Positions 1-64,000 of a DNA stretch of 64,000 nt are shown in pieces (position 1 is the stretch's first letter; each line of letters starts with the position of its first letter). The DNA comes from Patescibacteria group bacterium (GTDB lineage Bacteria; Patescibacteriota; Minisyncoccia; UBA6257; UBA9933). The position numbers and the translations under genes are program-made. Where the stretch lies: positions 11,980-75,979 of the forward strand of contig JASEIG010000002.1 in assembly GCA_030017615.1 (NCBI GenBank), written 5' to 3'. The notes below the pieces were generated by a model. It saw only the letters and a program-made list of their open reading frames with translations, ran no database searches and was not told the DNA's origin.

Positions 1-379
1 ATTAAACAAAATTAAAAACGCGCAGATGGCGGGAAAAGAAAATTTAAAAATTTTGTATTCTAAAAACGATGAGCATGTTCTGGATATTTTGGCAAATTAT
101 AAATTTATCAAGCATTTTGAAAAAAAAGGCAGAGGCGTGAAAAAATATTTAGATATCAAACTTAACTACCACGTTCACAATCATATTAAAAAAGGCGCCA
201 TTGAAGGGATAAAAATTTTAAGCAATCCCGGCCGTCATCTTTACGTTGGATATGCGAACATTAGGCCAATAAAAAGCGGGTATGGGCTTTTAGTATTGTC
301 CACACCCGAAGGTATAATGGTCGGGAAAGAAGCCAAAAGAAAAAAAATAGGAGGAGAATTAATGTTTGAAATATGGTAA
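1..379 (+). CDS. rpsH: 30S ribosomal protein S8, 5'-partial (gene starts upstream of window; frame is open back to position 2)
   Basis: C-terminus ...GGELMFEIW matches the S8 signature GGE(I/V)xCYVW. The in-frame upstream sequence LNKIKNAQ resembles S8 IRNGQ. Followed by rplF. Confidence 0.85.
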   Translation, partial: LNKIKNAQMAGKENLKILYSKNDEHVLDILANYKFIKHFEKKGRGVKKYLDIKLNYHVHNHIKKGAIEGIKILSNPGRHLYVGYANIRPIKSGYGLLVLSTPEGIMVGKEAKRKKIGGELMFEIW

Positions 380-479
380 TAAAGTAATCACCAACACACA
401 AATCAAACGCAAATACACAAATATACGAACTTCGCGTTATTAAAGTTATTAAATAAAAATTCGTATATTCGCGAATACC

Positions 480-1049
480 ATGAGTAAAATAGGAAAAAAA
501 CCGATTATAATACCAGAAGGCATAACTGTTGAAAAAAAAGACGGTGTTTTGGAAATTAAAAAAGAAAATCAGATTTTAATTGTGAACGCGCTTCCTTACA
601 TTGTTATTGAATTTACAGCCATTAAAGAAGATGATAAGTCAAAAAACGCGGTTGTTTTTAAGCCAAACAGTAATTTAAAGCAGGCAACCGCAAATTGGGG
701 CACAATAAGAGCGTTAACGCAAAACGCGATCGACGGCCTTACGAAAGGATTTATTAAAAAATTGGAAATCGAAGGAATAGGATATAGGGCAAACATAGAA
801 GGGGAAAATTTAATTTTAAATATCGGATATTCACATCCCGTAAAATATATTCCCAAAAAAGGAATTAAAATTTCCATTGAAAAAAATGTAATTATAATTT
901 CAGGAAATGAAAAGGCGTTAGTGGGACAAACCGCCGCTGAAATCAGGGCGATTAAAAAACCGGAACCCTATAAAGGAAAGGGAATTAGATATCAGGGTGA
1001 AATAATTAAAAAGAAAGCCGGGAAAAAAGCCGGAACGGCAATAAAGTAA
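480..1049 (+). CDS. rplF: 50S ribosomal protein L6
   Basis: Two L6 alpha/beta repeats. Sits in the S8-L6-L18-S5 order. Confidence 0.9.
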   Translation: MSKIGKKPIIIPEGITVEKKDGVLEIKKENQILIVNALPYIVIEFTAIKEDDKSKNAVVFKPNSNLKQATANWGTIRALTQNAIDGLTKGFIKKLEIEGIGYRANIEGENLILNIGYSHPVKYIPKKGIKISIEKNVIIISGNEKALVGQTAAEIRAIKKPEPYKGKGIRYQGEIIKKKAGKKAGTAIK

Positions 1050-1089
1050 ATTTATAAAACATAAAACCTGAAACATAAAATAAAAACTG

Positions 1090-1461
1090 ATGAAAAAAGA
1101 TAAAATAAAAAATAAAATAACAGAAAGAAGAAAAAAAAGAGTTCGCTCTAAGATTTTAGGAACTCTGATAAAACCGCGACTCTCTATTTTTAGAAGCAAT
1201 AAATTTACTTATGCTCAACTCATAGACGATATTAACGGAAAAACATTAGCAAGCGTGTCAACCAGAAAAATATCGGGAAAAAATAAAAAAGAAACAGGGA
1301 AAGGGAAACAATCAATAGCGGAACAGTTGGGAGAATTAATTTTTAAAAAGGCCGCAGAAAAAAATATAACTTCAGCGGTTTTTGACAGAGGAAGTTATAA
1401 TTATCACGGTCGCGTAAAAGCAGTGGCTGAAAGCGCCAGAAAAGCGGGGTTAAAAATATAA
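1090..1461 (+). CDS. rplR: 50S ribosomal protein L18
   Basis: Basic N-terminus; C-terminal FDRGSYNYHGRVKAVAESARKAGLKI is the L18 signature. Confidence 0.9.
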   Translation: MKKDKIKNKITERRKKRVRSKILGTLIKPRLSIFRSNKFTYAQLIDDINGKTLASVSTRKISGKNKKETGKGKQSIAEQLGELIFKKAAEKNITSAVFDRGSYNYHGRVKAVAESARKAGLKI

Positions 1462-1472
1462 AACAATAAATT

Positions 1473-1991
1473 ATGGAAAGACACATTAGAATAAAATCGG
1501 AATATAAAGAAAAAGTGCTTGATTTAAGACGCGTAACACGCGTTGTTGCCGGAGGAAAAAGAATGAGCTTTAGAGCCACCGTTGTTGTGGGTGATGAAAA
1601 AGGAAAAGTCGGATTAGGTGTTTCAAAAGGGCTTGATGTGGCTCAAGCGGTTGATAAAGCGAAAACGAAAGCGAAAAAAAATATAGTTCATATTATTTTA
1701 AAAGGAAGAACTATTCCCCACGAAGTAAGGGCGAAATATAGCGCGGCTTCGGTTTTAATTAAGCCGGCCAAACTGGGGCATGGTCTTAAAGCGGGAGGAG
1801 CCGTTCGAAATATTTTACTGTTATGCGGAATTAAGGATGCCACCGCAAAAACGCTTGGCGCGACAAAAAATAAACTTACGACAGCTATGGCCGCGCTCAA
1901 CGCGTTAAAATCAATTAAATCCACGCCTGTTATGGAAAAAACAAAGCACGAAAAAATATCCGAGAAAGAAAAGGAAAAAGAAAATCAATAA
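1473..1991 (+). CDS. rpsE: 30S ribosomal protein S5
   Basis: RVTRVVAGGKRMSFRATVVVGDEKGKVGLGVSKG... is the S5 dsRBD plus C-terminal domain. Confidence 0.92.
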   Translation: MERHIRIKSEYKEKVLDLRRVTRVVAGGKRMSFRATVVVGDEKGKVGLGVSKGLDVAQAVDKAKTKAKKNIVHIILKGRTIPHEVRAKYSAASVLIKPAKLGHGLKAGGAVRNILLLCGIKDATAKTLGATKNKLTTAMAALNALKSIKSTPVMEKTKHEKISEKEKEKENQ

Positions 1992-1992
1992 T

Positions 1993-2409
1993 ATGCAAAT
2001 ACATCAATTAAAATCAAAAAATGTCTCAAAACAAAAACGAGTGGGACGAGGGGGAAAAAGAGGGGCTTTTTCCGGACACGGGACTAAGGGACAAAAATCA
2101 AGAGCCGGACATAAAATCAGACCGGATGTCCGGGATTTGATTATCCGATTGCCGAAACTAAAGGGGTTTAAAAATAAACCTTTATTTGACAATCCGGTTG
2201 CGGTTAATCTTTTAGATATTGAAAAACGCATGAAAGAAAATTTTATTACTCTTGAATCATTGATAAAAAACGGATTAATCCGCAAATCTGAAAAAAATGT
2301 TAAAATTTTATCTAAGGGAGATATTAGCAAAGCTTTTAATTTTAAAGGATTGAAAGTTTCGCAAAAAGCAAAAGAAAAGATCGAAAAAGCCGGCGGGAAA
2401 GTAGAATAA
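1993..2409 (+). CDS. rplO: 50S ribosomal protein L15 (directly after S5; no rpmD/L30 between them)
   Basis: KRVGRGGKRGAFSGHGTKGQKSRAG glycine-rich L15 N-terminus. Confidence 0.9.
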   Translation: MQIHQLKSKNVSKQKRVGRGGKRGAFSGHGTKGQKSRAGHKIRPDVRDLIIRLPKLKGFKNKPLFDNPVAVNLLDIEKRMKENFITLESLIKNGLIRKSEKNVKILSKGDISKAFNFKGLKVSQKAKEKIEKAGGKVE

Positions 2410-2488
2410 ACGGCGCCAATACGCGAATGCGCGCGAATTTACAAATCTTATTAGCGTCATTTGAATCAATTCGTAATCAGTATTTTAA

Positions 2489-3751
2489 ATGAATAAATTT
2501 CTTCAAATTTTTAAAATTAAGGATATTAGAACTAAAGTTTTAATAGTCGCCGGTTTATTGGTGGCGACGCGCGTTTTAGCCGCAATCCCGATTCCAGGAA
2601 TTGACGCTTTAAAATTAAAACAGTTTTTTGATACAAACCAGCTTTTTAATTTTTTGGGTTTAATGGCGGGCGGCGCTATGAGCAATCTTTCAATTGTGAT
2701 GCTTGCAATCGGGCCGTATATCACGGCGACGATTATTATGCAACTTCTAACAATGATCTTTCCGAAATTGAAAGAAATTTATTATGAAGAAGGCAGCGCC
2801 GGCCGGGCAAAATTTAACAGATATTCTCGTTTGCTTACCGTGCCGCTGGCGGCTTTGCAAGCGTACACTTTTTTAAATCTTCTGGCTTCGCAAGGGGTCC
2901 TTTCATATATGAATCGGTTTGACACGATTAGGGACGTTATAATTATTACCGCGGGTTCTATGGTAATGATGTGGTTGGGTGAAATTATCACCGAACAAAA
3001 AATAGGAAACGGAATTTCTCTGATAATTTTTGCCGGTATCGTGGCGCAATTGCCCGACACAATCGGAAGGATTATCAAAACTTATAACCCGTCCGAATTG
3101 CTTACTTATATCGCATTTGCGGCTGTTTCAGTTCTTGTTATCGCGGGTGTGGTGTATATAAATGAAGGTGAAAGAAAAATTCCTGTTTCATATGCAAAAC
3201 AGGTGAGAGGAAATAAAATGTACGGCGGGGTTTTAAGCTATCTCCCAATTAAAGTAAACCAAGCTGGAGTTATTCCGATAATTTTTGCGATTTCAGTTTT
3301 GCTTTTCCCGCAGTTTTTAGCTCAGGTAAGCGCGGTAATTTCCAAAGGTTTTTCGTTAAAATTAACCGGCTTTGTAACCGCCTTTTTAAATAATCAGTAT
3401 ATTTACACCATTATTTATTTTATACTGGTGGCGTTATTCACGTATTTTTATACCGCGGTTACTTTTGACCCAAGCGAAATTTCAAAAAATCTTCAAAGAT
3501 CGGGGGGTTTTATAACAGGAATAAGGCCGGGACAATCAACTACGCAATTTTTAGGGAAAATTATAAATAGAATTACTTTTTGGGGCGCGGTATTTTTGGG
3601 ATTAATCGCGATATTGCCGAATCTTTTGCGAATCATTACCGGAATTCCGGTTTTGACTATCGGAGGGACGGCGATCTTGATTGTGGTGTCGGTGGCTTTG
3701 GAAACTTTGAGACAAATTGACTCACAACTTGTTATCAGAGCGTATGAGTAA
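2489..3751 (+). CDS. secY: preprotein translocase subunit SecY
   Basis: Ten TM helices and conserved SecY plug/hinge regions. Sits after rplO. Confidence 0.92.
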   Translation: MNKFLQIFKIKDIRTKVLIVAGLLVATRVLAAIPIPGIDALKLKQFFDTNQLFNFLGLMAGGAMSNLSIVMLAIGPYITATIIMQLLTMIFPKLKEIYYEEGSAGRAKFNRYSRLLTVPLAALQAYTFLNLLASQGVLSYMNRFDTIRDVIIITAGSMVMMWLGEIITEQKIGNGISLIIFAGIVAQLPDTIGRIIKTYNPSELLTYIAFAAVSVLVIAGVVYINEGERKIPVSYAKQVRGNKMYGGVLSYLPIKVNQAGVIPIIFAISVLLFPQFLAQVSAVISKGFSLKLTGFVTAFLNNQYIYTIIYFILVALFTYFYTAVTFDPSEISKNLQRSGGFITGIRPGQSTTQFLGKIINRITFWGAVFLGLIAILPNLLRIITGIPVLTIGGTAILIVVSVALETLRQIDSQLVIRAYE

Positions 3752-3801
3752 TTTAACTAATTAGCGAATTAGTAAATCAGAAAGAAAAGCAATTAATTAA
3801 A

Positions 3802-3838
3802 CCGGCACACTATCAAGCGTGATAGTGTGCCGGTTTTT
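3802..3838 (+). terminator. Rho-independent terminator after secY (13-bp stem CCGGCACACTATC / GATAGTGTGCCGG followed by TTTTT)
   Basis: Perfect inverted repeat followed by a T-run, read directly. Confidence 0.8.
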
Positions 3839-3872
3839 GATTTTGAACAAAGTTGGTTTATAATTAATTTTA

Positions 3873-4589
3873 ATGAAAAAATTATCTAAAATCGCGATAA
3901 TAATTTACGGAGTGCCCGGATCGGGAAAAGGAACCCAAGCAAAACTTTTGGCGGATAAATTTGGTTTATTCCAGTTTGATACGGGAGATTACTTAAGAAA
4001 AATATTTAAAGACTTAAGGTTTAAAAAAAATAAAGAGATTCAGAAAGAAAAGAAATTAAACGAATTTGGAAAATTAAATTCTCCGGAATGGGTGTTGAAA
4101 ATTGTCAGCCAAAAAACAAAAGAATTGTCCGAAAACGGAGAATCGGTTGTTTTCAGCGGTTCGCCCAGAACTTTATTTGAAACTTTTGGAAATAATAAGA
4201 AAGCGGGATTAATGAAAATTTTAGAAAAAGAATATGGAAAAAATAATATCTATATTTTTGTGCTGGATATTCTGGAAGAAGAATCAATAAAACGCAATTC
4301 AAACAGATCGGTTTGCTCGATCTGCAAAACTCCGTTAATGGGCCAACAATTCCGACGCAAGGTTGGAATCAAAAATCAACAACCAAAAATTTGCCCTTTT
4401 TGCGGCGGGAAAATAGAACACAGAATTGACGATAAAAAAAATATTATTACGGCAAGATTGAAAGAATATCAAATAAGAACCCAGCCGATTTTCACTGAAC
4501 TTAAAAAGAAAAAATACAAAATTTTCCATATTGACGGGATGCCGTCCCCGTATAAAATTCACGAAAAAATAATTTCTTATTTTAAATGA
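3873..4589 (+). CDS. adk: adenylate kinase with a zinc-binding LID (CxxC...CxxC) and an extra insertion in the NMP-binding domain
   Basis: P-loop GVPGSGKGTQA; LID cysteines CSIC...CPFC; stop overlaps the map start (ATGA). Confidence 0.88.
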   Translation: MKKLSKIAIIIYGVPGSGKGTQAKLLADKFGLFQFDTGDYLRKIFKDLRFKKNKEIQKEKKLNEFGKLNSPEWVLKIVSQKTKELSENGESVVFSGSPRTLFETFGNNKKAGLMKILEKEYGKNNIYIFVLDILEEESIKRNSNRSVCSICKTPLMGQQFRRKVGIKNQQPKICPFCGGKIEHRIDDKKNIITARLKEYQIRTQPIFTELKKKKYKIFHIDGMPSPYKIHEKIISYFK

Positions 4590-5347
4590 TAAATATTTAT
4601 TCCGAACAGGAAATAAAAGAAATCTCCAAATCGGGAAAAATATTAGCAGAGGTTTTTCAAATAATTAAAAAGGAAATAAAAACCGGGGTGAGCTTAAAAC
4701 AACTGGATGAAATCGCTTTTCAGATAACCAATGAATTAGGAGCTACATCTGCCTTTTTGGGTTATAAACCGGAGGGCGCCAGAGAACCTTATCAGGCTTC
4801 AATTTGCGCTTCGGTAAACAATGTTATAGTTCATGGGTTTCCGACAGATCGCAAGGTAAAATCAGGAGATATTTTGAAAATTGATTTTGGAGTTAATTAT
4901 AAGGGTTTTTATTCGGATGCGGCTTTTACGGCAATGGTCGGTAGAGCACCCAATGAATCGGCTAAAAACCTCGTTAAAGCCGCTCAAAAGGCATTAGAAC
5001 AGGCCATAAAGCGGATTAAGCCGGGAAATCATATAGGCGATATCGGAGCCGCCATAGAGGCTGTGGCAAAGAAATATAAAGTAAAAGTAATTAAAGGATT
5101 AACAGGACATGGAATTGGATATAAATTACACGAAGACCCGATTATTTATAATTATGGCAATAAAGGAGAAGGATTTAAGATTAAGGCAGGAATGGTTTTT
5201 GCGGTTGAACCGATGTTTGCTGAAAAATCAGAAGATATTATTCAACTAAAAGACGAAAGTTGGGCAACACGCGACGGCAGTTTATCCGCCCATTTTGAGC
5301 ACACGATAGCTGTCACAAGCGACGGAAGCAGGGTATTGACCTTGTAG
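4586..5347 (+). CDS. map: methionine aminopeptidase type I
   Basis: Metal-ligand motifs (D...D...H...E...E pattern; VHGFP, DFG, FAVEPM, EHT). Confidence 0.9.
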   Translation: MINIYSEQEIKEISKSGKILAEVFQIIKKEIKTGVSLKQLDEIAFQITNELGATSAFLGYKPEGAREPYQASICASVNNVIVHGFPTDRKVKSGDILKIDFGVNYKGFYSDAAFTAMVGRAPNESAKNLVKAAQKALEQAIKRIKPGNHIGDIGAAIEAVAKKYKVKVIKGLTGHGIGYKLHEDPIIYNYGNKGEGFKIKAGMVFAVEPMFAEKSEDIIQLKDESWATRDGSLSAHFEHTIAVTSDGSRVLTL

Positions 5348-5421
5348 TAAAATTTAGTAAGCGGTTAAATAAAAATAAGGAGGATAAATTATTTGCCTTA
5401 AATTTTAAAATTTTGTTATAA

Positions 5422-6186
5422 TTGCAAAAATCAATGAAAAATTCCGTATATTTGTCGGTTATAATACCGGCTTACAACGAAGCAAAAAGAATATCTCTCA
5501 CATTAATTGATGTTAATAAGCACTTGTCAAAGGCAAATTTCACGTACGAAATTATTGTTGTTGATAATAATTCAAAAGACGCTACTAAGGAAATTGCTGA
5601 AAGATTTTCGCATATTATAAAAAATCTGCGGGTTATAGAATGTCCTATACAAGGAAAAGCGAATGCCGTAAAAATGGGAATGTTAAGCGCGAAAGGCGAT
5701 ATTCGCTTATTTACGGACGCCGATAATTCAACCTCAATAGACCAGGTTTACAAAATGTTTCCTTATTTTGAAAAAGGGTATAATATAGTGATTGGTTCGC
5801 GTGATGTTGAGGAAGCAAAACTTATTCCTTCGCAACCGTGGTATCGTCGCTTAGGAGGAAATATCGGAAATTTGGTTATCCAAGCTTTGCTCTTGCCGGG
5901 AATCTGGGATACGCAATGCGGATTTAAAGCTTTAACTGCGGAAGTTGCGGAAAAAATATTTTCTATGGCCAAAATAAGAGGTTGGGGTTTTGACGCGGAA
6001 ATTTTAGCTTTAGCCAAAACACTCGGCTATAAAATAAAAGAAATTCCGGTTGTTTGGGTAAACAGCCCATTTTCACACGTCAAAGCTTCGGCATACCTTG
6101 AAGTTTTGTGGGAAGTCTTTAAAATTAGGTGGTGGCTGACAACTAATCGTTATAAAATTAGAAAAGCGCGCGAAACCGTAAAATAA
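5422..6186 (+). CDS. family-2 glycosyltransferase (polyprenol-phosphate sugar transferase / DPM1-GtrB-like)
   Basis: N-terminal VIIPAYNE ... VVDNNSKD ... DAD motifs of GT-A fold GT2 enzymes. Confidence 0.75.
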   Translation: MQKSMKNSVYLSVIIPAYNEAKRISLTLIDVNKHLSKANFTYEIIVVDNNSKDATKEIAERFSHIIKNLRVIECPIQGKANAVKMGMLSAKGDIRLFTDADNSTSIDQVYKMFPYFEKGYNIVIGSRDVEEAKLIPSQPWYRRLGGNIGNLVIQALLLPGIWDTQCGFKALTAEVAEKIFSMAKIRGWGFDAEILALAKTLGYKIKEIPVVWVNSPFSHVKASAYLEVLWEVFKIRWWLTTNRYKIRKARETVK

Positions 6187-6203
6187 TCGGCATCGGCGGC
6201 AAA

Positions 6204-6728
6204 ATGCCAAAATTGCAATTAATTGTCCAAACGGCTTCGGGTAGTTTTCAGTTTTGTAATTTCCGGATTGTGGCAAAACATTATTTAACAAAAGAAAAAT
6301 TTGAAGAATTTAAAAAAATTCTTGAGCAGTTAAAAACCGAGGGTAGAATGGAAATTGCCGACAGACTAAAAAAAGCGAAGGAATATGGAGACCTTTCGGA
6401 AAATGCCGAATATTCCGAAGCTAAAGAAGCTCAATCAAATATTGAAAATAAAATTATAGAGATTGAAAACATCATTAGAAACAGCGTGATTATAAAAAAA
6501 TCCGCCGGCGGTGCGACTGTTGAAATCGGCGCGACCGTCAAAGTTGAAAAAAACGGCAACGAGTTTGAATACACTATTACCGGTTCAAACGAAGCTGACC
6601 CGGAAAAAAATTTAATTTCAAACGAATCTCCTTTAGGCAGGGCGTTTTTGGGTAAAAAAGTCGGCGAAAAAATTGAAGTGGAAACCCCAAAGGGAAAACA
6701 AATCTATAAAATTTTGGAGATAAAATAG
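6204..6728 (+). CDS. greA: transcription elongation factor GreA (true start probably the internal GTG near 6270)
   Basis: Coiled-coil N-terminal domain with YGDLSENAEYSEAKEAQ, plus an FKBP-like C-terminal domain. Confidence 0.88.
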   Translation: MPKLQLIVQTASGSFQFCNFRIVAKHYLTKEKFEEFKKILEQLKTEGRMEIADRLKKAKEYGDLSENAEYSEAKEAQSNIENKIIEIENIIRNSVIIKKSAGGATVEIGATVKVEKNGNEFEYTITGSNEADPEKNLISNESPLGRAFLGKKVGEKIEVETPKGKQIYKILEIK

Positions 6729-6746
6729 CCGAAATAAAATTCAATA

Positions 6747-8354
6747 TTGCAAATTACAAAAATGTTTTGGGGAGATAAATATGTCGGGGAAATAAAAAAA
6801 ATACACGAGAAAAAATTAGCGGCAGGCGAACCTTTGATAATTCGCGACGAAAAAACCGCTTCAGGTAAAGTCCATGTGGGGTCTTTGCGCGGCGTTGTAA
6901 TACACGGATTGATTTCCGAGATATTAAACGAGCAAGGCATAAAAAATAAATTTCTTTTTGAAATTAACGACTTTGACCCGATGGACGGATTACCGGTGTA
7001 TCTTGACGAGACAAAATTCAGGCCTCATATAGGCAAACCGCTCTGTAATGTCCCATCTCCTCAGGCAGGTGAAAAAGTAAAAAATTACGCGGAATATTTC
7101 GGCGAAGAATTTGCCGAAGTAATAAATAAAACGGGATTCAAACCGGAATTTTACAAATTAAGCGACCAATATAAAGCCGGAAAATTCAACGAACTTATAA
7201 AAATCGCGTTGGAAAACGCGGATAAAATTCGCCATATTTACAAAAAAATCTCCGGGTCGGAAAAAGGAAATGAATGGATGCCATTGCAGGTGATTTGCGA
7301 AAAATGCGGGAAAATAGGAACCACAAAAGTAATTTCTTTTGACGGAGAGATGGCTGAATATATTTGCGAACCGTCTATGGTTGAATGGGCGCAAGGTTGT
7401 GGGCGCCGCGGAAAAATTTCTCCGTTTAACGGAAACGCAAAACTGCCGTGGAAAGTGGAATGGGCGGCAAAATTTGTTGTATTTGGAGTGGATATTGAAG
7501 GCGCAGGGAAAGATCATTCCGGCAAAGGAGGTTCAAGAGAGATTGCGGATACGATTTGCAAAGAAATTTTTAATGCCAATCCGCCGTTTAATATACCCTA
7601 TGAATTTGTGCATATAAGCGGGGAAAAAATGTCGTCGTCAAAAGGCAGAGGCGCTTTTTCAAAAGATATTGCGGAATTGCTTCCGTTGGAAATGATACGT
7701 CTGCTTATGATTTCAAAAGATCCAAAAAAAGTGATTGATTTTGAACCGGAAAGCGATACCATCCCTGTTTTATACGACTTGAACGACAAAATCGCGGAAG
7801 TTTATTTTAATGGAATTAAAGATGATTATTTTCGGATGTTTGTTTTGTCGCGCGCGCCTGAACAAAGAAAAGATATTCAAAAAAGATTTTTGCCGAGATT
7901 TTCTCAAATCGCTTTTTTAGTTCAAATGCCGCATATGGACATATTTGAAATGATTGAAAAAATAAAAGGCGCGCCTTTGACGCAATTAGATAGGGAAGAG
8001 ATTGAATATCGCGTAAAATACGCGAAGTTTTGGCTCAACACCTACGCGCCCGAGGATTATAAATATGAACTTCAAGAAAACATTCCGCCAGCGGCAAAAA
8101 ACTTTTCCGAAAAACAAAAAGAAGCGCTCAAACTTATTTTGGATTACATAAAATCGCGGGATAAATTGGACGGACAAGAACTGCATACAAAATTCCATGA
8201 AATAAAAGAACAAACTCAAATAGAACCAAAAGAACTTTTTAGCGCTCTGTATTTAAGTATTTTAGGGAAAGAAAGCGGACCGAAAGCCGGTTGGTTTTTA
8301 AGCGTTTTGGATAAAAATTTTTTAATTGAAAGATTGAAGGAAATTATTAAATAA
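6747..8354 (+). CDS. lysK: class-I lysyl-tRNA synthetase (LysK-type)
   Basis: HIGH-type motif SGKVHVGSLRG, KMSSSKG variant of KMSKS, Cys cluster CEKCGK...C; about 535 aa. Assignment to Lys rather than another class-I aaRS is by motif recall only. Confidence 0.55.
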   Translation: MQITKMFWGDKYVGEIKKIHEKKLAAGEPLIIRDEKTASGKVHVGSLRGVVIHGLISEILNEQGIKNKFLFEINDFDPMDGLPVYLDETKFRPHIGKPLCNVPSPQAGEKVKNYAEYFGEEFAEVINKTGFKPEFYKLSDQYKAGKFNELIKIALENADKIRHIYKKISGSEKGNEWMPLQVICEKCGKIGTTKVISFDGEMAEYICEPSMVEWAQGCGRRGKISPFNGNAKLPWKVEWAAKFVVFGVDIEGAGKDHSGKGGSREIADTICKEIFNANPPFNIPYEFVHISGEKMSSSKGRGAFSKDIAELLPLEMIRLLMISKDPKKVIDFEPESDTIPVLYDLNDKIAEVYFNGIKDDYFRMFVLSRAPEQRKDIQKRFLPRFSQIAFLVQMPHMDIFEMIEKIKGAPLTQLDREEIEYRVKYAKFWLNTYAPEDYKYELQENIPPAAKNFSEKQKEALKLILDYIKSRDKLDGQELHTKFHEIKEQTQIEPKELFSALYLSILGKESGPKAGWFLSVLDKNFLIERLKEIIK

Positions 8355-8426
8355 AATGGAACTTATTTTATAAAATCCGTTTTTATTTCAATCTGGCATT
8401 TTAAGCTACGTATTCTTGGTTTATAT

Positions 8427-8434
8427 TGTATACT
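8427..8434 (+). promoter_or_regulatory. extended -10 element TGTATACT about 14 nt upstream of the dnaG ATG (short or leaderless 5' UTR)
   Basis: TGnTATACT motif; the same motif recurs at 19816, 43285 and 61365. Confidence 0.4.
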
Positions 8435-8447
8435 AACTACTACCCCA

Positions 8448-10226
8448 ATGAATTCTCCCGTTGAAGAAATTAAAAATCGCATAGATATTGTGGATTTTCT
8501 GCGGTTTTATGTTGAACTAAAACCGGCTGGCAAAAATTTTAAAGCCCGATGTCCGTTTCATAACGAAAAAACGCCGTCTTTTATGGTGTCGCCGGAAAGA
8601 CAAACATGGCATTGTTTCGGTTCGTGTTCCGAAGGCGGCGATATCTTTAAATTTTTAATGAAATTTGAAAATATTGAATTTTACGAAGCGTTAAAAATTT
8701 TGGCGGAAAAAGCCGGCGTGGAGTTGAAAAAAATCAGTCCGTCCGACCAGAAACAGTTTGGAATTTTATACGACATAAACGAAACCGCGAAAGATTATTT
8801 TAAACAGCGGCTCGCGCAAAACGAACGGCCGCAAAAATATCTGGACGAGCGAAAATTAAAAAAAGAAACTATTGAAGAATTTGAAATCGGGTTTGCCCCG
8901 CAAGCGTATGACGAGCTCACGTTATATTTAGTGAATCTCGGGTATGACGTGAAAGATATTGAACGCGCCGGTTTGAATTTTAAAAGCGAAAGAGGAAATT
9001 ATCTGGACAGGTTCAGGGGAAGAATAATGTTTCCCATTTACAACCATTTCGGGAAAACCGTGGGGTTTAGCGGAAGAATTCTGCCGGAACTTGATAATGG
9101 AGAAATGGGCAAATATATAAACAGCCCCGAAACGCCAATTTTCAATAAATCAAAAATTCTCTATGGCTTTCATAAATCAAAAAACTTTATTCGGGAAGAA
9201 AAAAATGTTTTTTTAGTGGAGGGACAGATGGATTTTTTAATGTGCTGGCAGGACGGAATTAAAAACGCGGCGGCGACTTCAGGAACCGCCCTAACCGGCG
9301 ACCACCTTAAAGCGTTAAAACGCATTGCGGACAACCTTATTTTTTCTTTTGATAATGACGAAGCGGGATTAAAAGCCGCTGAAAGGGCGATTGACTTGGC
9401 AAATAATATGGATTTCAATGTGAAAGTTTTACCGCTGAAAGAATTTAAAGACCCGGCGGAAGCGGTAATGAAAAAACCCAGTTTTTTGAAAAGCATTATA
9501 AAAGAAGCAAAGCTCGCGATGGAATTTTATTTTGACGCGTATTTAAAGAAAAATGAAAGTGGCGATTTTTCTGATGACAAAAAAAACATCAGGGCGGTTT
9601 TGGCAAAAGTGAAAAATATTTCCAGTCCTATAGAGCGAGCGCACTGGCTCTCGGAACTTGGCCATAAAGTAAACATTGATGAAAAAATTCTTGCGGAAGA
9701 AATGAACCAGATAAAACTTGCGCCGGAAGGACAAACACTAAACGAAGAAAATTTTAAAAAAATAAATATTCAAACCGTTGCGGGAAAAAATAGAGTGGAT
9801 ATGATTGCCAAAAGATTGATTATCTTAACTTTGGCAATCGGGCAAAAACTGTCTGATGAAAAAAAGTGTCGTCTTTTCGGTAATTTAAAAGAATCTATTC
9901 AATATCTGCCCGAAAAATATAAAGAGATATTTGAATTGACGGCAAACGAAAAAACATCGGATAAGCCCGAAATTTTAAACCTGATGGAATCTCTTTCGCT
10001 TCAATCCAGTATGGAAATTGAAAAGCTGAAATCGGACGATAAAGCGGAACGTGAATTTTTAGAACTTTTAAAACAGTTGGAATTTGAATATTTAAAAAAC
10101 GAATCGGAAAAAACCGCAAAAAAAATAAAAGAGGCGGAAAAAAAGGATGATAAAGAAAATCTTGAAATTGCCCTTAAACAATTTGACAAGATATCAAAAC
10201 TGCTACACAATAAACAAGAAAGTTAA
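8448..10226 (+). CDS. dnaG: DNA primase
   Basis: Zinc ribbon CPFHNEKTPSF...HCFGSC; Toprim EGQMD...DND. Confidence 0.9.
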   Translation: MNSPVEEIKNRIDIVDFLRFYVELKPAGKNFKARCPFHNEKTPSFMVSPERQTWHCFGSCSEGGDIFKFLMKFENIEFYEALKILAEKAGVELKKISPSDQKQFGILYDINETAKDYFKQRLAQNERPQKYLDERKLKKETIEEFEIGFAPQAYDELTLYLVNLGYDVKDIERAGLNFKSERGNYLDRFRGRIMFPIYNHFGKTVGFSGRILPELDNGEMGKYINSPETPIFNKSKILYGFHKSKNFIREEKNVFLVEGQMDFLMCWQDGIKNAAATSGTALTGDHLKALKRIADNLIFSFDNDEAGLKAAERAIDLANNMDFNVKVLPLKEFKDPAEAVMKKPSFLKSIIKEAKLAMEFYFDAYLKKNESGDFSDDKKNIRAVLAKVKNISSPIERAHWLSELGHKVNIDEKILAEEMNQIKLAPEGQTLNEENFKKINIQTVAGKNRVDMIAKRLIILTLAIGQKLSDEKKCRLFGNLKESIQYLPEKYKEIFELTANEKTSDKPEILNLMESLSLQSSMEIEKLKSDDKAEREFLELLKQLEFEYLKNESEKTAKKIKEAEKKDDKENLEIALKQFDKISKLLHNKQES

Positions 10227-10293
10227 GTTTTATTAACACTCGCAAAACCCCGATAAAAGGGGGTTGTGTTTTGTTTAAAAAACACCTATTTAA

Positions 10294-11592
10294 ATGAAAA
10301 AAAATAAAAAAAGAAAAAAGAAAAAGAAAATATTCGCGAAAAAAACCGCCGCAAAAAAAAGAAAAATCGCGAAACCGAAAAGGAAAATTACCAAAAAAGT
10401 AAAAAAGAAAATAAGAAAACCGACGAAAATCGCGAAAAAATGGCGCAAAAAAACCAAAAAAACCGGTAGAAAACCAAGATCCGCGGCTAAGTTAAAAACT
10501 AAGGCAAAAAGCGCGGCAAAAATTTTATTTAATAAAGAAAAAGTAGAAGAACTTATTCATCGGGGAAGAAATAAGGGTTTTGTGACCGACACGGAAATTA
10601 TTTACTATTTCCCCAATATTGAGGACGACATTTCCCAGCTTGAAGAGTTATATGATGTTTTGGACAAAAATAACATTAAAGTCATTGAAACGGTGGCTTT
10701 AATTGACTTGCCGAAAGAGGATGGAGCTAAAAAGAAAAAAGATGAAAAACGCTATGAAGCTGACTTGCCAGATTCAGTCCAGCTTTATTTGAAAGAAATC
10801 GGCAGATACCCTCTTTTAACTTTTGCCGAAGAAAAAGATTTGGCGAAAAGAGCTGAAAATAATGATGAGGAAGCAAGGCAGAAACTTATTCAATCCAACT
10901 TAAGATTGGTTGTTTCCATCGCAAAAAGATACGCGCACAGAACGACTCAAATGAATATCTTGGATTTGATTCAGGAAGGAAACATCGGATTGTCAAAAGC
11001 CGTGGATAAATTTGATTACAGACGAGGATTTAAATTTTCCACTTACGCGACTTGGTGGATAAAACAGGCGATTGCCAGAGCGTTGGCGGACCAATCCAGA
11101 ACCGTCAGAATTCCGGTGCATATGATTGAAAATATTTCCAAATATACGCAGGTAAAAAGAAGATTAATGCAGGAACTGGGACGCGACCCTTTGGCGGAAG
11201 AAATCGCGATTGAAATGGGAACTACGGAAGATAAAATTTATAATTTGCAAAAAATTTCGCAGGAAGTTATTTCACTTGAAGCTCCATTGACGGAAGACAA
11301 CGAGGAAGCGACCTTGTCTGACTTGATTAAAGACGAAAAAAATCTTTCTCCAACTCAATCGGCCGAACTGGCGCTCTTGAAAGAAAAAATAAAAGAAATT
11401 TTAATTGACCTTACGCCAAGAGAGCAGGAAATTTTATTGCTTCGCTTCGGATTGGAAGACGGAATTACGCATACTCTGGAAGAAGTGGGGAAAAAATTCG
11501 GAGTTACGCGCGAAAGAATTCGTCAAATTGAAGCAAAATCTTTGGAAAAAATCAAAGTAAATATTAAATCAAAAGAATTGGAAGGATATTAA
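10294..11592 (+). CDS. rpoD: RNA polymerase sigma-70 factor RpoD with a roughly 75-aa lysine-rich N-terminal extension
   Basis: Regions 1.2-4 conserved ([11 protein letters not shown], region 2 IAKRYAHRT...[10 protein letters not shown], region 4 [21 protein letters not shown]). First ~75 aa is K/R-rich. dnaG-rpoD synteny. Confidence 0.92.
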
Positions 11593-11626
11593 TTCAATAT
11601 ATCGGCGCTTGATATTTTAAATAATT

Positions 11627-13453
11627 ATGAATTCGCGAGAATTAAGAGAAAAATTTTTTGATTTTTTTAAAAAACGTGGGCATACGATTGTAAAATCTTC
11701 TTCTTTAATCCCTGACGATCCGTCGGTTCTTTTAACGACCGCAGGGATGCAGCAATTTAAAAAATATTACACCGGTGAACTTGACGCTATGGACAGTTTC
11801 GGTTCGCAAAGAACCGTTTCAATACAAAAAAGTTTTCGGACAAGCGATATTGAAGAAGTGGGCGACGAAACTCACCTCACTTTTTTTGAAATGTTTGGTA
11901 ATTTTTCATTTGGACCAGTCGGAACGGACAACCCGGAAGACACCGGAAAAATCGGGTATTTTAAAAGAGCGTCAATTTATTGGGCGTATGAATTTATTAC
12001 CAATATTTTAGAAATTTCCGAAAATAGAATTTACGTGTCTGTTTTTGCCGGAGATAAAGAAATTTCTTTTGACCAAGAATCTTATGATATTTGGAAAAAC
12101 GAAATAAAAATTCCTGAAAACAGAATTTTTAAAGGGTCTCGGCAGGATAATTTTTGGGGACCCACCGGAGAAGAAGGGCCATGCGGGCCGTCAACGGAAA
12201 TTTATATCACGCCTTCCGCCGCCGAAGCTGAAGCGGGCAAGGGAGTGGAAATCTGGAATATCGTTTTTAACGAATTTTACAAAAATAAAATCGGAATTTA
12301 TCAAAAAACCGAAAATCTGGGAGTGGATACGGGGATGGGTATGGAAAGACTAGCTGTAATATTACAAGGAGTTAATAATGTTTTTGAAACCGATTTATTC
12401 GTTTCTATTATGGCTAAAATCAATGAATTAACTCCGTCTGCGGACAATAGAATTAAAAGAATCTTGGCGGACCATTTAAGAGGCGCTATATTTTTAGTTG
12501 CTGACGGAGTTTTGCCTTCCAATAAAGAAGCTGGATATGTATTAAGAAGACTACTGAGAAGAATTTTAGCTTATCAGATTGTAAACGACATACATGCCGA
12601 TTTATTTGCCGAAAGCGTGGAAATAATAAAAAATAATTTCGGAGAATTTTATCCCGAATTAAATAAAACAAAAGAAATTCTGAACGTTTTAGAAGAGGAA
12701 AAAGTAAAATTTGAAGAAACAATCGGCAGGGGAATACGTGAAATTGAGAAATACAAAGAGAGCGGAAAAGAAATCAGCGGAAGCGAAGCGTTTTATTTAT
12801 ATGAAACTTTCGGACTGCCGTTTGAATTAATTAAAGAATTGGCGCCGTCCAAATTAACCGCAAATTTAAACAAAGCGGATTTTGACAGGGAATTTGAAAA
12901 ACATCAGGAAATTTCACGAGCGGGAGCCGAAAAAAAATTCGGCGGACACGGATTGATTTTTGACACCGGAGAATTAAAAGCGGCAACCGAAGAAGAAATG
13001 AAAAAAGTTATACGCCTGCATACCGCCACTCATTTATTACAATGGGCATTGCGGCAAGTTTTAGGAAACGAAGTAAAACAAATGGGTTCAGATATTACTT
13101 CTGAAAGATTGCGTTTTGATTTTTCTTTCGGAAGAAAAATAACTCCGGAAGAAATTAAACAGGTTGAAAATTTAGTAAATGAAAAAATTAATCTAAATCT
13201 TCCCGTTTACTTTGAAGAAATGAGTAAGGAAGAAGCGGAAAAATCGGGCGCGCTGGCGTTTTTCAGGCAAAAATATCCGTCTGTGGTTAAAGTTTATTTT
13301 ATCGGTTTCAAAGCGAGCGGAGAAATAATCAGCAAAGAACTTTGCGGAGGTCCGCACGTGGAATATACATCCGAGATTGGAAAGTTTAAAATAATTAAAG
13401 AAGAATCGGTGGGAATGGGTATCAGAAGAATTAAAACGATACTCAGCAATTAA
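11627..13453 (+). CDS. alaS: alanyl-tRNA synthetase, short form (catalytic, tRNA-recognition and editing domains; no C-Ala domain)
   Basis: N-terminal motif FFKKRGHTIVKSSSLIPDDPSVLLTTAGMQQFK; editing HxxxH (HTATHLL) and CGGPHV; 608 aa against about 870 typical. Confidence 0.85.
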   Translation: MNSRELREKFFDFFKKRGHTIVKSSSLIPDDPSVLLTTAGMQQFKKYYTGELDAMDSFGSQRTVSIQKSFRTSDIEEVGDETHLTFFEMFGNFSFGPVGTDNPEDTGKIGYFKRASIYWAYEFITNILEISENRIYVSVFAGDKEISFDQESYDIWKNEIKIPENRIFKGSRQDNFWGPTGEEGPCGPSTEIYITPSAAEAEAGKGVEIWNIVFNEFYKNKIGIYQKTENLGVDTGMGMERLAVILQGVNNVFETDLFVSIMAKINELTPSADNRIKRILADHLRGAIFLVADGVLPSNKEAGYVLRRLLRRILAYQIVNDIHADLFAESVEIIKNNFGEFYPELNKTKEILNVLEEEKVKFEETIGRGIREIEKYKESGKEISGSEAFYLYETFGLPFELIKELAPSKLTANLNKADFDREFEKHQEISRAGAEKKFGGHGLIFDTGELKAATEEEMKKVIRLHTATHLLQWALRQVLGNEVKQMGSDITSERLRFDFSFGRKITPEEIKQVENLVNEKINLNLPVYFEEMSKEEAEKSGALAFFRQKYPSVVKVYFIGFKASGEIISKELCGGPHVEYTSEIGKFKIIKEESVGMGIRRIKTILSN

Positions 13454-13463
13454 TAAACAAAAT

Positions 13464-13850
13464 ATGATAAAAACAATTATAAAATTTTTTGACAAATTAG
13501 AAGACAAAGTAAGAGAAAAATTAAGTCGCAAGCCGATTTTATACGCTTTAGTTGGAAGCATCGGTATAATTTTATTATGGCGTGGCGTTTGGCATCTGGC
13601 TGACGATGTCGGAATGTCCAGTTGGATATCTGTGATTTCAGGAATTTTAATACTTCTTTTGATAGGATTGTTTGTTTCATTTTTTGTCGGAGAACAAACG
13701 ATTATAAGCGGAATTAAAGCCGAACGTAAAATTGACGAAAAAACCGAAGAAGAAATTAAAAAAGAAGCCATTACACTGGAAGAATTACACGAAGACATTG
13801 AAGAAATAAAAGATAAAATAGGAATTCAAAAAAACAAAGAAAACAAATGA
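13464..13850 (+). CDS. hypothetical two-TM membrane protein with charged C-terminal tail
   Basis: ORF with two hydrophobic helices and a K/E-rich tail; no recognisable family. Confidence 0.4.
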   Translation: MIKTIIKFFDKLEDKVREKLSRKPILYALVGSIGIILLWRGVWHLADDVGMSSWISVISGILILLLIGLFVSFFVGEQTIISGIKAERKIDEKTEEEIKKEAITLEELHEDIEEIKDKIGIQKNKENK

Positions 13851-13915
13851 TTTTGCCTTGAAAATTATTCGTGTTTTGATAAACTGTAAAAGTTAAAAAA
13901 ATAAAATAAAAACAT

Positions 13916-13990
13916 TCCGCGGTAGCTCAATGGTAGAGCAACGCCCTGTTAAGGCGATGGTTGTAGGTTCGAGTCCTACCCGCGGAGCCA
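13916..13990 (+). tRNA. tRNA-Asn (anticodon GTT), CCA encoded
   Basis: Cloverleaf folded by hand: acceptor TCCGCGG/CCGCGGA, D GCTC/GAGC, anticodon stem ACGCC/GGCGA with loop CTGTTAA, T-stem GTAGG/CCTAC, T-loop TTCGAGT. Confidence 0.85.
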
Positions 13991-14009
13991 AAGAATACGA
14001 TGCGAACTT

Positions 14010-14043
14010 CCGATTTTCCGAAAAAATCGGATTTTCGTTTTTT
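14010..14043 (+). terminator. hairpin CCGATTTT/AAAATCGG plus T-run right after tRNA-Asn
   Basis: Inverted repeat and T-tract read directly. Confidence 0.6.
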
Positions 14044-14137
14044 AGGGACGATTGTTCAACCCAGCCCCGCCTTCGCCAAAGATACGGACGGATAAGGAAA
14101 TGGGGACGAAAGGGGTAATAAGTGATAAAATGGAGTT

Positions 14138-14614
14138 ATGAGAATAAATAATTTTTTCAAATTGGTTATTGCGATTGTGGTGTCGGAAGCGGCCGGAATT
14201 ATCGGGTCGTTTTTTACGATCTCGGCAATTCCAAATTAGTGATCAATACTTGTGAAGTCGGCGTTGAATCCGCCTGCTTAGGTATTCGGTCCCGCGTGAA
14301 CAACGCTTTATGCGTTGATGGGTATCGCCGCATTTTTGATATGGCGCATGGGTTGGAAACGGAAAGAGGTAAAAGCGGCGCTTGGCGTGTTCGGTATCCA
14401 GCTTTTCTTAAACGCTGTTTGGTCAATTATTTTCTTTGGTTTGCAAAATCCTGGCTGGGCACTCGTTGATATCGTGGCACTCTGGTTTGCAATCGTTTGG
14501 ACGATGGTTGTTTTTTATAAAATCTCGAAGCCAGCCACATATCTTCTCGTGCCGTATATTCTTTGGGTAAGTTTCGCCATATATTTAAACTACACGATCT
14601 GGGCTTTAAATTGA
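14138..14614 (+). pseudogene. tspO: TspO/MBR (tryptophan-rich sensory protein) pseudogene with four in-frame nonsense codons (TAG, TGA, TAG, TGA) at conserved Trp positions
   Basis: Continuous-frame translation MRINNFFKLVIAIVVSEAAGIIGSFFTISAIPN**SILVKSALNPPA*VFGPA*TTLYALMGIAAFLIWRMGW...LNYTIWALN aligns to the TspO consensus ...WY..L.KP.W.PP.WVFGPVWT.LY.LMG. About 159 codons total. GC visibly higher than the flanks. Confidence 0.75.
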
Positions 14615-14620
14615 AAAAAA

Positions 14621-15085
14621 ATGACCACATACAAACACACTCAAATTGGGTATCTGATGCTGATTGTCTTACTGGTCGTGCTGGTTCTCTTTGTATGGAT
14701 GCAAATTACAGCCCGCGCCGAGCCTCCCTCGTACTACTCCGGCACAAATTTTGCCATTACTGCCATAATGGCATTGATTCTGTTTATTCTTGCATCGTTT
14801 ACAACACTGACAACATCCATTGACGAAAACTATCTTCGGATCAAGTTTGGCTATGTCATATTTCGCAAAAAATTCTCGGCAAGTGAGATTGTGTCAACGG
14901 CACAGGTAAAAAACCATTGGTATTATGGCTGGGACATACGGCTGTGGTTTTGGCCGCGGATGTGGATTTTTAATGTTTCCGTTTTTGACGCGGTTGAAAT
15001 TCGAATGAAGAACGGAAAAATCTACCGGATCGGAACGGATGAACCGGAAAAACTTGAGACCGCGATTAAGCAAGTCATAAGTTAA
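14621..15085 (+). CDS. hypothetical membrane protein on the GC-rich island (PH/bPH-like C-terminal region possible)
   Basis: ORF with two TM helices; GC-rich; followed by a GC-rich perfect palindrome. Confidence 0.45.
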   Translation: MTTYKHTQIGYLMLIVLLVVLVLFVWMQITARAEPPSYYSGTNFAITAIMALILFILASFTTLTTSIDENYLRIKFGYVIFRKKFSASEIVSTAQVKNHWYYGWDIRLWFWPRMWIFNVSVFDAVEIRMKNGKIYRIGTDEPEKLETAIKQVIS

Positions 15086-15089
15086 GTAA

Positions 15090-15111
15090 ACCTGCCTGCC
15101 GGCAGGCAGGT
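15090..15111 (+). terminator. perfect 22-bp GC-rich palindrome ACCTGCCTGCCGGCAGGCAGGT followed by a T-rich tract
   Basis: Read directly; located 5 nt after the stop codon of the 14621..15085 ORF. Confidence 0.6.
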
Positions 15112-15426
15112 CACGCCAAGCGTTTATTTTTATTCAAACCGGTTGGTAGTAGTGGAAACCTGGTGAAACAAGCTCGTGTCTGCGGCACAAAGCTCGCCAC
15201 AGGGGCAATTAGAGGGCAACGACGGGTTGATTGTCTCTTGGCATTCGGCAAGCAGTTGGTTCATATGGGTTAAAATAACGGTGGGATATTTGTATTCTTC
15301 CGCCCAATCAAATGTTCGAAAGTCATCGAGCGGGATGAGTCAAATTGTATGTTGAAAGTTTGTTGCCTTGGCGCTTCGCGCCGTTATATCTGGATTAAAA
15401 AATAAAATTCAGAGATAATTAAATCA

Positions 15427-16008
15427 ATGGATATTTTTTCTCACGGTCTTTGGGCGGGAGCCGCGTATAAAGCTCTTCGGCAAAAGCAAATTCAATATAA
15501 AAATAAAAATCTTTTAAAACCGCTTCAAGCCGCGTTTTGGGGAATTTTCCCCGATATTTTTTCTTTCACGCCGGTTTTTATTTGGCTTTTTGGAAATTTA
15601 GTTTTAGGCACCATTGATTTTCAAAATCTTCCCAAACCTGACGGGATAGAGCCTGCCCAAAAAGATACTTTGCCGATTTTCCGTCTCACTTCAATGCTTT
15701 ATAATGCAAGTCATAGTATTATTATTTTTCTGATTGTGTTTGGTTTTGCGCTGATTATAAAACGGATATTATTTTCCGAAAATCAAATAATGACATGGGA
15801 AATGGGGGCGTGGCTTTTTCATATTTCAATAGATATCCCGACGCACTCCTACCAATTCTATCCCACACCGTTTTTATGGCCAATTTCCGACTGGAAATTT
15901 AACGGATTTTCTTGGGGAACTCCATGGTTTATGATTATTAATTATTCGGCGCTTGCGGTTGTTTATATTATTTTAAGTAAAAAAATATCTGTTAAGAATA
16001 GGCAATGA
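15427..16008 (+). CDS. membrane-bound metal-dependent hydrolase-like protein (DUF457/YdjM-like)
   Basis: N-terminal MDxFSHG and HISIDIPTH His motifs in a polytopic membrane protein; family assignment from memory. Confidence 0.4.
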   Translation: MDIFSHGLWAGAAYKALRQKQIQYKNKNLLKPLQAAFWGIFPDIFSFTPVFIWLFGNLVLGTIDFQNLPKPDGIEPAQKDTLPIFRLTSMLYNASHSIIIFLIVFGFALIIKRILFSENQIMTWEMGAWLFHISIDIPTHSYQFYPTPFLWPISDWKFNGFSWGTPWFMIINYSALAVVYIILSKKISVKNRQ

Positions 16009-17093
16009 CGATATTCCCAAAAAAAATAATATTCACGCTTGTAATTTTAACCGTTATTGTCGGATTTTTTATTTATAAAACAAATCTGATAGTAATAGAA
16101 AATCTGGATAAAAATTCCACTTTAGCCGCGCAAACAACAGCGCCCGCAATAACGCCTAAAAAAATACCTGAACAAATAAAAGCTGTTTATGTTACCGCTC
16201 CGGTCGCTTTAATTCCTTCAAGAATAAATCAATTAATAGAACTCGTAAAAACAACCGAAGTCAACGCTATGGTTATTAATGTGAAAGACGGGGATGATGT
16301 TTATTTAACCGACCAAATGGCAAACTTAGTAAAACGACTCGCGGACGAGAATATTTATACAATCGCGCGCATCGTGGTGTTTCAAGACAACGCGCTTGCC
16401 AAACATAAACCAGAAACAGCGCTTCGAGATTCATCGGGCGGAATTTGGGACGGAAACGGCTATAAATGGGTTGACCCGGCAAATAAAGAAGTGTGGAATT
16501 ACAACCTTAATATCGCTCTAAAAGCCGCAGAAATGGGTTTTGACGAGCTTAATTTTGATTACTTCAGATTTCCATCCGATGGAAAAATTTCAAAAATAAT
16601 TTATCCCTCGTATAATGAAAAAACTCCAAAAGAACAAATTATAAACAGTTTTGCCGATTTTTTGATAAGCGAAATTAAAAAAGCGCGCCCCAATATAATC
16701 GTTTCTTTGGATATTTTTGGATATACGTTTGTAACCGAAAAAGATTTGGGTATCGGACAGAGATTAATTGATTTGACAAATTATTTTGATGTAATTTCTC
16801 CTATGGTTTATCCGTCGCATTATTTAAAAGGAAATTTTGGCTTTAAAAATCCGGCCGAACATCCTTACGAAGTTGTGTTGGAATCGCTTAAAAAAGGCGA
16901 CGAGATATTGAATAAATCCGCCAAGAAACCCGTGATACGCCCGTGGTTGCAGGATTTTGATTTGGGAGCCGATTACACTCCGCAAATGGTGCGCGCGCAA
17001 ATAAAAGCCGTTGAAGACAGTAATAATAAAAAGGGATGGATGGTTTGGAATCCCAGCGTTGTTTATAATCCGGATAATTTTCTTTCGGAATAA
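16005..17093 (+). CDS. predicted TIM-barrel glycoside-hydrolase-like protein (COG1306/DUF4015-like), N-terminal TM/signal anchor
   Basis: Conserved stretch FDYFRFPSDG ... FGYTFVTEKDLGIGQ ... ISPMVYPSHY typical of this uncharacterised GH-like family; overlaps the upstream gene by 4 nt. Confidence 0.5.
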   Translation: MTIFPKKIIFTLVILTVIVGFFIYKTNLIVIENLDKNSTLAAQTTAPAITPKKIPEQIKAVYVTAPVALIPSRINQLIELVKTTEVNAMVINVKDGDDVYLTDQMANLVKRLADENIYTIARIVVFQDNALAKHKPETALRDSSGGIWDGNGYKWVDPANKEVWNYNLNIALKAAEMGFDELNFDYFRFPSDGKISKIIYPSYNEKTPKEQIINSFADFLISEIKKARPNIIVSLDIFGYTFVTEKDLGIGQRLIDLTNYFDVISPMVYPSHYLKGNFGFKNPAEHPYEVVLESLKKGDEILNKSAKKPVIRPWLQDFDLGADYTPQMVRAQIKAVEDSNNKKGWMVWNPSVVYNPDNFLSE

Positions 17094-17140
17094 AAATTAT
17101 TTTTTGACTTTCTGACATCAAGTTTTATAATATATAACTA

Positions 17141-17656
17141 ATGGATAAAAATATTTTTTTGGCGATGTTTTTAATAATTCTTGTTTTTATCGGCGGTTAT
17201 TATTTTGCCAACCGCTTTGATTTTAATATCAATATGAAAAATAATGTCGGTAATCAAGAACAACCGCAAAATTCCACAACAAGCCAAAATAATGTAAATA
17301 ATCAAATGTTGACAAATAATAATTTTGAGCAAAAGGGTCCGAAAATAGAAGTTATCAAACAAGGAGAGGGGATAGCGGCTAAAAGCGGCGATAAAGTTAC
17401 GGTGCATTATACCGGCGTATTGGAAGACGGAAAAAAGTTTGATTCAAGTATAGACAGGGAACAGCCGTTTCAATTTACTTTAGGCGCGGGACAAGTAATT
17501 AAAGGATGGGATTTGGGCGTATTGGGAATGAAAGTCGGGGAAAAAAGAAAATTAATTATTTCTCCCGATTTGGGATATGGGGCTAACGGATTTCCGGGGG
17601 CTATTCCGCCCAACGCCACTCTTATTTTTGAAGTGGAGATGTTGAAAATTAACTGA
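17141..17656 (+). CDS. FKBP-type peptidyl-prolyl cis-trans isomerase, N-terminal TM anchor and Q/N-rich linker
   Basis: C-terminal FKBP domain [18 protein letters not shown]...[10 protein letters not shown]...LIFEVEML. Confidence 0.88.
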
Positions 17657-17770
17657 TATATGTTTTTTAATTTTTGACATTGGCTTATAATTTAAGTATT
17701 ATGCAAAAGCAGGTGATTTATTGCCCAAGCGGGCTTTTTTTATTGAAACATTTAATTTGCAATTATTTAT

Positions 17771-19615
17771 ATGAATTTAAGAAATATCGCAATAATCGCG
17801 CATGTTGACCATGGCAAAACCACTTTGGTGGATGCCTTATTAAAGCAATCTGAAAATTTTAAAATGAAAAATAATACACCGTCCGATTTAATAATGGATT
17901 CCAATGATTTGGAAAGAGAAAGAGGAATTACTATTTTTTCAAAAAACGCGGCTATAAAATACAACGGCATTAAAGTGAATATTGTGGATACTCCGGGACA
18001 CGCCGACTTTGGCGGAGAAGTTGAGCGGATAATGAGAATGGTTGACGGAGTTTTGCTTTTGGTTGACGCAAAAGAAGGGCCAATGCCTCAAACTAAATTT
18101 GTTCTGCGAAAAGCCATTCAGGCGGGACATAAAGCGATTGTGGTTATAAATAAAATAGACAAACAGGACGCGCGTCCGCAATGGGCGCTTAATCAAACTT
18201 ACGACCTTTTTATAGAATTGGGAGCAACCGATGAGCAAGTTGATTTTCCGGTAATTTATACTTCCGCGATTCAAGGTAAGGCCGGCCTAGAACCGAACTT
18301 AAACAGAATGGTTGATATTCAGCCTCTTTTTGAAACCATTATTAATCATATTCCCTTTCCTAAAATTGACGAAAATAAGCCGCTGCAAATGCTTACTGTA
18401 AATTTGTCTTATGATAATTATAAGGGAAAAATCGCGATTGGAAGATTATATTCGGGAAATTTAAAAAAGGGGGATTGGGTTATGCACATTAACCGCAACG
18501 GCGAAATGAAAAAAGTACAATTAAATTCAGTAATGATTTTTGAAGGTTTGAATAAAATTAACGCTGAAAAAGCGCAAGCCGGAGAAGTTGTCGCTATCGC
18601 CGGAATCCCCGATATATCCATTGGAGAAACAATTACTTCAATTGACAATCCGATGCCGTTGCCGACTATTGCCATAGATGAACCCACCATTAAAATGACT
18701 TTTGGCGTAAATACTTCTCCTTTTTCCGGAAAAGAAGGGCAATATACAACTTCAAGAAATATCAAAGAAAGGCTGGAAAAAAAATTGGAAACAGATGTCG
18801 CTTTAAAAATAAATCAGCCGTCGCCTGATAAATGGATTGTTGCCGGAAGAGGAGAACTGCATTTGGCAATTTTAATTGAAAAGATGCGAAGAGAAGGTTT
18901 TGAACTTGAAGTTTCAAAACCGCAGGTAATTTTTAAAGAATGTCCCGATGAAAAAACAGGGAAAATTAAAAAACTGGAGCCTGTTGAATTGGTTTCAATT
19001 GAAACGCCGGAAAACTTTTCCGGAATCGTGATAGAAATTATGGGAAAAAGATTGGGAATAATAAAAGATATGAAAGTTGATAACGGACACGCTTTTATGG
19101 ATTTCACAATTCCCACAAGAGGACTCATCGGAATTAAAAATGAATTTCTTGCGGCGACAAAAGGATTGGGAATAATGAACAGTATTTTTTTGGGATATGA
19201 AGAATATAAGGGCGAATATGCCGCCAATTCGCGCGGTTCTCTTGTCGCTTCGGAATCGGGAATATCAAACGCTTATGGAATGATTACCGCGCAAGGACGA
19301 GGACAATTATTCATAGAACCCGCAATAAATGTTTATGAAGGAATGGTTGTGGGACAAAACGCCAAAGCGGGGGATATTATGGTAAATATCTGTAAAACGA
19401 AAGAACTTTCCAATATGCGGTCCAAAAATATGGGAGTCCAAGAACAATTAGAGGTCCCGAAAAAAATGGATTTGGAAGACGCGCTGGATTATATCGGAGA
19501 TGACGAACTTGTGGAAGTTACTCCGCAAAATATAAGAATAAGAAAATCTATGCTGTTGGAAATTGACAGAAAAAAAGCGAAAAGAACCGGCAATCTTGAA
19601 AAAAAGTTAGTTTAA
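17771..19615 (+). CDS. typA: translational GTPase TypA/BipA
   Basis: G-domain AHVDHGKTTL, DTPGHADF, NKID; EF-G-like domains; about 614 aa. Confidence 0.9.
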   Translation: MNLRNIAIIAHVDHGKTTLVDALLKQSENFKMKNNTPSDLIMDSNDLERERGITIFSKNAAIKYNGIKVNIVDTPGHADFGGEVERIMRMVDGVLLLVDAKEGPMPQTKFVLRKAIQAGHKAIVVINKIDKQDARPQWALNQTYDLFIELGATDEQVDFPVIYTSAIQGKAGLEPNLNRMVDIQPLFETIINHIPFPKIDENKPLQMLTVNLSYDNYKGKIAIGRLYSGNLKKGDWVMHINRNGEMKKVQLNSVMIFEGLNKINAEKAQAGEVVAIAGIPDISIGETITSIDNPMPLPTIAIDEPTIKMTFGVNTSPFSGKEGQYTTSRNIKERLEKKLETDVALKINQPSPDKWIVAGRGELHLAILIEKMRREGFELEVSKPQVIFKECPDEKTGKIKKLEPVELVSIETPENFSGIVIEIMGKRLGIIKDMKVDNGHAFMDFTIPTRGLIGIKNEFLAATKGLGIMNSIFLGYEEYKGEYAANSRGSLVASESGISNAYGMITAQGRGQLFIEPAINVYEGMVVGQNAKAGDIMVNICKTKELSNMRSKNMGVQEQLEVPKKMDLEDALDYIGDDELVEVTPQNIRIRKSMLLEIDRKKAKRTGNLEKKLV

Positions 19616-19815
19616 TAATAAGGGCAATTTCGGTTTCGTCTATTAATTTTATTTATATACATTGATTTTTATTATTTTAATTTTATAGCCGTACATTTAT
19701 ATGAATTTAGATTTCCCCGAAAATTTAAAATATAATTGGTGTATTACTTAGTTTAAAACTTTAAAATGGCTTTTCTTTTTTCAAATACAAAAAATTTGCA
19801 TTTTATTGGATTAGT

Positions 19816-19823
19816 TGTATACT
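19816..19823 (+). promoter_or_regulatory. extended -10 TGTATACT about 112 nt upstream of the RRM-protein ATG
   Basis: Motif match to the other three TGnTATACT sites; implies a roughly 105-nt leader. Confidence 0.35.
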
Positions 19824-19935
19824 TAATCAGGTAGGTATTTTTCTCAATTAGTTTCCTAAACAGTCCGGTGATAAACTTGAGGCTTGGGCAGCAAACTGAG
19901 CGAGCGGTCGCCCTACTTTAAAACACATTAAAAAA

Positions 19936-20262
19936 ATGGCTAAAAAGCTATATGTTGGAGGTTTATCATACGGAACCAGCGAAGATACTTTAAAAAGCAC
20001 TTTTGAGCAAGCCGGAGAAGTTACTTCCGCCGCCATTATCACCGACAAAATGACAGGCCGATCCAGAGGATTTGGTTTTGTTGAAATGGCGAATGATGAT
20101 GAAGCGGATAAAGCTGTTGAAATGTTCAACGGAAAAGAGCTTGATGGAAGAACTCTTATGGTAAATGAAGCTCGCCCCATGGAAGCAAGAGCTCCGCGAA
20201 AACCCTTTAATAGAGATAATAGAGGCGGATTCGGAGGAGGACAAAGAGGCGGATACAGATAA
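19936..20262 (+). CDS. RRM-type RNA-binding protein with Gly/Arg-rich tail
   Basis: RNP-2 LYVGGL and RNP-1 RGFGFVEM; RGG tail. Confidence 0.9.
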   Translation: MAKKLYVGGLSYGTSEDTLKSTFEQAGEVTSAAIITDKMTGRSRGFGFVEMANDDEADKAVEMFNGKELDGRTLMVNEARPMEARAPRKPFNRDNRGGFGGGQRGGYR

Positions 20263-20278
20263 ACTCATCAATTAAAAA

Positions 20279-20300
20279 CCGCCCCGAAAGGGGCGGTTTT
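20279..20300 (+). terminator. Rho-independent terminator CCGCCCC-GAAA-GGGGCGG-TTTT
   Basis: Read directly. Confidence 0.85.
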
Positions 20301-20332
20301 GCGATTAAACAAAGATGAGTTATAATTAAATT

Positions 20333-20558
20333 ATGAAAAAATTATACAGAAACAGCAATAATAAAAACCATTGCGGGGATATTCAGCGGACTGGGAGAAT
20401 ATTTTAATATTGACCCGATACTGTTAAGAATAATATGGATTGTAATTACCATTTTTACGGGGTTAGCGCCGGGAATTGCAATTTATTTGATATCAATATT
20501 TATAATCCCAAAAAACAGGGTTTCGCAGACTTATTCTTCTGCGAAAGTGGATAAATAA
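20333..20558 (+). pseudogene. PspC-domain membrane protein, +1 frameshift in an A5 run (ATG at 20333 in one frame; PspC body in the next frame, ending at the TAA at 20556-20558)
   Basis: Frame A gives MKKLYRNSNNK, the typical PspC N-terminus MKKLYRS..DK. Frame B continues TIAGIFSGLGEYFNIDPILLRIIWIVITIFTGLAPGIAIYLISIFIIP, the PspC core. Removing one A from aataataaaaacc restores a single ORF. Confidence 0.6.
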
Positions 20559-20596
20559 AAGGGCGTTAAAATTTAAAAATATATCAAACAAAACAA

Positions 20597-21376
20597 ATGA
20601 ATGTAAAATTAAAAAATAGCGCAGTCGTCATAATTATAATTGCGGCGGTGGTCTTGGCTTATTCGGCTTTTGTTTACGCAAACTCTTTTTCAAGGTCTAT
20701 CTCGCCGTCGTCTTTTAGGAGTTTTTCAGTAAGCGGAGAAGGGAAATCTGTTTCTATTCCCGATATCGCGCAATTTAGTTTTGGATTAACAACTCAAGGA
20801 GGAAAAAATATAAACGTTCTGCAAAAAGAAAATTCAGACAAAATAAATAAAGTTTTAGATTTTTTAAAAGAAAATAATATTGACCCAAAAGATATTAAGA
20901 CGCAAAATTATAATTTGGAGCCGCGATATCAATATTATAATTGTTCACATCCTGAGAGTAGTATTACGCCTTGTCCGCCGGCGGAAATTGTCGGTTACAC
21001 GATAAGCCAAAATATCTCGGTTAAAATAAGAGATTTCGGTAAAATAGGCGATATTCTTTCGGGTATAGTTAAAAATGGCGCGAATTCTGTTTCTCAATTA
21101 AGTTTTGATATTGACAATAAAGATAAAGTTGAAAGCGAAGCTAGAACGGAAGCCGTTAAAAAAGCGCAAATTAAAGCCGAAGAAACGGCAAAAGCGGGAG
21201 GGTTTAAGCTCGGGAAACTTTTGTCTATAGAAGAAAGCTATTCCGCTATTCCGCGATATTATGCGATGAAAGGACTTGGAATGGGCGGAACAATATCCGA
21301 ATCAACGACACCAAACATTGAACCCGGATCGCAAGAAACAACCGTAAACGTAGTTCTAAAATACGAAATAAGATAA
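20597..21376 (+). CDS. SIMPL-domain periplasmic protein (DUF541 / BP26-OMP28 family)
   Basis: Signal anchor; VSGEGKSVSIPDIAQFSFGL ... AKAGGFKLGKLLSIEE family signature. Confidence 0.7.
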   Translation: MNVKLKNSAVVIIIIAAVVLAYSAFVYANSFSRSISPSSFRSFSVSGEGKSVSIPDIAQFSFGLTTQGGKNINVLQKENSDKINKVLDFLKENNIDPKDIKTQNYNLEPRYQYYNCSHPESSITPCPPAEIVGYTISQNISVKIRDFGKIGDILSGIVKNGANSVSQLSFDIDNKDKVESEARTEAVKKAQIKAEETAKAGGFKLGKLLSIEESYSAIPRYYAMKGLGMGGTISESTTPNIEPGSQETTVNVVLKYEIR

Positions 21377-21471
21377 TAATTAAAATACGCCGAAAACGAT
21401 ATTAATTTAACGATTATTTCTCGTATTGTTTTTTTTGCTTAAATTGATAAAATTGGAAAATATTTAATCAG

Positions 21472-22707
21472 ATGAAAAAGATTGTTTTAATAACGATTTT
21501 AACAGCCGTTGCCGCTTCCGGTTTGTCTTTTTATTTTGGATACCAGCAAGGAATTAAACACCCTCAAATCATATTAGTCAAAGGATTATCCAATATTGAA
21601 AACGGAAAAGAAGAGAGTGTTGATTTTAATTTGTTTTGGGAAGCTTGGCAAGCTCTGAAAAAAAATTACGCGGATGCGGATAAGCTTGATAATCAAAATC
21701 TGGTTTACGGGGCAATATCAGGACTTTTTAGAGCCACAAAAGATCCATATTCGGTTTTTATGCCTCCGTCCGAAGCTAAAAATTTTAACGAAGAAATTAG
21801 CGGAGAGTTTGGCGGAATCGGCGCGGAAATCGGCATCAGAAATGAAGAACTTACCGTCATAACGCCTATTAAAGGAACACCCGCGGAAAAAGCGGGACTG
21901 ACAGCGGGCGACAAAATTTTAAAAATAAATGATACAATCACCGCGGGATTAACCGTAGATGAAGCGGTAAGTAAAATAAAGGGACAAAAAGGAACAAAAG
22001 TCGTTTTAACAATGTTCAGAAAAGAATGGAGCGAGCCAAAAGAAATTTCCATTACCAGAGACACAATACAAATTCCCACCTTAGACAGTAAAAATTTAAA
22101 TTATGAAGGCAAAGAAGACCCGAAGGGAAAGATAATGTATTTGCAATTATATAATTTCTACGAAAAGTCGCCGTTGCTGTTTTATAATACGATTGTAAAA
22201 TCTCTTTTTAATAACAATCCTAAAGGAATTATTATTGATTTAAGAAATAACCCGGGAGGATATTTGGAAGCGGCCGTTAATATCGCCGGATGGTTTATGG
22301 ATAGGGGACAGCTTGTGGTTTCGGAAAAATTTAATTTTGGAAACAACAAAGAATTTAGAACTGACGGCACCGAATTATTTAAAAACACTCCGGTTGTTGT
22401 TCTTATAAATCAAGGGTCGGCATCGGCGTCCGAAATTTTAGCCGGAACGTTGAGAGATAATAGAGGTATAAAATTAGTGGGAAATAAAAGTTTCGGGAAA
22501 GGAAGTGTTCAGCAAATGATACCTCTTGGCAATAATTCAGAAGCAAAAATAACAATTGCGCGCTGGCTGACTCCCAAAGGAAATTTAATAGATAAAGAAG
22601 GGTTAAAGCCCGATATTGAAGTTAATATTACCCAGCAAGATGTTGAAAGCGGGAAAGACCCTCAGCTGGAAAAAGCGGTTGAAATTCTTAATTCAGAAAT
22701 AAAATGA
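21472..22707 (+). CDS. ctpA: carboxy-terminal processing protease (S41 family, PDZ domain)
   Basis: FGGIGAEIG, PDZ GDKILKIND, catalytic Ser region GSASASEILAG and Lys downstream. Confidence 0.88.
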   Translation: MKKIVLITILTAVAASGLSFYFGYQQGIKHPQIILVKGLSNIENGKEESVDFNLFWEAWQALKKNYADADKLDNQNLVYGAISGLFRATKDPYSVFMPPSEAKNFNEEISGEFGGIGAEIGIRNEELTVITPIKGTPAEKAGLTAGDKILKINDTITAGLTVDEAVSKIKGQKGTKVVLTMFRKEWSEPKEISITRDTIQIPTLDSKNLNYEGKEDPKGKIMYLQLYNFYEKSPLLFYNTIVKSLFNNNPKGIIIDLRNNPGGYLEAAVNIAGWFMDRGQLVVSEKFNFGNNKEFRTDGTELFKNTPVVVLINQGSASASEILAGTLRDNRGIKLVGNKSFGKGSVQQMIPLGNNSEAKITIARWLTPKGNLIDKEGLKPDIEVNITQQDVESGKDPQLEKAVEILNSEIK

Positions 22708-23162
22708 AAATTATTTTTCTTAAAGATATAAAAGGCGGCGGCAAACAGTTTGAAGTAAAAGAAGTCAAGGAAGGATACGCAAGGAATTTTTTATTGCCTA
22801 AAAAATTGGCAAAAATCGCGACAGACGAAGAAATAAAATCTCTTAATGATAAAAAAGCGACGCTTGAAAAAAAACAAGCGGAGTTAAAAATCCAGTTTGA
22901 AAAAATAACCAAAGACATTTCCGGAATGGAATTTTATTTCTATCCAAAAATCGGGAAAAAACAGGAAGTTTTCGGCTCGGTGAATAAATCGGATATAGAA
23001 GAAGCGGTTATTAAAAAAATTCCTCTTAATTTGCGGGATGAAATAAATATAAGCGCGAACGTCAGGACAATCAAAGATTTGGGAGAACATACGGTTAAAA
23101 TAAATTTCGGACACGGGTTGCAAACGTCTATTAAAGTAATATTAAATCAAGAAAAAATATAA
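22704..23162 (+). CDS. rplI: 50S ribosomal protein L9
   Basis: MKIIFLKDIKGGGKQFEVKEVKEGYARNFLLP N-domain; overlaps the ctpA stop. Confidence 0.9.
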   Translation: MKIIFLKDIKGGGKQFEVKEVKEGYARNFLLPKKLAKIATDEEIKSLNDKKATLEKKQAELKIQFEKITKDISGMEFYFYPKIGKKQEVFGSVNKSDIEEAVIKKIPLNLRDEINISANVRTIKDLGEHTVKINFGHGLQTSIKVILNQEKI

Positions 23163-23225
23163 GCGTTATCACGGCGCATAATCATAACAACGCTCAATCC
23201 TACAATCCTAAGTAAAGCCAAAAGT

Positions 23226-23257
23226 AAAAAATACCGCAAAATTTGCGGTATTTTTTA
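23226..23257. terminator. bidirectional terminator, perfect palindrome AAAAATACCGCAAAATTTGCGGTATTTTTT between rplI (+) and rpmA (-)
   Basis: Read directly. Confidence 0.8.
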
Positions 23258-23539
23258 TGCTTTTGAAGCTTCAATTTTAACAACCTTAATGTATCTTGTG
23301 TTTCCGTCAAATTTTGTTTTCTTTCGCGATAGAAACTTGACGACTCCGTTAATCGCGGCGTATAACGTGTCGTCTCCGGCACGCCTTACATTAAGTCCGG
23401 GCAAGTATTTGGTTCCCCGCTGACGGACAATAACTTCGCCGGATTTTACCGCTTCTCCATGCTGTTTTTTAATTCCTAATCGTTTTGCAATGGAATCTCT
23501 GCCTAATTTTGTTGACCCTATTGCCTTGGTATGCGCCAT
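23255..23539 (-). CDS. rpmA: 50S ribosomal protein L27 (no rplU/L21 upstream)
   Basis: [42 protein letters not shown]. Confidence 0.9.
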
Positions 23540-23656
23540 ATAAAAAAGTTAAAAGTCAAAAGTTAAAACTGATAATTTTTGATACTTACTTTTGATTTTG
23601 ACTTACAAATAATACAGATTTTAACTCGCTTTATTATTGGATAATATTAATTTATA

Positions 23657-24385
23657 ATGGACAATATGTCAAACGCCGGAAAACTTATTTTTGATATTGA
23701 AACAATAGGGGATAATTTTGACGATTTAGACGCCACGACGCAGGATATTCTAACCCGCTGGATTAAAAAAGATTCGGATAATGATACTGAATATGAGCAA
23801 GCTCTTGAAAATTTAAAGAGTGGTATGGGATTTTCTCCGCTTACGGGAGAAATTGTCGTTATCGGCGTCTATGATTATATTATGAATCAGGGAGTGGTTT
23901 ATTTTCAGGCTCCGGGACAAAATATCGGAGAATTTACCGAAAACGGCATTAAATTCAAGCAAATGACCGAAAAAGAAATGCTTGAAAATTTTTGGCAGGG
24001 AGCAGATAAATATAATGAATTTATAACTTTTAACGGCAGAACTTTTGACGCGCCGTTTTTAATGATAAGATCGGCAATACACGGCGTAAGACCAACCAAA
24101 AATCTTATGGAGGGCAGGTATTTTTACCAGCAAAAAAATTGTAAACATATTGACCTTTACGACCAATTAAGTTTTTTGGGCGCTTTATCAAGAAAGGGAA
24201 ATTTACATTTATGGAGCAAAGCGTTCGGAATAAAAAGTCCGAAATCAGACGGAGTAACCGGCGATGACGTGGGCAGATTATTTAAAGAAGGAAAGTTTGT
24301 GGAAATAGCAAAATATAACGTCGGCGATTTGAAAGCCACAAAAGAACTTTACGAAAAATGGAATGCTTATCTAAATTTCCAATAA
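23657..24385 (+). CDS. DEDDy-type 3'-5' exonuclease of the RNase H-like fold (YprB/COG3359-like)
   Basis: Exo I FDIET, Exo II FNGRTFDAPFL, Exo III YNVGD (Y-x3-D). Confidence 0.65.
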   Translation: MDNMSNAGKLIFDIETIGDNFDDLDATTQDILTRWIKKDSDNDTEYEQALENLKSGMGFSPLTGEIVVIGVYDYIMNQGVVYFQAPGQNIGEFTENGIKFKQMTEKEMLENFWQGADKYNEFITFNGRTFDAPFLMIRSAIHGVRPTKNLMEGRYFYQQKNCKHIDLYDQLSFLGALSRKGNLHLWSKAFGIKSPKSDGVTGDDVGRLFKEGKFVEIAKYNVGDLKATKELYEKWNAYLNFQ

Positions 24386-24418
24386 AATAAATAAAAATAA
24401 AAAAGCAAAAAAGAAATA

Positions 24419-24616
24419 ATGCTAAAGGAAAAAATTTTAGATATTAAAAATAATATCAAAGAATACCGGCGCGAGCATCGCCAAAAAATAAATATTGTTA
24501 TTTTGTTGTTTTTAGTCAGTTTTTTGAGTTTCGGTTTGGGATGTTTAATCAACCGCGAATTTAATCACGCGCCGATTATTATTGAAAAATGCGCCGATTT
24601 TATTTCTAAATCATAA
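24419..24616 (+). CDS. small hypothetical membrane protein between the two nuclease genes
   Basis: 65-aa ORF with one TM helix; no other support. Confidence 0.25.
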   Translation: MLKEKILDIKNNIKEYRREHRQKINIVILLFLVSFLSFGLGCLINREFNHAPIIIEKCADFISKS

Positions 24617-24621
24617 TTTTA

Positions 24622-25443
24622 TTAAAGATAGCCGGCTTCTTTCAGCCAATAATCATTTTCCCATTCCCATAATTTTTTTGCGCCTTGAAACGCTTTATAA
24701 TCTTCCTGCCAATAAGGAAATTCTTTTAGTTCAATTTCTCCTTGAAGCTCCGACCATTTATGATGGTCGTCCAAACATACCGGAAGCGCGCGGTTTTTTT
24801 CGTTTCTTAACGGACGTAATTTATCGCGCCCGCCCTTGCTTCTTAAACTTGCCCCGCATTTCAAACATTTTTTAATCTGATCTATTCTTAAAATCCATCT
24901 GCTTTGCAAATTTTTAAATTCTTTTTCCAAAGCGGCCATATAAGCGGAGGTTTGAAGATTATAGTCGCGATAAATCGCCTGCGAAGTTTTAATATCCAAA
25001 ACGCCGAATTTGCCGTTAATCAGCGCCAGGGCGTCCAAAGTGCCGGCATATCTTTCATCAAAATTAACAATTCGTTTCTCAACCCATTCAGGATTGACTT
25101 GGATATTGTTTTTTTCCACAAATTCCACATAGGCCTGCACGGAAGGGGCTATGGAAGGGTCTATAACAGGGGATTCGCCAATCATTATCTTTTCTACCGT
25201 CTCGTGTATAAGAGTACCTTCGGAAGTGGAATTTTTCTTAATCTCTTCGCCCGCGCCAAAACTGCCAAGTTCCGCATAGAACTTGTATAGAGCAGGTTTG
25301 GATTTTATTTCAACGATTTTCGTAACACGGGGAAACCATAGTCCGCCAATATCATAACCGGCCAACCCTTTAAAATGTTCAAGATTTTGGTAGTACATAT
25401 TTTTTAATTCAAAATTAATAAATGAAATAAAATAAAAATTCAA
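24622..25443 (-). CDS. PD-(D/E)xK nuclease of the RecB/Cas4-like superfamily with an inserted CxxC...C..HH zinc-ribbon-like segment (start probably Met16, 25398)
   Basis: Motif II GTLDAL, motif III VLDIKTS (D-x-K), QxxxY as QTSAY; insertion CLKCGASL...PVCLDDHHKW. Confidence 0.55.
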   Translation of the reverse strand: MNFYFISFINFELKNMYYQNLEHFKGLAGYDIGGLWFPRVTKIVEIKSKPALYKFYAELGSFGAGEEIKKNSTSEGTLIHETVEKIMIGESPVIDPSIAPSVQAYVEFVEKNNIQVNPEWVEKRIVNFDERYAGTLDALALINGKFGVLDIKTSQAIYRDYNLQTSAYMAALEKEFKNLQSRWILRIDQIKKCLKCGASLRSKGGRDKLRPLRNEKNRALPVCLDDHHKWSELQGEIELKEFPYWQEDYKAFQGAKKLWEWENDYWLKEAGYL

Positions 25444-25704
25444 GACGACAATACTCGGGAGAATGCCGCTTTTCCCATTTTTATACCTGTCGCGAAATGA
25501 CTGTTTTACGACGGATACAATATTAAAAACTTAAATACGGTTAATCAACCATTTAATAGCCGTTACAAAAAATCCCAGTATCTTTATCATTATCTGTCCA
25601 GTCTCTTTTATGGCAATTACCAAAGCCGGAATGATGTTTTTTATTATATCAGAAATTAAAATTAAAATTTTTTGAATTAATTCCGTCATATTTTGTTTTT
25701 ATTA

Positions 25705-26958
25705 TTATAAATAATTAAACGGGTTTAAGTCTCCGCCATACGGCATTTTAGGACCGCAGGTTTTAGCCGGAGATATTCTAAGTGTCGGTCCCGCATAAAC
25801 GGTAAAATGCAGGTGCGGCCCGGTTGAATATCCGGTATTACCGACATATCCTATCAAATCGCCGCGGTTCACTTTTTGCCCCTCTTTAACGATTTGCAGT
25901 GAAAAATGGCTGTATAGCGTTGCCAGATTATTATTATGCCGAATCACGATAAATTTTCCATACGCGCCCTTATAACAATAGCGGTCTTGATTCCCGACAG
26001 CAAGAACTTCGCCGGCTTCCGCCGCGTACACGGGAGTTCCTATTGGAGCGGAAATATCAATTCCATTATGCCACTTGCCGCGATATCCGCCATGTCTGGC
26101 AAAATCAGTGGCTCCATAATCCTGCGAAATTTTTCCCTGAATCGGCATAGCCAATACCCCCGGATGAGATGTCGGTAAAACATTTAAATCAATTTTACCG
26201 CGCATTTGGGCGTCCAATTCTTCAATTTCAGCCGCAATTTGTTCCTGTCTTTTTTGCAATTCAGAAAGAGATTGCTGATAGTTTGCTTCTTTGTTTTTTG
26301 TCTGCTCCAACACGGTTTGCCTGTATTTTTTTAGTTCTTCCGCTATTATTTTTTTATTCTCAAAATTTTTGTTTTCTATTTCTTTTTGTTTCTTATGGTC
26401 TGAAGCAATGTCAAGATTTTTTTGCAAATCATCTTTAAGATTTTTTAATTCCAGCACTTCGTAACTAAGGTTGTCTTGGAAATTAACCATTCTCTGCACT
26501 TCGGATAATCCTTCGGCAATGCTTTTATTGTTTAAAATAACCAATAAAGGATTGTTTAATGAGTCTTTTTTTTGAATCTGCCGCAAAAGTTCCGTGATAA
26601 CCGCCTCTTTTTCGTTTATTTTGCTTTCAGAATTCTGAATTTTGTATTGCGTGTCTTCTACTTGTAAACTTAATTTTTCAACGGCAACTTTACTGGATTT
26701 TATGCTTAAATTAATTTGGTTAATATTGCCGTTTATTTGTTTTAATTCTTTTTGCAAACTTTGTTTTTGTGAACGGGTTTCGTCCAGTTGATTTTGAATA
26801 TTTTGTATTTGCGTGTTGACTTCGTTAAGTTCTTGACTTTTTTTATCAATTGACGATTTTAAATCAGGGGAAACCGCAACGGCACCCGCAAAATTTACGG
26901 CTGAAATTAAAGCTATCGCAATCAAAAAAAACAAATTTGATTTTTTATCAACAGTCAT
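25705..26958 (-). CDS. EnvC-like murein hydrolase activator / M23 peptidase (signal peptide, long coiled coil, C-terminal LytM domain)
   Basis: HNGIDISAPIGTPVYAAEAGEV and GNTGYSTGPHLHFTVY M23 motifs; Q/E/K-rich heptad region. Confidence 0.85.
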   Translation of the reverse strand: MTVDKKSNLFFLIAIALISAVNFAGAVAVSPDLKSSIDKKSQELNEVNTQIQNIQNQLDETRSQKQSLQKELKQINGNINQINLSIKSSKVAVEKLSLQVEDTQYKIQNSESKINEKEAVITELLRQIQKKDSLNNPLLVILNNKSIAEGLSEVQRMVNFQDNLSYEVLELKNLKDDLQKNLDIASDHKKQKEIENKNFENKKIIAEELKKYRQTVLEQTKNKEANYQQSLSELQKRQEQIAAEIEELDAQMRGKIDLNVLPTSHPGVLAMPIQGKISQDYGATDFARHGGYRGKWHNGIDISAPIGTPVYAAEAGEVLAVGNQDRYCYKGAYGKFIVIRHNNNLATLYSHFSLQIVKEGQKVNRGDLIGYVGNTGYSTGPHLHFTVYAGPTLRISPAKTCGPKMPYGGDLNPFNYL

Positions 26959-26967
26959 GCCAAATAA

Positions 26968-28413
26968 TTAAGATATTTTATTAATCGCAATTTTAACGCG
27001 CGCCAAAGACTTTTCTTTGCCGAGAATTTCAATAATTTCAAACGGTCCCGGAGAAGTTTCTTTGCCGCTTAACGCCACGCGCAACGGCCATAAAACCTCT
27101 CCCCTGCCCCACGCTTCGGCAATCGGCATAATAATTTCTTTAAGTCCGGCATAATCGGATTCCGCCATTTTTTTAATTTCATTGTATAAATTTTCCAAAA
27201 TTATTTTTGTTTTTTCTTTATTGGATGTTTTCCAAATTAACATATCTTTATCATAATTCGGCAACTCAAAAAAGAACTCCGCAATTTCCTTAAAATCGGA
27301 AAGTTTTTTTATCCTTTCTTTTTCAAATTTTATTATTTTCCCGATTAATTCTTTTTCCAATCTCCATTTTTCAGGAATAAAATTTTTCAATCTTTCAGTC
27401 AGATCATTATCGCTTAATTTGCGAATATGTTGCGCGTTTAGCCATTCTAATTTTTCAAGGTTAAACACCGCTCCGGCTTTTTGTATTCGCTTTAAATCAA
27501 ATTCTTTTATAATTTCTTTCATTGTTATTATTTCGCGGTCATCTTTGGGATGCCATCCCAGAAAGGCCATAAAATTATTCATGGCTTCCGGCAAATATCC
27601 CTGCGATTGAAAATCATTAAGCGAGGCATCAATATAACGTTTTGAAAGTTTACTTCTGTCGGGAGATAAAATCAGCGGCAAATGTGCGTATTGCGGTTCA
27701 GGAAAACCAAGCGCCCTCTGAAGCATAATTTGTTTCGGCGTGTTTGAAATATGGTCTTCGCCGCGAATAACATGAGAAATTTTCATCGCGTAATCATCAA
27801 CGACACCGGCAAAATAAAACAACGGCGATTTTAAATTTCTTGCAATCACAATATCGCCTATTAAACCCATATCTGCGGAAATTTTATCCCTAATAAGGTC
27901 GGAAAATTCCAATCTTACGGCAGGCATTTTAAATCTTATGACCGCTTTTTCACCTTTTCGCAAACGCTCGTTAACTTTTTCTTCGGATAAATTTTGGCAC
28001 CTGCCGCCATATTTTGGAGATAATCCCTGACTTATCATGGCCTGACGGTCAGCTTCTATTTCTTCCTTAGAGCAAAAACAATGGAAAGCTTTTTTTTCTT
28101 CAATGAGTTGTTTTAAATATTTCTCGTAAATATCAAGACGTTCAGATTGCCTATAAGGGCCATACGATCCGTCTATATCCGGTCCTTCTTCCCAATTCAA
28201 ACCAAGCCATTTAAGGCCGTTTATAATATCTTCTTCATACTTTTTTTCGGAACGCTCAAAATCGGTATCTTCTACGCGCAAAATAAACTTCCCTCCCTGA
28301 TTTTTCGCAAAAATCCAGTTAAAAAGAGCTGTTCGCGCAGTGCCAAAATGAAACAGGCCTGTGGGAGAAGGAGCTAATCTAACCCGAATCTCGGTTTTGA
28401 AGATGTCGGCCAT
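26968..28413 (-). CDS. gltX: glutamyl-tRNA synthetase (start set to the Met giving MADIFKTEIRVRLAPSPTG; the longer ORF runs to 28464)
   Basis: HIGH-region PSPTGLFHFGTART, KMSKS as KLSKR; anticodon-binding domain. Confidence 0.88.
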   Translation of the reverse strand: MADIFKTEIRVRLAPSPTGLFHFGTARTALFNWIFAKNQGGKFILRVEDTDFERSEKKYEEDIINGLKWLGLNWEEGPDIDGSYGPYRQSERLDIYEKYLKQLIEEKKAFHCFCSKEEIEADRQAMISQGLSPKYGGRCQNLSEEKVNERLRKGEKAVIRFKMPAVRLEFSDLIRDKISADMGLIGDIVIARNLKSPLFYFAGVVDDYAMKISHVIRGEDHISNTPKQIMLQRALGFPEPQYAHLPLILSPDRSKLSKRYIDASLNDFQSQGYLPEAMNNFMAFLGWHPKDDREIITMKEIIKEFDLKRIQKAGAVFNLEKLEWLNAQHIRKLSDNDLTERLKNFIPEKWRLEKELIGKIIKFEKERIKKLSDFKEIAEFFFELPNYDKDMLIWKTSNKEKTKIILENLYNEIKKMAESDYAGLKEIIMPIAEAWGRGEVLWPLRVALSGKETSPGPFEIIEILGKEKSLARVKIAINKIS

Positions 28414-28511
28414 ATTTAAGCTATAATTATAGCTTAAAAAAGTCATTTTAGCCAGTTTCAACACACCTTGTCCGCAGTAGCAACCAGACCCCCGCCGCTA
28501 TACTTAGAACT

Positions 28512-30269
28512 TTATTTTCTTCCAAAAATGGAATTAAAGACATTTAATATAAAAGCGGTAATTGAAGATTTGGAATTTGAACTTTGCGGCTGAGCTTGTC
28601 CCTCTGTAGAAGGAGGTTGTGGTGGCTGTTGTCCTGCCTGTGGTTGTTGTTCTCTTAATGGCGGCATTTTTTGACCATCCGGTGGCCGTTGATATTGCTG
28701 AATTTGCTCTTCACTCGGCTGAAAATTTGGCATTTGTTCGTTGCGTTCTTGAGGCGGCGCGTTCACTTCCTGTGTTTCAGAACTTCCGGGACCTTCAATA
28801 TTTTGTCTCTGTTCCTGTTGATTAATCTGGTTTGTTGGTAATTGTCCGCCGCACCCGCTTACTATTTGGTCTATTATTTCTTTTGGATTGCCTTGAAAAT
28901 CTTTTAATTTTTGAGTAAGCGCCGGGGCAACGCAACCTCTTATTTCCGGCGGAAATGAATTAATCATTTTTCCGATATCCAATCCCCTGTTTTCATCTCT
29001 CGGCATCATCCTCTGTTCCTCTCTCATACCAGATTCTCCCGGCTCAAATTCCTGTTTCTCGCCGCGCGGACCTATCTGACCGCCAAGTTTTTCAAAACAT
29101 TCTTGCATCGCTTGACCGATTTGTTGCGAAGGCATACCGGTTTCGCTTTTCATTTTTTCAACCGCGTCATCTCCGGCTATTTGCTTAATACAATCCAAAA
29201 CTTCTTGAGGAGCTTCATTAACGGCTTTTATCATTTGCTGTTTTCCTTCTTTCATTTTTTGAAGGTCTTCAGCCGGAATCATTCCGTGTTCTATTCCAAA
29301 TTGCATACAAGCTTCTTGGTTATCTTTGCAATACGCCTCGCATTCGTTTTTACTTTTACATCCGCCGGGACCTTTACCGCCGGTTTTTTTAGCCATTTTA
29401 GCTTCTTCAGGCGTCATCATTCCATTTTGCACGCCAAAATCAACGCAAACTTGGAAATTTTCTTCTTTATTGCAAAATGCATCGCATTCTTCTCTGCCTT
29501 TACATCCGCCCGGCCCCTTCCCTTTTGTTTTTCGCGCCATTTGAGCTTCATCGGCTTTCATAAATCCGGCCTTCTCGGCAAAAGCGATACATTCTTCAAA
29601 ATGGTTTTCCTCGGAACAATAAGCGTCGCATTCTTTTTTGCCGCCGCATGGAGGCGGAATTGCGCCGTTTTTAACAGCCTGTAAAACTTTTTGCGCTTCG
29701 TCTTTTTCGTCTTCATCCATTAGCCCGGCTTGCAAAGCAAAATTCATACATTCTTCCATATGATCGGGACTGGAACAATACATTTCGCATCTGTCTTTCC
29801 CTCCGCATGGAGGCGGCTTAATTCCTTTATCTATCGCGGCTTGAACTTTTCTGGCTTCTTCTAATTCTTTCTGGTCCATCAATCCGTTTTTTTCCGCAAA
29901 AGATATGCATTCTTTTATATGACTCACGTCATCGCAATACGCCTCGCATTCCTCTTTGTTTTTACATCCGCCGGGACCTTTTTCTTTTATAATTATTCTG
30001 GCCATCTGCATTTCCCTTTTATCCATTAATTTATTTTTCTCGGCGAAATTTAAGCAGATATCCATACGCGACGGTTCATCGCAATATTTCTTACAATCCG
30101 TTTTATCTTTGCAATTTCCAAGTTCGGCGACAGGAAATTGAATATTGGCAATTTCTCCACCCTGTTGATTTTGCTGTTCCTGCGCAAAAATTTTATTGCC
30201 GGAAACAATAAATAAAGAAATTACGATTGCCGAAATTAATATCCCGGCGCTTAAAATTTTTTGTTTCAT
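28512..30269 (-). CDS. secreted cysteine-rich tandem-repeat protein: signal peptide, six ~48-aa repeats each with four Cys (C-x5-C-x3-C-x8/9-C), Q/P-rich C-terminal region, hydrophobic C-terminus
   Basis: Repeats of the form GGCKNKEECEAYCDDVSHIKECISFAEKNGLMDQKELEEARK read directly; no family recognised. Confidence 0.6.
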   Translation of the reverse strand: MKQKILSAGILISAIVISLFIVSGNKIFAQEQQNQQGGEIANIQFPVAELGNCKDKTDCKKYCDEPSRMDICLNFAEKNKLMDKREMQMARIIIKEKGPGGCKNKEECEAYCDDVSHIKECISFAEKNGLMDQKELEEARKVQAAIDKGIKPPPCGGKDRCEMYCSSPDHMEECMNFALQAGLMDEDEKDEAQKVLQAVKNGAIPPPCGGKKECDAYCSEENHFEECIAFAEKAGFMKADEAQMARKTKGKGPGGCKGREECDAFCNKEENFQVCVDFGVQNGMMTPEEAKMAKKTGGKGPGGCKSKNECEAYCKDNQEACMQFGIEHGMIPAEDLQKMKEGKQQMIKAVNEAPQEVLDCIKQIAGDDAVEKMKSETGMPSQQIGQAMQECFEKLGGQIGPRGEKQEFEPGESGMREEQRMMPRDENRGLDIGKMINSFPPEIRGCVAPALTQKLKDFQGNPKEIIDQIVSGCGGQLPTNQINQQEQRQNIEGPGSSETQEVNAPPQERNEQMPNFQPSEEQIQQYQRPPDGQKMPPLREQQPQAGQQPPQPPSTEGQAQPQSSNSKSSITAFILNVFNSIFGRK

Positions 30270-30353
30270 AATTAATAACTAAGTTTATAAAGTTTCTAAA
30301 ATAAAAAGTTTACCAAAAAGATTTTAAATTTCACAACTTTATAAATATTTATT

Positions 30354-30596
30354 TTATTCAAATGGATTAGTCTTGGTCGTTTTATAAGGGTTGGTTTTTG
30401 TCGCGGGATTTACATCCGGCATTTTTTGCAATGGCTCCGTTTGTGTACCGTAGTCCGGCAACGCGCTCTGAGTAACATTTTCTATCGCCTTTTGCTCCGG
30501 AGTCTGAGCCGACTTTTTCCAATAAAAATATCCTCCCAACCCAAGAGCGATTATTATAACCGCAATCGCTATTAAAATTATGGTGTTTTTATTCAT
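30354..30596 (-). CDS. small membrane-anchored protein
   Basis: 80-aa ORF, N-terminal TM helix; weak support. Confidence 0.3.
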   Translation of the reverse strand: MNKNTIILIAIAVIIIALGLGGYFYWKKSAQTPEQKAIENVTQSALPDYGTQTEPLQKMPDVNPATKTNPYKTTKTNPFE

Positions 30597-30725
30597 TTTT
30601 GTTTGTTTTGAAAATTTTTAAGTTTTTCGACCATTTCTGGTTTTTTTTATTATACAATATTTTTATTTTACTAAAAAGTGGATAAGTTCTATTGGTTATG
30701 GATAAAAAAATTTTGGCGGGGATTG

Positions 30726-31883
30726 TTACCGGATAGTTAATTTTAATACCTCATCGGCAATAATTTGAGAAGATTGCGGCTTAAATAAGGTTGCGGCGGA
30801 TTGAGACATTGATTCAGAAATTCCCGGATTGGAAAATATTTTTTGAATCTGCGACATAAAAAGATTCGGTTTAAGATTGCTTTCCTCAATCACAATAGCC
30901 GCTCCCGCTTTAGAATATTCAAATGCATTTTTAACCTGATGATTTCCGGCGGCCTCCGCCAAAGGCAGTAAAATTGACGGCTTTCCCATAGCCGCGATTT
31001 CAAATATAGAGCCGCTTCCCGCTCTGGAAACAACCAAATCCGCGGCGATATAAGCATCCTTTATATTTTCGTCAAAATACGCGATTGACTTGTATTGATT
31101 TTTTTGCGTCTGTGAAAAATGTTCAAAAAGAGAAGTTATTTCTTTATTAAATCCCGTGAAGTTATTAATTCCTGTTTGGTGCAATATTTGATAATTATTT
31201 ACGATTAACTCTTTGGCGATATCAAGAAAAAAATCATTTATTCTTACAGCTCCCTGAGAACCTCCTAAAACCAAAATTACCGGTCTGTTCGGGTCAAAAC
31301 TGAAAATTTTTTTGGCGGCTTCGCGCGTTAAATTATTTTCTCTTAATAAAAAATCGCGAATCGGATTGCCGGTTAAAGCCATTTTCGCGGATATTTTCCG
31401 CTTATCTTTTTCTTTTTTAAATTTTTCTAAAAAAGATTCTTGAGACGCGATAAAAGAAACGGCAATTCTGTCCGCGTATTTTGCGGAAATTAAATTTGTC
31501 AAACCCGCAACAGCGTCGGATTCATGAATTATTATCGGAATGCGATAAAAATAACAAGCTAAAACCACGGGTAAAGCGCCCGGCCCGCCTTTAGAAAATA
31601 AAACGTCAGGCATAATCCAAAAAATTTTCCAAAACGCCTGAATTACGCTGATTATAAATTTCGGAAAATCAATGATATTTCTAAAATCAAAATATCGCCT
31701 TAATTTTGAAGAAGCGATTTTGTAAACCTTAATTTTATTTTGCGCCAAAAAATAACCGTAATTTTCAGGACACCCGACATAATAAAGCTCCGCTTCCGGA
31801 TTTTTCTCCTTAATTTTTTGAGCCACAGCTATTATCGGGTAAATATGCCCCCCCGTTTCTCCGCCGGTAAATAAAATTCTCAA
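30726..31883 (-). CDS. murG: undecaprenyldiphospho-muramoylpentapeptide beta-N-acetylglucosaminyltransferase
   Basis: MRILFTGGETGGHIYP N-terminus; GT28 C-terminal domain; adjacent to ftsW. Confidence 0.9.
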   Translation of the reverse strand: MRILFTGGETGGHIYPIIAVAQKIKEKNPEAELYYVGCPENYGYFLAQNKIKVYKIASSKLRRYFDFRNIIDFPKFIISVIQAFWKIFWIMPDVLFSKGGPGALPVVLACYFYRIPIIIHESDAVAGLTNLISAKYADRIAVSFIASQESFLEKFKKEKDKRKISAKMALTGNPIRDFLLRENNLTREAAKKIFSFDPNRPVILVLGGSQGAVRINDFFLDIAKELIVNNYQILHQTGINNFTGFNKEITSLFEHFSQTQKNQYKSIAYFDENIKDAYIAADLVVSRAGSGSIFEIAAMGKPSILLPLAEAAGNHQVKNAFEYSKAGAAIVIEESNLKPNLFMSQIQKIFSNPGISESMSQSAATLFKPQSSQIIADEVLKLTIR

Positions 31884-31975
31884 TTTATAGGTATCAGGTG
31901 TTAGATGTTAGGTGTTAAGTAAAATAATAAAAACTGAATACATAACAAAACTAAAAACTAAAACCTAAAAGCTAT

Positions 31976-33088
31976 TCAACTATATTTAGAAATATTAACA
32001 ATAATACCGCCCATGGTCAAAAAAATCGCCAACGCGGTTCCCCCGTAACTGATAAACGGCAAAGGAACTCCGGTGAGCGGCAAAAGCCCGGAAATAGCCC
32101 CTATATTCACAAAAGTCTGAATGGCAATAATTGAAATAAAACCAACTGTCATCAACCGTCCAAATTGGTCGCGGCAATTTTTTGCAACAATAAATCCCCT
32201 GACCACAAGCAAAATAAATGTGGAAATTAAAATTATTGAACCGATAAACCCAAATTCCTCGGCGATAACGGCGAATATGGAATCGCCTATCGGTTCGGGC
32301 AAAAATTTGTATTTTGTCGTTGATTGTCCGAAGCCGACTCCAAACGCGCCCCCGGAACCAATGGCCATTAACGCCTGATTGCGATGATAACCGCTTGACT
32401 GCGTATCAACGCTTTTATTATTTATGTAATTCATAACGCGTTGCGTTCTGTATGGAGTATTAAGAACTATTACTGCCAAACCAAATATCCCTAAAAAAAC
32501 AATGCCGGCGATATAACGCAATCTTGTTCCGCTCACAAAATAAACAATAAGACTTGCGGTCATAATTATAAATATAGTGGTTGTGGCCGGCTGAAGCGCG
32601 ATAAGAACAGCTATCACCCCGGCCATAATAATAAGCGGAATAAAACCTTCGTCAAAACTGACGGAACGTGATTTCTTTTTGCTTAGCCATGCGGCTAAAT
32701 AAATTATAAACGTTAACTTTAAAAGCTCCGCGGGTTGGATTGATATTTGCCCGATATTTATCCATCTGACAGCTCCGCCCGAGTGCATGCCTATCGGAGT
32801 AAATACCAGAATAAGTCCGGCAATACTGACTAACAGCAGATAAATCGCCGCCGATTGCCATTTTTTATACGGCACAAAATATCCGATTAAAAATCCGATA
32901 ATACCCAAGCTTAATCCGTAATAAATCTGATGTTTTAAATAATAAAAAGTATTGTTAAATTTAATTTTCCCCAAATCGGACGACGCACTTGAAAGCATAA
33001 TCAGTCCGAAAACAGTCAGTAAAATTATTGTTGTCAATAAAATATAGTCCGGCGGGTTTCCTTTTTTTATTTTTAATCCTCTTATCAT
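31976..33088 (-). CDS. ftsW: SEDS-family peptidoglycan glycosyltransferase FtsW/RodA
   Basis: Ten-TM SEDS protein; ftsW-murG synteny. Confidence 0.85.
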   Translation of the reverse strand: MIRGLKIKKGNPPDYILLTTIILLTVFGLIMLSSASSDLGKIKFNNTFYYLKHQIYYGLSLGIIGFLIGYFVPYKKWQSAAIYLLLVSIAGLILVFTPIGMHSGGAVRWINIGQISIQPAELLKLTFIIYLAAWLSKKKSRSVSFDEGFIPLIIMAGVIAVLIALQPATTTIFIIMTASLIVYFVSGTRLRYIAGIVFLGIFGLAVIVLNTPYRTQRVMNYINNKSVDTQSSGYHRNQALMAIGSGGAFGVGFGQSTTKYKFLPEPIGDSIFAVIAEEFGFIGSIILISTFILLVVRGFIVAKNCRDQFGRLMTVGFISIIAIQTFVNIGAISGLLPLTGVPLPFISYGGTALAIFLTMGGIIVNISKYS

Positions 33089-33092
33089 TTTT

Positions 33093-34619
33093 TTACTTTT
33101 CCGCTTTTCTTAAAATTTTCCCGTTCAAAGATTCAATCAGCTGGCCGTCTTTCATTGCGAACTTCCCGTTTACCATCACCATTTCTATTTTTGAATTTCT
33201 TATTAACACGAGGTCAGCCGCCATATTTTCAGCGATAATTCCTCTATCTTTAATTCCCAATTGTCTTGCCGGAAGACTGGTGAATTTCTGAATAATTTTT
33301 TCAATCGGAATGCCGTTTTTTGCCGCAAATTCCAAAGTTTTCGGAAATGTTTTTGAATGTTCCATATCTGTTATTTGATTATCTTCGTGAAAACTCGCGG
33401 AAGACGACGAAACTATGGATTTTCCGCTAATAAGAGCGTTAAATAAAGGTTTAACGGATAAATTTTTAAACATTAAAACTCCCCGCAATTTTGTCAGTTT
33501 CATTAATTCCAGTAAACCCTCTTTTGGATTAATTCCTCTGTCAAGACAAAAACTTTTTAATGTTTTTCCCGTTAAATATTCATGCTCCGGCGCCCGAAAT
33601 ATCTTAATTTCTTCCATTTTTAAAAGAGGCAAATCCTTTTTTATTTTTATAAGAGATTCCAATGAATTAAAATTGTTTTGAATTTCCTTGAAACTGCCGC
33701 GTTGCGCCCAAATAGGAAGAAACGCAAAAAGCGGAATCGCGGAAATTTCAAACGGATGGAGATTGAAATAAACATCCGACACAGCTGAATTATCCTCTAT
33801 TATTTTTATGCCTTCCTTGTATTCTTTTTCAAATCCTTTCGGACATGAAAAATTATTAATTTCCGCTTTAACGGCGGTTTCTTTGGCAAGGTTCACAATT
33901 TCATTCACCGATGGAATAAAATTATCTTTATTGTTTTTTAAAAATACGGAAGAATCGGAGCCGTTTCTGATTTTAACGCTGAATAATCCCCTGTTTGCTT
34001 CCACAATTTCCGCTAAAGATTTTAATTCCTTATATGAAACTAAAGAAGTAAGCGGAAAGTTCAAATCAACTGAAAAACCAAATGCCCCTTGCTTTAATGA
34101 TGCGTCCACAATATCCTTGAAAACATCAATTTCTTTTTGCGTAAGGTCTCTGAATTCTTCACCCGCTAAAAATTCCCTTAAAGTGGAGTGCCCCGCCAAA
34201 ATTCCAAAATTTACTCCGAGCGGACGTTTTTCAACGGTATTTAAAAACTCTTTAACTGTGTGCCAGTTAACATTTAATTTTGAAACATTTGTCCAAAATT
34301 TTTGAAGTTCAAGCGAACCGTAAAAAAGAGGCGCGAGAGAAATTCCCGACTGTCCGCCGATTATGGTGGTAACTCCTTGTTTGATAAAATCGGTTTGCGC
34401 GGGTTCGGTAAATAAAGACAAATACAAATCCGAAGCGGTATTTATATCAATAAAACCCGGCGCAAGATAAGCGCCCATTCCTTCCACCGCGCTGTCCGCT
34501 TTATAATTTGGAAAATATCCGATTGCGGTAATTTTTTCTCCTTTCACTAAAACATCGGCTTTCGCCGGAGGACGATTAGCCCCATTTACTAAAAAAATAT
34601 TTTTAATAAGAGTGGTCAT
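33093..34619 (-). CDS. amidohydrolase-superfamily protein (D-aminoacylase-like) with degenerate metal-binding HxH (GFIDINTA instead of GFIDxHxH)
   Basis: Small beta-sandwich N-terminus KNIFLVNGAN...VLVKGEKI and TIM-barrel body typical of amidohydrolase 3; loss of the His pair read directly. Confidence 0.55.
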   Translation of the reverse strand: MTTLIKNIFLVNGANRPPAKADVLVKGEKITAIGYFPNYKADSAVEGMGAYLAPGFIDINTASDLYLSLFTEPAQTDFIKQGVTTIIGGQSGISLAPLFYGSLELQKFWTNVSKLNVNWHTVKEFLNTVEKRPLGVNFGILAGHSTLREFLAGEEFRDLTQKEIDVFKDIVDASLKQGAFGFSVDLNFPLTSLVSYKELKSLAEIVEANRGLFSVKIRNGSDSSVFLKNNKDNFIPSVNEIVNLAKETAVKAEINNFSCPKGFEKEYKEGIKIIEDNSAVSDVYFNLHPFEISAIPLFAFLPIWAQRGSFKEIQNNFNSLESLIKIKKDLPLLKMEEIKIFRAPEHEYLTGKTLKSFCLDRGINPKEGLLELMKLTKLRGVLMFKNLSVKPLFNALISGKSIVSSSSASFHEDNQITDMEHSKTFPKTLEFAAKNGIPIEKIIQKFTSLPARQLGIKDRGIIAENMAADLVLIRNSKIEMVMVNGKFAMKDGQLIESLNGKILRKAEK

Positions 34620-34725
34620 ATTCCCGATAAAGCCGCCAATAAACTGTCAGTGAACAGCATTTATGTAATTCTAATATATTTCCAAAAAAAATTCTATTTA
34701 AATCGGCAAATCCGCGTTTTGCCCG

Positions 34726-34989
34726 TTAAAAAGGCGCGGATTTTATTTTTTGCCTTTGTTTTTTCAATTCTTCCGTTCTGTTCCGATATTTTTCTTTTAT
34801 TTCTTTTTCCGCGCCTGACAAGAAAAAATCCGGGAATTGCCGACTTCTGATATTTTGTAATTCTTTCATTTTACTTTTTTCCAGTGTTTTTATTGCCATA
34901 AAAATCACAAAAAGGCGAATTTTTCTTATGGCAATGATGAGAAATACTCCGCAAAACACACCGATTAAAATAACCAAAAAATTGTTCAT
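34726..34989 (-). CDS. small hypothetical membrane protein
   Basis: ORF only, one TM helix. Confidence 0.25.
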   Translation of the reverse strand: MNNFLVILIGVFCGVFLIIAIRKIRLFVIFMAIKTLEKSKMKELQNIRSRQFPDFFLSGAEKEIKEKYRNRTEELKKQRQKIKSAPF

Positions 34990-35016
34990 GCCTGTGTCGC
35001 CGTTAAATTATTTTAA

Positions 35017-35628
35017 TTATTTTATTAATTCTTTAAGTGTTTGAAAATCTTTAAGCATTTCAGTTTTTAGTTCCCTCCTGTATAACGCGACTGCGGGATG
35101 ATATAAAGGAATAATTTTTATTTTTCCGCGCGCGGTTTGCGTTCCAAAAACATTCCCATGAACATTGCTAATCCCTTTTAAATGCTGGTCAAGACCGAAT
35201 TTTTCCATAATATAAGCCATTGAATATCGTCCCAATGTGGCTATAATTTCGGGCTGGATAATTTCAATTTGGCGGTCTAAAAAAGGAGCGTAAATGTTTA
35301 TTTCATCCGGAAAAGGGTCGCGATTATTCGGCGGCCTGTCTTTTACGATATTGGTTATATAAACATCTTTTCTTAAAAGCCCGATTGATTCAACTAATTC
35401 GGTTAAAATTTTCCCCGCCGCCCCGGCAAACGGCCGGCTGGTTTCCGCTTCCGTCTTCCCCGGCGCTTCTCCGATAAACATTATTTTCGCGTAATGATTC
35501 CCTTCCCCGATAACCGGATAAACATTGTCTTGAATTCTGTATTGATATAAGGGTGATTCTTTTAAATTCCAAATCTCGTCTCTGATTTGTTTTAATAACT
35601 CTGTGCGATTGTCGTTAGAGTTTTCCAT
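35017..35628 (-). CDS. uracil-DNA glycosylase superfamily protein (family 4/5-like; no Fe-S cysteines)
   Basis: GEAPG..E...RPFAGAAGKIL motif and downstream HPA(V/A) region. Confidence 0.7.
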   Translation of the reverse strand: MENSNDNRTELLKQIRDEIWNLKESPLYQYRIQDNVYPVIGEGNHYAKIMFIGEAPGKTEAETSRPFAGAAGKILTELVESIGLLRKDVYITNIVKDRPPNNRDPFPDEINIYAPFLDRQIEIIQPEIIATLGRYSMAYIMEKFGLDQHLKGISNVHGNVFGTQTARGKIKIIPLYHPAVALYRRELKTEMLKDFQTLKELIK

Positions 35629-35895
35629 TTATTCAAGTGAGATAATTTGAATGCCTTTATTTAAAATTTCTTCTTTGGGCCAAAATAGCTGGTCAATTTT
35701 GTACTTGCCCGCATAAGTAACTTTCTTTTCAATTTTTCTGCCGGTATATTCTTTTATTTTTGGGTCCCATTCTTCAAGAACCAAGGTGTCGCCTTCATTT
35801 ATTTCAAAATCGTTGAGACGCAATTCATATTTCTTTTTTCCCAAAATTACAGCGCCAAAATACTCCGGCCAAATTTTCTTTTTTATAACTGCCAT
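35629..35895 (-). CDS. ASCH-like / DUF3850 small protein
   Basis: IWPEYFGAVILGKKKYELR...GDTLVLEEWDP...YTGR pattern recalled for DUF3850. Confidence 0.45.
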   Translation of the reverse strand: MAVIKKKIWPEYFGAVILGKKKYELRLNDFEINEGDTLVLEEWDPKIKEYTGRKIEKKVTYAGKYKIDQLFWPKEEILNKGIQIISLE

Positions 35896-35951
35896 TTTTT
35901 AAAATTTTTAACTAAATTTGTAAATAAAATAAATTCATTATTTTTTTTATA

Positions 35952-38522
35952 TTATCCATGACACTTTTTATATTTCTTCCCACTGCCACAAGGGCATGGC
36001 TCGTTGCGACCGACGGATTTGCGCTGAACAAACGCGGAATTGCGCGGGATAATTTCCGCATTATTCTGTATTCGTCCAGTATTGGTCTGTGATAATAACT
36101 TCCAGATATTAAAAAATATCCAATCTTCAAAATTAACAAAAAGACTTTTAAACATTATAAAACTTTCTCTTCTATATTCCACCAAAGGGTCGTGCTGGCC
36201 GTATGCTCTGATATTTACCGATTCCCGAAGAGCTTCCAAATTATCCAAATGGTTCATCCATAAACTGTCCAGTGTCGCCAACACTCTGACGCGCGTTTCC
36301 AGCTCGTTTTCCGGCGTAATCGCTTTTCTGATTTTCTCTTTAAGAATTTCTTTTAAATCTTTTTCTGATGTCATCTCGTCTTTTTCAAGCACGCCGGAAT
36401 TAATAAGTGTTTTTTCTAAATTTTCTAAATTCTCCGGCTCCGCGTTTTGAGCGGATATTCTGTCAAAAGAATTTAAAATTATTTCTTCCAATGATTCGGA
36501 TAAATTATTTTCCAAAATCTTCTGCCTTTTGTCATAAACGGCAACCCTTTGTTTATTAAGAATATCGTCGTAATCAAGAAGGTGTTTTCTGGAATCAAAA
36601 TTTATGCCCTCCACTTTTTTCTGCGCTTCAACAACAACCCGGGAAACCATTTTTGATTCAATCGGCTGGTCTTCGGGCAAATTAAAAGATTCCATTATGC
36701 TTTTTATTTTTTCGCCTCCAAAAATTCTCATTAAATCGTCTTCAAGAGAAAGAAAAAATTGAGTCGCGCCGGGATCGCCCTGCCTTCCCGCGCGTCCCTG
36801 AAGCTGATTGTCTATGCGCCGCGCTTCGTGCCGTTCCGTCCCGATAACATACAGTCCTCCCAAATCCCTTACTTTCCGCGCTTTCATCGGGCTGGGCGGA
36901 TTACCGCCAAGAATAATATCAACGCCTCTTCCCGCCATATTGGTGGCGACAGTCACAGCGCCCGGTTTTCCGGCCTGCGCGATTATTTCTCCTTCACGCT
37001 CGTGATTTTTAGCGTTTAAAACCTCGTGTTTCACGCCGGCTTTATTTAACAATCCCGAAATAATCTCATTATTGTTTATGGAAGCGGTGCCGACTAAAAC
37101 CGGCTGTCCCATTTCACAACGTCTTTTTATTTCCGCCACAGCCGCATTGTATCTTGATTTCTTATTCTTATAAATTAAGTCCGGCAAATCTTCTCTTGCC
37201 GATGGTTTGTTCGTGGGGATAGTTATAACTTCCAATTTATAAACTTTATGAAATTCTTCCGCAGAAGTCTGCGCGGTTCCGGTCATACCCGCAATTTTTT
37301 TATAAAGGCGAAAATAATTTTGAATAGTCACTTGCGCGTAAGTTTTTGATTCCTGCTGAATTTGCGTTCCTTCTTTTGCCTCAATTGCCTGGTGCAATCC
37401 CCCCGAATATCTTCTTCCGGGCATAAGTCTGCCGGTAAATTCATCTACAATAATTATTTCGCCGTTTCTGTTGACATAATGTTTATCACGATGAAAAAGC
37501 GCGCGAGCGCGAAGCGATTCTTCCAAGAAATGAACGAGACGAAAATTTTCCGGACCGTAAAGATTTTTAATATTTAAAAACTTTTCAATTTTAGTTATGC
37601 CGTCATCGGTAATAGTTGCCGATTTTGTTTTTTCATCCACCAGATAATCTTCTTCTTTTTTTAAATATTCAACCGCCTTGGAAAATATTTTATAATACTC
37701 GCTGGATTCGGCATCCGGCGCGGCAATAATCAAAGGAGTTCTTGCCTCATCAATTAAAATACTGTCCACTTCGTCAATAATGGCGAAATAATGTCCGCGC
37801 TGGACTTGATCGTCCGTTCTGTATGATAAATTATCCCGAAGATAATCAAATCCGAATTCGTGGTTTGTTCCGTAAAGAATATCCAATTTATAAGCTTCTT
37901 TTCTGGATATCGGACGCAAATATTCCTGAAATACTTTAAAACTGCCCAATATATCCCGTTCTTTGTCTAATTTATCCTGATTGTTTTCCGTCTCTTGTTC
38001 CCCGTCTCTTGACATTTGTCCATTATCACGCGCCGTATAGGTTGGATCATAAAAATAAGCCGTGTTATGAGTTAGACAACCAACAGTCATCCCAAGTAAA
38101 TTGTATATCTGCCCCATCCACACTGTATCGCGTCTGGCAAGATAATCGTTGACAGTGATAATATGGACTCCTCTCCCCGTCAGCGCGTTCAAATAAGCCG
38201 GCGCGGTTGCGGCTAAAGTTTTTCCTTCGCCGGTTTTCATTTCAGCGATTTTCCCCTGATGAAGTGCGATGCCGCCTATAAGTTGAACATCAAAATGACG
38301 TTGATTTAAAACGCGTTTTGAAGCTTCCCTTACAAACGTAAAAGCTTCCGGAAGAAACTTATCTATATTATTTTCATTTCGTATTTTTTCTTTTAATTCA
38401 AAACTGTTTTTTTTCAATTCCTCGGATGAAAGTTTTACAATTTCCGGCTCCCTGGAATTTATTTCAGAAATCAGCAAATCAAAATCATATTTCCCAAACA
38501 GGTTTTTTAAAAAACTGAACAT
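35952..38522 (-). CDS. secA: preprotein translocase ATPase SecA (C-terminal zinc finger CPCGSGKKYKKCHG)
   Basis: DEAD-like NBD1/NBD2, PPXD, HSD/HWD and the canonical C-terminal CxCxSGx8CH. Confidence 0.93.
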   Translation of the reverse strand: MFSFLKNLFGKYDFDLLISEINSREPEIVKLSSEELKKNSFELKEKIRNENNIDKFLPEAFTFVREASKRVLNQRHFDVQLIGGIALHQGKIAEMKTGEGKTLAATAPAYLNALTGRGVHIITVNDYLARRDTVWMGQIYNLLGMTVGCLTHNTAYFYDPTYTARDNGQMSRDGEQETENNQDKLDKERDILGSFKVFQEYLRPISRKEAYKLDILYGTNHEFGFDYLRDNLSYRTDDQVQRGHYFAIIDEVDSILIDEARTPLIIAAPDAESSEYYKIFSKAVEYLKKEEDYLVDEKTKSATITDDGITKIEKFLNIKNLYGPENFRLVHFLEESLRARALFHRDKHYVNRNGEIIIVDEFTGRLMPGRRYSGGLHQAIEAKEGTQIQQESKTYAQVTIQNYFRLYKKIAGMTGTAQTSAEEFHKVYKLEVITIPTNKPSAREDLPDLIYKNKKSRYNAAVAEIKRRCEMGQPVLVGTASINNNEIISGLLNKAGVKHEVLNAKNHEREGEIIAQAGKPGAVTVATNMAGRGVDIILGGNPPSPMKARKVRDLGGLYVIGTERHEARRIDNQLQGRAGRQGDPGATQFFLSLEDDLMRIFGGEKIKSIMESFNLPEDQPIESKMVSRVVVEAQKKVEGINFDSRKHLLDYDDILNKQRVAVYDKRQKILENNLSESLEEIILNSFDRISAQNAEPENLENLEKTLINSGVLEKDEMTSEKDLKEILKEKIRKAITPENELETRVRVLATLDSLWMNHLDNLEALRESVNIRAYGQHDPLVEYRRESFIMFKSLFVNFEDWIFFNIWKLLSQTNTGRIQNNAEIIPRNSAFVQRKSVGRNEPCPCGSGKKYKKCHG

Positions 38523-38556
38523 AAAAAATGCGCAAATTAAGTTAAATCGTTAAAAA

Positions 38557-38904
38557 TTAAATTTTATCGCCGCGAGTATGTCTGTCGTCTTCAATATTAA
38601 CTTCTTTAAATTTTTGAAATTCAATTTTAAGCTTATCCTTTACTTTATCAATTATTGCTCTCACATCGTCTCCGTCATGCTCAACGCGGATAAGTTTTCC
38701 GTTTAAATACACATTCGCCTTAGCATGATAAACATTTCCGTGCCGATGATGTCTGGTAGTTCTTGTAATTTCAAAATTAATTTCAGCTTCCTGACTTTTT
38801 TCAAATCCCGTGATAATTTTTCCCGCTGATTTAATTTTATTTTCTACGTATTCATTAATGGCAGGAGTCAAATCCAAACCGCTGGCTTTTATATTTAATT
38901 TCAT
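38557..38904 (-). CDS. hpf: ribosome hibernation promoting factor (short HPF/RaiA form)
   Basis: MKLNIKASGLDLTPAINEYVENKI ... HHRHGNVYHAKANVYLNG. Confidence 0.85.
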   Translation of the reverse strand: MKLNIKASGLDLTPAINEYVENKIKSAGKIITGFEKSQEAEINFEITRTTRHHRHGNVYHAKANVYLNGKLIRVEHDGDDVRAIIDKVKDKLKIEFQKFKEVNIEDDRHTRGDKI

Positions 38905-39173
38905 ATTTAAATAACAAAACTACAACGCAAAACTTAAAATGTTTTTTGTTTTAAATCCGCTGATTAAAGTTTGAGTAATTATACCACGTTTTTTTCTTTT
39001 TTCCAATATATATCCGAATATAAAAATTTTAAATTGCGCCTGTCTGCTATCTGAATGATCGTCCAGATAGCAGATAAAATTCAAAAAAATAACTGATATT
39101 TTTAAAGATTAAATTACTAAATTAATACTCTAAAATTTGCATCCAATAAACATACATGAAAAGATATAAAATA

Positions 39174-39206
39174 AAAACCGCCCCGCTAAGCGGGACAGTT
39201 TTTTAA
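39174..39206. terminator. bidirectional hairpin CCCGC-TAA-GCGGG flanked by A-run and T-run
   Basis: Read directly. Confidence 0.55.
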
Positions 39207-39216
39207 AAGACCTGGT

Positions 39217-39279
39217 TTACTTTCTCTTTTTTGTAGCCTTCTTTTTCGCGGTCTTTTTTGCTTTTTTCTTTGCTGCCAT
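39217..39279 (-). CDS. tiny highly basic ORF, 20 aa MAAKKKAKKTAKKKATKKRK (very speculative)
   Basis: ATG...TAA read directly; terminator immediately downstream; sits in a 590-bp AT-rich intergenic region. Confidence 0.2.
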   Translation of the reverse strand: MAAKKKAKKTAKKKATKKRK

Positions 39280-39493
39280 TGTGGCTTTATCGTGCTTAAT
39301 TTTATTAAACTAAACACAAATTATTTTTCAATTTAAAAAATGGATTGCCGACCATTCAATTCATACTTTAAATTTTATTTCCAAGAAAAAATTTTATTTT
39401 TTCTCTTGCATTAATTTTGAACTAAATAAAAATAAAATACAATGTGGATAACTCAAGTCGGTGAAATTTTCGCCTAAAAAAATTATTTACCCG

Positions 39494-40123
39494 CTATTTC
39501 GTTTTAATCTCATTGGATTTTTTAAAAACAATAAATTTATATCCAATAAAATTCCAAACAAGCGAAACCGCAACCGCGGCTAAAGCTCCGATATTTGCCA
39601 ATTGTCCCGCGGAAACCCCGGTAAAACGCGCCTTGCTTACTATTAAAGCCGCTGTTCCAATATTAAGGACAAACCCTATCACGCTTACTGTTAAAAATTG
39701 GCTGAATTCCTTTATGCTCGCCTCTTTATCATTCCCGAATGTCCAATATTTGTTCCAAAAATAAGCATTGATATTGGCAATAATAAACGAAGTTCCTTTA
39801 AAAATGGAAAACCAGATTCCCGAAGCGTGATTAAAAATATAAATCATCAAATTCAAAATTCCTAAATCAATAAGAGTATTAAGTGCTCCCACTGCCGCAA
39901 ATTTCACAAACTGTAAAACAACAGGAACCCGTTTGGCAACAAGAGAAGCGATCCACAAAGCGATAACGGCAAAAACCGCAAACCCAAAAACCATTAAAAT
40001 TACATTTATAAAAGTCAGAGAAAAAATCCGCGCATGTAAATTTTTTATTACCGGTAAAAGCAAAAGTCCGAACAGCACTCCTATTAAACTAACCAATAAA
40101 AAATCTTTTTTTTTCATTTCCAT
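39494..40123 (-). CDS. GtrA-family membrane protein with N-terminal extension
   Basis: QFVKFAAVGALNTLIDLGI ... NKYWTF. Confidence 0.7.
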   Translation of the reverse strand: MEMKKKDFLLVSLIGVLFGLLLLPVIKNLHARIFSLTFINVILMVFGFAVFAVIALWIASLVAKRVPVVLQFVKFAAVGALNTLIDLGILNLMIYIFNHASGIWFSIFKGTSFIIANINAYFWNKYWTFGNDKEASIKEFSQFLTVSVIGFVLNIGTAALIVSKARFTGVSAGQLANIGALAAVAVSLVWNFIGYKFIVFKKSNEIKTK

Positions 40124-40926
40124 TTATTTATAAAATTTATTATTACGTTTTTTAAATCCGGCTGGCCGGTTAAAATATCAGTTCCATGCCCGCCGGTCTT
40201 GTATATTTTTAATTCTTTTTGCACATTCTCGGGAATACTTTCAAAAATCTTTTTTGCTTCATTATCATTTCCTTCGTCATCTTCACTGGAAATAATCAGC
40301 GCTTTTTGATTAAGCCTTAATTTCCTTGCCGGCGCTTCCGCTTTGATTCCTCTGTAATTAATTCCCGGTGAAAGCAAAACAACTATTTTCGCGTCTTCAT
40401 TTTCGCTCACATATTGTAATGAAAGATTGGCGCCAATAGAAGCTCCTATGAAAAATATCTTTTCGGGTTCCGCTCCATTATCTTTTAAAAACGAAATTGC
40501 GGCTTTTAAATCATTTATACTATTCCGATGTTCTTTATCTGAAAAATTTACAAAACCGTCGGAACCTTCCGCCGATTCCCCATGTCCGCGCAAATCAATT
40601 GCCAGGCTTTCATATTCTTCGACCTGCAATTCATTTGCCAAATCTTCCCAGGATTCTTTCACAGCGGGCATCATATGCGTCAAAACCAACCATCCTTTCG
40701 GATTGGTATACTTATTTTTATCCACAATATAATAATCGGCGTTTATTTTTTTATCATCCGCGGTTACAAAAGAAACTTTTTTCATAATTGGATATTTCGA
40801 TTTTATGAGATTGCCTTGGTGTTCACTGCGAAATAAAAAACTTATGTCGGCCAGTCCCACTATTACGACTATGGACATCGTAATAATTATAGCGGCTGAA
40901 ATCTTTTTTTTAAATTTTATTTTCAC
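40114..40926 (-). CDS. alpha/beta-hydrolase (signal anchor; GxSxG as GASIG)
   Basis: Nucleophile elbow FFIGASIGANLSLQY; His near the C-terminus (GGHGTD). Confidence 0.7.
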   Translation of the reverse strand: MKIKFKKKISAAIIITMSIVVIVGLADISFLFRSEHQGNLIKSKYPIMKKVSFVTADDKKINADYYIVDKNKYTNPKGWLVLTHMMPAVKESWEDLANELQVEEYESLAIDLRGHGESAEGSDGFVNFSDKEHRNSINDLKAAISFLKDNGAEPEKIFFIGASIGANLSLQYVSENEDAKIVVLLSPGINYRGIKAEAPARKLRLNQKALIISSEDDEGNDNEAKKIFESIPENVQKELKIYKTGGHGTDILTGQPDLKNVIINFINKWK

Positions 40927-40953
40927 TTTACATCAAAATACTCTTAAAAGTCG

Positions 40954-41511
40954 TTAAAATTTAACTTTTACAGATTCGCGTTCCTGAGAATTTTCTATGC
41001 CAAAAAATTCTTCTTTATTAAAACCAAAAATTCCCGAAATGAGATTTGCCGGGAATGTTTCTGTTTTAGTGTTGTAATCCATAACATTGCCGTTATAAAA
41101 CCGGCGCGCTGACTGAATTTTATTTTCAGTATCCGCAAGCTCTCTTTGTAAATCCAGAAAATTGACGTTTGACTTTAAATCGGGATAATTTTCCGAAACC
41201 GCAAATAAAGTTTTTAAAGTGTTGCTTAAAGCATTTTCGGCCTCAGCTTTTTCTTTTTTGCCGTTGACCCCCAAAGCCGCCGATCTCGCTTCACTGACAT
41301 TTTCAAAAACTCCTTTTTCGTGAGCCATATATCCTTTTACAGTCTCCACTAAATTAGGAATTAAATCGTATCTTCTTTTTAACTGGACTTCTATATCCGA
41401 CCAGGCTTCTTTTACTCTATATCTTCTTCTTACCAATCCGTTAAAAATCAAAATAATCCACAAAACTAAAACGGCCGTTATGATTAAAATAATATTCGTT
41501 AATGTAAGCAT
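40954..41511 (-). CDS. lemA: LemA-family protein
   Basis: N-terminal TM; GLVRRRYRVKEAWSDIEVQLKRRYDLIPNLVETVKGY. Confidence 0.85.
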   Translation of the reverse strand: MLTLTNIILIITAVLVLWIILIFNGLVRRRYRVKEAWSDIEVQLKRRYDLIPNLVETVKGYMAHEKGVFENVSEARSAALGVNGKKEKAEAENALSNTLKTLFAVSENYPDLKSNVNFLDLQRELADTENKIQSARRFYNGNVMDYNTKTETFPANLISGIFGFNKEEFFGIENSQERESVKVKF

Positions 41512-41517
41512 ATTTTT

Positions 41518-42336
41518 TTATTTATTATAATTTTTAATTAATTCTTTTAATTTAAATATTGCTTTTTGTGTCGCCCTTTCGCCTTTTTTAATGGCTGTTT
41601 TCCCGTGTAAAAAATTCTTCCACCCGATTACATTTACATCGGTTATATTCGGCTCAATGATTATATCGGCGTCTTTTACTGAAATTATACCCAAATTATA
41701 CCGCAAAGCGCTGATAGTATAAAGAATCGCGTCATGAAGACCCAATCTGTTGTCAGTATCACGATAAAGAGAATGCGCGCCTAAATTAACCCCGATAACG
41801 ATATCCGCTCCCATTTTCTTCACGATATCAACTGGAACCGGATGCGATAACCCCCCGTCCGCCAAAACTTTAGTTCCAAATTGCATCGGTTCAAATATCA
41901 AGGGGAAAGAAATGCTGGCGCGAATAGCATCGGCCACGCTTCCTTTTTTTAATAAAATTCCCTTTCCGGTTGTAAGTTCAGTCGCAACAGAAATAAAGGG
42001 AATTTTCAGCTTTGAAAACTGCGTGTCGTTTATACGCTCTTTGATAAATTTTTCTATTTTATTGCCTGTTATAAACCCTCCGTGAATAGACGGGTCCATT
42101 AAAAAATTAATAATTTGAAGCTTATCTTTAAATAAAGCTGTTTCTTCCACTTTTTTTATATCTTTGGAAAATGCGTACAGTCCCCCAATAAGAGAACCAA
42201 TACTTGTGCCGGCGATAAAATCAATCGGAATGTTGTTTTTCTCAAGAACTTTTATAACTCCGATATGCGCCAATCCTTTCGCGCCTCCTCCGCCCAACGC
42301 CAGCCCGATTTTAGGTCTCTCTTTTTTTGCTTTCAT
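41518..42336 (-). CDS. patatin-like phospholipase
   Basis: GGGAKG oxyanion motif, GTSIG nucleophile, DGG(L) catalytic Asp. Confidence 0.88.
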   Translation of the reverse strand: MKAKKERPKIGLALGGGGAKGLAHIGVIKVLEKNNIPIDFIAGTSIGSLIGGLYAFSKDIKKVEETALFKDKLQIINFLMDPSIHGGFITGNKIEKFIKERINDTQFSKLKIPFISVATELTTGKGILLKKGSVADAIRASISFPLIFEPMQFGTKVLADGGLSHPVPVDIVKKMGADIVIGVNLGAHSLYRDTDNRLGLHDAILYTISALRYNLGIISVKDADIIIEPNITDVNVIGWKNFLHGKTAIKKGERATQKAIFKLKELIKNYNK

Positions 42337-42694
42337 AATTATAAAATTTTACCACAAAAAACATATAATTTCACAATCTCACTTAAATAAATTTTATTTA
42401 TTTAACTATGGCGCTTTGTGTGCGATCGTGTATAAAGTGCTATGGCTAAATAAAAATTTTAAATTTGATTTGATATCGGTCTAATTAATCAGACTGTATA
42501 AATTAAAACCATTTAATATCATTAATATCAGCCAAAACAGCAACCAAACCCGACAGATCGCTGTTTTGGATATTCTATATCTATAAACATATATTTTTTA
42601 TTAAGTATTTAACGACCGCATTTTGCTTAAGTAAAATTTAAAAAAAGCTCTTTTGAAATTATCGCCGGAGCTTTAATATAATATTTCCTTTCTG

Positions 42695-42985
42695 TCAGGG
42701 AAACGAGTCTAACCCCGTGAAAATTGGGTATTCCAATTTCAACGACCCGTTATCTTCATTTTCAAATAAAATGATATTGGTGCGGCCGCCTGTTTCTTTA
42801 ATTTCCACCACCTCAAACACTCCAATTTTATCATCCAGTATCGGGGAAATATTATTAATAAATTCGCTTTCTCGTAAAAGTTCCAGTACTTCCGGGCTTT
42901 TATAAATCAACGCCTTGATTCTTTTCCTTTTTCCGTTCAGCGTAAAAATCATCACTAAAAAAATATTTTCTACCATTGCTCCCAT
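42695..42985 (-). CDS. hypothetical small protein (possible PRC-barrel-like)
   Basis: ORF only. Confidence 0.3.
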   Translation of the reverse strand: MGAMVENIFLVMIFTLNGKRKRIKALIYKSPEVLELLRESEFINNISPILDDKIGVFEVVEIKETGGRTNIILFENEDNGSLKLEYPIFTGLDSFP

Positions 42986-43256
42986 ATTTACCCCCTATTA
43001 AATTTAATTTAATTTGAACTGTTAAAAGATTATGAAGAAAATAAATGACTGTCAATTACCCGTAACATTATTCCGAAAAAGTGAAAATCATCAAATTAAT
43101 AAACATTCAAATTTAACCACTATAGGGAAATTGGATAATGACGATAAAATTATAAATTATTTTAGAAAGGTTATCTCATAATATCGCTTGGAATAGGCGA
43201 GTTTATAATTTGCCTGAAAATCATAAATTTTCAGACACCAAAGTGATATTACAGGG

Positions 43257-43265
43257 TTATCCACA
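43257..43265 (+). promoter_or_regulatory. perfect DnaA-box consensus TTATCCACA just upstream of an extended -10 (TGATATACT, 43285-43293)
   Basis: Exact 9-mer match to TTATNCACA. Confidence 0.3.
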
Positions 43266-43330
43266 TGTAAAATAAAATTTTATATGATATACTCTATTTA
43301 GCATTATAAAAAATCTTTACAAAGGGGTGT

Positions 43331-43717
43331 GTGATGACAGGAAAAGAAAACGACCCGGCAAAAACAGTATTCGGTTTAGGTCTTCTAACAGGTGTCTTGT
43401 TTGAAAAATTAAATATGGAAAGGAGCGATAATGACGTTTTTGTTCCTTCTGTTGACGAATTTGCTTTGATAGTGCACGGTTTAAAACGGCTTAATGAAAA
43501 CGATAAAATTTTTAAAGTAAATGCCGTTAAAATTGAAGAAGAAAACGCGACTCTCATCCCATGGCACCATCCGCTGTCGGAAACATCAAAAGTATTTGTT
43601 CAAAAAACTCGCAATTTTTTGGGAATTCCGGAAAATCATTCTGACTGTTCCATAAAAGAAATTGAGATGCTTATCCAACACGCTGAATCTTATTTAAACG
43701 AAATGGGACTCGCGTAA
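43331..43717 (+). CDS. hypothetical protein
   Basis: ORF with GGGG RBS; followed by a terminator. Confidence 0.4.
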   Translation: MMTGKENDPAKTVFGLGLLTGVLFEKLNMERSDNDVFVPSVDEFALIVHGLKRLNENDKIFKVNAVKIEEENATLIPWHHPLSETSKVFVQKTRNFLGIPENHSDCSIKEIEMLIQHAESYLNEMGLA

Positions 43718-43730
43718 AACAACCCCTGAG

Positions 43731-43754
43731 GGGACCTTAGATGGTCCCCTTTTA
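43731..43754 (+). terminator. GGGGACC-TTAGAT-GGTCCCC-TTTT hairpin
   Basis: Read directly. Confidence 0.8.
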
Positions 43755-44914
43755 TATTTTTCCTCTTTTAATATCTCTCCGAATTTTTTCAACATAAGAA
43801 TTAAAAAAATAAAGATTGTGTTCGGTCAACAACCTAAGCGCGGTAATTTCCTGCGATTTATATAAATGAGAAATATAACTGCGAGTGTAATTTTGGCAAA
43901 CTTGGCAAGAACATTTTTTATCCAAAGAATTATTGTCTTTTAAAAACCTTCCGCGAAAAACATCAATTTTCCCTTTTGAAGTAAACGCAATCCCGCGCCT
44001 GGCATAATTAGTGGGAACAGTGCAATCAAAAGTGTCCACTCCTTGGGCGATAATTTTAGGGATATCTTCAAGAAATCCGATGCCAAGCAAATGTCTCGGC
44101 TTGTTTTCGGGAAGTTCGTTAAAAATCCATTTCAATATTTTCAACATCATTTTTTTATCGCCGCCAAATTCGCCGCCCACGGCAAAACCGTCAAACGGCA
44201 ACGACCCGATAAACTTCGCGCTTTTTACTCTCAAATCTTTAAACTTCCCCCCCTGAACAATCCCGAACAAAGCTTGTTTTGATTTTTTAACATCCAAACA
44301 AATTTGAGCCCATCTATGAGTTCTTTCCATTGATTGTTTATTATAATCATAATTCGCATTGGGTGGCGGACATTCATCAAACGCCAAAATAATATCGGCT
44401 CCGATTTTTTCCTGAATTTGAAGGATTCCTTCGGCCCAAGAAAAACCCTGCTGTTATCCACATACGACCGAAACCAAACGCCCTTTTTGGTTATTTTAAT
44501 ATCCTCCGGTTGGCTCCCGGGCAAAACTATATTGTTTGTTTGCAATTTATTATTTTGTTTTTGCCGTTTATCGTCGGATAAAATTTTCCCCACTCCAAAA
44601 TCTTTTCCAAATCCCAAACTAAACACCTGAAAACCGCCGGAATCCGTCATAAGCGGATGCTTCCAATTCATAAATTCATGAAGACCTTTGTGCGATTTCA
44701 GCACATCTCCTCCCGGCCTTAAATGAAGATGATAAGTGTTGGCGATAAGAATTTGGCTCTTTGTTCTTTCCACTTCCTCGCTAGTCAAAGTTTTAATAGT
44801 TCCCCTTGTGGCAACCGGCACAAAACACGGAGTCTCAACGACTCCGTGTTTTGTTTTCAACAATCCGAGACGCGCCCGGCTCTTTTTTGATTTTTTCAAA
44901 ATTTCAAATCCCAT
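43752..44914 (-). pseudogene. tgt: queuine tRNA-ribosyltransferase split by a 1-nt frameshift (N-part 44231..44914, C-part 43752..44387)
   Basis: N-part ...LTDSGGFQVFSL...FLGPKES; C-part in the next frame LQIQEKIGADIILAFDECPPP ... zinc site CSCQVCQNY..H. Frames join within ...gaatccttcaa... (consistent with a missing C). Confidence 0.8.
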
Positions 44915-44940
44915 TTAAACACTCGGTTGATAACTTGCAT

Positions 44941-45858
44941 TTATTGTTCTGACGCAACCGGCTTATAATCTCCGGGGTTTACAGACCGTTCAAAACAAAC
45001 TATTCCTTGTTCGTGATTCCAATTATATGTTTCGTAATAAAACGCGGGCGCAACTCTTTTTTGTATTTTATTGTCCTTGTTTGAAGTTTGAAAGTTGGCG
45101 CAGATTTCATATTTCAAATTTGATAATTTTTTATATCCGTATGGCGCGCCTGTTTGAGGGTCTGCGGGAATATTCAAACCCCCGTCTTTTAAGTCGTCAA
45201 AAACATCGGGAAGTTTTTCATTTTTTCTCCAATATTCACTCAGCTGGCTTTGAATAAAAGAAAGGTCGCTGATTCTCTTTTCATCAAACCGAATTAACCG
45301 CTGGCTTTTAGGCAAACCCGCGACAAACAATCCGGCGACTACCCCGATAAAAATAATCACAGCAGTAATTTTAGGCAAAACAGAAGTTGTAAAATTTTTA
45401 ATTTCAGGGCTTCTTAAAATTTTCAGATAATAAATAAAAATAACGATTGCGATTATAAATATAACGATAACTTTCATAAAAAAGTTTAAAATCAGCTCTC
45501 CGCGAAGAAAATTGTAAATCAACCCAATGACATCGCCGACAATAACAATCGCGGAAATAAACAAAGTAAAATTAAGAAGCCATCTTCTTATTTTGAGATT
45601 TTTTTTCTCCGGAATTATTTCTGTGTCTTTTCGCAAAAAATTCATTATCCAGATATAAACCGGGAAAACAATCAATAATACGGCAATTGACCAGCGAATT
45701 GCGTCATAAGAAGCCGAAACCGGCGCATAACTTAAAACATCCGGCAAATAAATATTGATTATTTGGAATATCAAACTGCCGAAAGAAACCGCAATAAACG
45801 CTAATGCTATAACTGAAAGCAGGTATAAAAAAACGTCCCGAGATAAATTGTTTTCCAT
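44941..45858 (-). CDS. hypothetical polytopic membrane protein with C-terminal extracytoplasmic domain
   Basis: ORF with six or more TM helices. Confidence 0.45.
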   Translation of the reverse strand: MENNLSRDVFLYLLSVIALAFIAVSFGSLIFQIINIYLPDVLSYAPVSASYDAIRWSIAVLLIVFPVYIWIMNFLRKDTEIIPEKKNLKIRRWLLNFTLFISAIVIVGDVIGLIYNFLRGELILNFFMKVIVIFIIAIVIFIYYLKILRSPEIKNFTTSVLPKITAVIIFIGVVAGLFVAGLPKSQRLIRFDEKRISDLSFIQSQLSEYWRKNEKLPDVFDDLKDGGLNIPADPQTGAPYGYKKLSNLKYEICANFQTSNKDNKIQKRVAPAFYYETYNWNHEQGIVCFERSVNPGDYKPVASEQ

Positions 45859-45895
45859 ATATTTATTATAAACCCGAATTATAAATACGCAAACT

Positions 45896-45919
45896 AAAAA
45901 CTCCTATATAGGAGTTTTT
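45896..45919. terminator. perfect palindrome AAAAACTCCTATATAGGAGTTTTT (bidirectional terminator)
   Basis: Read directly; lies between convergent or tandem minus-strand genes. Confidence 0.75.
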
Positions 45920-45934
45920 AGTTTTTAGTTTTAT

Positions 45935-48103
45935 TTAAACCAAGTCCGTTTCTTTGCTTTTAATAAAAAAATGATAAATCCCATAGCCAATTATTAATCC
46001 GAGCAATAAGTCAAAAGCCCAATTGCTAAAAAGCGATTTTAAAATATTCTCCAGCGAAGCGGTAAGAGAATTTCCGCTGATTATCGCTGTTATAAAAGCG
46101 CTGATTGACTGGAATGTTCCTTTATAATTATTGTATTCAAGCAAAGCGTTAAATATAAGAACGTTATTTTTTTCAGCCGCGTCTTTTATTTTTATCTTAA
46201 TATTTATAGCCGCCTGACTTTCAGTGTCTATGGTTCCCAAGTTGAAAACCAAATTATTATCCGCAGTTATTAAAGCGGGTTGAATAGTAGAGCCTAAATA
46301 TTGAGTTTCTGAGGGTAAGGCAATTTTCAACACCACATTGGAAATAGAATGAGACGATTTATTCTTGTAAATAATTGAATAATTGACTCCTTCGCCCGGA
46401 TCCGGATTATCATCGCTGATAGACGGTTCAAGAATAATGTTTTTGTCGGCGGAGATTTCGGATTTTTTTATGAATGTGATTTGGGTTTCTTTTGAAACGG
46501 GAACATAAGAGTTTGCGCGCGTTGTAAAGTTCAAAATATTTCCGTAATTGGTTCCGAGAGAATTACGCGCAACCGCCCTATAATGATAAATAGTGTCGGC
46601 TTGCAATCCTGAAGCCGCGAAAGAAAATTCATGCGAAACAGCGTCCTGCCCCATCGGCTGTTCAGCGGTTTTATTTCCTAAAGAATTTGTCGTTCCCCAT
46701 TCAAACCAAGCTGTAGTCAAAGAATTATTCGGGTTGACTGATCCGCTAAACAAAGCCGAGTTCTGATACACATAAGAAACATTGTTAGTGGTAACATACG
46801 GATAATTTCCGCTCGCGCCGTAATAATTATATCCGGAACCGTATCCGGGAGTCGTAAAACTTACTATATTGCCATAACTGGTGCCGGTATAATTTTGCGT
46901 CGCCGCGCGGTAATAATAAGTGGTATTGGATTGAAGATTGGACAAACTGGCGGTTAAATTAACTCCGGTCCCCGTTCCTATGTTTTGATAACCGGTTGTA
47001 TACCCAAGCGAAGTGTTTGTCCCATATTCAAACCAAACTGTTGTGCCGGAATAATTGGAGCTAACCGACGCGTTGAGAGTCGCAAAATTAGAGCCGATTG
47101 AAGTCGCGTTATAAGTTGTAACCGTCGCGCCGCCTCCATAACCGGAACTGTAATAATTATAATTATACCCCGTTCCCGTCATAAAATTCATAATTGAACC
47201 GTAGGAAGTTCCATAACTGTTTTGAGCCGCAATTCTGTAATAAAAATTCAGATTCGGCTGAATATTTGAAAGATAAGCTGAAATGTTTGTGGTAAAGTTT
47301 GAAATACCGATATTTTGATAACCTGCGGTGCTTCCAAGCGAAGTTGTCGGACCATATTCAAACCAAACTGTGGTATTTGAGTTGTTTGAATTAACCGTGC
47401 CGTTTAATGTCGCGTAATTCTGGCCGATGGAAGTCGCGGGGTTAGTGGCAACAATCGGAGCGTTGGCGGAACTCCCGCTTCCTCCCGCTCCCACCAAAAC
47501 GCTAAAAATCACATATCCTTGAGAACTCCAGCCTGAAACGATGTCTCCGATATTTAATCCTTCGGAAACTATTTCATTCCCGCTTTGTCCGTATAAAAGA
47601 GGTTGAGCGGCTGAATTTCTGCTCGGGAACCACTTAACCGAATTGGAAACAAAAGTAAGCGATTGATTGGAAGGCGCCGAAATGCCGACGCTTCCATTTA
47701 TAGTCCCCGAATTTTGAGAAACTATGGAAACCGAAACCGTCTGAGATGAATAACTCCCCGACGGAACATTGGCAATAATTTTTGTCTGATTAGCCGTTTC
47801 GTTTGAAGTGTTATGATAATAAACCAAAAAGCTTAGATACTCGCCGCCATTCGCGGAGCCGGAAGTTTTCCAACAGCTGGCGCAACCGGGACTGGTGGTT
47901 AAGTTCCCGACTTGAAGCGTCGGATAATCCAACGGGTCGGTGTTAAAAGACGCCGCGGCAAACGAAAAAGACGGCGCTACAAAAACTCCTATTAAAATGA
48001 TTAAAGAAAAAACGAAAATCGCCTTATAATTTGTGATGTTTTTCATATTTTCAGCTTTATCTTTTATTTTAGCAATCATATACCTTTTTATTATTTCTGT
48101 CAA
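45935..48103 (-). CDS. large cell-surface protein: signal anchor, about four tandem ~95-aa beta-rich repeats with the (T/A)WFEYG...YYR..A.N..GTSYG signature, DUF11-like region, C-terminal TM anchor
   Basis: Repeats ATNPATSIGQNYATLNGTVNSNNSNTTVWFEYGPTTSLG... read directly. Confidence 0.6.
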   Translation of the reverse strand: MTEIIKRYMIAKIKDKAENMKNITNYKAIFVFSLIILIGVFVAPSFSFAAASFNTDPLDYPTLQVGNLTTSPGCASCWKTSGSANGGEYLSFLVYYHNTSNETANQTKIIANVPSGSYSSQTVSVSIVSQNSGTINGSVGISAPSNQSLTFVSNSVKWFPSRNSAAQPLLYGQSGNEIVSEGLNIGDIVSGWSSQGYVIFSVLVGAGGSGSSANAPIVATNPATSIGQNYATLNGTVNSNNSNTTVWFEYGPTTSLGSTAGYQNIGISNFTTNISAYLSNIQPNLNFYYRIAAQNSYGTSYGSIMNFMTGTGYNYNYYSSGYGGGATVTTYNATSIGSNFATLNASVSSNYSGTTVWFEYGTNTSLGYTTGYQNIGTGTGVNLTASLSNLQSNTTYYYRAATQNYTGTSYGNIVSFTTPGYGSGYNYYGASGNYPYVTTNNVSYVYQNSALFSGSVNPNNSLTTAWFEWGTTNSLGNKTAEQPMGQDAVSHEFSFAASGLQADTIYHYRAVARNSLGTNYGNILNFTTRANSYVPVSKETQITFIKKSEISADKNIILEPSISDDNPDPGEGVNYSIIYKNKSSHSISNVVLKIALPSETQYLGSTIQPALITADNNLVFNLGTIDTESQAAINIKIKIKDAAEKNNVLIFNALLEYNNYKGTFQSISAFITAIISGNSLTASLENILKSLFSNWAFDLLLGLIIGYGIYHFFIKSKETDLV

Positions 48104-48189
48104 GTAAAACAGTTTAGTTATATTTTATGATTTTAAATCAGTCTAAAATAAAAAATTTAAATTTTTAAAAAAATAAAAAACGGGCAATC

Positions 48190-48381
48190 TTATATCGCCC
48201 GCTTGTAAAGCCATGCTAAAAGTCCGACGAGAACCGAAAACCAAATTCCCACTATAATTTTCCCCGCGATTATACTATTAAATTTGATAGTCATATTATC
48301 AATCATTTGCGGTAAAAAATAAAAAACGGCAACGGCGATAATATAATACAATATCGCAAAATACTTCCCCTTTGTTTTCAA
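48190..48381 (-). CDS. small two-TM membrane protein
   Basis: ORF only; sits within the surface-protein cluster. Confidence 0.3.
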   Translation of the reverse strand: MKTKGKYFAILYYIIAVAVFYFLPQMIDNMTIKFNSIIAGKIIVGIWFSVLVGLLAWLYKRAI

Positions 48382-48461
48382 TACTCTATCCTCCTTTAAA
48401 ATTTGCTGATACCTAAAATAAAAATTTAGGGAGCGGTTTTCACAAAACCGCTCCCGCTTTT

Positions 48462-49568
48462 TTATTGTATTCCCGGCATTGGCGCGGGTCCCACCGGTAT
48501 AGGCGGCGGCACAGCGCTCGTTCCGCCTGTGACAGTTGCGGTTGTTGTCGTCGCATTAGTAACAACGCCTGAAGTTGAGGGTGAAGATGAAATTTCTCCT
48601 CCAGAAGGTTGTGGTTGAGCTGGTTGAGAAGATGAGATTCTCGGTTTTGGTTTTGCGACCATGTATGAAATAATTCCAAATCCAATAGCTTCAGCAACTC
48701 CTTTTGCCGTTATACAACCCCCATCGATATAATCTCCGGTTAATGTTGTGCCGGCTGTGATTGCTCCGGCTAACAACTTGGGTTGTTTTAAAACAATAGC
48801 CGAAACTATTCCAACGGCTCCCCCAATCACAGCTCCCCAACCCGTCTTTTTCTGTTCGCAGGTGAGTTTAGGTTCTTGAGACATTTGTTGTTTTTGCAAC
48901 ATCACTGTTCCCGCCATAGGATATTCCAAAATCTTACCATAAGCCGTTCCGGCGCTGTTTTTTCCAACTAATCTATACCAGATTTTGCCGGAAATTTTTA
49001 TTGCCGCTTCCATTTCCATCGGATTTGTCCCGATATTAACAGAGGCGCTTGAGAATTCCATTTTATCAGGTTCGGAGAAACTCCACTCAAACCACGCCTT
49101 AGTTTCAGACCCCTGAGGGTCCACATCCCCGGATAACACTATTGTATCCGCAGAAGCAGAACGTATCGCCTGTAATGTTTTTACAATCGGAGTTTTTATT
49201 TCCTGAGCTACGGGTAAAGAAATTTTTGTCTGTTCAGATTCGTTAATAATCAAATCGCTCACGATGGGGTTCCCGCATAAATAAATTCTTTTTCCTTTTT
49301 TCTTTCCGCTGATTAAATCCTTCGCTACCACCACGTCAGTATTCTCCGGAAGAACACAGGTGTATTGTTTCCCCGATCTTCCTTCCATAGTGATAAGCGC
49401 CGGACTTTTTATTTTTACAAGTTCTTCGCTCAATGCAAGCGGCTTATAAGGATCCGCGGGATCTCTGTTTAATCGGCACATCTGTTTTTTATTTACAGAT
49501 GTTTCTCCAAAACTATCCGTCGCAAAAAACAAAAAAATCAATCCTAAAATAATATATGTCTTTTTCAC
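48462..49568 (-). CDS. secreted/membrane protein with one WFEW-type repeat related to those in the 45935..48103 protein, a glycine-zipper TM segment and a Pro/Thr-rich tail
   Basis: Signal peptide MKKTYIILGLIFLFFA; LSGDVDPQGSETKAWFEWS...GTAYGKILEY. Confidence 0.55.
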   Translation of the reverse strand: MKKTYIILGLIFLFFATDSFGETSVNKKQMCRLNRDPADPYKPLALSEELVKIKSPALITMEGRSGKQYTCVLPENTDVVVAKDLISGKKKGKRIYLCGNPIVSDLIINESEQTKISLPVAQEIKTPIVKTLQAIRSASADTIVLSGDVDPQGSETKAWFEWSFSEPDKMEFSSASVNIGTNPMEMEAAIKISGKIWYRLVGKNSAGTAYGKILEYPMAGTVMLQKQQMSQEPKLTCEQKKTGWGAVIGGAVGIVSAIVLKQPKLLAGAITAGTTLTGDYIDGGCITAKGVAEAIGFGIISYMVAKPKPRISSSQPAQPQPSGGEISSSPSTSGVVTNATTTTATVTGGTSAVPPPIPVGPAPMPGIQ

Positions 49569-49719
49569 GACAATCTCCCTCCTGTTATTTATTTTTCTTT
49601 TATTTAAATGTTAAAAATTCTTTGCTCAAAATACCATTTTTAAATAAAAAAGCAAGTCTTTAAAAAAAACCTGCTTTCCACGCTTTTTTGCAATAATTTA
49701 AAATAATTTAAACTGTATT

Positions 49720-50028
49720 TTACGATGAGATGTTTTTCATTAAATTAATGCTTTCTTCTTTGAATTTGCTGATTTCTTCGTTTGTGATTTCGTCTAAATT
49801 CGGAATTTTTGATTTTAAAAATTTAAAAATGGCTTCTTGGTCGTCCGGTTTTTCACCCAATAATTTATCAAATTCGTTTTTATCTGCTTCGCTTAATTCC
49901 TGTAAAATTTGCAATATGATATTTTGTCGGATTATATTTCCGATGCTTAAAATAAGTTCTTCCTGTTCTTTTTCAGAAAGCGTATCCATTCCCAGTTCTT
50001 TTATAATATTTTTTCCTAAATTATCCAT
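49720..50028 (-). CDS. small acidic hypothetical protein
   Basis: ORF only. Confidence 0.35.
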   Translation of the reverse strand: MDNLGKNIIKELGMDTLSEKEQEELILSIGNIIRQNIILQILQELSEADKNEFDKLLGEKPDDQEAIFKFLKSKIPNLDEITNEEISKFKEESINLMKNISS

Positions 50029-50063
50029 TGTTTTAAACGTTTTACAATCGTTACCGACCTTTT

Positions 50064-53000
50064 CTATACAGTCTTCAATCTTTGAAAAACTGTTTTTATA
50101 TTCGCAATCGCTTCCGCTTTTTTTATGGCATCGCTTCCGTTTATGTCTTTAAAATTTGTGTTAAAATTTTTTATCAGTTCAGTGTCAACTTTATTATTCC
50201 AATGACTGGCATAATAATCCGCGAATTCTTCCGTTCTTATTTTCCCGCCGTTAATTTGACTTGCCAATTCAATTATCTTGCCGTCAATATTTTTATCGTA
50301 AACAAAAGAATCAAACATCTGCTTTTTGAGAAAATCGCCGATGGGCATATTTTTAAATTTAATTCTATCGGCATCCGGATATTTTTTTAACATCTTTTCA
50401 ATCTCACTTTGGAATTTTTCTTTTTCATTTATTTCCCACCACTGCGGACTTCCATGTTCGGGTTTAACAACATAACCGACGACAGAATCTTCGTGGCCAA
50501 TAAAATCGCGAGACATTACTTTATCAACAGTGTTCTCTTTATTATTGATAAAAAAATCAATCCACGAAGATTTTTTAATATCTATTCCGGTTGAATTTTC
50601 CGCCCAATTTTTAATTCCTTCGGAAATCGACGCGGATTGATAAACGGATATATTTTGGTTTTCAACATCTTGCGGAATTATCGCGGGATTAATTTCAGCA
50701 GGTTCTTTTGTTATAACGAGTTTCGCTTCAACTTCCACAGAAGGAGCAATTTGGGGAGCAACTTTATTCGCGCCATCTCCGTCATTATCTTCGGGCAACC
50801 ACGAATATATTTTTGACTTGTCAAATTTAATTTCATCGCCGTCCAAAATAACCCGCGCGCCCGGTTCTGAAATTCTCAACTCGGTTCCCGCGTCTTGGTC
50901 TATTATTCCGTTTTTCACAAGCAGTTTGAGAGTTTCTTTGTTTAAAATCATCTTAATTTTATCCTGGTTAGCCAAATCTTCGGGCTTTATCCCTAAATTT
51001 GAAGCAAACTCGAAATTATGATGAATTTTATAATCCAGCTGACCGTAAACAGCTCGCCAAAAGCTGTTATTTTTCTCCGTTATTAACATTGCTTTCTCAA
51101 GTTCGGCGGGGATTCCAAAAGATTTTTGAAAAATAATTTCATCGGTTTTCTCAATAATTCCGGCTTTTCCAAATTGCTTCATCTGCTCTTCGGTAATGCC
51201 CATATATTTGGCAACCGGAATATACTTATCAGCGCTCATTCCCATCCCGCCGGCAATTTGACCGGATAACAGCCCAGACCCCACGCCTCCGACAGCCGCA
51301 GACACTGCCCACTTGGCTAAATTAATTTTTCTTTGACGTTTTAAATCATCTTCGTATATCCTTAAATATTCGCGGTTTAATTCTTCCAAATTTGACAGCG
51401 CGTCAAACCGCTCGCTCAATTTCCCCATTCTATAACCAAACGTTTTTTCTTTCCAAAGAGTTTTTTCCAATCCTTTTATCCCAAGAGCGGATAATCTTTC
51501 CGCGCCTAAAGTTAAAACAGTTGACAGCGCGGCGCGGCCAAAACGATATCCGCCAAACAACAAAGCGGCGGTTCCTCCCGCAACATATCCCCCGCCGACA
51601 GCCACTCCCGTCGCTATGGAAGCGGAAACAGCCCATCTCGCCGCTTTGGGCAAGCGAGCCCATCCGGATAAAAATTTCTGAAAAATATTTTTTTCTTTCG
51701 GAGGAAATTCCTCAATTTTTGCCTTGTTTAATATTTCGTTCTCTTCTATAACAAGTTTTTTAAAAATCTCGGAAGCGGAATATTTTTTCAGTTCGCTTTC
51801 CAATTCATTTCCGTTTTTGCCCTGAGATTGGAATTCCGACTTCTTGTTTCCATAAAGACTTTTCCCGTATTCCTTTTTTGATTTTTCATACGCGAATTTG
51901 GCAAATTCAGTTTCAAAAATTTTATCCGCCCTTATAATATCTTCACTTGTGAAAAATATGCCCCTTTCCGTTATATTTTTTATAAATTGTTCCTTTAGCC
52001 GTTTTTTATTGTCTTCGGATCCAAACCCGGCTTCAAATCCATTGCTTTCTTTTACAAAAAATTCTTTTAAGTTTTTTACGGCTGTTTTATGAGTTAAATT
52101 TTTTTCCTTTTTTGTTCCGCCAAAAGCTTTTAAATAATCTTTATAGGCGCCGGCATAAGCGGTTCGCGAAGCTTCAAGATTTTTTACGGATTCTTCAATG
52201 GAAATAAAGGCGTTTTTTTCGGTTTCTCCGGTTTTCGCCCGCATTTTTTCCAATTCCGATTTTACTTCTTTTCTTTCTTCATCGGAAAATATTTTTTCCG
52301 CTCCGCCAACCGGTGAAAGAATAATTTCAATTTTAACTTCTTTTTCCGGAACAGCCGAAATAATATGTTCTGTTACGGCATCTTTTCCCGTTTTCACGGG
52401 TTCTCCTTTAAGGGTTCTTCGTTCCTCATCGGTAAAAACCGCGCCCTTTAACCCTACGGGAGAAACTACTTCAATCAGCGGTTTTTCTTCGATTTGCGTT
52501 TCTTTTTTAATAATTTCTTTTTCAACTCGCGCATTATTAATACTTTTATATTCTTTAATGGTCTCTGTTTCTTCTATCGGTTTTGCCTCTTCAAATTTTT
52601 GAACTTTTTTTGTTTTCATTCTGTCGCGCGCCGATTTCGCTTTTTCCAATTCTTCCCTGAAAAAATTTTCCTTTTTTTGAAGTTCCAGTTTTTCAGTTTC
52701 AGTTTTCGCCGCTCTTAACACTTTTTTCGCGGCTATCAATTCTTTTCCTAAACGGTCTATTTCTTTTGAAATAAAAGAATGTCCACGTTCCTTGCTGTGT
52801 TTTTTATGAAACGGTTTTTCTAAATTTTGCGTTTGTTCTTTATTTTTTCCCGCCCCTGAAATATCTTGCGGTTTTTCCGCAAATGCGCCTTCTTTTTCAA
52901 CATTTTTTAAAACTTCTCCGATATGCGCAAACTTATCTTTTTTAGATTCTGTTTTTTTGGTCTTTTTAGGTTCTGTTTTTTCGCTTTTTTCAGATTTTGT

Positions 53001-53231
53001 TTTTTTATCTTTTTTAGATTTTTCTTTTTTTATTGTTTTAAAATCTTCGGGAGCGGCGGCGCCCAGACTTTTTGGTTTTGTATCTTTTTTTTCTCCCAGT
53101 TCCTTTGAAAATTCCTCTTCTGTTTTCTTCTTCTCATCAAGCGCTTTTTTCAACGCCTCAAACATAATACCCCCGGCGCGCGGTTCTTTTTTTTCTTCCT
53201 CTCCGGATTGATGAGGTGTTAATTTTTCCAT
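50064..53231 (-). CDS. giant (1055 aa) protein: K/E-rich low-complexity N-terminal half, two Gly-zipper TM segments, globular C-terminal domain
   Basis: Single long ORF; internal repeats SPVG..F(T/S)DEER; TM segments ARWAVSASIATGVAVGGGYVAGG and KWAVSAAVGGVGSGLLSGQIAGG. Confidence 0.55.
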   Translation of the reverse strand: MEKLTPHQSGEEEKKEPRAGGIMFEALKKALDEKKKTEEEFSKELGEKKDTKPKSLGAAAPEDFKTIKKEKSKKDKKTKSEKSEKTEPKKTKKTESKKDKFAHIGEVLKNVEKEGAFAEKPQDISGAGKNKEQTQNLEKPFHKKHSKERGHSFISKEIDRLGKELIAAKKVLRAAKTETEKLELQKKENFFREELEKAKSARDRMKTKKVQKFEEAKPIEETETIKEYKSINNARVEKEIIKKETQIEEKPLIEVVSPVGLKGAVFTDEERRTLKGEPVKTGKDAVTEHIISAVPEKEVKIEIILSPVGGAEKIFSDEERKEVKSELEKMRAKTGETEKNAFISIEESVKNLEASRTAYAGAYKDYLKAFGGTKKEKNLTHKTAVKNLKEFFVKESNGFEAGFGSEDNKKRLKEQFIKNITERGIFFTSEDIIRADKIFETEFAKFAYEKSKKEYGKSLYGNKKSEFQSQGKNGNELESELKKYSASEIFKKLVIEENEILNKAKIEEFPPKEKNIFQKFLSGWARLPKAARWAVSASIATGVAVGGGYVAGGTAALLFGGYRFGRAALSTVLTLGAERLSALGIKGLEKTLWKEKTFGYRMGKLSERFDALSNLEELNREYLRIYEDDLKRQRKINLAKWAVSAAVGGVGSGLLSGQIAGGMGMSADKYIPVAKYMGITEEQMKQFGKAGIIEKTDEIIFQKSFGIPAELEKAMLITEKNNSFWRAVYGQLDYKIHHNFEFASNLGIKPEDLANQDKIKMILNKETLKLLVKNGIIDQDAGTELRISEPGARVILDGDEIKFDKSKIYSWLPEDNDGDGANKVAPQIAPSVEVEAKLVITKEPAEINPAIIPQDVENQNISVYQSASISEGIKNWAENSTGIDIKKSSWIDFFINNKENTVDKVMSRDFIGHEDSVVGYVVKPEHGSPQWWEINEKEKFQSEIEKMLKKYPDADRIKFKNMPIGDFLKKQMFDSFVYDKNIDGKIIELASQINGGKIRTEEFADYYASHWNNKVDTELIKNFNTNFKDINGSDAIKKAEAIANIKTVFQRLKTV

Positions 53232-53241
53232 AATTTATAAT

Positions 53242-53916
53242 TTATTGAACTACCAGCGGCACAAAATTAAAGCCGAAATATTCTTTTTTATTATACTTAT
53301 TTTTTGATATTTTATCAATAACAACAATATTATTGCCCACCGGCGCCACAATACGCCCGCCGATTTTCAGCTGGCTTTTCCAAGTCTTGGGAATTTCGTT
53401 TTCCGCCGCGGCTCCCGCCAGAATTTTGTCAAACGGAGCTCCTTTTTTATATCCTTTTGCTCCGTCTCCTAAAATACTTTGAGCAACCCCGCTTTCAATA
53501 AACCCGTATTTGGAAATATTTTTTTCTCCCGTTTCCTTAAGTTCGGGAAGTCGTTCCATTCCTATTACTTTGGTATTTTGCGCAATCAAATCATTTTTTA
53601 AAATTTCTTGGGAATTATTGCGGCTGATTACGTGCGACAACAAAGCGGTGGTCCAACCGGAACCGGAACCGACATCTAAAATTTTTTCTCCCGCCTTCGG
53701 CTGAAGCAATTCCAGCATAAATGCTACCGTCAGCGGCTGTGAAATAGTCTGCCCCGAATCAATCGGCAAAGGCGCGTTAATATAAGCGTTTGCTTTAAAT
53801 TTTTCGGGGACAAAATCAGCCCTGTCTATATTTTTAAAAGCTTCTATTATTTCAGGCGTTTTAAGATACCCGTCGTTTACCAAAGAATCTGTCAAAATAT
53901 CATTTTGTGGGTTCAT
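53242..53916 (-). CDS. pcm: protein-L-isoaspartate O-methyltransferase
   Basis: TISQP pre-motif, SAM motif I ILDVGSGSGW, motifs II/III. Confidence 0.85.
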   Translation of the reverse strand: MNPQNDILTDSLVNDGYLKTPEIIEAFKNIDRADFVPEKFKANAYINAPLPIDSGQTISQPLTVAFMLELLQPKAGEKILDVGSGSGWTTALLSHVISRNNSQEILKNDLIAQNTKVIGMERLPELKETGEKNISKYGFIESGVAQSILGDGAKGYKKGAPFDKILAGAAAENEIPKTWKSQLKIGGRIVAPVGNNIVVIDKISKNKYNKKEYFGFNFVPLVVQ

Positions 53917-54000
53917 ATATGCTAATCTTGATTTTTTTAAATTACCGTAATATTATAAGCGAAAATACGCAAATTTAAAACTGAATAATAGGGAGGTTGT

Positions 54001-54147
54001 ATGAAAAAAACAATGTTGTGCTTATCAACAAAAACAAAAAAAATCAAAGTTTCTGCGGCTTTTTTAAAAAACTTTGCGAAAATAACTGCCGATAATAAAA
54101 ATAATATTGAAAGGCAGTTAAGATTGTTAAAACAACAAAAAATTTAA
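54001..54147 (+). CDS. small 48-aa ORF with strong SD (GGGAGG-N6-ATG) and a long downstream terminator hairpin (speculative)
   Basis: RBS and ORF read directly; lysine-rich, no homology recognised. Confidence 0.3.
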   Translation: MKKTMLCLSTKTKKIKVSAAFLKNFAKITADNKNNIERQLRLLKQQKI

Positions 54148-54156
54148 ACAAACGGA

Positions 54157-54230
54157 CCCCGCAGTAAATTTCGGCATTTCGCAAAGCGAATAAAATTTTG
54201 CCGAAATCTACTGCGGGGTTATTTTTTTTT
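54157..54230 (+). terminator. long imperfect hairpin (about 19-bp stem CCCCGCAGTAAATTTCGGCA / TGCCGAAATCTACTGCGGGG) followed by T9
   Basis: Read directly. Confidence 0.7.
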
Positions 54231-54665
54231 AAAATTCAAATGGTTTAATATTAAAAATAAAACAGTCCCCAAAATCAGATTATAAACAAGCTCTTTGGCA
54301 AAAACCAACGACCAAATTGCAAAAGGATATGACACGGCGTAATAAATAAGGGTTGAGCATGCCAAAATAATTACATTTCCCACCAAAGGACGCCACGGCA
54401 AATACTTATTTATCGCCGAAAATACCATCCCTATGACAAATACCGCAAAAATTTCTTTTTGCGGTTCCGAAGAAAATTTAAGCAAAAACGCTCCCATAGC
54501 GGATAAAAAAAATCCCTCCCAAAAATCGCTTATAAAAAAAGAAAACACAACCAAAGCCGTTAAAACAAAATTCGGCTTCACGCCGAAAATTGATATATTT
54601 AAAAACTGAACAATGCCAAAAAAAATCGTTAAAAAGACAAATGTTGGCAATCGAAATTTGCGCAT
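54219..54665 (-). CDS. hypothetical polytopic membrane protein (MreD-like size and topology, unconfirmed)
   Basis: ORF only. Confidence 0.3.
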   Translation of the reverse strand: MRKFRLPTFVFLTIFFGIVQFLNISIFGVKPNFVLTALVVFSFFISDFWEGFFLSAMGAFLLKFSSEPQKEIFAVFVIGMVFSAINKYLPWRPLVGNVIILACSTLIYYAVSYPFAIWSLVFAKELVYNLILGTVLFLILNHLNFKKK

Positions 54666-54685
54666 AATTATTTAATCTCGCTATT

Positions 54686-55819
54686 TTAGTTTTCTAATTC
54701 GCTTTTTAAATCTTCTAATATCTTTTTGGCTTTATGGCTGATTTTCTTGGGAGATTTTATTTTAAATTCCACATATAAATTGCCCCTGCCGGAACGGTTG
54801 AAATGCGGCATTCCTTCGCCAAAAATAACCAGCGCTTTACTGATATCAAAATCTGACGGGATTTTAATTCTTACTTTTTTGCCGGAAATATGGAGGATTT
54901 CTATTTTTTCATCTCCGTCAATTAAGCCGTTTATCAAATCTAAAACGGTTATTTCTTTTTGAACAATAAGATTGTCGCCGCTTCTCTGAAAAACAGGATG
55001 TGATTTTACATTGATTCTCACATAAAGATCCCCTTCTTCAGCTCCGCGTTCTCCGGCTTCGCCCGCTCCCTTAACTTTTAAAATTTGACCATCATTAACC
55101 CCCGGAAGAATTTTAATCGCTATTTCTCTTTTCCCTCTGATTTTTCCCAATCCTTCGCAAGCTTCGCATTTCTTATCCGGCGTTTCTCCCGCGCCGCGAC
55201 AATTGGAGCAAGTTTTCACCTGTGAAAACGCGCCGAAAAAAGTTTTCTTTGTTTCTTTTATTTCTCCTTTGCCGGCGCAAACAGCGCAAATTGAAAATTT
55301 AACTTTAGCGTCATGCCCGCGGCCATCGCATTTATCGCACTTAATTTCAACGTTGAATTTCAAAATTTTATCAATTCCCGAATACGCCTCTTCAAGAGAA
55401 ACTTCTTGGATAATTTCAATATCGGACCCGTGTTGATAAGTTCTTCTTTGTTGTCCCATTCCGGCTCCGAAGAACATTTCAAAAATGTCTTCCATATCGC
55501 CCAAATCTCCCATATTAAAATTAAATCCTTGTCCGAAATCCCAGCCGGAAGTCCCGCCAAACGGTCCGCTTTGAAAACCTTCAAACCCCTGCTGGCCGCT
55601 TCCGCCTCCGGCGGAAAAAACCCGCCCAAATTTGTCATATTGCGCTCTTTTTTCCTTACTGGAAAGAGTCTGATACGCTTCGTTTATTTCTTTAAATTTT
55701 TTTTCGTCTCCGTCCGATTTATCCGGATGATATTTATGCGCCAATTTTCTATACGCTTTCTTGATTTCCTCATCGGAAGCGTTTTTTGAGACTCCTAAAA
55801 TTTCGTAATAGTTTTCCAT
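54686..55819 (-). CDS. dnaJ: chaperone DnaJ
   Basis: J-domain with HPD, G/F region, four CxxCxGxG repeats. Confidence 0.92.
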
Positions 55820-55874
55820 ATGGCTTGTAACTTGTAACTTGTAACTTTTTAAATTACAAATTATAAATTACGCA

Positions 55875-56882
55875 TTATACGATTAATACTTCTTTGCTTT
55901 TATCTTCCAGTTGCACTTTTACAAATCCTAAAGCCAGCATAATCTCGTAAAGTATAAACGCAAAAAAAGAAATAACAAGCCTAATCGGTAAAGACAATGT
56001 TTCTATAAAAATAAAAATTAAAGCGCCGATTAAAAGAAAGACAAAATTTTTAGACTGGCCCGACAAATTTAAAAATTTTTCCTTTATAATATCGTAAATC
56101 CATTTTGATATTGTTGACTTTTCGTTAATAGACATTCCGAAATAATCGGAAAATTGCTTATAAAATCCCAATGCCGCCTGATTTACAATAACTTGTTTTT
56201 CGCGAGCGGATAAAAACCGCGCTTCCGGCAACTCGTTTATTTTTGCTTCGGCGGCTTTGCGCGCGGCTTCTTCAAATGTCATTGACGGACTAACACCCGG
56301 AAAAAAATTTTGTATGATTATTTCACCGGATTTAACGATATTTTCAAATATTGAAAACGGCAAAGGAAAATCCTGTTTAGAACCGTTTAAAAAAGACGGA
56401 ATAGTAATACTTATCGCTAATGATATAGCTAACACTCCTTTTGGCAATACCGCTTTTGAAACATTCCAAAAACTGATTTTAAGATTATTATCAATTATTT
56501 TGCGGCCCGCCGAATATCCGAAATAAAGGCATAAAAAAAGAAACGCGAAGAAAAACAGGAAATACATTAAAATATCGGCAATAAAAGAAATAATAGCCAT
56601 GCTTTCCAAAAAAATCACAAAAGCGGCTTTCTTATTTTCTTTGGTAAAAAAAACCTGAAACAAAAAAACGATAAGAAAAAAAATACCGGACAACGCGCCG
56701 TATAAAGCAAAATTCCAATCTCCCGATTTTAAAGACTGATTCAAAAACCAGCTGAATAATCCTGCCGATAGAATCCCAAAAAACCAAAGCGAAATAATTT
56801 TTAACGCCGAAGAATTGCTCCCGTTCCCTCCAAAAACATTTTTGTGGCTAATCAAATCAGTTTCCATAAAACGGATAATCAA
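55875..56882 (-). CDS. hypothetical polytopic membrane protein inserted between dnaK and dnaJ
   Basis: ORF only. Confidence 0.4.
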   Translation of the reverse strand: MIIRFMETDLISHKNVFGGNGSNSSALKIISLWFFGILSAGLFSWFLNQSLKSGDWNFALYGALSGIFFLIVFLFQVFFTKENKKAAFVIFLESMAIISFIADILMYFLFFFAFLFLCLYFGYSAGRKIIDNNLKISFWNVSKAVLPKGVLAISLAISITIPSFLNGSKQDFPLPFSIFENIVKSGEIIIQNFFPGVSPSMTFEEAARKAAEAKINELPEARFLSAREKQVIVNQAALGFYKQFSDYFGMSINEKSTISKWIYDIIKEKFLNLSGQSKNFVFLLIGALIFIFIETLSLPIRLVISFFAFILYEIMLALGFVKVQLEDKSKEVLIV

Positions 56883-56952
56883 AAATTAGAAAACAAAAAA
56901 CAATTTGGAGTAATTTTCCAGCCAATTACTTAACACACTGACAAATTATCAA

Positions 56953-58776
56953 TTATTCTTTTTTGTCTTCCCCTTGCTGTTGATTATACATCGACTGGCC
57001 GATTTTTTGAAGTTCTTGCGACAATTCCTCGGTCCTTGACTTCATCAGGCCGATATCCTCTCCGTCTTTTGCGGATTTAAGGTCGGAAATTTTTTGATTT
57101 ACCGCGTCTTTGATTTCTTGCGCAACTTTGTCGCCGGCATCGCGTAAAGATTTTTCGGCGACATAAATTAATTGTTCGGCTTGGTTTTTAGTTTCCGCCA
57201 ATTCTTTTTTCTTTTTGTCTTCTTCCGCATGAACTACCGCTTCCTGTTTTAATTTTTCAATTTCGTCTTTTGAAAGCTGTGTTGACGCTTGTATTTTCAC
57301 GGATTGGATTTTCCCGGAAGCTTTGTCTTTGGCGGACACGCTTAATATCCCGTTTGCGTCTATATCAAAAGAAACCTCAACTTGCGGAATTCCGCGCGGA
57401 GCGGGCGGAATTCCGTCAAGAATAAATTTTCCCAAAGTTTTATTGTCCACAGCCATAGGTCGTTCCCCTTGTAAAATATGAATTTCAACGGAAGTCTGGT
57501 TATCGGCGGCAGTGGAAAAAATTTGCGATTTTGAAGTGGGAATGGTTGTGTTTTTTTCAATTAAAGGAGTATAAACTCCGCCAAAAGTTTCAATTCCAAA
57601 TGAAAGCGGAATAACGTCTAAAAGCAAAACATCTTTTACGTCGCCTTGAAAAATTCCCGCCTGAACAGCGGCGCCGATTGAAACAACCTCGTCGGGATTA
57701 ATTCCCTTGTGCGGCTCTTTCCCAAAAAGATTTTTCACCGATTCCTGTACTTTCGGCATTCTGGTTTGTCCTCCGACCAAAACAACTTCATTAATGTCGG
57801 AAATTTGCAGTCCCGCGTCTTTAACTATTTTTTCGGTAATTTCAACCGACTTCTTAATGTATTCTTCCACCAACTCTTCCAATTTGGCTCTCGTTATTTT
57901 CATAATAAAATGTTTCGGGCCGCTGGCGTCGGAAGTTATATAAGGAAGATTGATTTCAGTTTCAAAAGTCGTGGAAAGTTCGTGTTTTGCCCTTTCGGCG
58001 GTTTCCTTTAATCTTTGTAAGGCAAGCGGGTCTTTTGAAAGGTCTATGCCTTCCGTTTTTTTGTATTCTGAAACAAGAAATTCAATTATTTTTTTGTCAA
58101 AGTCGTCTCCGCCTAAATGAGTGTCGCCGCCGGTTGATTTTACTTCAACAACATCGTCTCCAATTTCCAAAACGGAAACGTCAAAAGTCCCTCCTCCAAG
58201 GTCGTAAACGACTATTTTTTCGTTTTTCTGTTTATTAAGTCCGTAAGCCAGCGCGGCGGCAGTCGGCTCGTTGATTATTCTTTTGACTTTAAACCCGGCA
58301 ATTTCGCCCGCGTTCTTGGTCGCCTGCCTCTGCGAATCGTCAAAATAAGCCGGCACCGTAATAACCGCTTCTTCAATGGTTTCTCCCAATTTTGCTTCGG
58401 CATCGGCTTTCAGTTTGGCTAAAATCATAGCTGAAATTTCTTCGGGCGTATACCATTTTTCGCCCATTTCTATCTCAACTCCGCCGTTTGAAGCTGATCT
58501 TATTTCATACGGAAGCCAATTCTTGTCCTGTTGGATTTCAGAATCGCTGAATTTTCTTCCAATTAATCTTTTGGCCGAGAATATTGTGTTTTTCGGGTTT
58601 ACAACCGCTTGTCTTTTGGCAAGAAGCCCCACGAGTCTTTCATTGGCTTTGCTGATTGCGACAATGGAAGGAGTGGTTCTCGCTCCCTCGTGGTTTTCCA
58701 AAACTTTCGGTTCTCCGCCTTCGTTAACCGCCATAGCGGAGTTGGTTGTTCCTAAATCTATTCCTAAAATTTTCAT
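56953..58776 (-). CDS. dnaK: chaperone DnaK (Hsp70)
   Basis: [18 protein letters not shown] and full Hsp70 architecture. Confidence 0.95.
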
Positions 58777-58869
58777 AAAATTATTTGTAATTAGGTAATT
58801 GCGTAATTGGGTAATTAATTGCGCTTCCGACTTGTTTGCTTAATTACTTAAATTACTAAAATTACTAAA

Positions 58870-59406
58870 TTATTTTGCTATTTTTACGCGGCTCGGTCTG
58901 ATAACCTTGCCGTTTAATATATAACCTTTCTCTATTTCTTCAACTATGATTCCGGAAGGATAATCTGATTCAACTTCCGCAACCGCTTCATGGATAGAAG
59001 GGTCAAAATTTTGCCCTTCCGACACGGATAATTTTTCCAATCCGCAATTTTTCAAAATATCTTCAAGCTGGGATTTTATAAGATACACGCCTTTCAAATC
59101 TGAACTAAATTGTTTTTTATGCGCGTCATCCCGCGCTTGCTCCGTGTTATCTCGCGGTTGACTCTCTAAAGCCAAAATAGCAAAACTAAAACTGTCAAGA
59201 ACCGTTATTAAATCCCTGATTAACGATTCATTTGAAAACTTGGCAATCAACTCAAATCTTTTCATTTCATCTTTTTTGTAATTAATCAGTTCGGCTCTGG
59301 CTCTTTGCCACCCATCCAAGTATTCGTCTCTTTCTTTTTTTATTTTTAAAAACTCACCGTCGGACTGGGAGTTATTGTTTTCATTTAAGTCGTCGTTATT
59401 CGGCAT
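58870..59406 (-). CDS. grpE: nucleotide exchange factor GrpE
   Basis: Coiled-coil plus C-terminal beta domain (GKVIRPSRVKI). Confidence 0.8.
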   Translation of the reverse strand: MPNNDDLNENNNSQSDGEFLKIKKERDEYLDGWQRARAELINYKKDEMKRFELIAKFSNESLIRDLITVLDSFSFAILALESQPRDNTEQARDDAHKKQFSSDLKGVYLIKSQLEDILKNCGLEKLSVSEGQNFDPSIHEAVAEVESDYPSGIIVEEIEKGYILNGKVIRPSRVKIAK

Positions 59407-59607
59407 TTTAAAATATACCCGCTCGCGTCCGCTTATTTTAAAAACTCGCTGGATACGCGAGAAAAGTAAACAAACGCAAAGTGAAAATTAAATTAAGTGT
59501 TGTTTTATTCATTCTTATTATAAAAAATAGCTTGTTTATGTCAAGCGCGGTTTCCATGTATTACTATCGCGCTAAATATTATAACGCTTTATTGTTATAA
59601 TTAGAAT

Positions 59608-61005
59608 ATGAAATTAGCGATTATTTCAGGCATTTTGGGAATTTTAGCTTTCTTGCCTTTTCAATATCTGTTTATATTCGGATTTTTTTATTTGGTTCCC
59701 TTTTTTGTTTTTCTCGTTAAAGAAGAAAAATTACGGCGGCTTATCGCTGGTTCTTTAATTTTTAAAATAATATTTTGTCTCGGCGCGGTATATTATACGC
59801 TTGAGCCGATTACATGGGTTTGTTCTGTAATTATTTTTTTAGGGTTACCGCTGTCTGTTTTCGCGCTCAAAAAAGTAAGGTTTTTTCGCGAAAATTATAT
59901 TGCTGTTCTCGCGTTCATTCCCGTCTTATGGACATTTTGGGATTTAACGGAAGCGAGTTTTTCTCCGATGCCCGCTTACATAATCACATTGGGAAACGTT
60001 TTCGGACACTCCCCTTTTCTCGGACTTGCGGGATTTCACGGATTTGTCGGATTAACTTTTTTTGGAGCGGCGGTTAATACCCTGTTCGCGCTTTACTTTT
60101 TTATACCCCGCAAAAAATATCTTCAAAATTCCGCTATTATTATAATAATTATTATTTTTGCGCTGGCGTTTTCGCAATGGCGCCTCCATAAAAACCGTTT
60201 AGATTACAATAGTGGGAAAAACACTTTAAACATCGCTTCAATTTCAGTAAATGAAAAATTCAGTCCGCCTGATTTTGAAAAATTAAGAAAAGAACTGCAA
60301 TCAAACAACGCGGATTTAATAATTCTCCCCGAGGACATTTTAAACGCCGCCGGAACCGATTATACAAATAAAAATTTTTTCGTTATGCGCGATTTGGCTA
60401 AAAACACCCGAATCAATTTGCTTGCTAATTTTGATATTTTTGAAAATCCCGATTTAGAAAACCGAAAAATATTTAACTCAACTTTTTTATTTGACAAAGA
60501 CGGAACGGTTTCCGATATGCGAAATAAAAAGCGGCTGACTTTCATCGGAGAATATTGGCCTTTCGGAAACTGGCGCCCCTTTTTCTTTGACTGGACGCTG
60601 ACAACCAATCCTGAATATAAAAATTACGCCGTTTTCAGCCATATAAATTATTCACAGGGAAAAGAAAAAAATCTGACCTTAAAAACAAACGATAAAACAA
60701 TTAATTTCTCATCTTTAATATGTTTGGAAATACATTATCCGCAAGACGTGAAAAAACGAAAAAAAGACGGCGCGTCTTTTATCGTCAATTCATCCAGTAA
60801 TAGGTGGATTGATATCGGAACAAAACATTTCCTTTATCTATCCGAGGGATTGAAAAAAATAGAATCCGTGTGGCTTAATATCCCCGTCATATCAAGCGGA
60901 GTGAATGATTACGCCGGAATAATAACCCCCGACGGGGAAAATTATTCTTATGATTTTAATTCTGAAAATAATTTTACAATTTTTTATGGAAAAATTAATT
61001 ACTGA
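59608..61005 (+). CDS. lnt: apolipoprotein N-acyltransferase-like protein (membrane domain plus CN-hydrolase domain)
   Basis: N-terminal TM helices; nitrilase-fold triad candidates E (LIILPED), K (NKKRLTFIGEYWPF), C (SLICLEIHYP). Confidence 0.6.
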   Translation: MKLAIISGILGILAFLPFQYLFIFGFFYLVPFFVFLVKEEKLRRLIAGSLIFKIIFCLGAVYYTLEPITWVCSVIIFLGLPLSVFALKKVRFFRENYIAVLAFIPVLWTFWDLTEASFSPMPAYIITLGNVFGHSPFLGLAGFHGFVGLTFFGAAVNTLFALYFFIPRKKYLQNSAIIIIIIIFALAFSQWRLHKNRLDYNSGKNTLNIASISVNEKFSPPDFEKLRKELQSNNADLIILPEDILNAAGTDYTNKNFFVMRDLAKNTRINLLANFDIFENPDLENRKIFNSTFLFDKDGTVSDMRNKKRLTFIGEYWPFGNWRPFFFDWTLTTNPEYKNYAVFSHINYSQGKEKNLTLKTNDKTINFSSLICLEIHYPQDVKKRKKDGASFIVNSSSNRWIDIGTKHFLYLSEGLKKIESVWLNIPVISSGVNDYAGIITPDGENYSYDFNSENNFTIFYGKINY

Positions 61006-61069
61006 TAACTGATAAAATGTTGCAAAAACTGTCTTTGACGTGTTATTTTTATGAAAGGAAAATTTTAAA

Positions 61070-61140
61070 GGGCCTGTAGTATAACGGTAACACGTATCCA
61101 TGGCATGGATAAGTTAGGGGTTCGATTCCCCTCAGGTCCA
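61070..61140 (+). tRNA. tRNA-Ala (anticodon GGC), G3:U70 present, discriminator A73, CCA not encoded
   Basis: Hand-folded cloverleaf: acceptor GGGCCTG/CAGGTCC, anticodon stem TATCC/GGATA, loop ATGGCAT, T-arm AGGGG-TTCGATT-CCCCT. Confidence 0.8.
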
Positions 61141-61154
61141 CTAACTAATTTTAG

Positions 61155-61228
61155 GGGCCTATAGTTAAGTGGTATAACACCTCATTTGCAATGAGGAGGC
61201 GGCAGTCCGATTCTGCCTAGGTCCACCA
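61155..61228 (+). tRNA. tRNA-Ala (anticodon TGC), G3:U70, CCA encoded
   Basis: Acceptor GGGCCTA/TAGGTCC, D GTTA/TAAC, anticodon stem CCTCA/TGAGG, loop TTTGCAA, T-arm GGCAG-TCCGATT-CTGCC. Confidence 0.85.
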
Positions 61229-61297
61229 AAAAAATTTAGTTATTGTTATAATTATAATTACTTTATAGTTAATGATCAGTTATAAGTTAGTTTTATT

Positions 61298-61324
61298 GGA
61301 GGAGTGCCTGAGTGGTTATGGAAT
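61298..61324 (+). other. truncated 5' fragment of a class-II (Ser/Leu-like) tRNA: GGAGGAG-TG-CCT-GAGTGGTTAT-GGAAT
   Basis: Resembles acceptor 5' strand plus D-arm of tRNA-Ser; no 3' half follows. Confidence 0.4.
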
Positions 61325-61364
61325 TATAATAGAGATGTTTTTAAATGTATTTTCCCGAAATTTT

Positions 61365-61373
61365 ATGGTATAC
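61365..61373 (+). promoter_or_regulatory. extended -10 TGGTATACT immediately upstream of the second tRNA-Ser-like fragment and the HNH GTG start
   Basis: Motif read directly; one nucleotide separates it from the tRNA-like +1. Confidence 0.45.
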
Positions 61374-61374
61374 T

Positions 61375-61391
61375 GGATGAGTGGCCGAGAG
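61375..61391 (+). other. second truncated tRNA-Ser-like 5' fragment GGATGAG-TG-GCC-GAGAG (matches the 5' end of a bacterial tRNA-Ser as recalled from memory); the HNH GTG start codon lies inside it
   Basis: Strong match to the acceptor 5' strand + U8 G9 + D-stem GCC + GAGAG D-loop start; diverges after about position 17. Confidence 0.45.
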
Positions 61392-61857
61392 ATATAAAAG
61401 AAATCCAAATACTAAATGTGTAGTTTGTAATAATCCTATATATAGAAGACCTTATGAAATAAAAAGGAACAACGGGCGAGTTTTTTGCGGTATGACTTGC
61501 TATGGAGTTGCTTGCAGAAAAGAAATTTCTTGTGTTGTTTGTTCCACACCAATTTTATCTAGATTAAATAAAAAAACTTGCAGTAAAAGTTGCGCAAATA
61601 AATTTAGGGATGGTATCCGATATAAAATTAATAGCCCGCGAGATAAAGTTAAAAGCCAGAGAAGTTTGAAAATAAGGTTGTTAAATCAACGAGGTAAAAA
61701 CTGCGAAAGATGCGGATATGGTAAATTTGAAATTCTACAAGTGCATCACAAAAATAGAAACAGAGAAAATAATAAACTAGACAATTTAGAATTAATCTGC
61801 CCGAATTGTCATGCGGAAAAGCACTATCTAGAAAATAGTTGGCTCAATAACAAATAA
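61381..61857 (+). CDS. HNH endonuclease with N-terminal CxxC zinc-finger repeats
   Basis: Four CxxC pairs, then an HNH core containing the His pair HH and the C-terminal motif CPNCHAEKH. Confidence 0.8.
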   Translation: MAERYKRNPNTKCVVCNNPIYRRPYEIKRNNGRVFCGMTCYGVACRKEISCVVCSTPILSRLNKKTCSKSCANKFRDGIRYKINSPRDKVKSQRSLKIRLLNQRGKNCERCGYGKFEILQVHHKNRNRENNKLDNLELICPNCHAEKHYLENSWLNNK

Positions 61858-61885
61858 CAAATAAATTAACTATTTGTGGAGTTAT

Positions 61886-61973
61886 GGAGGGTTGCGCCGA
61901 ATGGTAAGGCACCAGTCTTGAAAACTGGGGCTCCGAAAGGGGCTTAGAGGTTCGAGTCCTCTACCCTCCGCCA
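61886..61973 (+). tRNA. tRNA-Ser (anticodon TGA), long variable arm, CCA encoded
   Basis: Acceptor GGAGGGT/ACCCTCC, anticodon stem CCAGT/ACTGG, loop CTTGAAA, T-arm AGAGG-TTCGAGT-CCTCT, discriminator G. Confidence 0.85.
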
Positions 61974-62006
61974 GTCAGGAAATGAAATTATTAACAATAA
62001 TAGTTG

Positions 62007-62079
62007 CGGCCCCAAGGGGAATTGAACCCCTGTTTTCAGGATGAGAACCTGATGTCCTGGTCCACTAGACGATAGGGCC
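62007..62079 (-). tRNA. tRNA-Glu (anticodon CTC), no encoded CCA
   Basis: Reverse complement GGCCCTATCGTCTAGTGGACCAGGACATCAGGTTCTCATCCTGAAAACAGGGGTTCAATTCCCCTTGGGGCCG closely parallels the tRNA-Glu architecture (TCGTCTAG...AGGAC D-arm); anticodon loop TTCTCAT. Confidence 0.8.
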
Positions 62080-62235
62080 ATTCCTCACCTTAGGTGGCAT
62101 TTTAACGCCTGCCTCAGGTGCGGAACTTAGCCACTCTGGTCGGAGTAATGGCTAATTCCTGTTATTTATCATATTTTACTTTCTCAATCAATTCTTCTGT
62201 TGTAAGCCGTTAGTTATTGGTTGTAGGTTTATTAA

Positions 62236-63627
62236 TCACATCTTCCGTATCTCCTCAACAACCTTATCCAATCCAATCGCGCGCGAAGCTTTAACCAAAA
62301 TCAAATCTCCCGGCCTTGATAAATCTTGTATTGTTTTTAATGATTCATTTACGGTATCAAAAGAAAACACGCTACTGTATGACATTCCGTTCAATTTTGC
62401 TTTTTCAGCGATAAATTTTCCTCTCGGTCCGACAGTTATCAAAATATCGGCAACTTCGCGAACCATTTTCCCCGCATCTTCGTGCGCTTCAATTGAATAT
62501 TTCCCAAGTTCAAGCATATCGCCCAGAACCGCAATTTTCCTTTCCGATTCTAAATCGCCTAAAGTCATCAACGCTTCTTTTATTGAAAGCGGCGACGCGT
62601 TATAACTGTCGTCTATTATCCAAGTTTCTTTTATCCCTTCAATCAAATTCATTCGTTGTTTCGCGGGAATATAATGCCTTTCAATAAGTTCCGCAATTTC
62701 CACTAAATTCAGTCCATAAATCGTCCCTATGGCAAAAGCCGAGGCAACACTGTACGCCTGCGCCTTCCCAAAAACATTTTTCAAATTCACCGGCACAAAA
62801 CTTCCTTTATATTCTATTTTAAAAGAAATCCCTCCCGGCCTGACCTGCCTTGAGCTTGCTCGCCCCGCCATGGCGATGACCGAAGAGACTTGTTCTGAAT
62901 TTACCGAAGGAGCTTGTCCTAAGCTTGTTAAAGGAACGGAATAATTTTCAAAATTGGAAATTTTCATATCAGCCTCTTCGTTAAATCCGAAAGTTATCGC
63001 TTGCGCTCCGGTTTTATCTTTCATTTTCATAACCATTTCATCGTCGCAATTCAAAACCGCAAAACCGCTTGACGGCAAAGCTTCCACTATTTTTAACTTT
63101 TCCTTAACCACATCTTCCACATCGTCATAAAATTCCACATGGACTGGAATGTCCCCGATTGCGGTAATTATACCCAATTTCGGTTTCGCTATTTTAAGCA
63201 GATATTTTATATCGCCGGGCCTGTCGGCTCCGAATTCCAAAATTATAATTCGCGGGTATTTTCTATTTCTGAAAATAATTTCAAAAATTCCGGTTAAAAT
63301 AACTTTCAGCCAAAAAAATGTTTTTTGGATTTTTTTTGTGTTTTTCGGCTGTCCACGGCTTACTAATTTTAAATCGCTTTCCGCCCAATCTCCGATTATC
63401 GTCAAAGGTACTCCTAATTCATTGTTAAAATTCCCTTCTGAACTTCTCACGCACAACTCCATTTTATCAATCAGGGTCAAATGATTCATATTGGACAAAA
63501 CTGAAAAAATAGTTCTTTTAGCCGAAGTTTTTCCCACACTTCCCGTAACAGCAATAATTTCCGGCCGATATTTTCGTATAATTGCTTTTGATAATACTTT
63601 TAAAATTTTCTGTAAAATAATAATCAT
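62236..63627 (-). CDS. murF: UDP-N-acetylmuramoyl-tripeptide--D-alanyl-D-alanine ligase
   Basis: Mur-ligase P-loop TGSVGKTS, central and C-terminal Mur ligase domains; directly downstream of ftsI. Confidence 0.85.
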   Translation of the reverse strand: MIIILQKILKVLSKAIIRKYRPEIIAVTGSVGKTSAKRTIFSVLSNMNHLTLIDKMELCVRSSEGNFNNELGVPLTIIGDWAESDLKLVSRGQPKNTKKIQKTFFWLKVILTGIFEIIFRNRKYPRIIILEFGADRPGDIKYLLKIAKPKLGIITAIGDIPVHVEFYDDVEDVVKEKLKIVEALPSSGFAVLNCDDEMVMKMKDKTGAQAITFGFNEEADMKISNFENYSVPLTSLGQAPSVNSEQVSSVIAMAGRASSRQVRPGGISFKIEYKGSFVPVNLKNVFGKAQAYSVASAFAIGTIYGLNLVEIAELIERHYIPAKQRMNLIEGIKETWIIDDSYNASPLSIKEALMTLGDLESERKIAVLGDMLELGKYSIEAHEDAGKMVREVADILITVGPRGKFIAEKAKLNGMSYSSVFSFDTVNESLKTIQDLSRPGDLILVKASRAIGLDKVVEEIRKM

Positions 63628-63648
63628 TTTGTTATTTGTTATTAGTTA

Positions 63649-64000
63649 TTAGTTACTCATTCTATCCGGCGATATATTGTAATAATTCAACAAAAATTGG
63701 GCAAGCTCGCGAAAAGCGGGAACAACAGTTTGACCCGCAAGCGGTGTTCCTTTCGGCTTTTCCAGTTTTATAAGAATTGAAAATTTCGGATTGTATGCGG
63801 GCGCGAATCCAACATAAGTATTTATAACTCTATCCGTATAACCGCCGGTTTGAAAATTGGGTATAAAAGCCGTGCCGGTTTTACCGGCAATATTATAGTT
63901 GGGAATATCCGCCAACACGTTTTTTTTCACCGCCGAAACCATCATTTGCGTTACTTTGCGCGCCGTGTCTTCCGAAATAACTCTTCTTATCATTTCAGAT
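63649..64000 (-). CDS. ftsI: penicillin-binding protein (FtsI/PBP2-like transpeptidase), 3' portion only; gene continues beyond the window end
   Basis: KTGTA motif (AGKTGTA) and C-terminal transpeptidase region; frame open to the window edge. Confidence 0.75.
   Translation of the reverse strand, partial: SEMIRRVISEDTARKVTQMMVSAVKKNVLADIPNYNIAGKTGTAFIPNFQTGGYTDRVINTYVGFAPAYNPKFSILIKLEKPKGTPLAGQTVVPAFRELAQFLLNYYNISPDRMSN

What the first reader, a model, noticed from the sequence alone, without database searches (positions are those of the whole stretch)
61229..61975. HNH endonuclease gene starting inside a truncated tRNA-Ser-like fragment and sitting behind the tRNA's promoter, within a tRNA cluster
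The region runs: tRNA-Ala(GGC), tRNA-Ala(UGC), then two 5' fragments that look like the acceptor 5' strand plus D-arm of class-II (Ser-like) tRNAs (61298..61324 and 61375..61391), an HNH endonuclease ORF, an intact tRNA-Ser(UGA), and tRNA-Glu on the opposite strand.

The second fragment, GGATGAG-TG-GCC-GAGAG, is a near-perfect match to the first about 17 nt of a bacterial tRNA-Ser. It is preceded at the correct spacing by an extended -10 (TGGTATACT). The GTG start codon of the HNH ORF is formed by the last acceptor-stem G plus U8-G9 of that fragment.

The arrangement suggests an HNH-containing element inserted, twice or with partial duplication, into the D-loop region of tRNA-Ser genes. The endonuclease is now expressed as a leaderless mRNA from a captured tRNA promoter, and the downstream tRNA-Ser(UGA) stays intact. 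This would be an unusual mode of homing-endonuclease persistence.
Basis: partly seen in the sequence, partly recalled or inferred. Interest (0 to 1): 0.7.

Follow-up and report, generated by a model that had tools for sequence, protein, structure and literature searches.

The report
Mobile HNH cassette beside tRNA-Ser gene
A small nuclease gene that looks like a selfish "homing" element sits directly in front of one serine-tRNA gene here and in hundreds of other Patescibacteria, and it brings its own promoter and a start region that copies the first bases of a serine tRNA.

Summary
The tRNAs, the HNH ORF (61381-61857), the TGGTATACT element and both tRNA-Ser-like 5' pieces are where stated, and both pieces score far above background.

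This is not a local double insertion. It is one copy of a ~0.5-kb cassette found in at least 423 species-level genomes, nearly all labelled Patescibacteria. In 83 of 84 fetched loci, and in the window, it lies just upstream of tRNA-Ser(UGA) on the same strand.

The cassette carries its own extended -10 promoter. The start codon (GTG/ATG) lies 6 nt after the -10 in about 76 of 77 loci, which fits leaderless expression. Fragment 2 belongs to the cassette and is conserved even at synonymous sites. It is not a scar of a local gene, and the -10 abuts it, which is the wrong spacing for a tRNA promoter.

Fragment 1 is a local remnant of another tRNA-Ser gene; only 6 of 78 HNH+ loci have such a piece.

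Evidence for a free-standing homing endonuclease:
- The gene is present or absent beside identical tRNAs.
- Two filled/empty site pairs were found.
- Decayed copies exist.
- dN/dS is 0.05-0.13.
- Relatives sit in phage tRNA arrays, including T5/BF23 F-TflIV.

Cleavage, homing and the transcription start site were not tested.

The parts
61070..61141 (+). tRNA-Ala(GGC). Upstream neighbour, not part of the cassette.
   Evidence: ARAGORN; Rfam tRNA 58.4 bits.
61155..61228 (+). tRNA-Ala(UGC). Upstream neighbour.
   Evidence: ARAGORN; Rfam tRNA 68.4 bits. The syntenic relative L001 has the same Ala-Ala-fragment-HNH-Ser(UGA) order.
61298..61324 (+). Fragment 1: the 5' remnant (acceptor 5' strand plus D-arm, about 27 nt) of a class-II tRNA-Ser gene. 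It is not a functional tRNA and its isoacceptor cannot be resolved.
   Evidence: PWM score 20.3 bits; 1 of 712,106 background positions reaches 20 bits. Not called by ARAGORN or Rfam. Comparable pieces occur in L001, L006, L019, L040 and L058. Best matches are spread over several Ser isoacceptors.
61366..61376 (+). Cassette promoter: extended -10 TGG-TATACT (61366-61374) followed by GG (61375-61376). No conserved -35.
   Evidence: The column profile over 81 loci shows T-15 in 75, G-13 in 74, T-12 in 78, T-7 in 77 and G-6/G-5 in 65/63 of 81, with nothing conserved upstream of -17. The distance from the -10 end to the start codon is 6 nt in 71 loci as scored, and in about 76 of 77 after inspection. 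Reading GG as a discriminator-type element rests on my own knowledge of E. coli promoters, not on a test.
61375..61391 (+). Fragment 2: the tRNA-Ser-like 5' end of the cassette (GGATGAG-TG-GCC-GAGAG). It overlaps the promoter's GG, the GTG start codon and codons 2-4.
   Evidence: The family consensus GGATGAGTGGCTGAGC scores 16.8 bits on the tRNA-Ser PWM. On other PWMs it scores -13.4 (Arg), -2.8 (Ala), 4.9 (Thr), 3.2 (Val) and 4.4 (Leu). Codon 3 is GAG 65 times and GAA once, while elsewhere in the ORFs the ratio is GAA 482: GAG 258. The third base of codon 2 is T in 52 of 77 loci against 34% elsewhere. The piece is carried by the cassette in the L037/L093 pair.
61381..61857 (+). HNH endonuclease ORF, 158 aa, GTG start. 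Two N-terminal Cys4 modules lie at aa 13-40 (61417-61500) and aa 51-71 (61531-61593). The HNH nuclease domain spans aa 108-148 (61702-61824).
   Evidence: Pfam HNH and HNH_3 above their cutoffs. 594 homologues, the top 120 at 65-80% identity. Invariant residues include C13, C16, C36, C40, C51, C54, C67, C71, C108, C111, H122, H123, N135, C140, C143, H144 and H148. AlphaFold2 mean pLDDT 82.7. Best Foldseek matches are McrA, Cap5 and the Gme HNH nickase, at weak E-values (1.4e-2 to 9.5e-2). dN/dS is 0.05-0.13.
61858..61885 (+). 28-nt spacer between the HNH stop codon and the tRNA. It has no terminator and no convincing promoter.
   Evidence: The promoter/terminator scan finds nothing here. In the family the stop codon lies 0-50 nt before, or inside, the tRNA.
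61886..61973 (+). Intact tRNA-Ser(UGA), the invariant downstream partner of the cassette.
   Evidence: ARAGORN; Rfam tRNA 54.3 bits. Present on the same strand directly after the HNH gene in the window and in 83 of 84 fetched loci.
62006..62079 (-). tRNA-Glu(CUC), a convergent neighbour. Not part of the cassette.
   Evidence: ARAGORN; Rfam tRNA 61.3 bits.

Best explanation
The window holds one copy of a widespread mobile cassette of about 0.5 kb, found almost entirely in genomes labelled Patescibacteria. The cassette is a free-standing HNH homing-endonuclease gene that always lies immediately 5' of the tRNA-Ser(UGA) gene.

Shown:
- The cassette runs from about 17 nt upstream of an extended -10 promoter (TGTGG-TATACT-GG) to just after the conserved C-terminal '...SWL' residues.
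- Its start codon (mostly GTG) lies 6 nt after the -10, and there is no Shine-Dalgarno sequence.
- Its first 15-18 bases copy the 5' end of a tRNA-Ser and are conserved at the nucleotide level.
- The gene is present or absent beside identical tRNA genes.
- Filled and empty sites exist in related genomes.
- Decayed copies exist.
- The protein is under strong purifying selection.

Inferred:
- The mRNA is leaderless.
- Transcription from the cassette promoter runs on into tRNA-Ser(UGA). This is required at least where the cassette has replaced the tRNA's own promoter.
- The enzyme binds DNA at or near the 5' part of tRNA-Ser genes through its two Cys4 modules. It cuts HNH-less alleles, and recombinational repair copies the cassette in (homing). 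Sometimes a neighbouring, redundant tRNA-Ser gene is truncated in the process, which would account for fragment 1.
- The tRNA-like 5' end is either a frozen piece of the tRNA-Ser gene into which the ancestral ORF inserted, or a retained copy of the recognition site. It could, for example, be an autoregulatory operator like that of I-TevI.
For: Linkage: at least 423 species-level genomes encode a relative. tRNA-Ser(UGA) follows on the same strand, 0-108 nt after or overlapping the stop codon, in the window and in 83 of 84 fetched loci, while upstream neighbours vary.

Promoter and leaderless geometry. No conserved RNA structure occurs in the first 80 nt of the mRNA. Another gene in the window (lnt) has the same geometry, and Shine-Dalgarno-like motifs occur in only 24 of 55 long ORFs.

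tRNA-like 5' end: the PWM statistics and specificity for Ser are, and the synonymous-site bias is. A phage relative at 47% identity (L208) also begins ATG CGT GAG TGG TTG A, which is tRNA-Ser D-arm-like.

Mobility:
- Among metagenome loci with the same tRNA 5' 27-mer, 72 lack the HNH gene and 25-28 have it.
- Seven full-length tRNA sequences occur in both states.
- In L037 versus L093 (flanks 79% and 83% identical), the cassette sits between the upstream terminator and the tRNA's native promoter. In L041 versus L120 (flank 87% identical over 1970 nt), it replaces the 77-nt intergenic region and the promoter.
- L127 has lost the nuclease core, and L194 keeps only promoter-like and 'YLEKSWL' remnants.
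- dN/dS is 0.05-0.13.

Relatives: 22 loci in viral contigs, many inside phage tRNA arrays and next to tRNA-Ser genes. The closest characterised protein is F-TflIV of T5/BF23, which lies in the tRNA gene region.

Precedents from papers: T4 SegB is a free-standing HEG in a tRNA cluster that recognises a tRNA-gene motif and spreads itself together with neighbouring tRNA genes (PMC2330249). The I-TevI operator resembles its homing site and overlaps its own promoter (PMC2988022).
Against: - No cleavage, homing or transcript data exist.
- Identical tRNA-Ser(UGA) genes occur with and without the cassette. The tRNA sequence alone therefore cannot explain why HNH+ alleles escape cutting, and the target is unknown.
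- The cassette's tRNA-like 5' end does not co-vary with the resident tRNA (own 7.62 versus permuted 7.67 identities out of 16). This gives no support to an operator or target-mimic role matched to the host tRNA.
- Left junctions show no shared homology, so spread between distant lineages needs illegitimate recombination or another vector.
- In some loci (L037 type) the tRNA keeps its own promoter inside the HNH 3' tail, so co-transcription is not general.
- Patchiness could partly reflect repeated loss from an ancient vertical element.
- Fragment-1-type remnants are not significantly more frequent in HNH+ than in HNH-less loci (6/78 versus 1-2/71).
Confidence: 0.65

Rival explanations
1. In this genome an HNH element inserted twice, or with partial duplication, into the D-loops of resident tRNA-Ser genes. 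It left two scars and captured the resident tRNA promoter.
For: Both fragments are truly tRNA-Ser-like. In L019 and L040 a tRNA-Ser 5' fragment is fused directly to the cassette's left end, so insertion into a tRNA-Ser gene does happen.
Against: Fragment 2 and the promoter are conserved in about 76 of 81 loci from very different hosts. They arrive with the cassette in L037/L093. The -10 abuts the fragment, whereas native tRNA promoters lie 6-14 nt from G1. The window holds only one HNH copy.
Confidence: 0.07
2. A domesticated or host-beneficial HNH protein that is functionally tied to tRNA-Ser(UGA), inherited vertically and lost repeatedly. Its role could be in expression, repair or protection of that locus, or in defence.
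For: Strict linkage to one tRNA gene. Strong purifying selection. 65-80% identity across lineages that carry many different candidate-phylum labels. No intron or intein context.
Against: The gene is absent from about three quarters of sampled loci with the same tRNA 5' sequence. It is present or absent beside identical tRNAs. Decayed copies exist. Its relatives sit in phage tRNA arrays and include the homing-like endonuclease F-TflIV.
Confidence: 0.15
3. The tRNA resemblance of the cassette's 5' end is coincidental. GG would be a promoter discriminator, RTG the start codon and NCT-GAG ordinary codons. The HNH gene would simply be a small orphan nuclease gene that happens to lie in tRNA-rich intergenic DNA.
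For: The median PWM score over individual loci is only 8.2 bits. There is no co-variation with the resident tRNA. A GG after the -10 has a plausible promoter role (my own knowledge of E. coli promoters). Rfam and ARAGORN see nothing.
Against: The consensus scores 16.8 bits, is specific to tRNA-Ser, and only 9 of 712,106 background positions reach 16 bits. The GAG:GAA ratio of 65:1 at codon 3, against 258:482 elsewhere, shows a nucleotide-level constraint that coding alone does not explain. The same motif occurs in the distant phage relative L208. Linkage to tRNA-Ser(UGA) in 83 of 84 loci is not chance.
Confidence: 0.1
4. The fragments are scars of an integrase-type genomic island or prophage that used the tRNA-Ser gene as its attachment site.
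For: tRNA genes are common integration sites, and integration does create partial tRNA duplications (general knowledge).
Against: The flanking genes are lnt, a Mur ligase and a penicillin-binding protein, with no integrase. The inserted unit is only about 0.5 kb. The duplicated pieces are 5' ends, not the 3' ends that integrases usually duplicate.
Confidence: 0.02

Closest known systems
F-TflIV (hegA) and the other HNH endonucleases in the tRNA gene region of phages T5/BF23
   Same: It is the closest characterised sequence relative found: 40% identity over aa 73-145, E = 4e-5. It is a free-standing HNH gene inside a tRNA gene cluster, just after tRNA-Ser(AGC)-tRNA-Ile in BF23, and is annotated as a homing-like endonuclease. 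PMC2330249 lists these T5 enzymes as HEGs located in the tRNA cluster.
   Different: The phage protein is larger (684-nt CDS) and has an annotated ribosome-binding site. It is phage-borne, not chromosomal. I did not examine it for a tRNA-like 5' end. Only the nuclease half aligns.
T4 SegB, a free-standing GIY-YIG homing endonuclease in the T4 tRNA cluster
   Same: It is a free-standing HEG between tRNA genes. It recognises a conserved tRNA-gene motif. It is inherited together with neighbouring tRNA genes and replaces the recipient's tRNA region (PMC2330249, PMC2988022). This is the best functional analogy for the proposed behaviour, including replacement or truncation of neighbouring tRNA genes.
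   Different: It belongs to a different nuclease family (GIY-YIG versus HNH). It acts in phage co-infection rather than between bacterial chromosomes. It targets the T-psi-C motif of many tRNAs rather than being tied to a single tRNA gene. Its activity has been shown experimentally, which is not the case here.
I-TevI autorepression through an operator that resembles the homing site and overlaps the endonuclease's own promoter
   Same: Here too, a sequence resembling the presumed target class (the tRNA-Ser 5' region) overlaps the endonuclease's own promoter and transcription start, and it is conserved beyond coding needs (PMC2988022).
   Different: This is purely an analogy. No binding was tested, there is no co-variation with the resident tRNA, and I-TevI is an intron-encoded GIY-YIG enzyme.
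HNH genes inside group I introns of Patescibacteria tRNA-Asn genes (PMC13011429)
   Same: The same phylum, the same nuclease superfamily and a tRNA gene as the site.
   Different: Those HNH genes lie within self-splicing introns at anticodon-loop position 35/36. Here Rfam finds no group I intron, the tRNA-Ser(UGA) is uninterrupted, and the ORF is free-standing upstream of it.

Membership tests
HNH (His-Me finger) endonuclease | HNH sequence motif recognised by curated profiles | tested here: met
   PF01844 scores 28.7 bits (cutoff 21.4) and PF13392 scores 26.6 bits (cutoff 24.8). PHROG 1271 'HNH endonuclease' gives 3e-16.
HNH (His-Me finger) endonuclease | Conserved catalytic His/Asn/His residues and flanking CxxC zinc ligands | tested here: met
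   C108, C111, H122, H123, N135, C140, C143, H144 and H148 are invariant in 25 sequences.
HNH (His-Me finger) endonuclease | Beta-beta-alpha-metal fold | tested here: inconclusive
   The AlphaFold2 model has pLDDT 82.7 with strand-strand-helix at aa 120-151. The best Foldseek PDB matches are HNH proteins (McrA 6ghc, Cap5, Gme HNH), but no E-value is below 1e-2.
HNH (His-Me finger) endonuclease | Metal-dependent nuclease activity | not testable with these tools
   Needs purified protein.
Free-standing homing endonuclease gene | Not embedded in an intron or intein; has its own expression signals | tested here: met
   No group I or group II intron hit in 60900-62300. The conserved promoter lies directly before the ORF.
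Free-standing homing endonuclease gene | Presence/absence polymorphism at the same site in related genomes | tested here: met
   L037/L093 and L041/L120 are filled/empty pairs. Seven identical tRNA sequences occur in both states. In the metagenome sample, 72 loci lack the gene and 25-28 have it.
Free-standing homing endonuclease gene | Degenerate copies, as expected from the invasion-decay-loss cycle | tested here: met
   L127 has an internal deletion of the nuclease core. L194 is a footprint with a 'YLEKSWLHGK' remnant (E = 0.03).
Free-standing homing endonuclease gene | The enzyme cleaves the HEG-less allele near the insertion site, and repair copies the gene in | not testable with these tools
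   Requires cleavage and genetic assays. The target is unknown.
Leaderless mRNA | Start codon at the position expected for the transcription start (about 7 nt after the -10) and no Shine-Dalgarno sequence | tested here: met
   The -10 end to RTG distance is 6 nt in 71 of 77 loci as scored (about 76 on inspection). Start codons are GTG 58 and ATG 15. The six bases between are GGATGA-like, too close to serve as a Shine-Dalgarno sequence.
Leaderless mRNA | Mapped 5' end at the start codon | not testable with these tools
   Needs 5'-RACE, dRNA-seq or metatranscriptome reads.
tRNA gene or pseudogene (fragments 1 and 2) | Cloverleaf recognised by tRNA detectors | tested here: not met
   ARAGORN and an Rfam scan with E-values up to 10 give nothing at 61298-61391.
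tRNA gene or pseudogene (fragments 1 and 2) | Sequence similarity to the tRNA-Ser acceptor 5' strand plus D-arm beyond chance | tested here: met
   The fragments score 20.3 and 17.0 bits. The background rates are 1 and 9 per 712,106 positions at 20 and 16 bits. The cassette consensus (fragment 2's family form) scores high only on the Ser matrix.
Intron-encoded tRNA homing endonuclease (group I intron) | ORF inside a self-splicing intron that interrupts the tRNA | tested here: not met
   No intron model hit. The tRNA-Ser(UGA) is continuous.

The most novel reading that the evidence does not exclude
The tRNA-Ser-like 5' end of the cassette would be functional rather than a fossil. It would be a built-in copy of the endonuclease's recognition site. 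It would either let the protein repress its own leaderless promoter, and with it read-through into tRNA-Ser(UGA), or serve as a recombination arm. On this reading the cassette would move between Patescibacteria lineages together with, or into, tRNA-Ser genes, and would truncate redundant tRNA-Ser isoacceptor genes as it goes. A selfish nuclease would then be shaping the serine-tRNA gene set of a whole bacterial superphylum.
Probability: 0.3. Interest if true: 0.75.

Novelty: new variant of a known kind. Interest (0 to 1): 0.6.

Why it matters
Free-standing homing endonucleases are well studied in phages. Well-defined chromosomal examples in bacteria, with a single fixed genomic address, are rare as far as I know. 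I did not find this family described in five full-text searches.

This family offers several things to test:
- It gives hundreds of natural filled, empty and decayed alleles of one site in Patescibacteria.
- It has a compact 158-aa enzyme whose target can be tested directly.
- It has a conserved, minimal, -35-independent promoter that predicts leaderless GUG-initiated translation in these little-studied bacteria.
- It shows a case where an ORF's start region copies a tRNA and is held constant at synonymous sites.
- It links chromosomal elements to the HNH genes of phage tRNA arrays.

On the practical side, the cassette explains spurious N- and C-terminal extensions of annotated proteins that translate tRNA genes. 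It also explains tRNA-Ser fragments seen in metagenome-assembled genomes.

Tried and rejected
- Rfam E-value scan and ARAGORN for partial or pseudo tRNAs at 61298-61391: no hits, so I used a dedicated PWM instead.
- Local alignment of each locus's upstream region to its own tRNA-Ser(UGA): mostly uninformative, and dominated by intact neighbouring tRNAs.
- Co-variation between the cassette's 5' 16-mer and the resident tRNA: none. This rejects ongoing gene conversion or host-matched mimicry.
- Conserved mRNA structure as the reason for the synonymous-site constraint: RNAalifold finds no pairs in the first 80 nt.
- Group I intron context: rejected.
- Integrase island: rejected from the neighbouring genes.
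- Assigning fragment 1 to an isoacceptor: ambiguous, with best scores of 14-16 for all five anticodon classes.
- An internal promoter for tRNA-Ser(UGA) in the window's 28-nt spacer or in the HNH 3' end: only weak candidates (for example TTGGCT-17-TAAATT, 8 of 12 matches, below the scan threshold). This stays unresolved.
- Exact-sequence look-up of the window's HNH protein: not on record.
- Enrichment of fragment-1-type remnants in HNH+ versus HNH-less loci: 6/78 versus 1-2/71, too few to be significant.
- Sequence search of solved structures: only a weak McrA hit.
Full report
**What is in the window**

ARAGORN and Rfam agree on four tRNA genes: tRNA-Ala(GGC) at 61070-61141, tRNA-Ala(UGC) at 61155-61228, tRNA-Ser(UGA) at 61886-61973, and tRNA-Glu(CUC) at 62006-62079 on the opposite strand. 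Between them lies a 158-aa ORF at 61381-61857. Its GTG start is the first codon after an in-frame TGA, and no other start precedes the conserved CxxC at residues 13-16. The protein matches Pfam HNH and HNH_3 above their curated cutoffs. TGGTATACT lies at 61366-61374, ending 6 nt before the GTG. The flanking genes are ordinary housekeeping genes: an lnt-like gene, a Mur ligase and a penicillin-binding protein. The window holds only one HNH copy.

**Are the two tRNA-like fragments real?**

tRNA detectors do not call them, even with permissive thresholds. I therefore built a weight matrix from positions 1-16 of 90 distinct tRNA-Ser genes taken from related loci.
- Fragment 1 (61298...) scores 20.3 bits and fragment 2 (61375...) scores 17.0 bits.
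- In 712,106 background positions from the same kind of DNA, 1 position reaches 20 bits and 9 reach 16 bits.
- Fragment 1 continues into a D-loop sequence typical of tRNA-Ser.

One detail fails. The -10 hexamer touches fragment 2, whereas the promoters of real tRNA-Ser genes in related HNH-less loci (TGGTATAAT-like) lie 6-14 nt before tRNA position 1.

**The gene belongs to a large family with a fixed address**

A protein search gave 594 homologues. The top 120 are about 160 aa long and 65-80% identical, and nearly all the source names that exist point to Patescibacteria. Some of them had been called with N- or C-terminal extensions that are translations of tRNA genes or of the motif TGGTATACTGG.

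A scan of one genome per species found at least 423 genomes with a relative, and 80 loci were kept. I ran ARAGORN on the 84 loci fetched up to that point and on the window. tRNA-Ser(UGA) follows on the same strand in the window and in 83 of the 84 loci, either 0-108 nt after the stop codon or overlapping it. The one exception ends at the ORF. Upstream neighbours differ widely. A few records carry non-Patescibacteria labels; I did not check whether these are binning errors.

**Promoter and leaderless geometry**

I aligned the loci at the start codon. The DNA is conserved from about -17: tGTGG-TATACT-GG, then 4 variable bases, then the start codon. Nothing is conserved further upstream, so there is no -35 element.
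- The -10 ends 6 nt before the start codon in 71 loci as scored, and in about 76 of 77 after inspecting the others.
- Start codons are GTG in 58 loci and ATG in 15.
- There is no room for a Shine-Dalgarno sequence.
- The first 80 nt of the mRNA show no conserved structure.

It is still an inference without transcript data. It is not unique to this gene either. The neighbouring lnt gene has TGTTATAAT, 6 nt, then ATG, and only 24 of 55 long ORFs in the window have a Shine-Dalgarno-like motif.

**Fragment 2 is part of the cassette**

- The family consensus from the base after the -10, GGATGAGTGGCTGAGC, scores 16.8 bits on the tRNA-Ser matrix. On the matrices for tRNA-Arg, Ala, Thr, Val and Leu it scores between -13.4 and 4.9.
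- The region is held constant beyond coding needs. Codon 3 is GAG 65 times and GAA once, although Glu codons elsewhere in these AT-rich ORFs are GAA 482: GAG 258. The third base of codon 2 is T in 52 of 77 loci even though the amino acid varies.
- A phage-contig relative at 47% identity (L208) also starts ATG CGT GAG TGG TTG A, which reads like a tRNA-Ser D-arm.
- In the pair L037 (with HNH) and L093 (without), the flanks are 79% and 83% identical. The whole unit, including this tRNA-like start, lies between the upstream gene's terminator and the tRNA's own promoter (TTGAAA-16-TATACT). That promoter survives inside the 3' tail of the HNH ORF.

Fragment 2 therefore travels with the cassette and is not a scar of a local tRNA gene. 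It does not co-vary with the resident tRNA. Its origin is most simply an ancestral insertion of the ORF into the D-loop of a tRNA-Ser gene. Why it remains under nucleotide-level selection is unexplained.

**Fragment 1 is local and uncommon**

Comparable second fragments, scoring 16-23 bits and lying 42-83 nt before the start codon, occur in 6 of 78 HNH+ genome loci: the window, L001, L006, L019, L040 and L058. In L019 and L040 the fragment is fused directly to the left end of the cassette. However, 1-2 of 71 HNH-less loci also have such a piece. The fragments match different tRNA-Ser isoacceptors best. For example, L006 matches Ser(CGA) with an alignment score of 21 (length 25), and L040 matches Ser(GGA) with a score of 24 (length 28). 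The window's fragment is ambiguous.

In HNH-less relatives, another tRNA-Ser gene (GCU or CGA) often lies directly upstream of tRNA-Ser(UGA). The likeliest reading is that fragment 1 is the remnant of such a neighbour, truncated near position 25. The cassette's arrival may have caused the truncation, but this is an inference. The closest syntenic relative, L001 (HNH 75% and Mur ligase 65% identical), has the same order: Ala, Ala, fragment, HNH, Ser(UGA).

**Evidence that the cassette is a mobile, selfish element**

- I scanned metagenomes for the tRNA's 5' 27-mer. Of the loci found, 72 have no HNH gene, 25-28 have one and 20 are too short to judge.
- Seven full-length tRNA-Ser(UGA) sequences occur both with and without the cassette.
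- A second filled/empty pair is L041 versus L120, with 87% identity over 1970 nt of flank. Here the cassette replaces the 77-nt intergenic region and the tRNA's native promoter, and the ORF runs into the tRNA. The tRNA must then depend on transcription coming from within the cassette.
- Decayed copies exist. L127 has lost the nuclease core. L194 keeps only promoter-like repeats and a 'YLEKSWL' remnant.
- Intact copies are under strong purifying selection: dN/dS is 0.05-0.13 where dS could be computed, and synonymous sites are otherwise saturated.
- Twenty-two relatives occur in viral contigs. Many lie inside phage tRNA arrays next to tRNA-Ser genes, and some have tRNA 3' fragments right after the stop codon.
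- The closest characterised protein is F-TflIV of T5/BF23, which is encoded in the tRNA gene region.

**Protein**

Sixteen Cys, five His and N135 are invariant. They define two N-terminal Cys4 modules and a C-terminal CxxC...HH...N...CxxCH...H nuclease domain. The AlphaFold2 model has pLDDT 82.7. Its best PDB matches are HNH proteins, at weak significance.

**How it most likely works**

Shown: the anatomy, the strict linkage, the polymorphism, the decay and the selection.

Inferred:
- The mRNA is leaderless and driven by the cassette's own -35-independent promoter.
- Transcription reads through into tRNA-Ser(UGA). This is required where the native promoter has been replaced and is optional elsewhere.
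- The Cys4 modules bind DNA at or near the 5' part of tRNA-Ser genes.
- The enzyme cuts HNH-less alleles, and recombinational repair copies the cassette in.

The best analogies are T4 SegB, which recognises a tRNA-gene motif and spreads itself with neighbouring tRNA genes (PMC2330249), and, for the tRNA-like promoter region, the I-TevI operator that mimics its homing site (PMC2988022).

Weak points:
- The target is unknown.
- The tRNA sequence alone cannot give immunity, because it is identical in both states.
- Left junctions share no homology.

**Novelty**

Five full-text searches found nothing on this family. The recent survey of tRNA introns in Patescibacteria reports HNH genes only inside tRNA-Asn introns (PMC13011429). 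The kind of element is known (a free-standing homing endonuclease at tRNA genes). The variant is new in four respects: it is chromosomal, it is tied to one tRNA gene across genomes labelled as many different Patescibacteria lineages, its geometry is leaderless, and its tRNA-copying start region is conserved at synonymous sites.

Noticed in passing
window 59590-59610 (+): The lnt-like gene (59608-61005) is preceded by TTGTTATAAT, then 6 nt, then ATG. This is the same extended -10 and leaderless geometry as the HNH gene. Only 24 of 55 long ORFs in the window have a Shine-Dalgarno-like motif. Leaderless expression may be common in this organism.
   Followed up: partly
window 62080-62160 (-): About 80 nt between the Mur ligase stop codon and tRNA-Glu(CUC) fold into two stable hairpins (MFE -35.2 kcal/mol, z = -3.65 for the 156-nt stretch). 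Rfam gives only a sub-threshold mir-27 match, which is surely spurious as a family assignment. This could be a terminator pair or an undescribed small RNA or leader.
   Followed up: partly
L127, about 700 nt upstream of tRNA-Ser(UGA) at locus position 6108: The cassette has an intact promoter and N-terminal half, but the HNH nuclease core is deleted. The sequence jumps from '...RPRDKA' to '...HYEEHYLEKSWL'.
   Followed up: partly
L194, 100 nt upstream of tRNA-Ser(UGA) at locus position 12948: This locus has no HNH gene but carries TATGGTATATATGGTATAC followed by a 'YLEKSWLHGK' remnant (tblastn E = 0.03). It looks like the footprint of a nearly complete deletion of the cassette.
   Followed up: partly
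L200, 91 nt upstream of tRNA-Ser(UGA) at locus position 3776: An HNH-less locus carries a tRNA-Ser-like 5' piece, GGAGGCGTGTCTGAGTGGTTTATGGAG (17.2 bits), which resembles the window's fragment 1. It has no T-arm and ARAGORN does not call it. Such remnants are therefore not exclusive to HNH-bearing loci.
   Followed up: partly
L210-L213 (viral contigs), directly after the HNH stop codons: Distant HNH relatives in phage tRNA arrays are followed at once by tRNA 3' fragments (T-arm plus acceptor 3' strand, for example GGTTCGAGTCCATCCTCCGCCACCA in L210). This suggests insertion into tRNA genes, or split or unusual tRNA genes, in those phages.
   Followed up: no
L113 and L158, about 125 nt upstream of the cassette, minus strand: tRNA-Ser-like 5' pieces (GGAGAGGTGGCTGAGCGGGC..., 21.1 bits) lie on the opposite strand and are not called as tRNAs.
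   Followed up: no
L015, L056, L071, L080: Four family members lack the TGGTATACT-GG motif and the tRNA-like start. L056 and L080 have an intact tRNA-Ser(GCU) just upstream and a different upstream region with an ATG start further from any -10. They may form a leadered sub-lineage.
   Followed up: no
P0028, P0066, P0085, P0059, P0115 (database proteins): The public gene calls for several family members carry N- or C-terminal extensions that are translations of adjacent tRNA genes (for example 'GSNP', 'WVRIP', 'RRVGRTAMRES') or of the promoter ('WYTGL'). These are annotation artefacts.
   Followed up: yes
L009, L017, L056, L058 (record titles) and P0112: A few carriers are labelled Ignavibacteriaceae, Gammaproteobacteria or Burkholderiales rather than Patescibacteria. 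This could be mis-binning or real spread outside the phylum.
   Followed up: no
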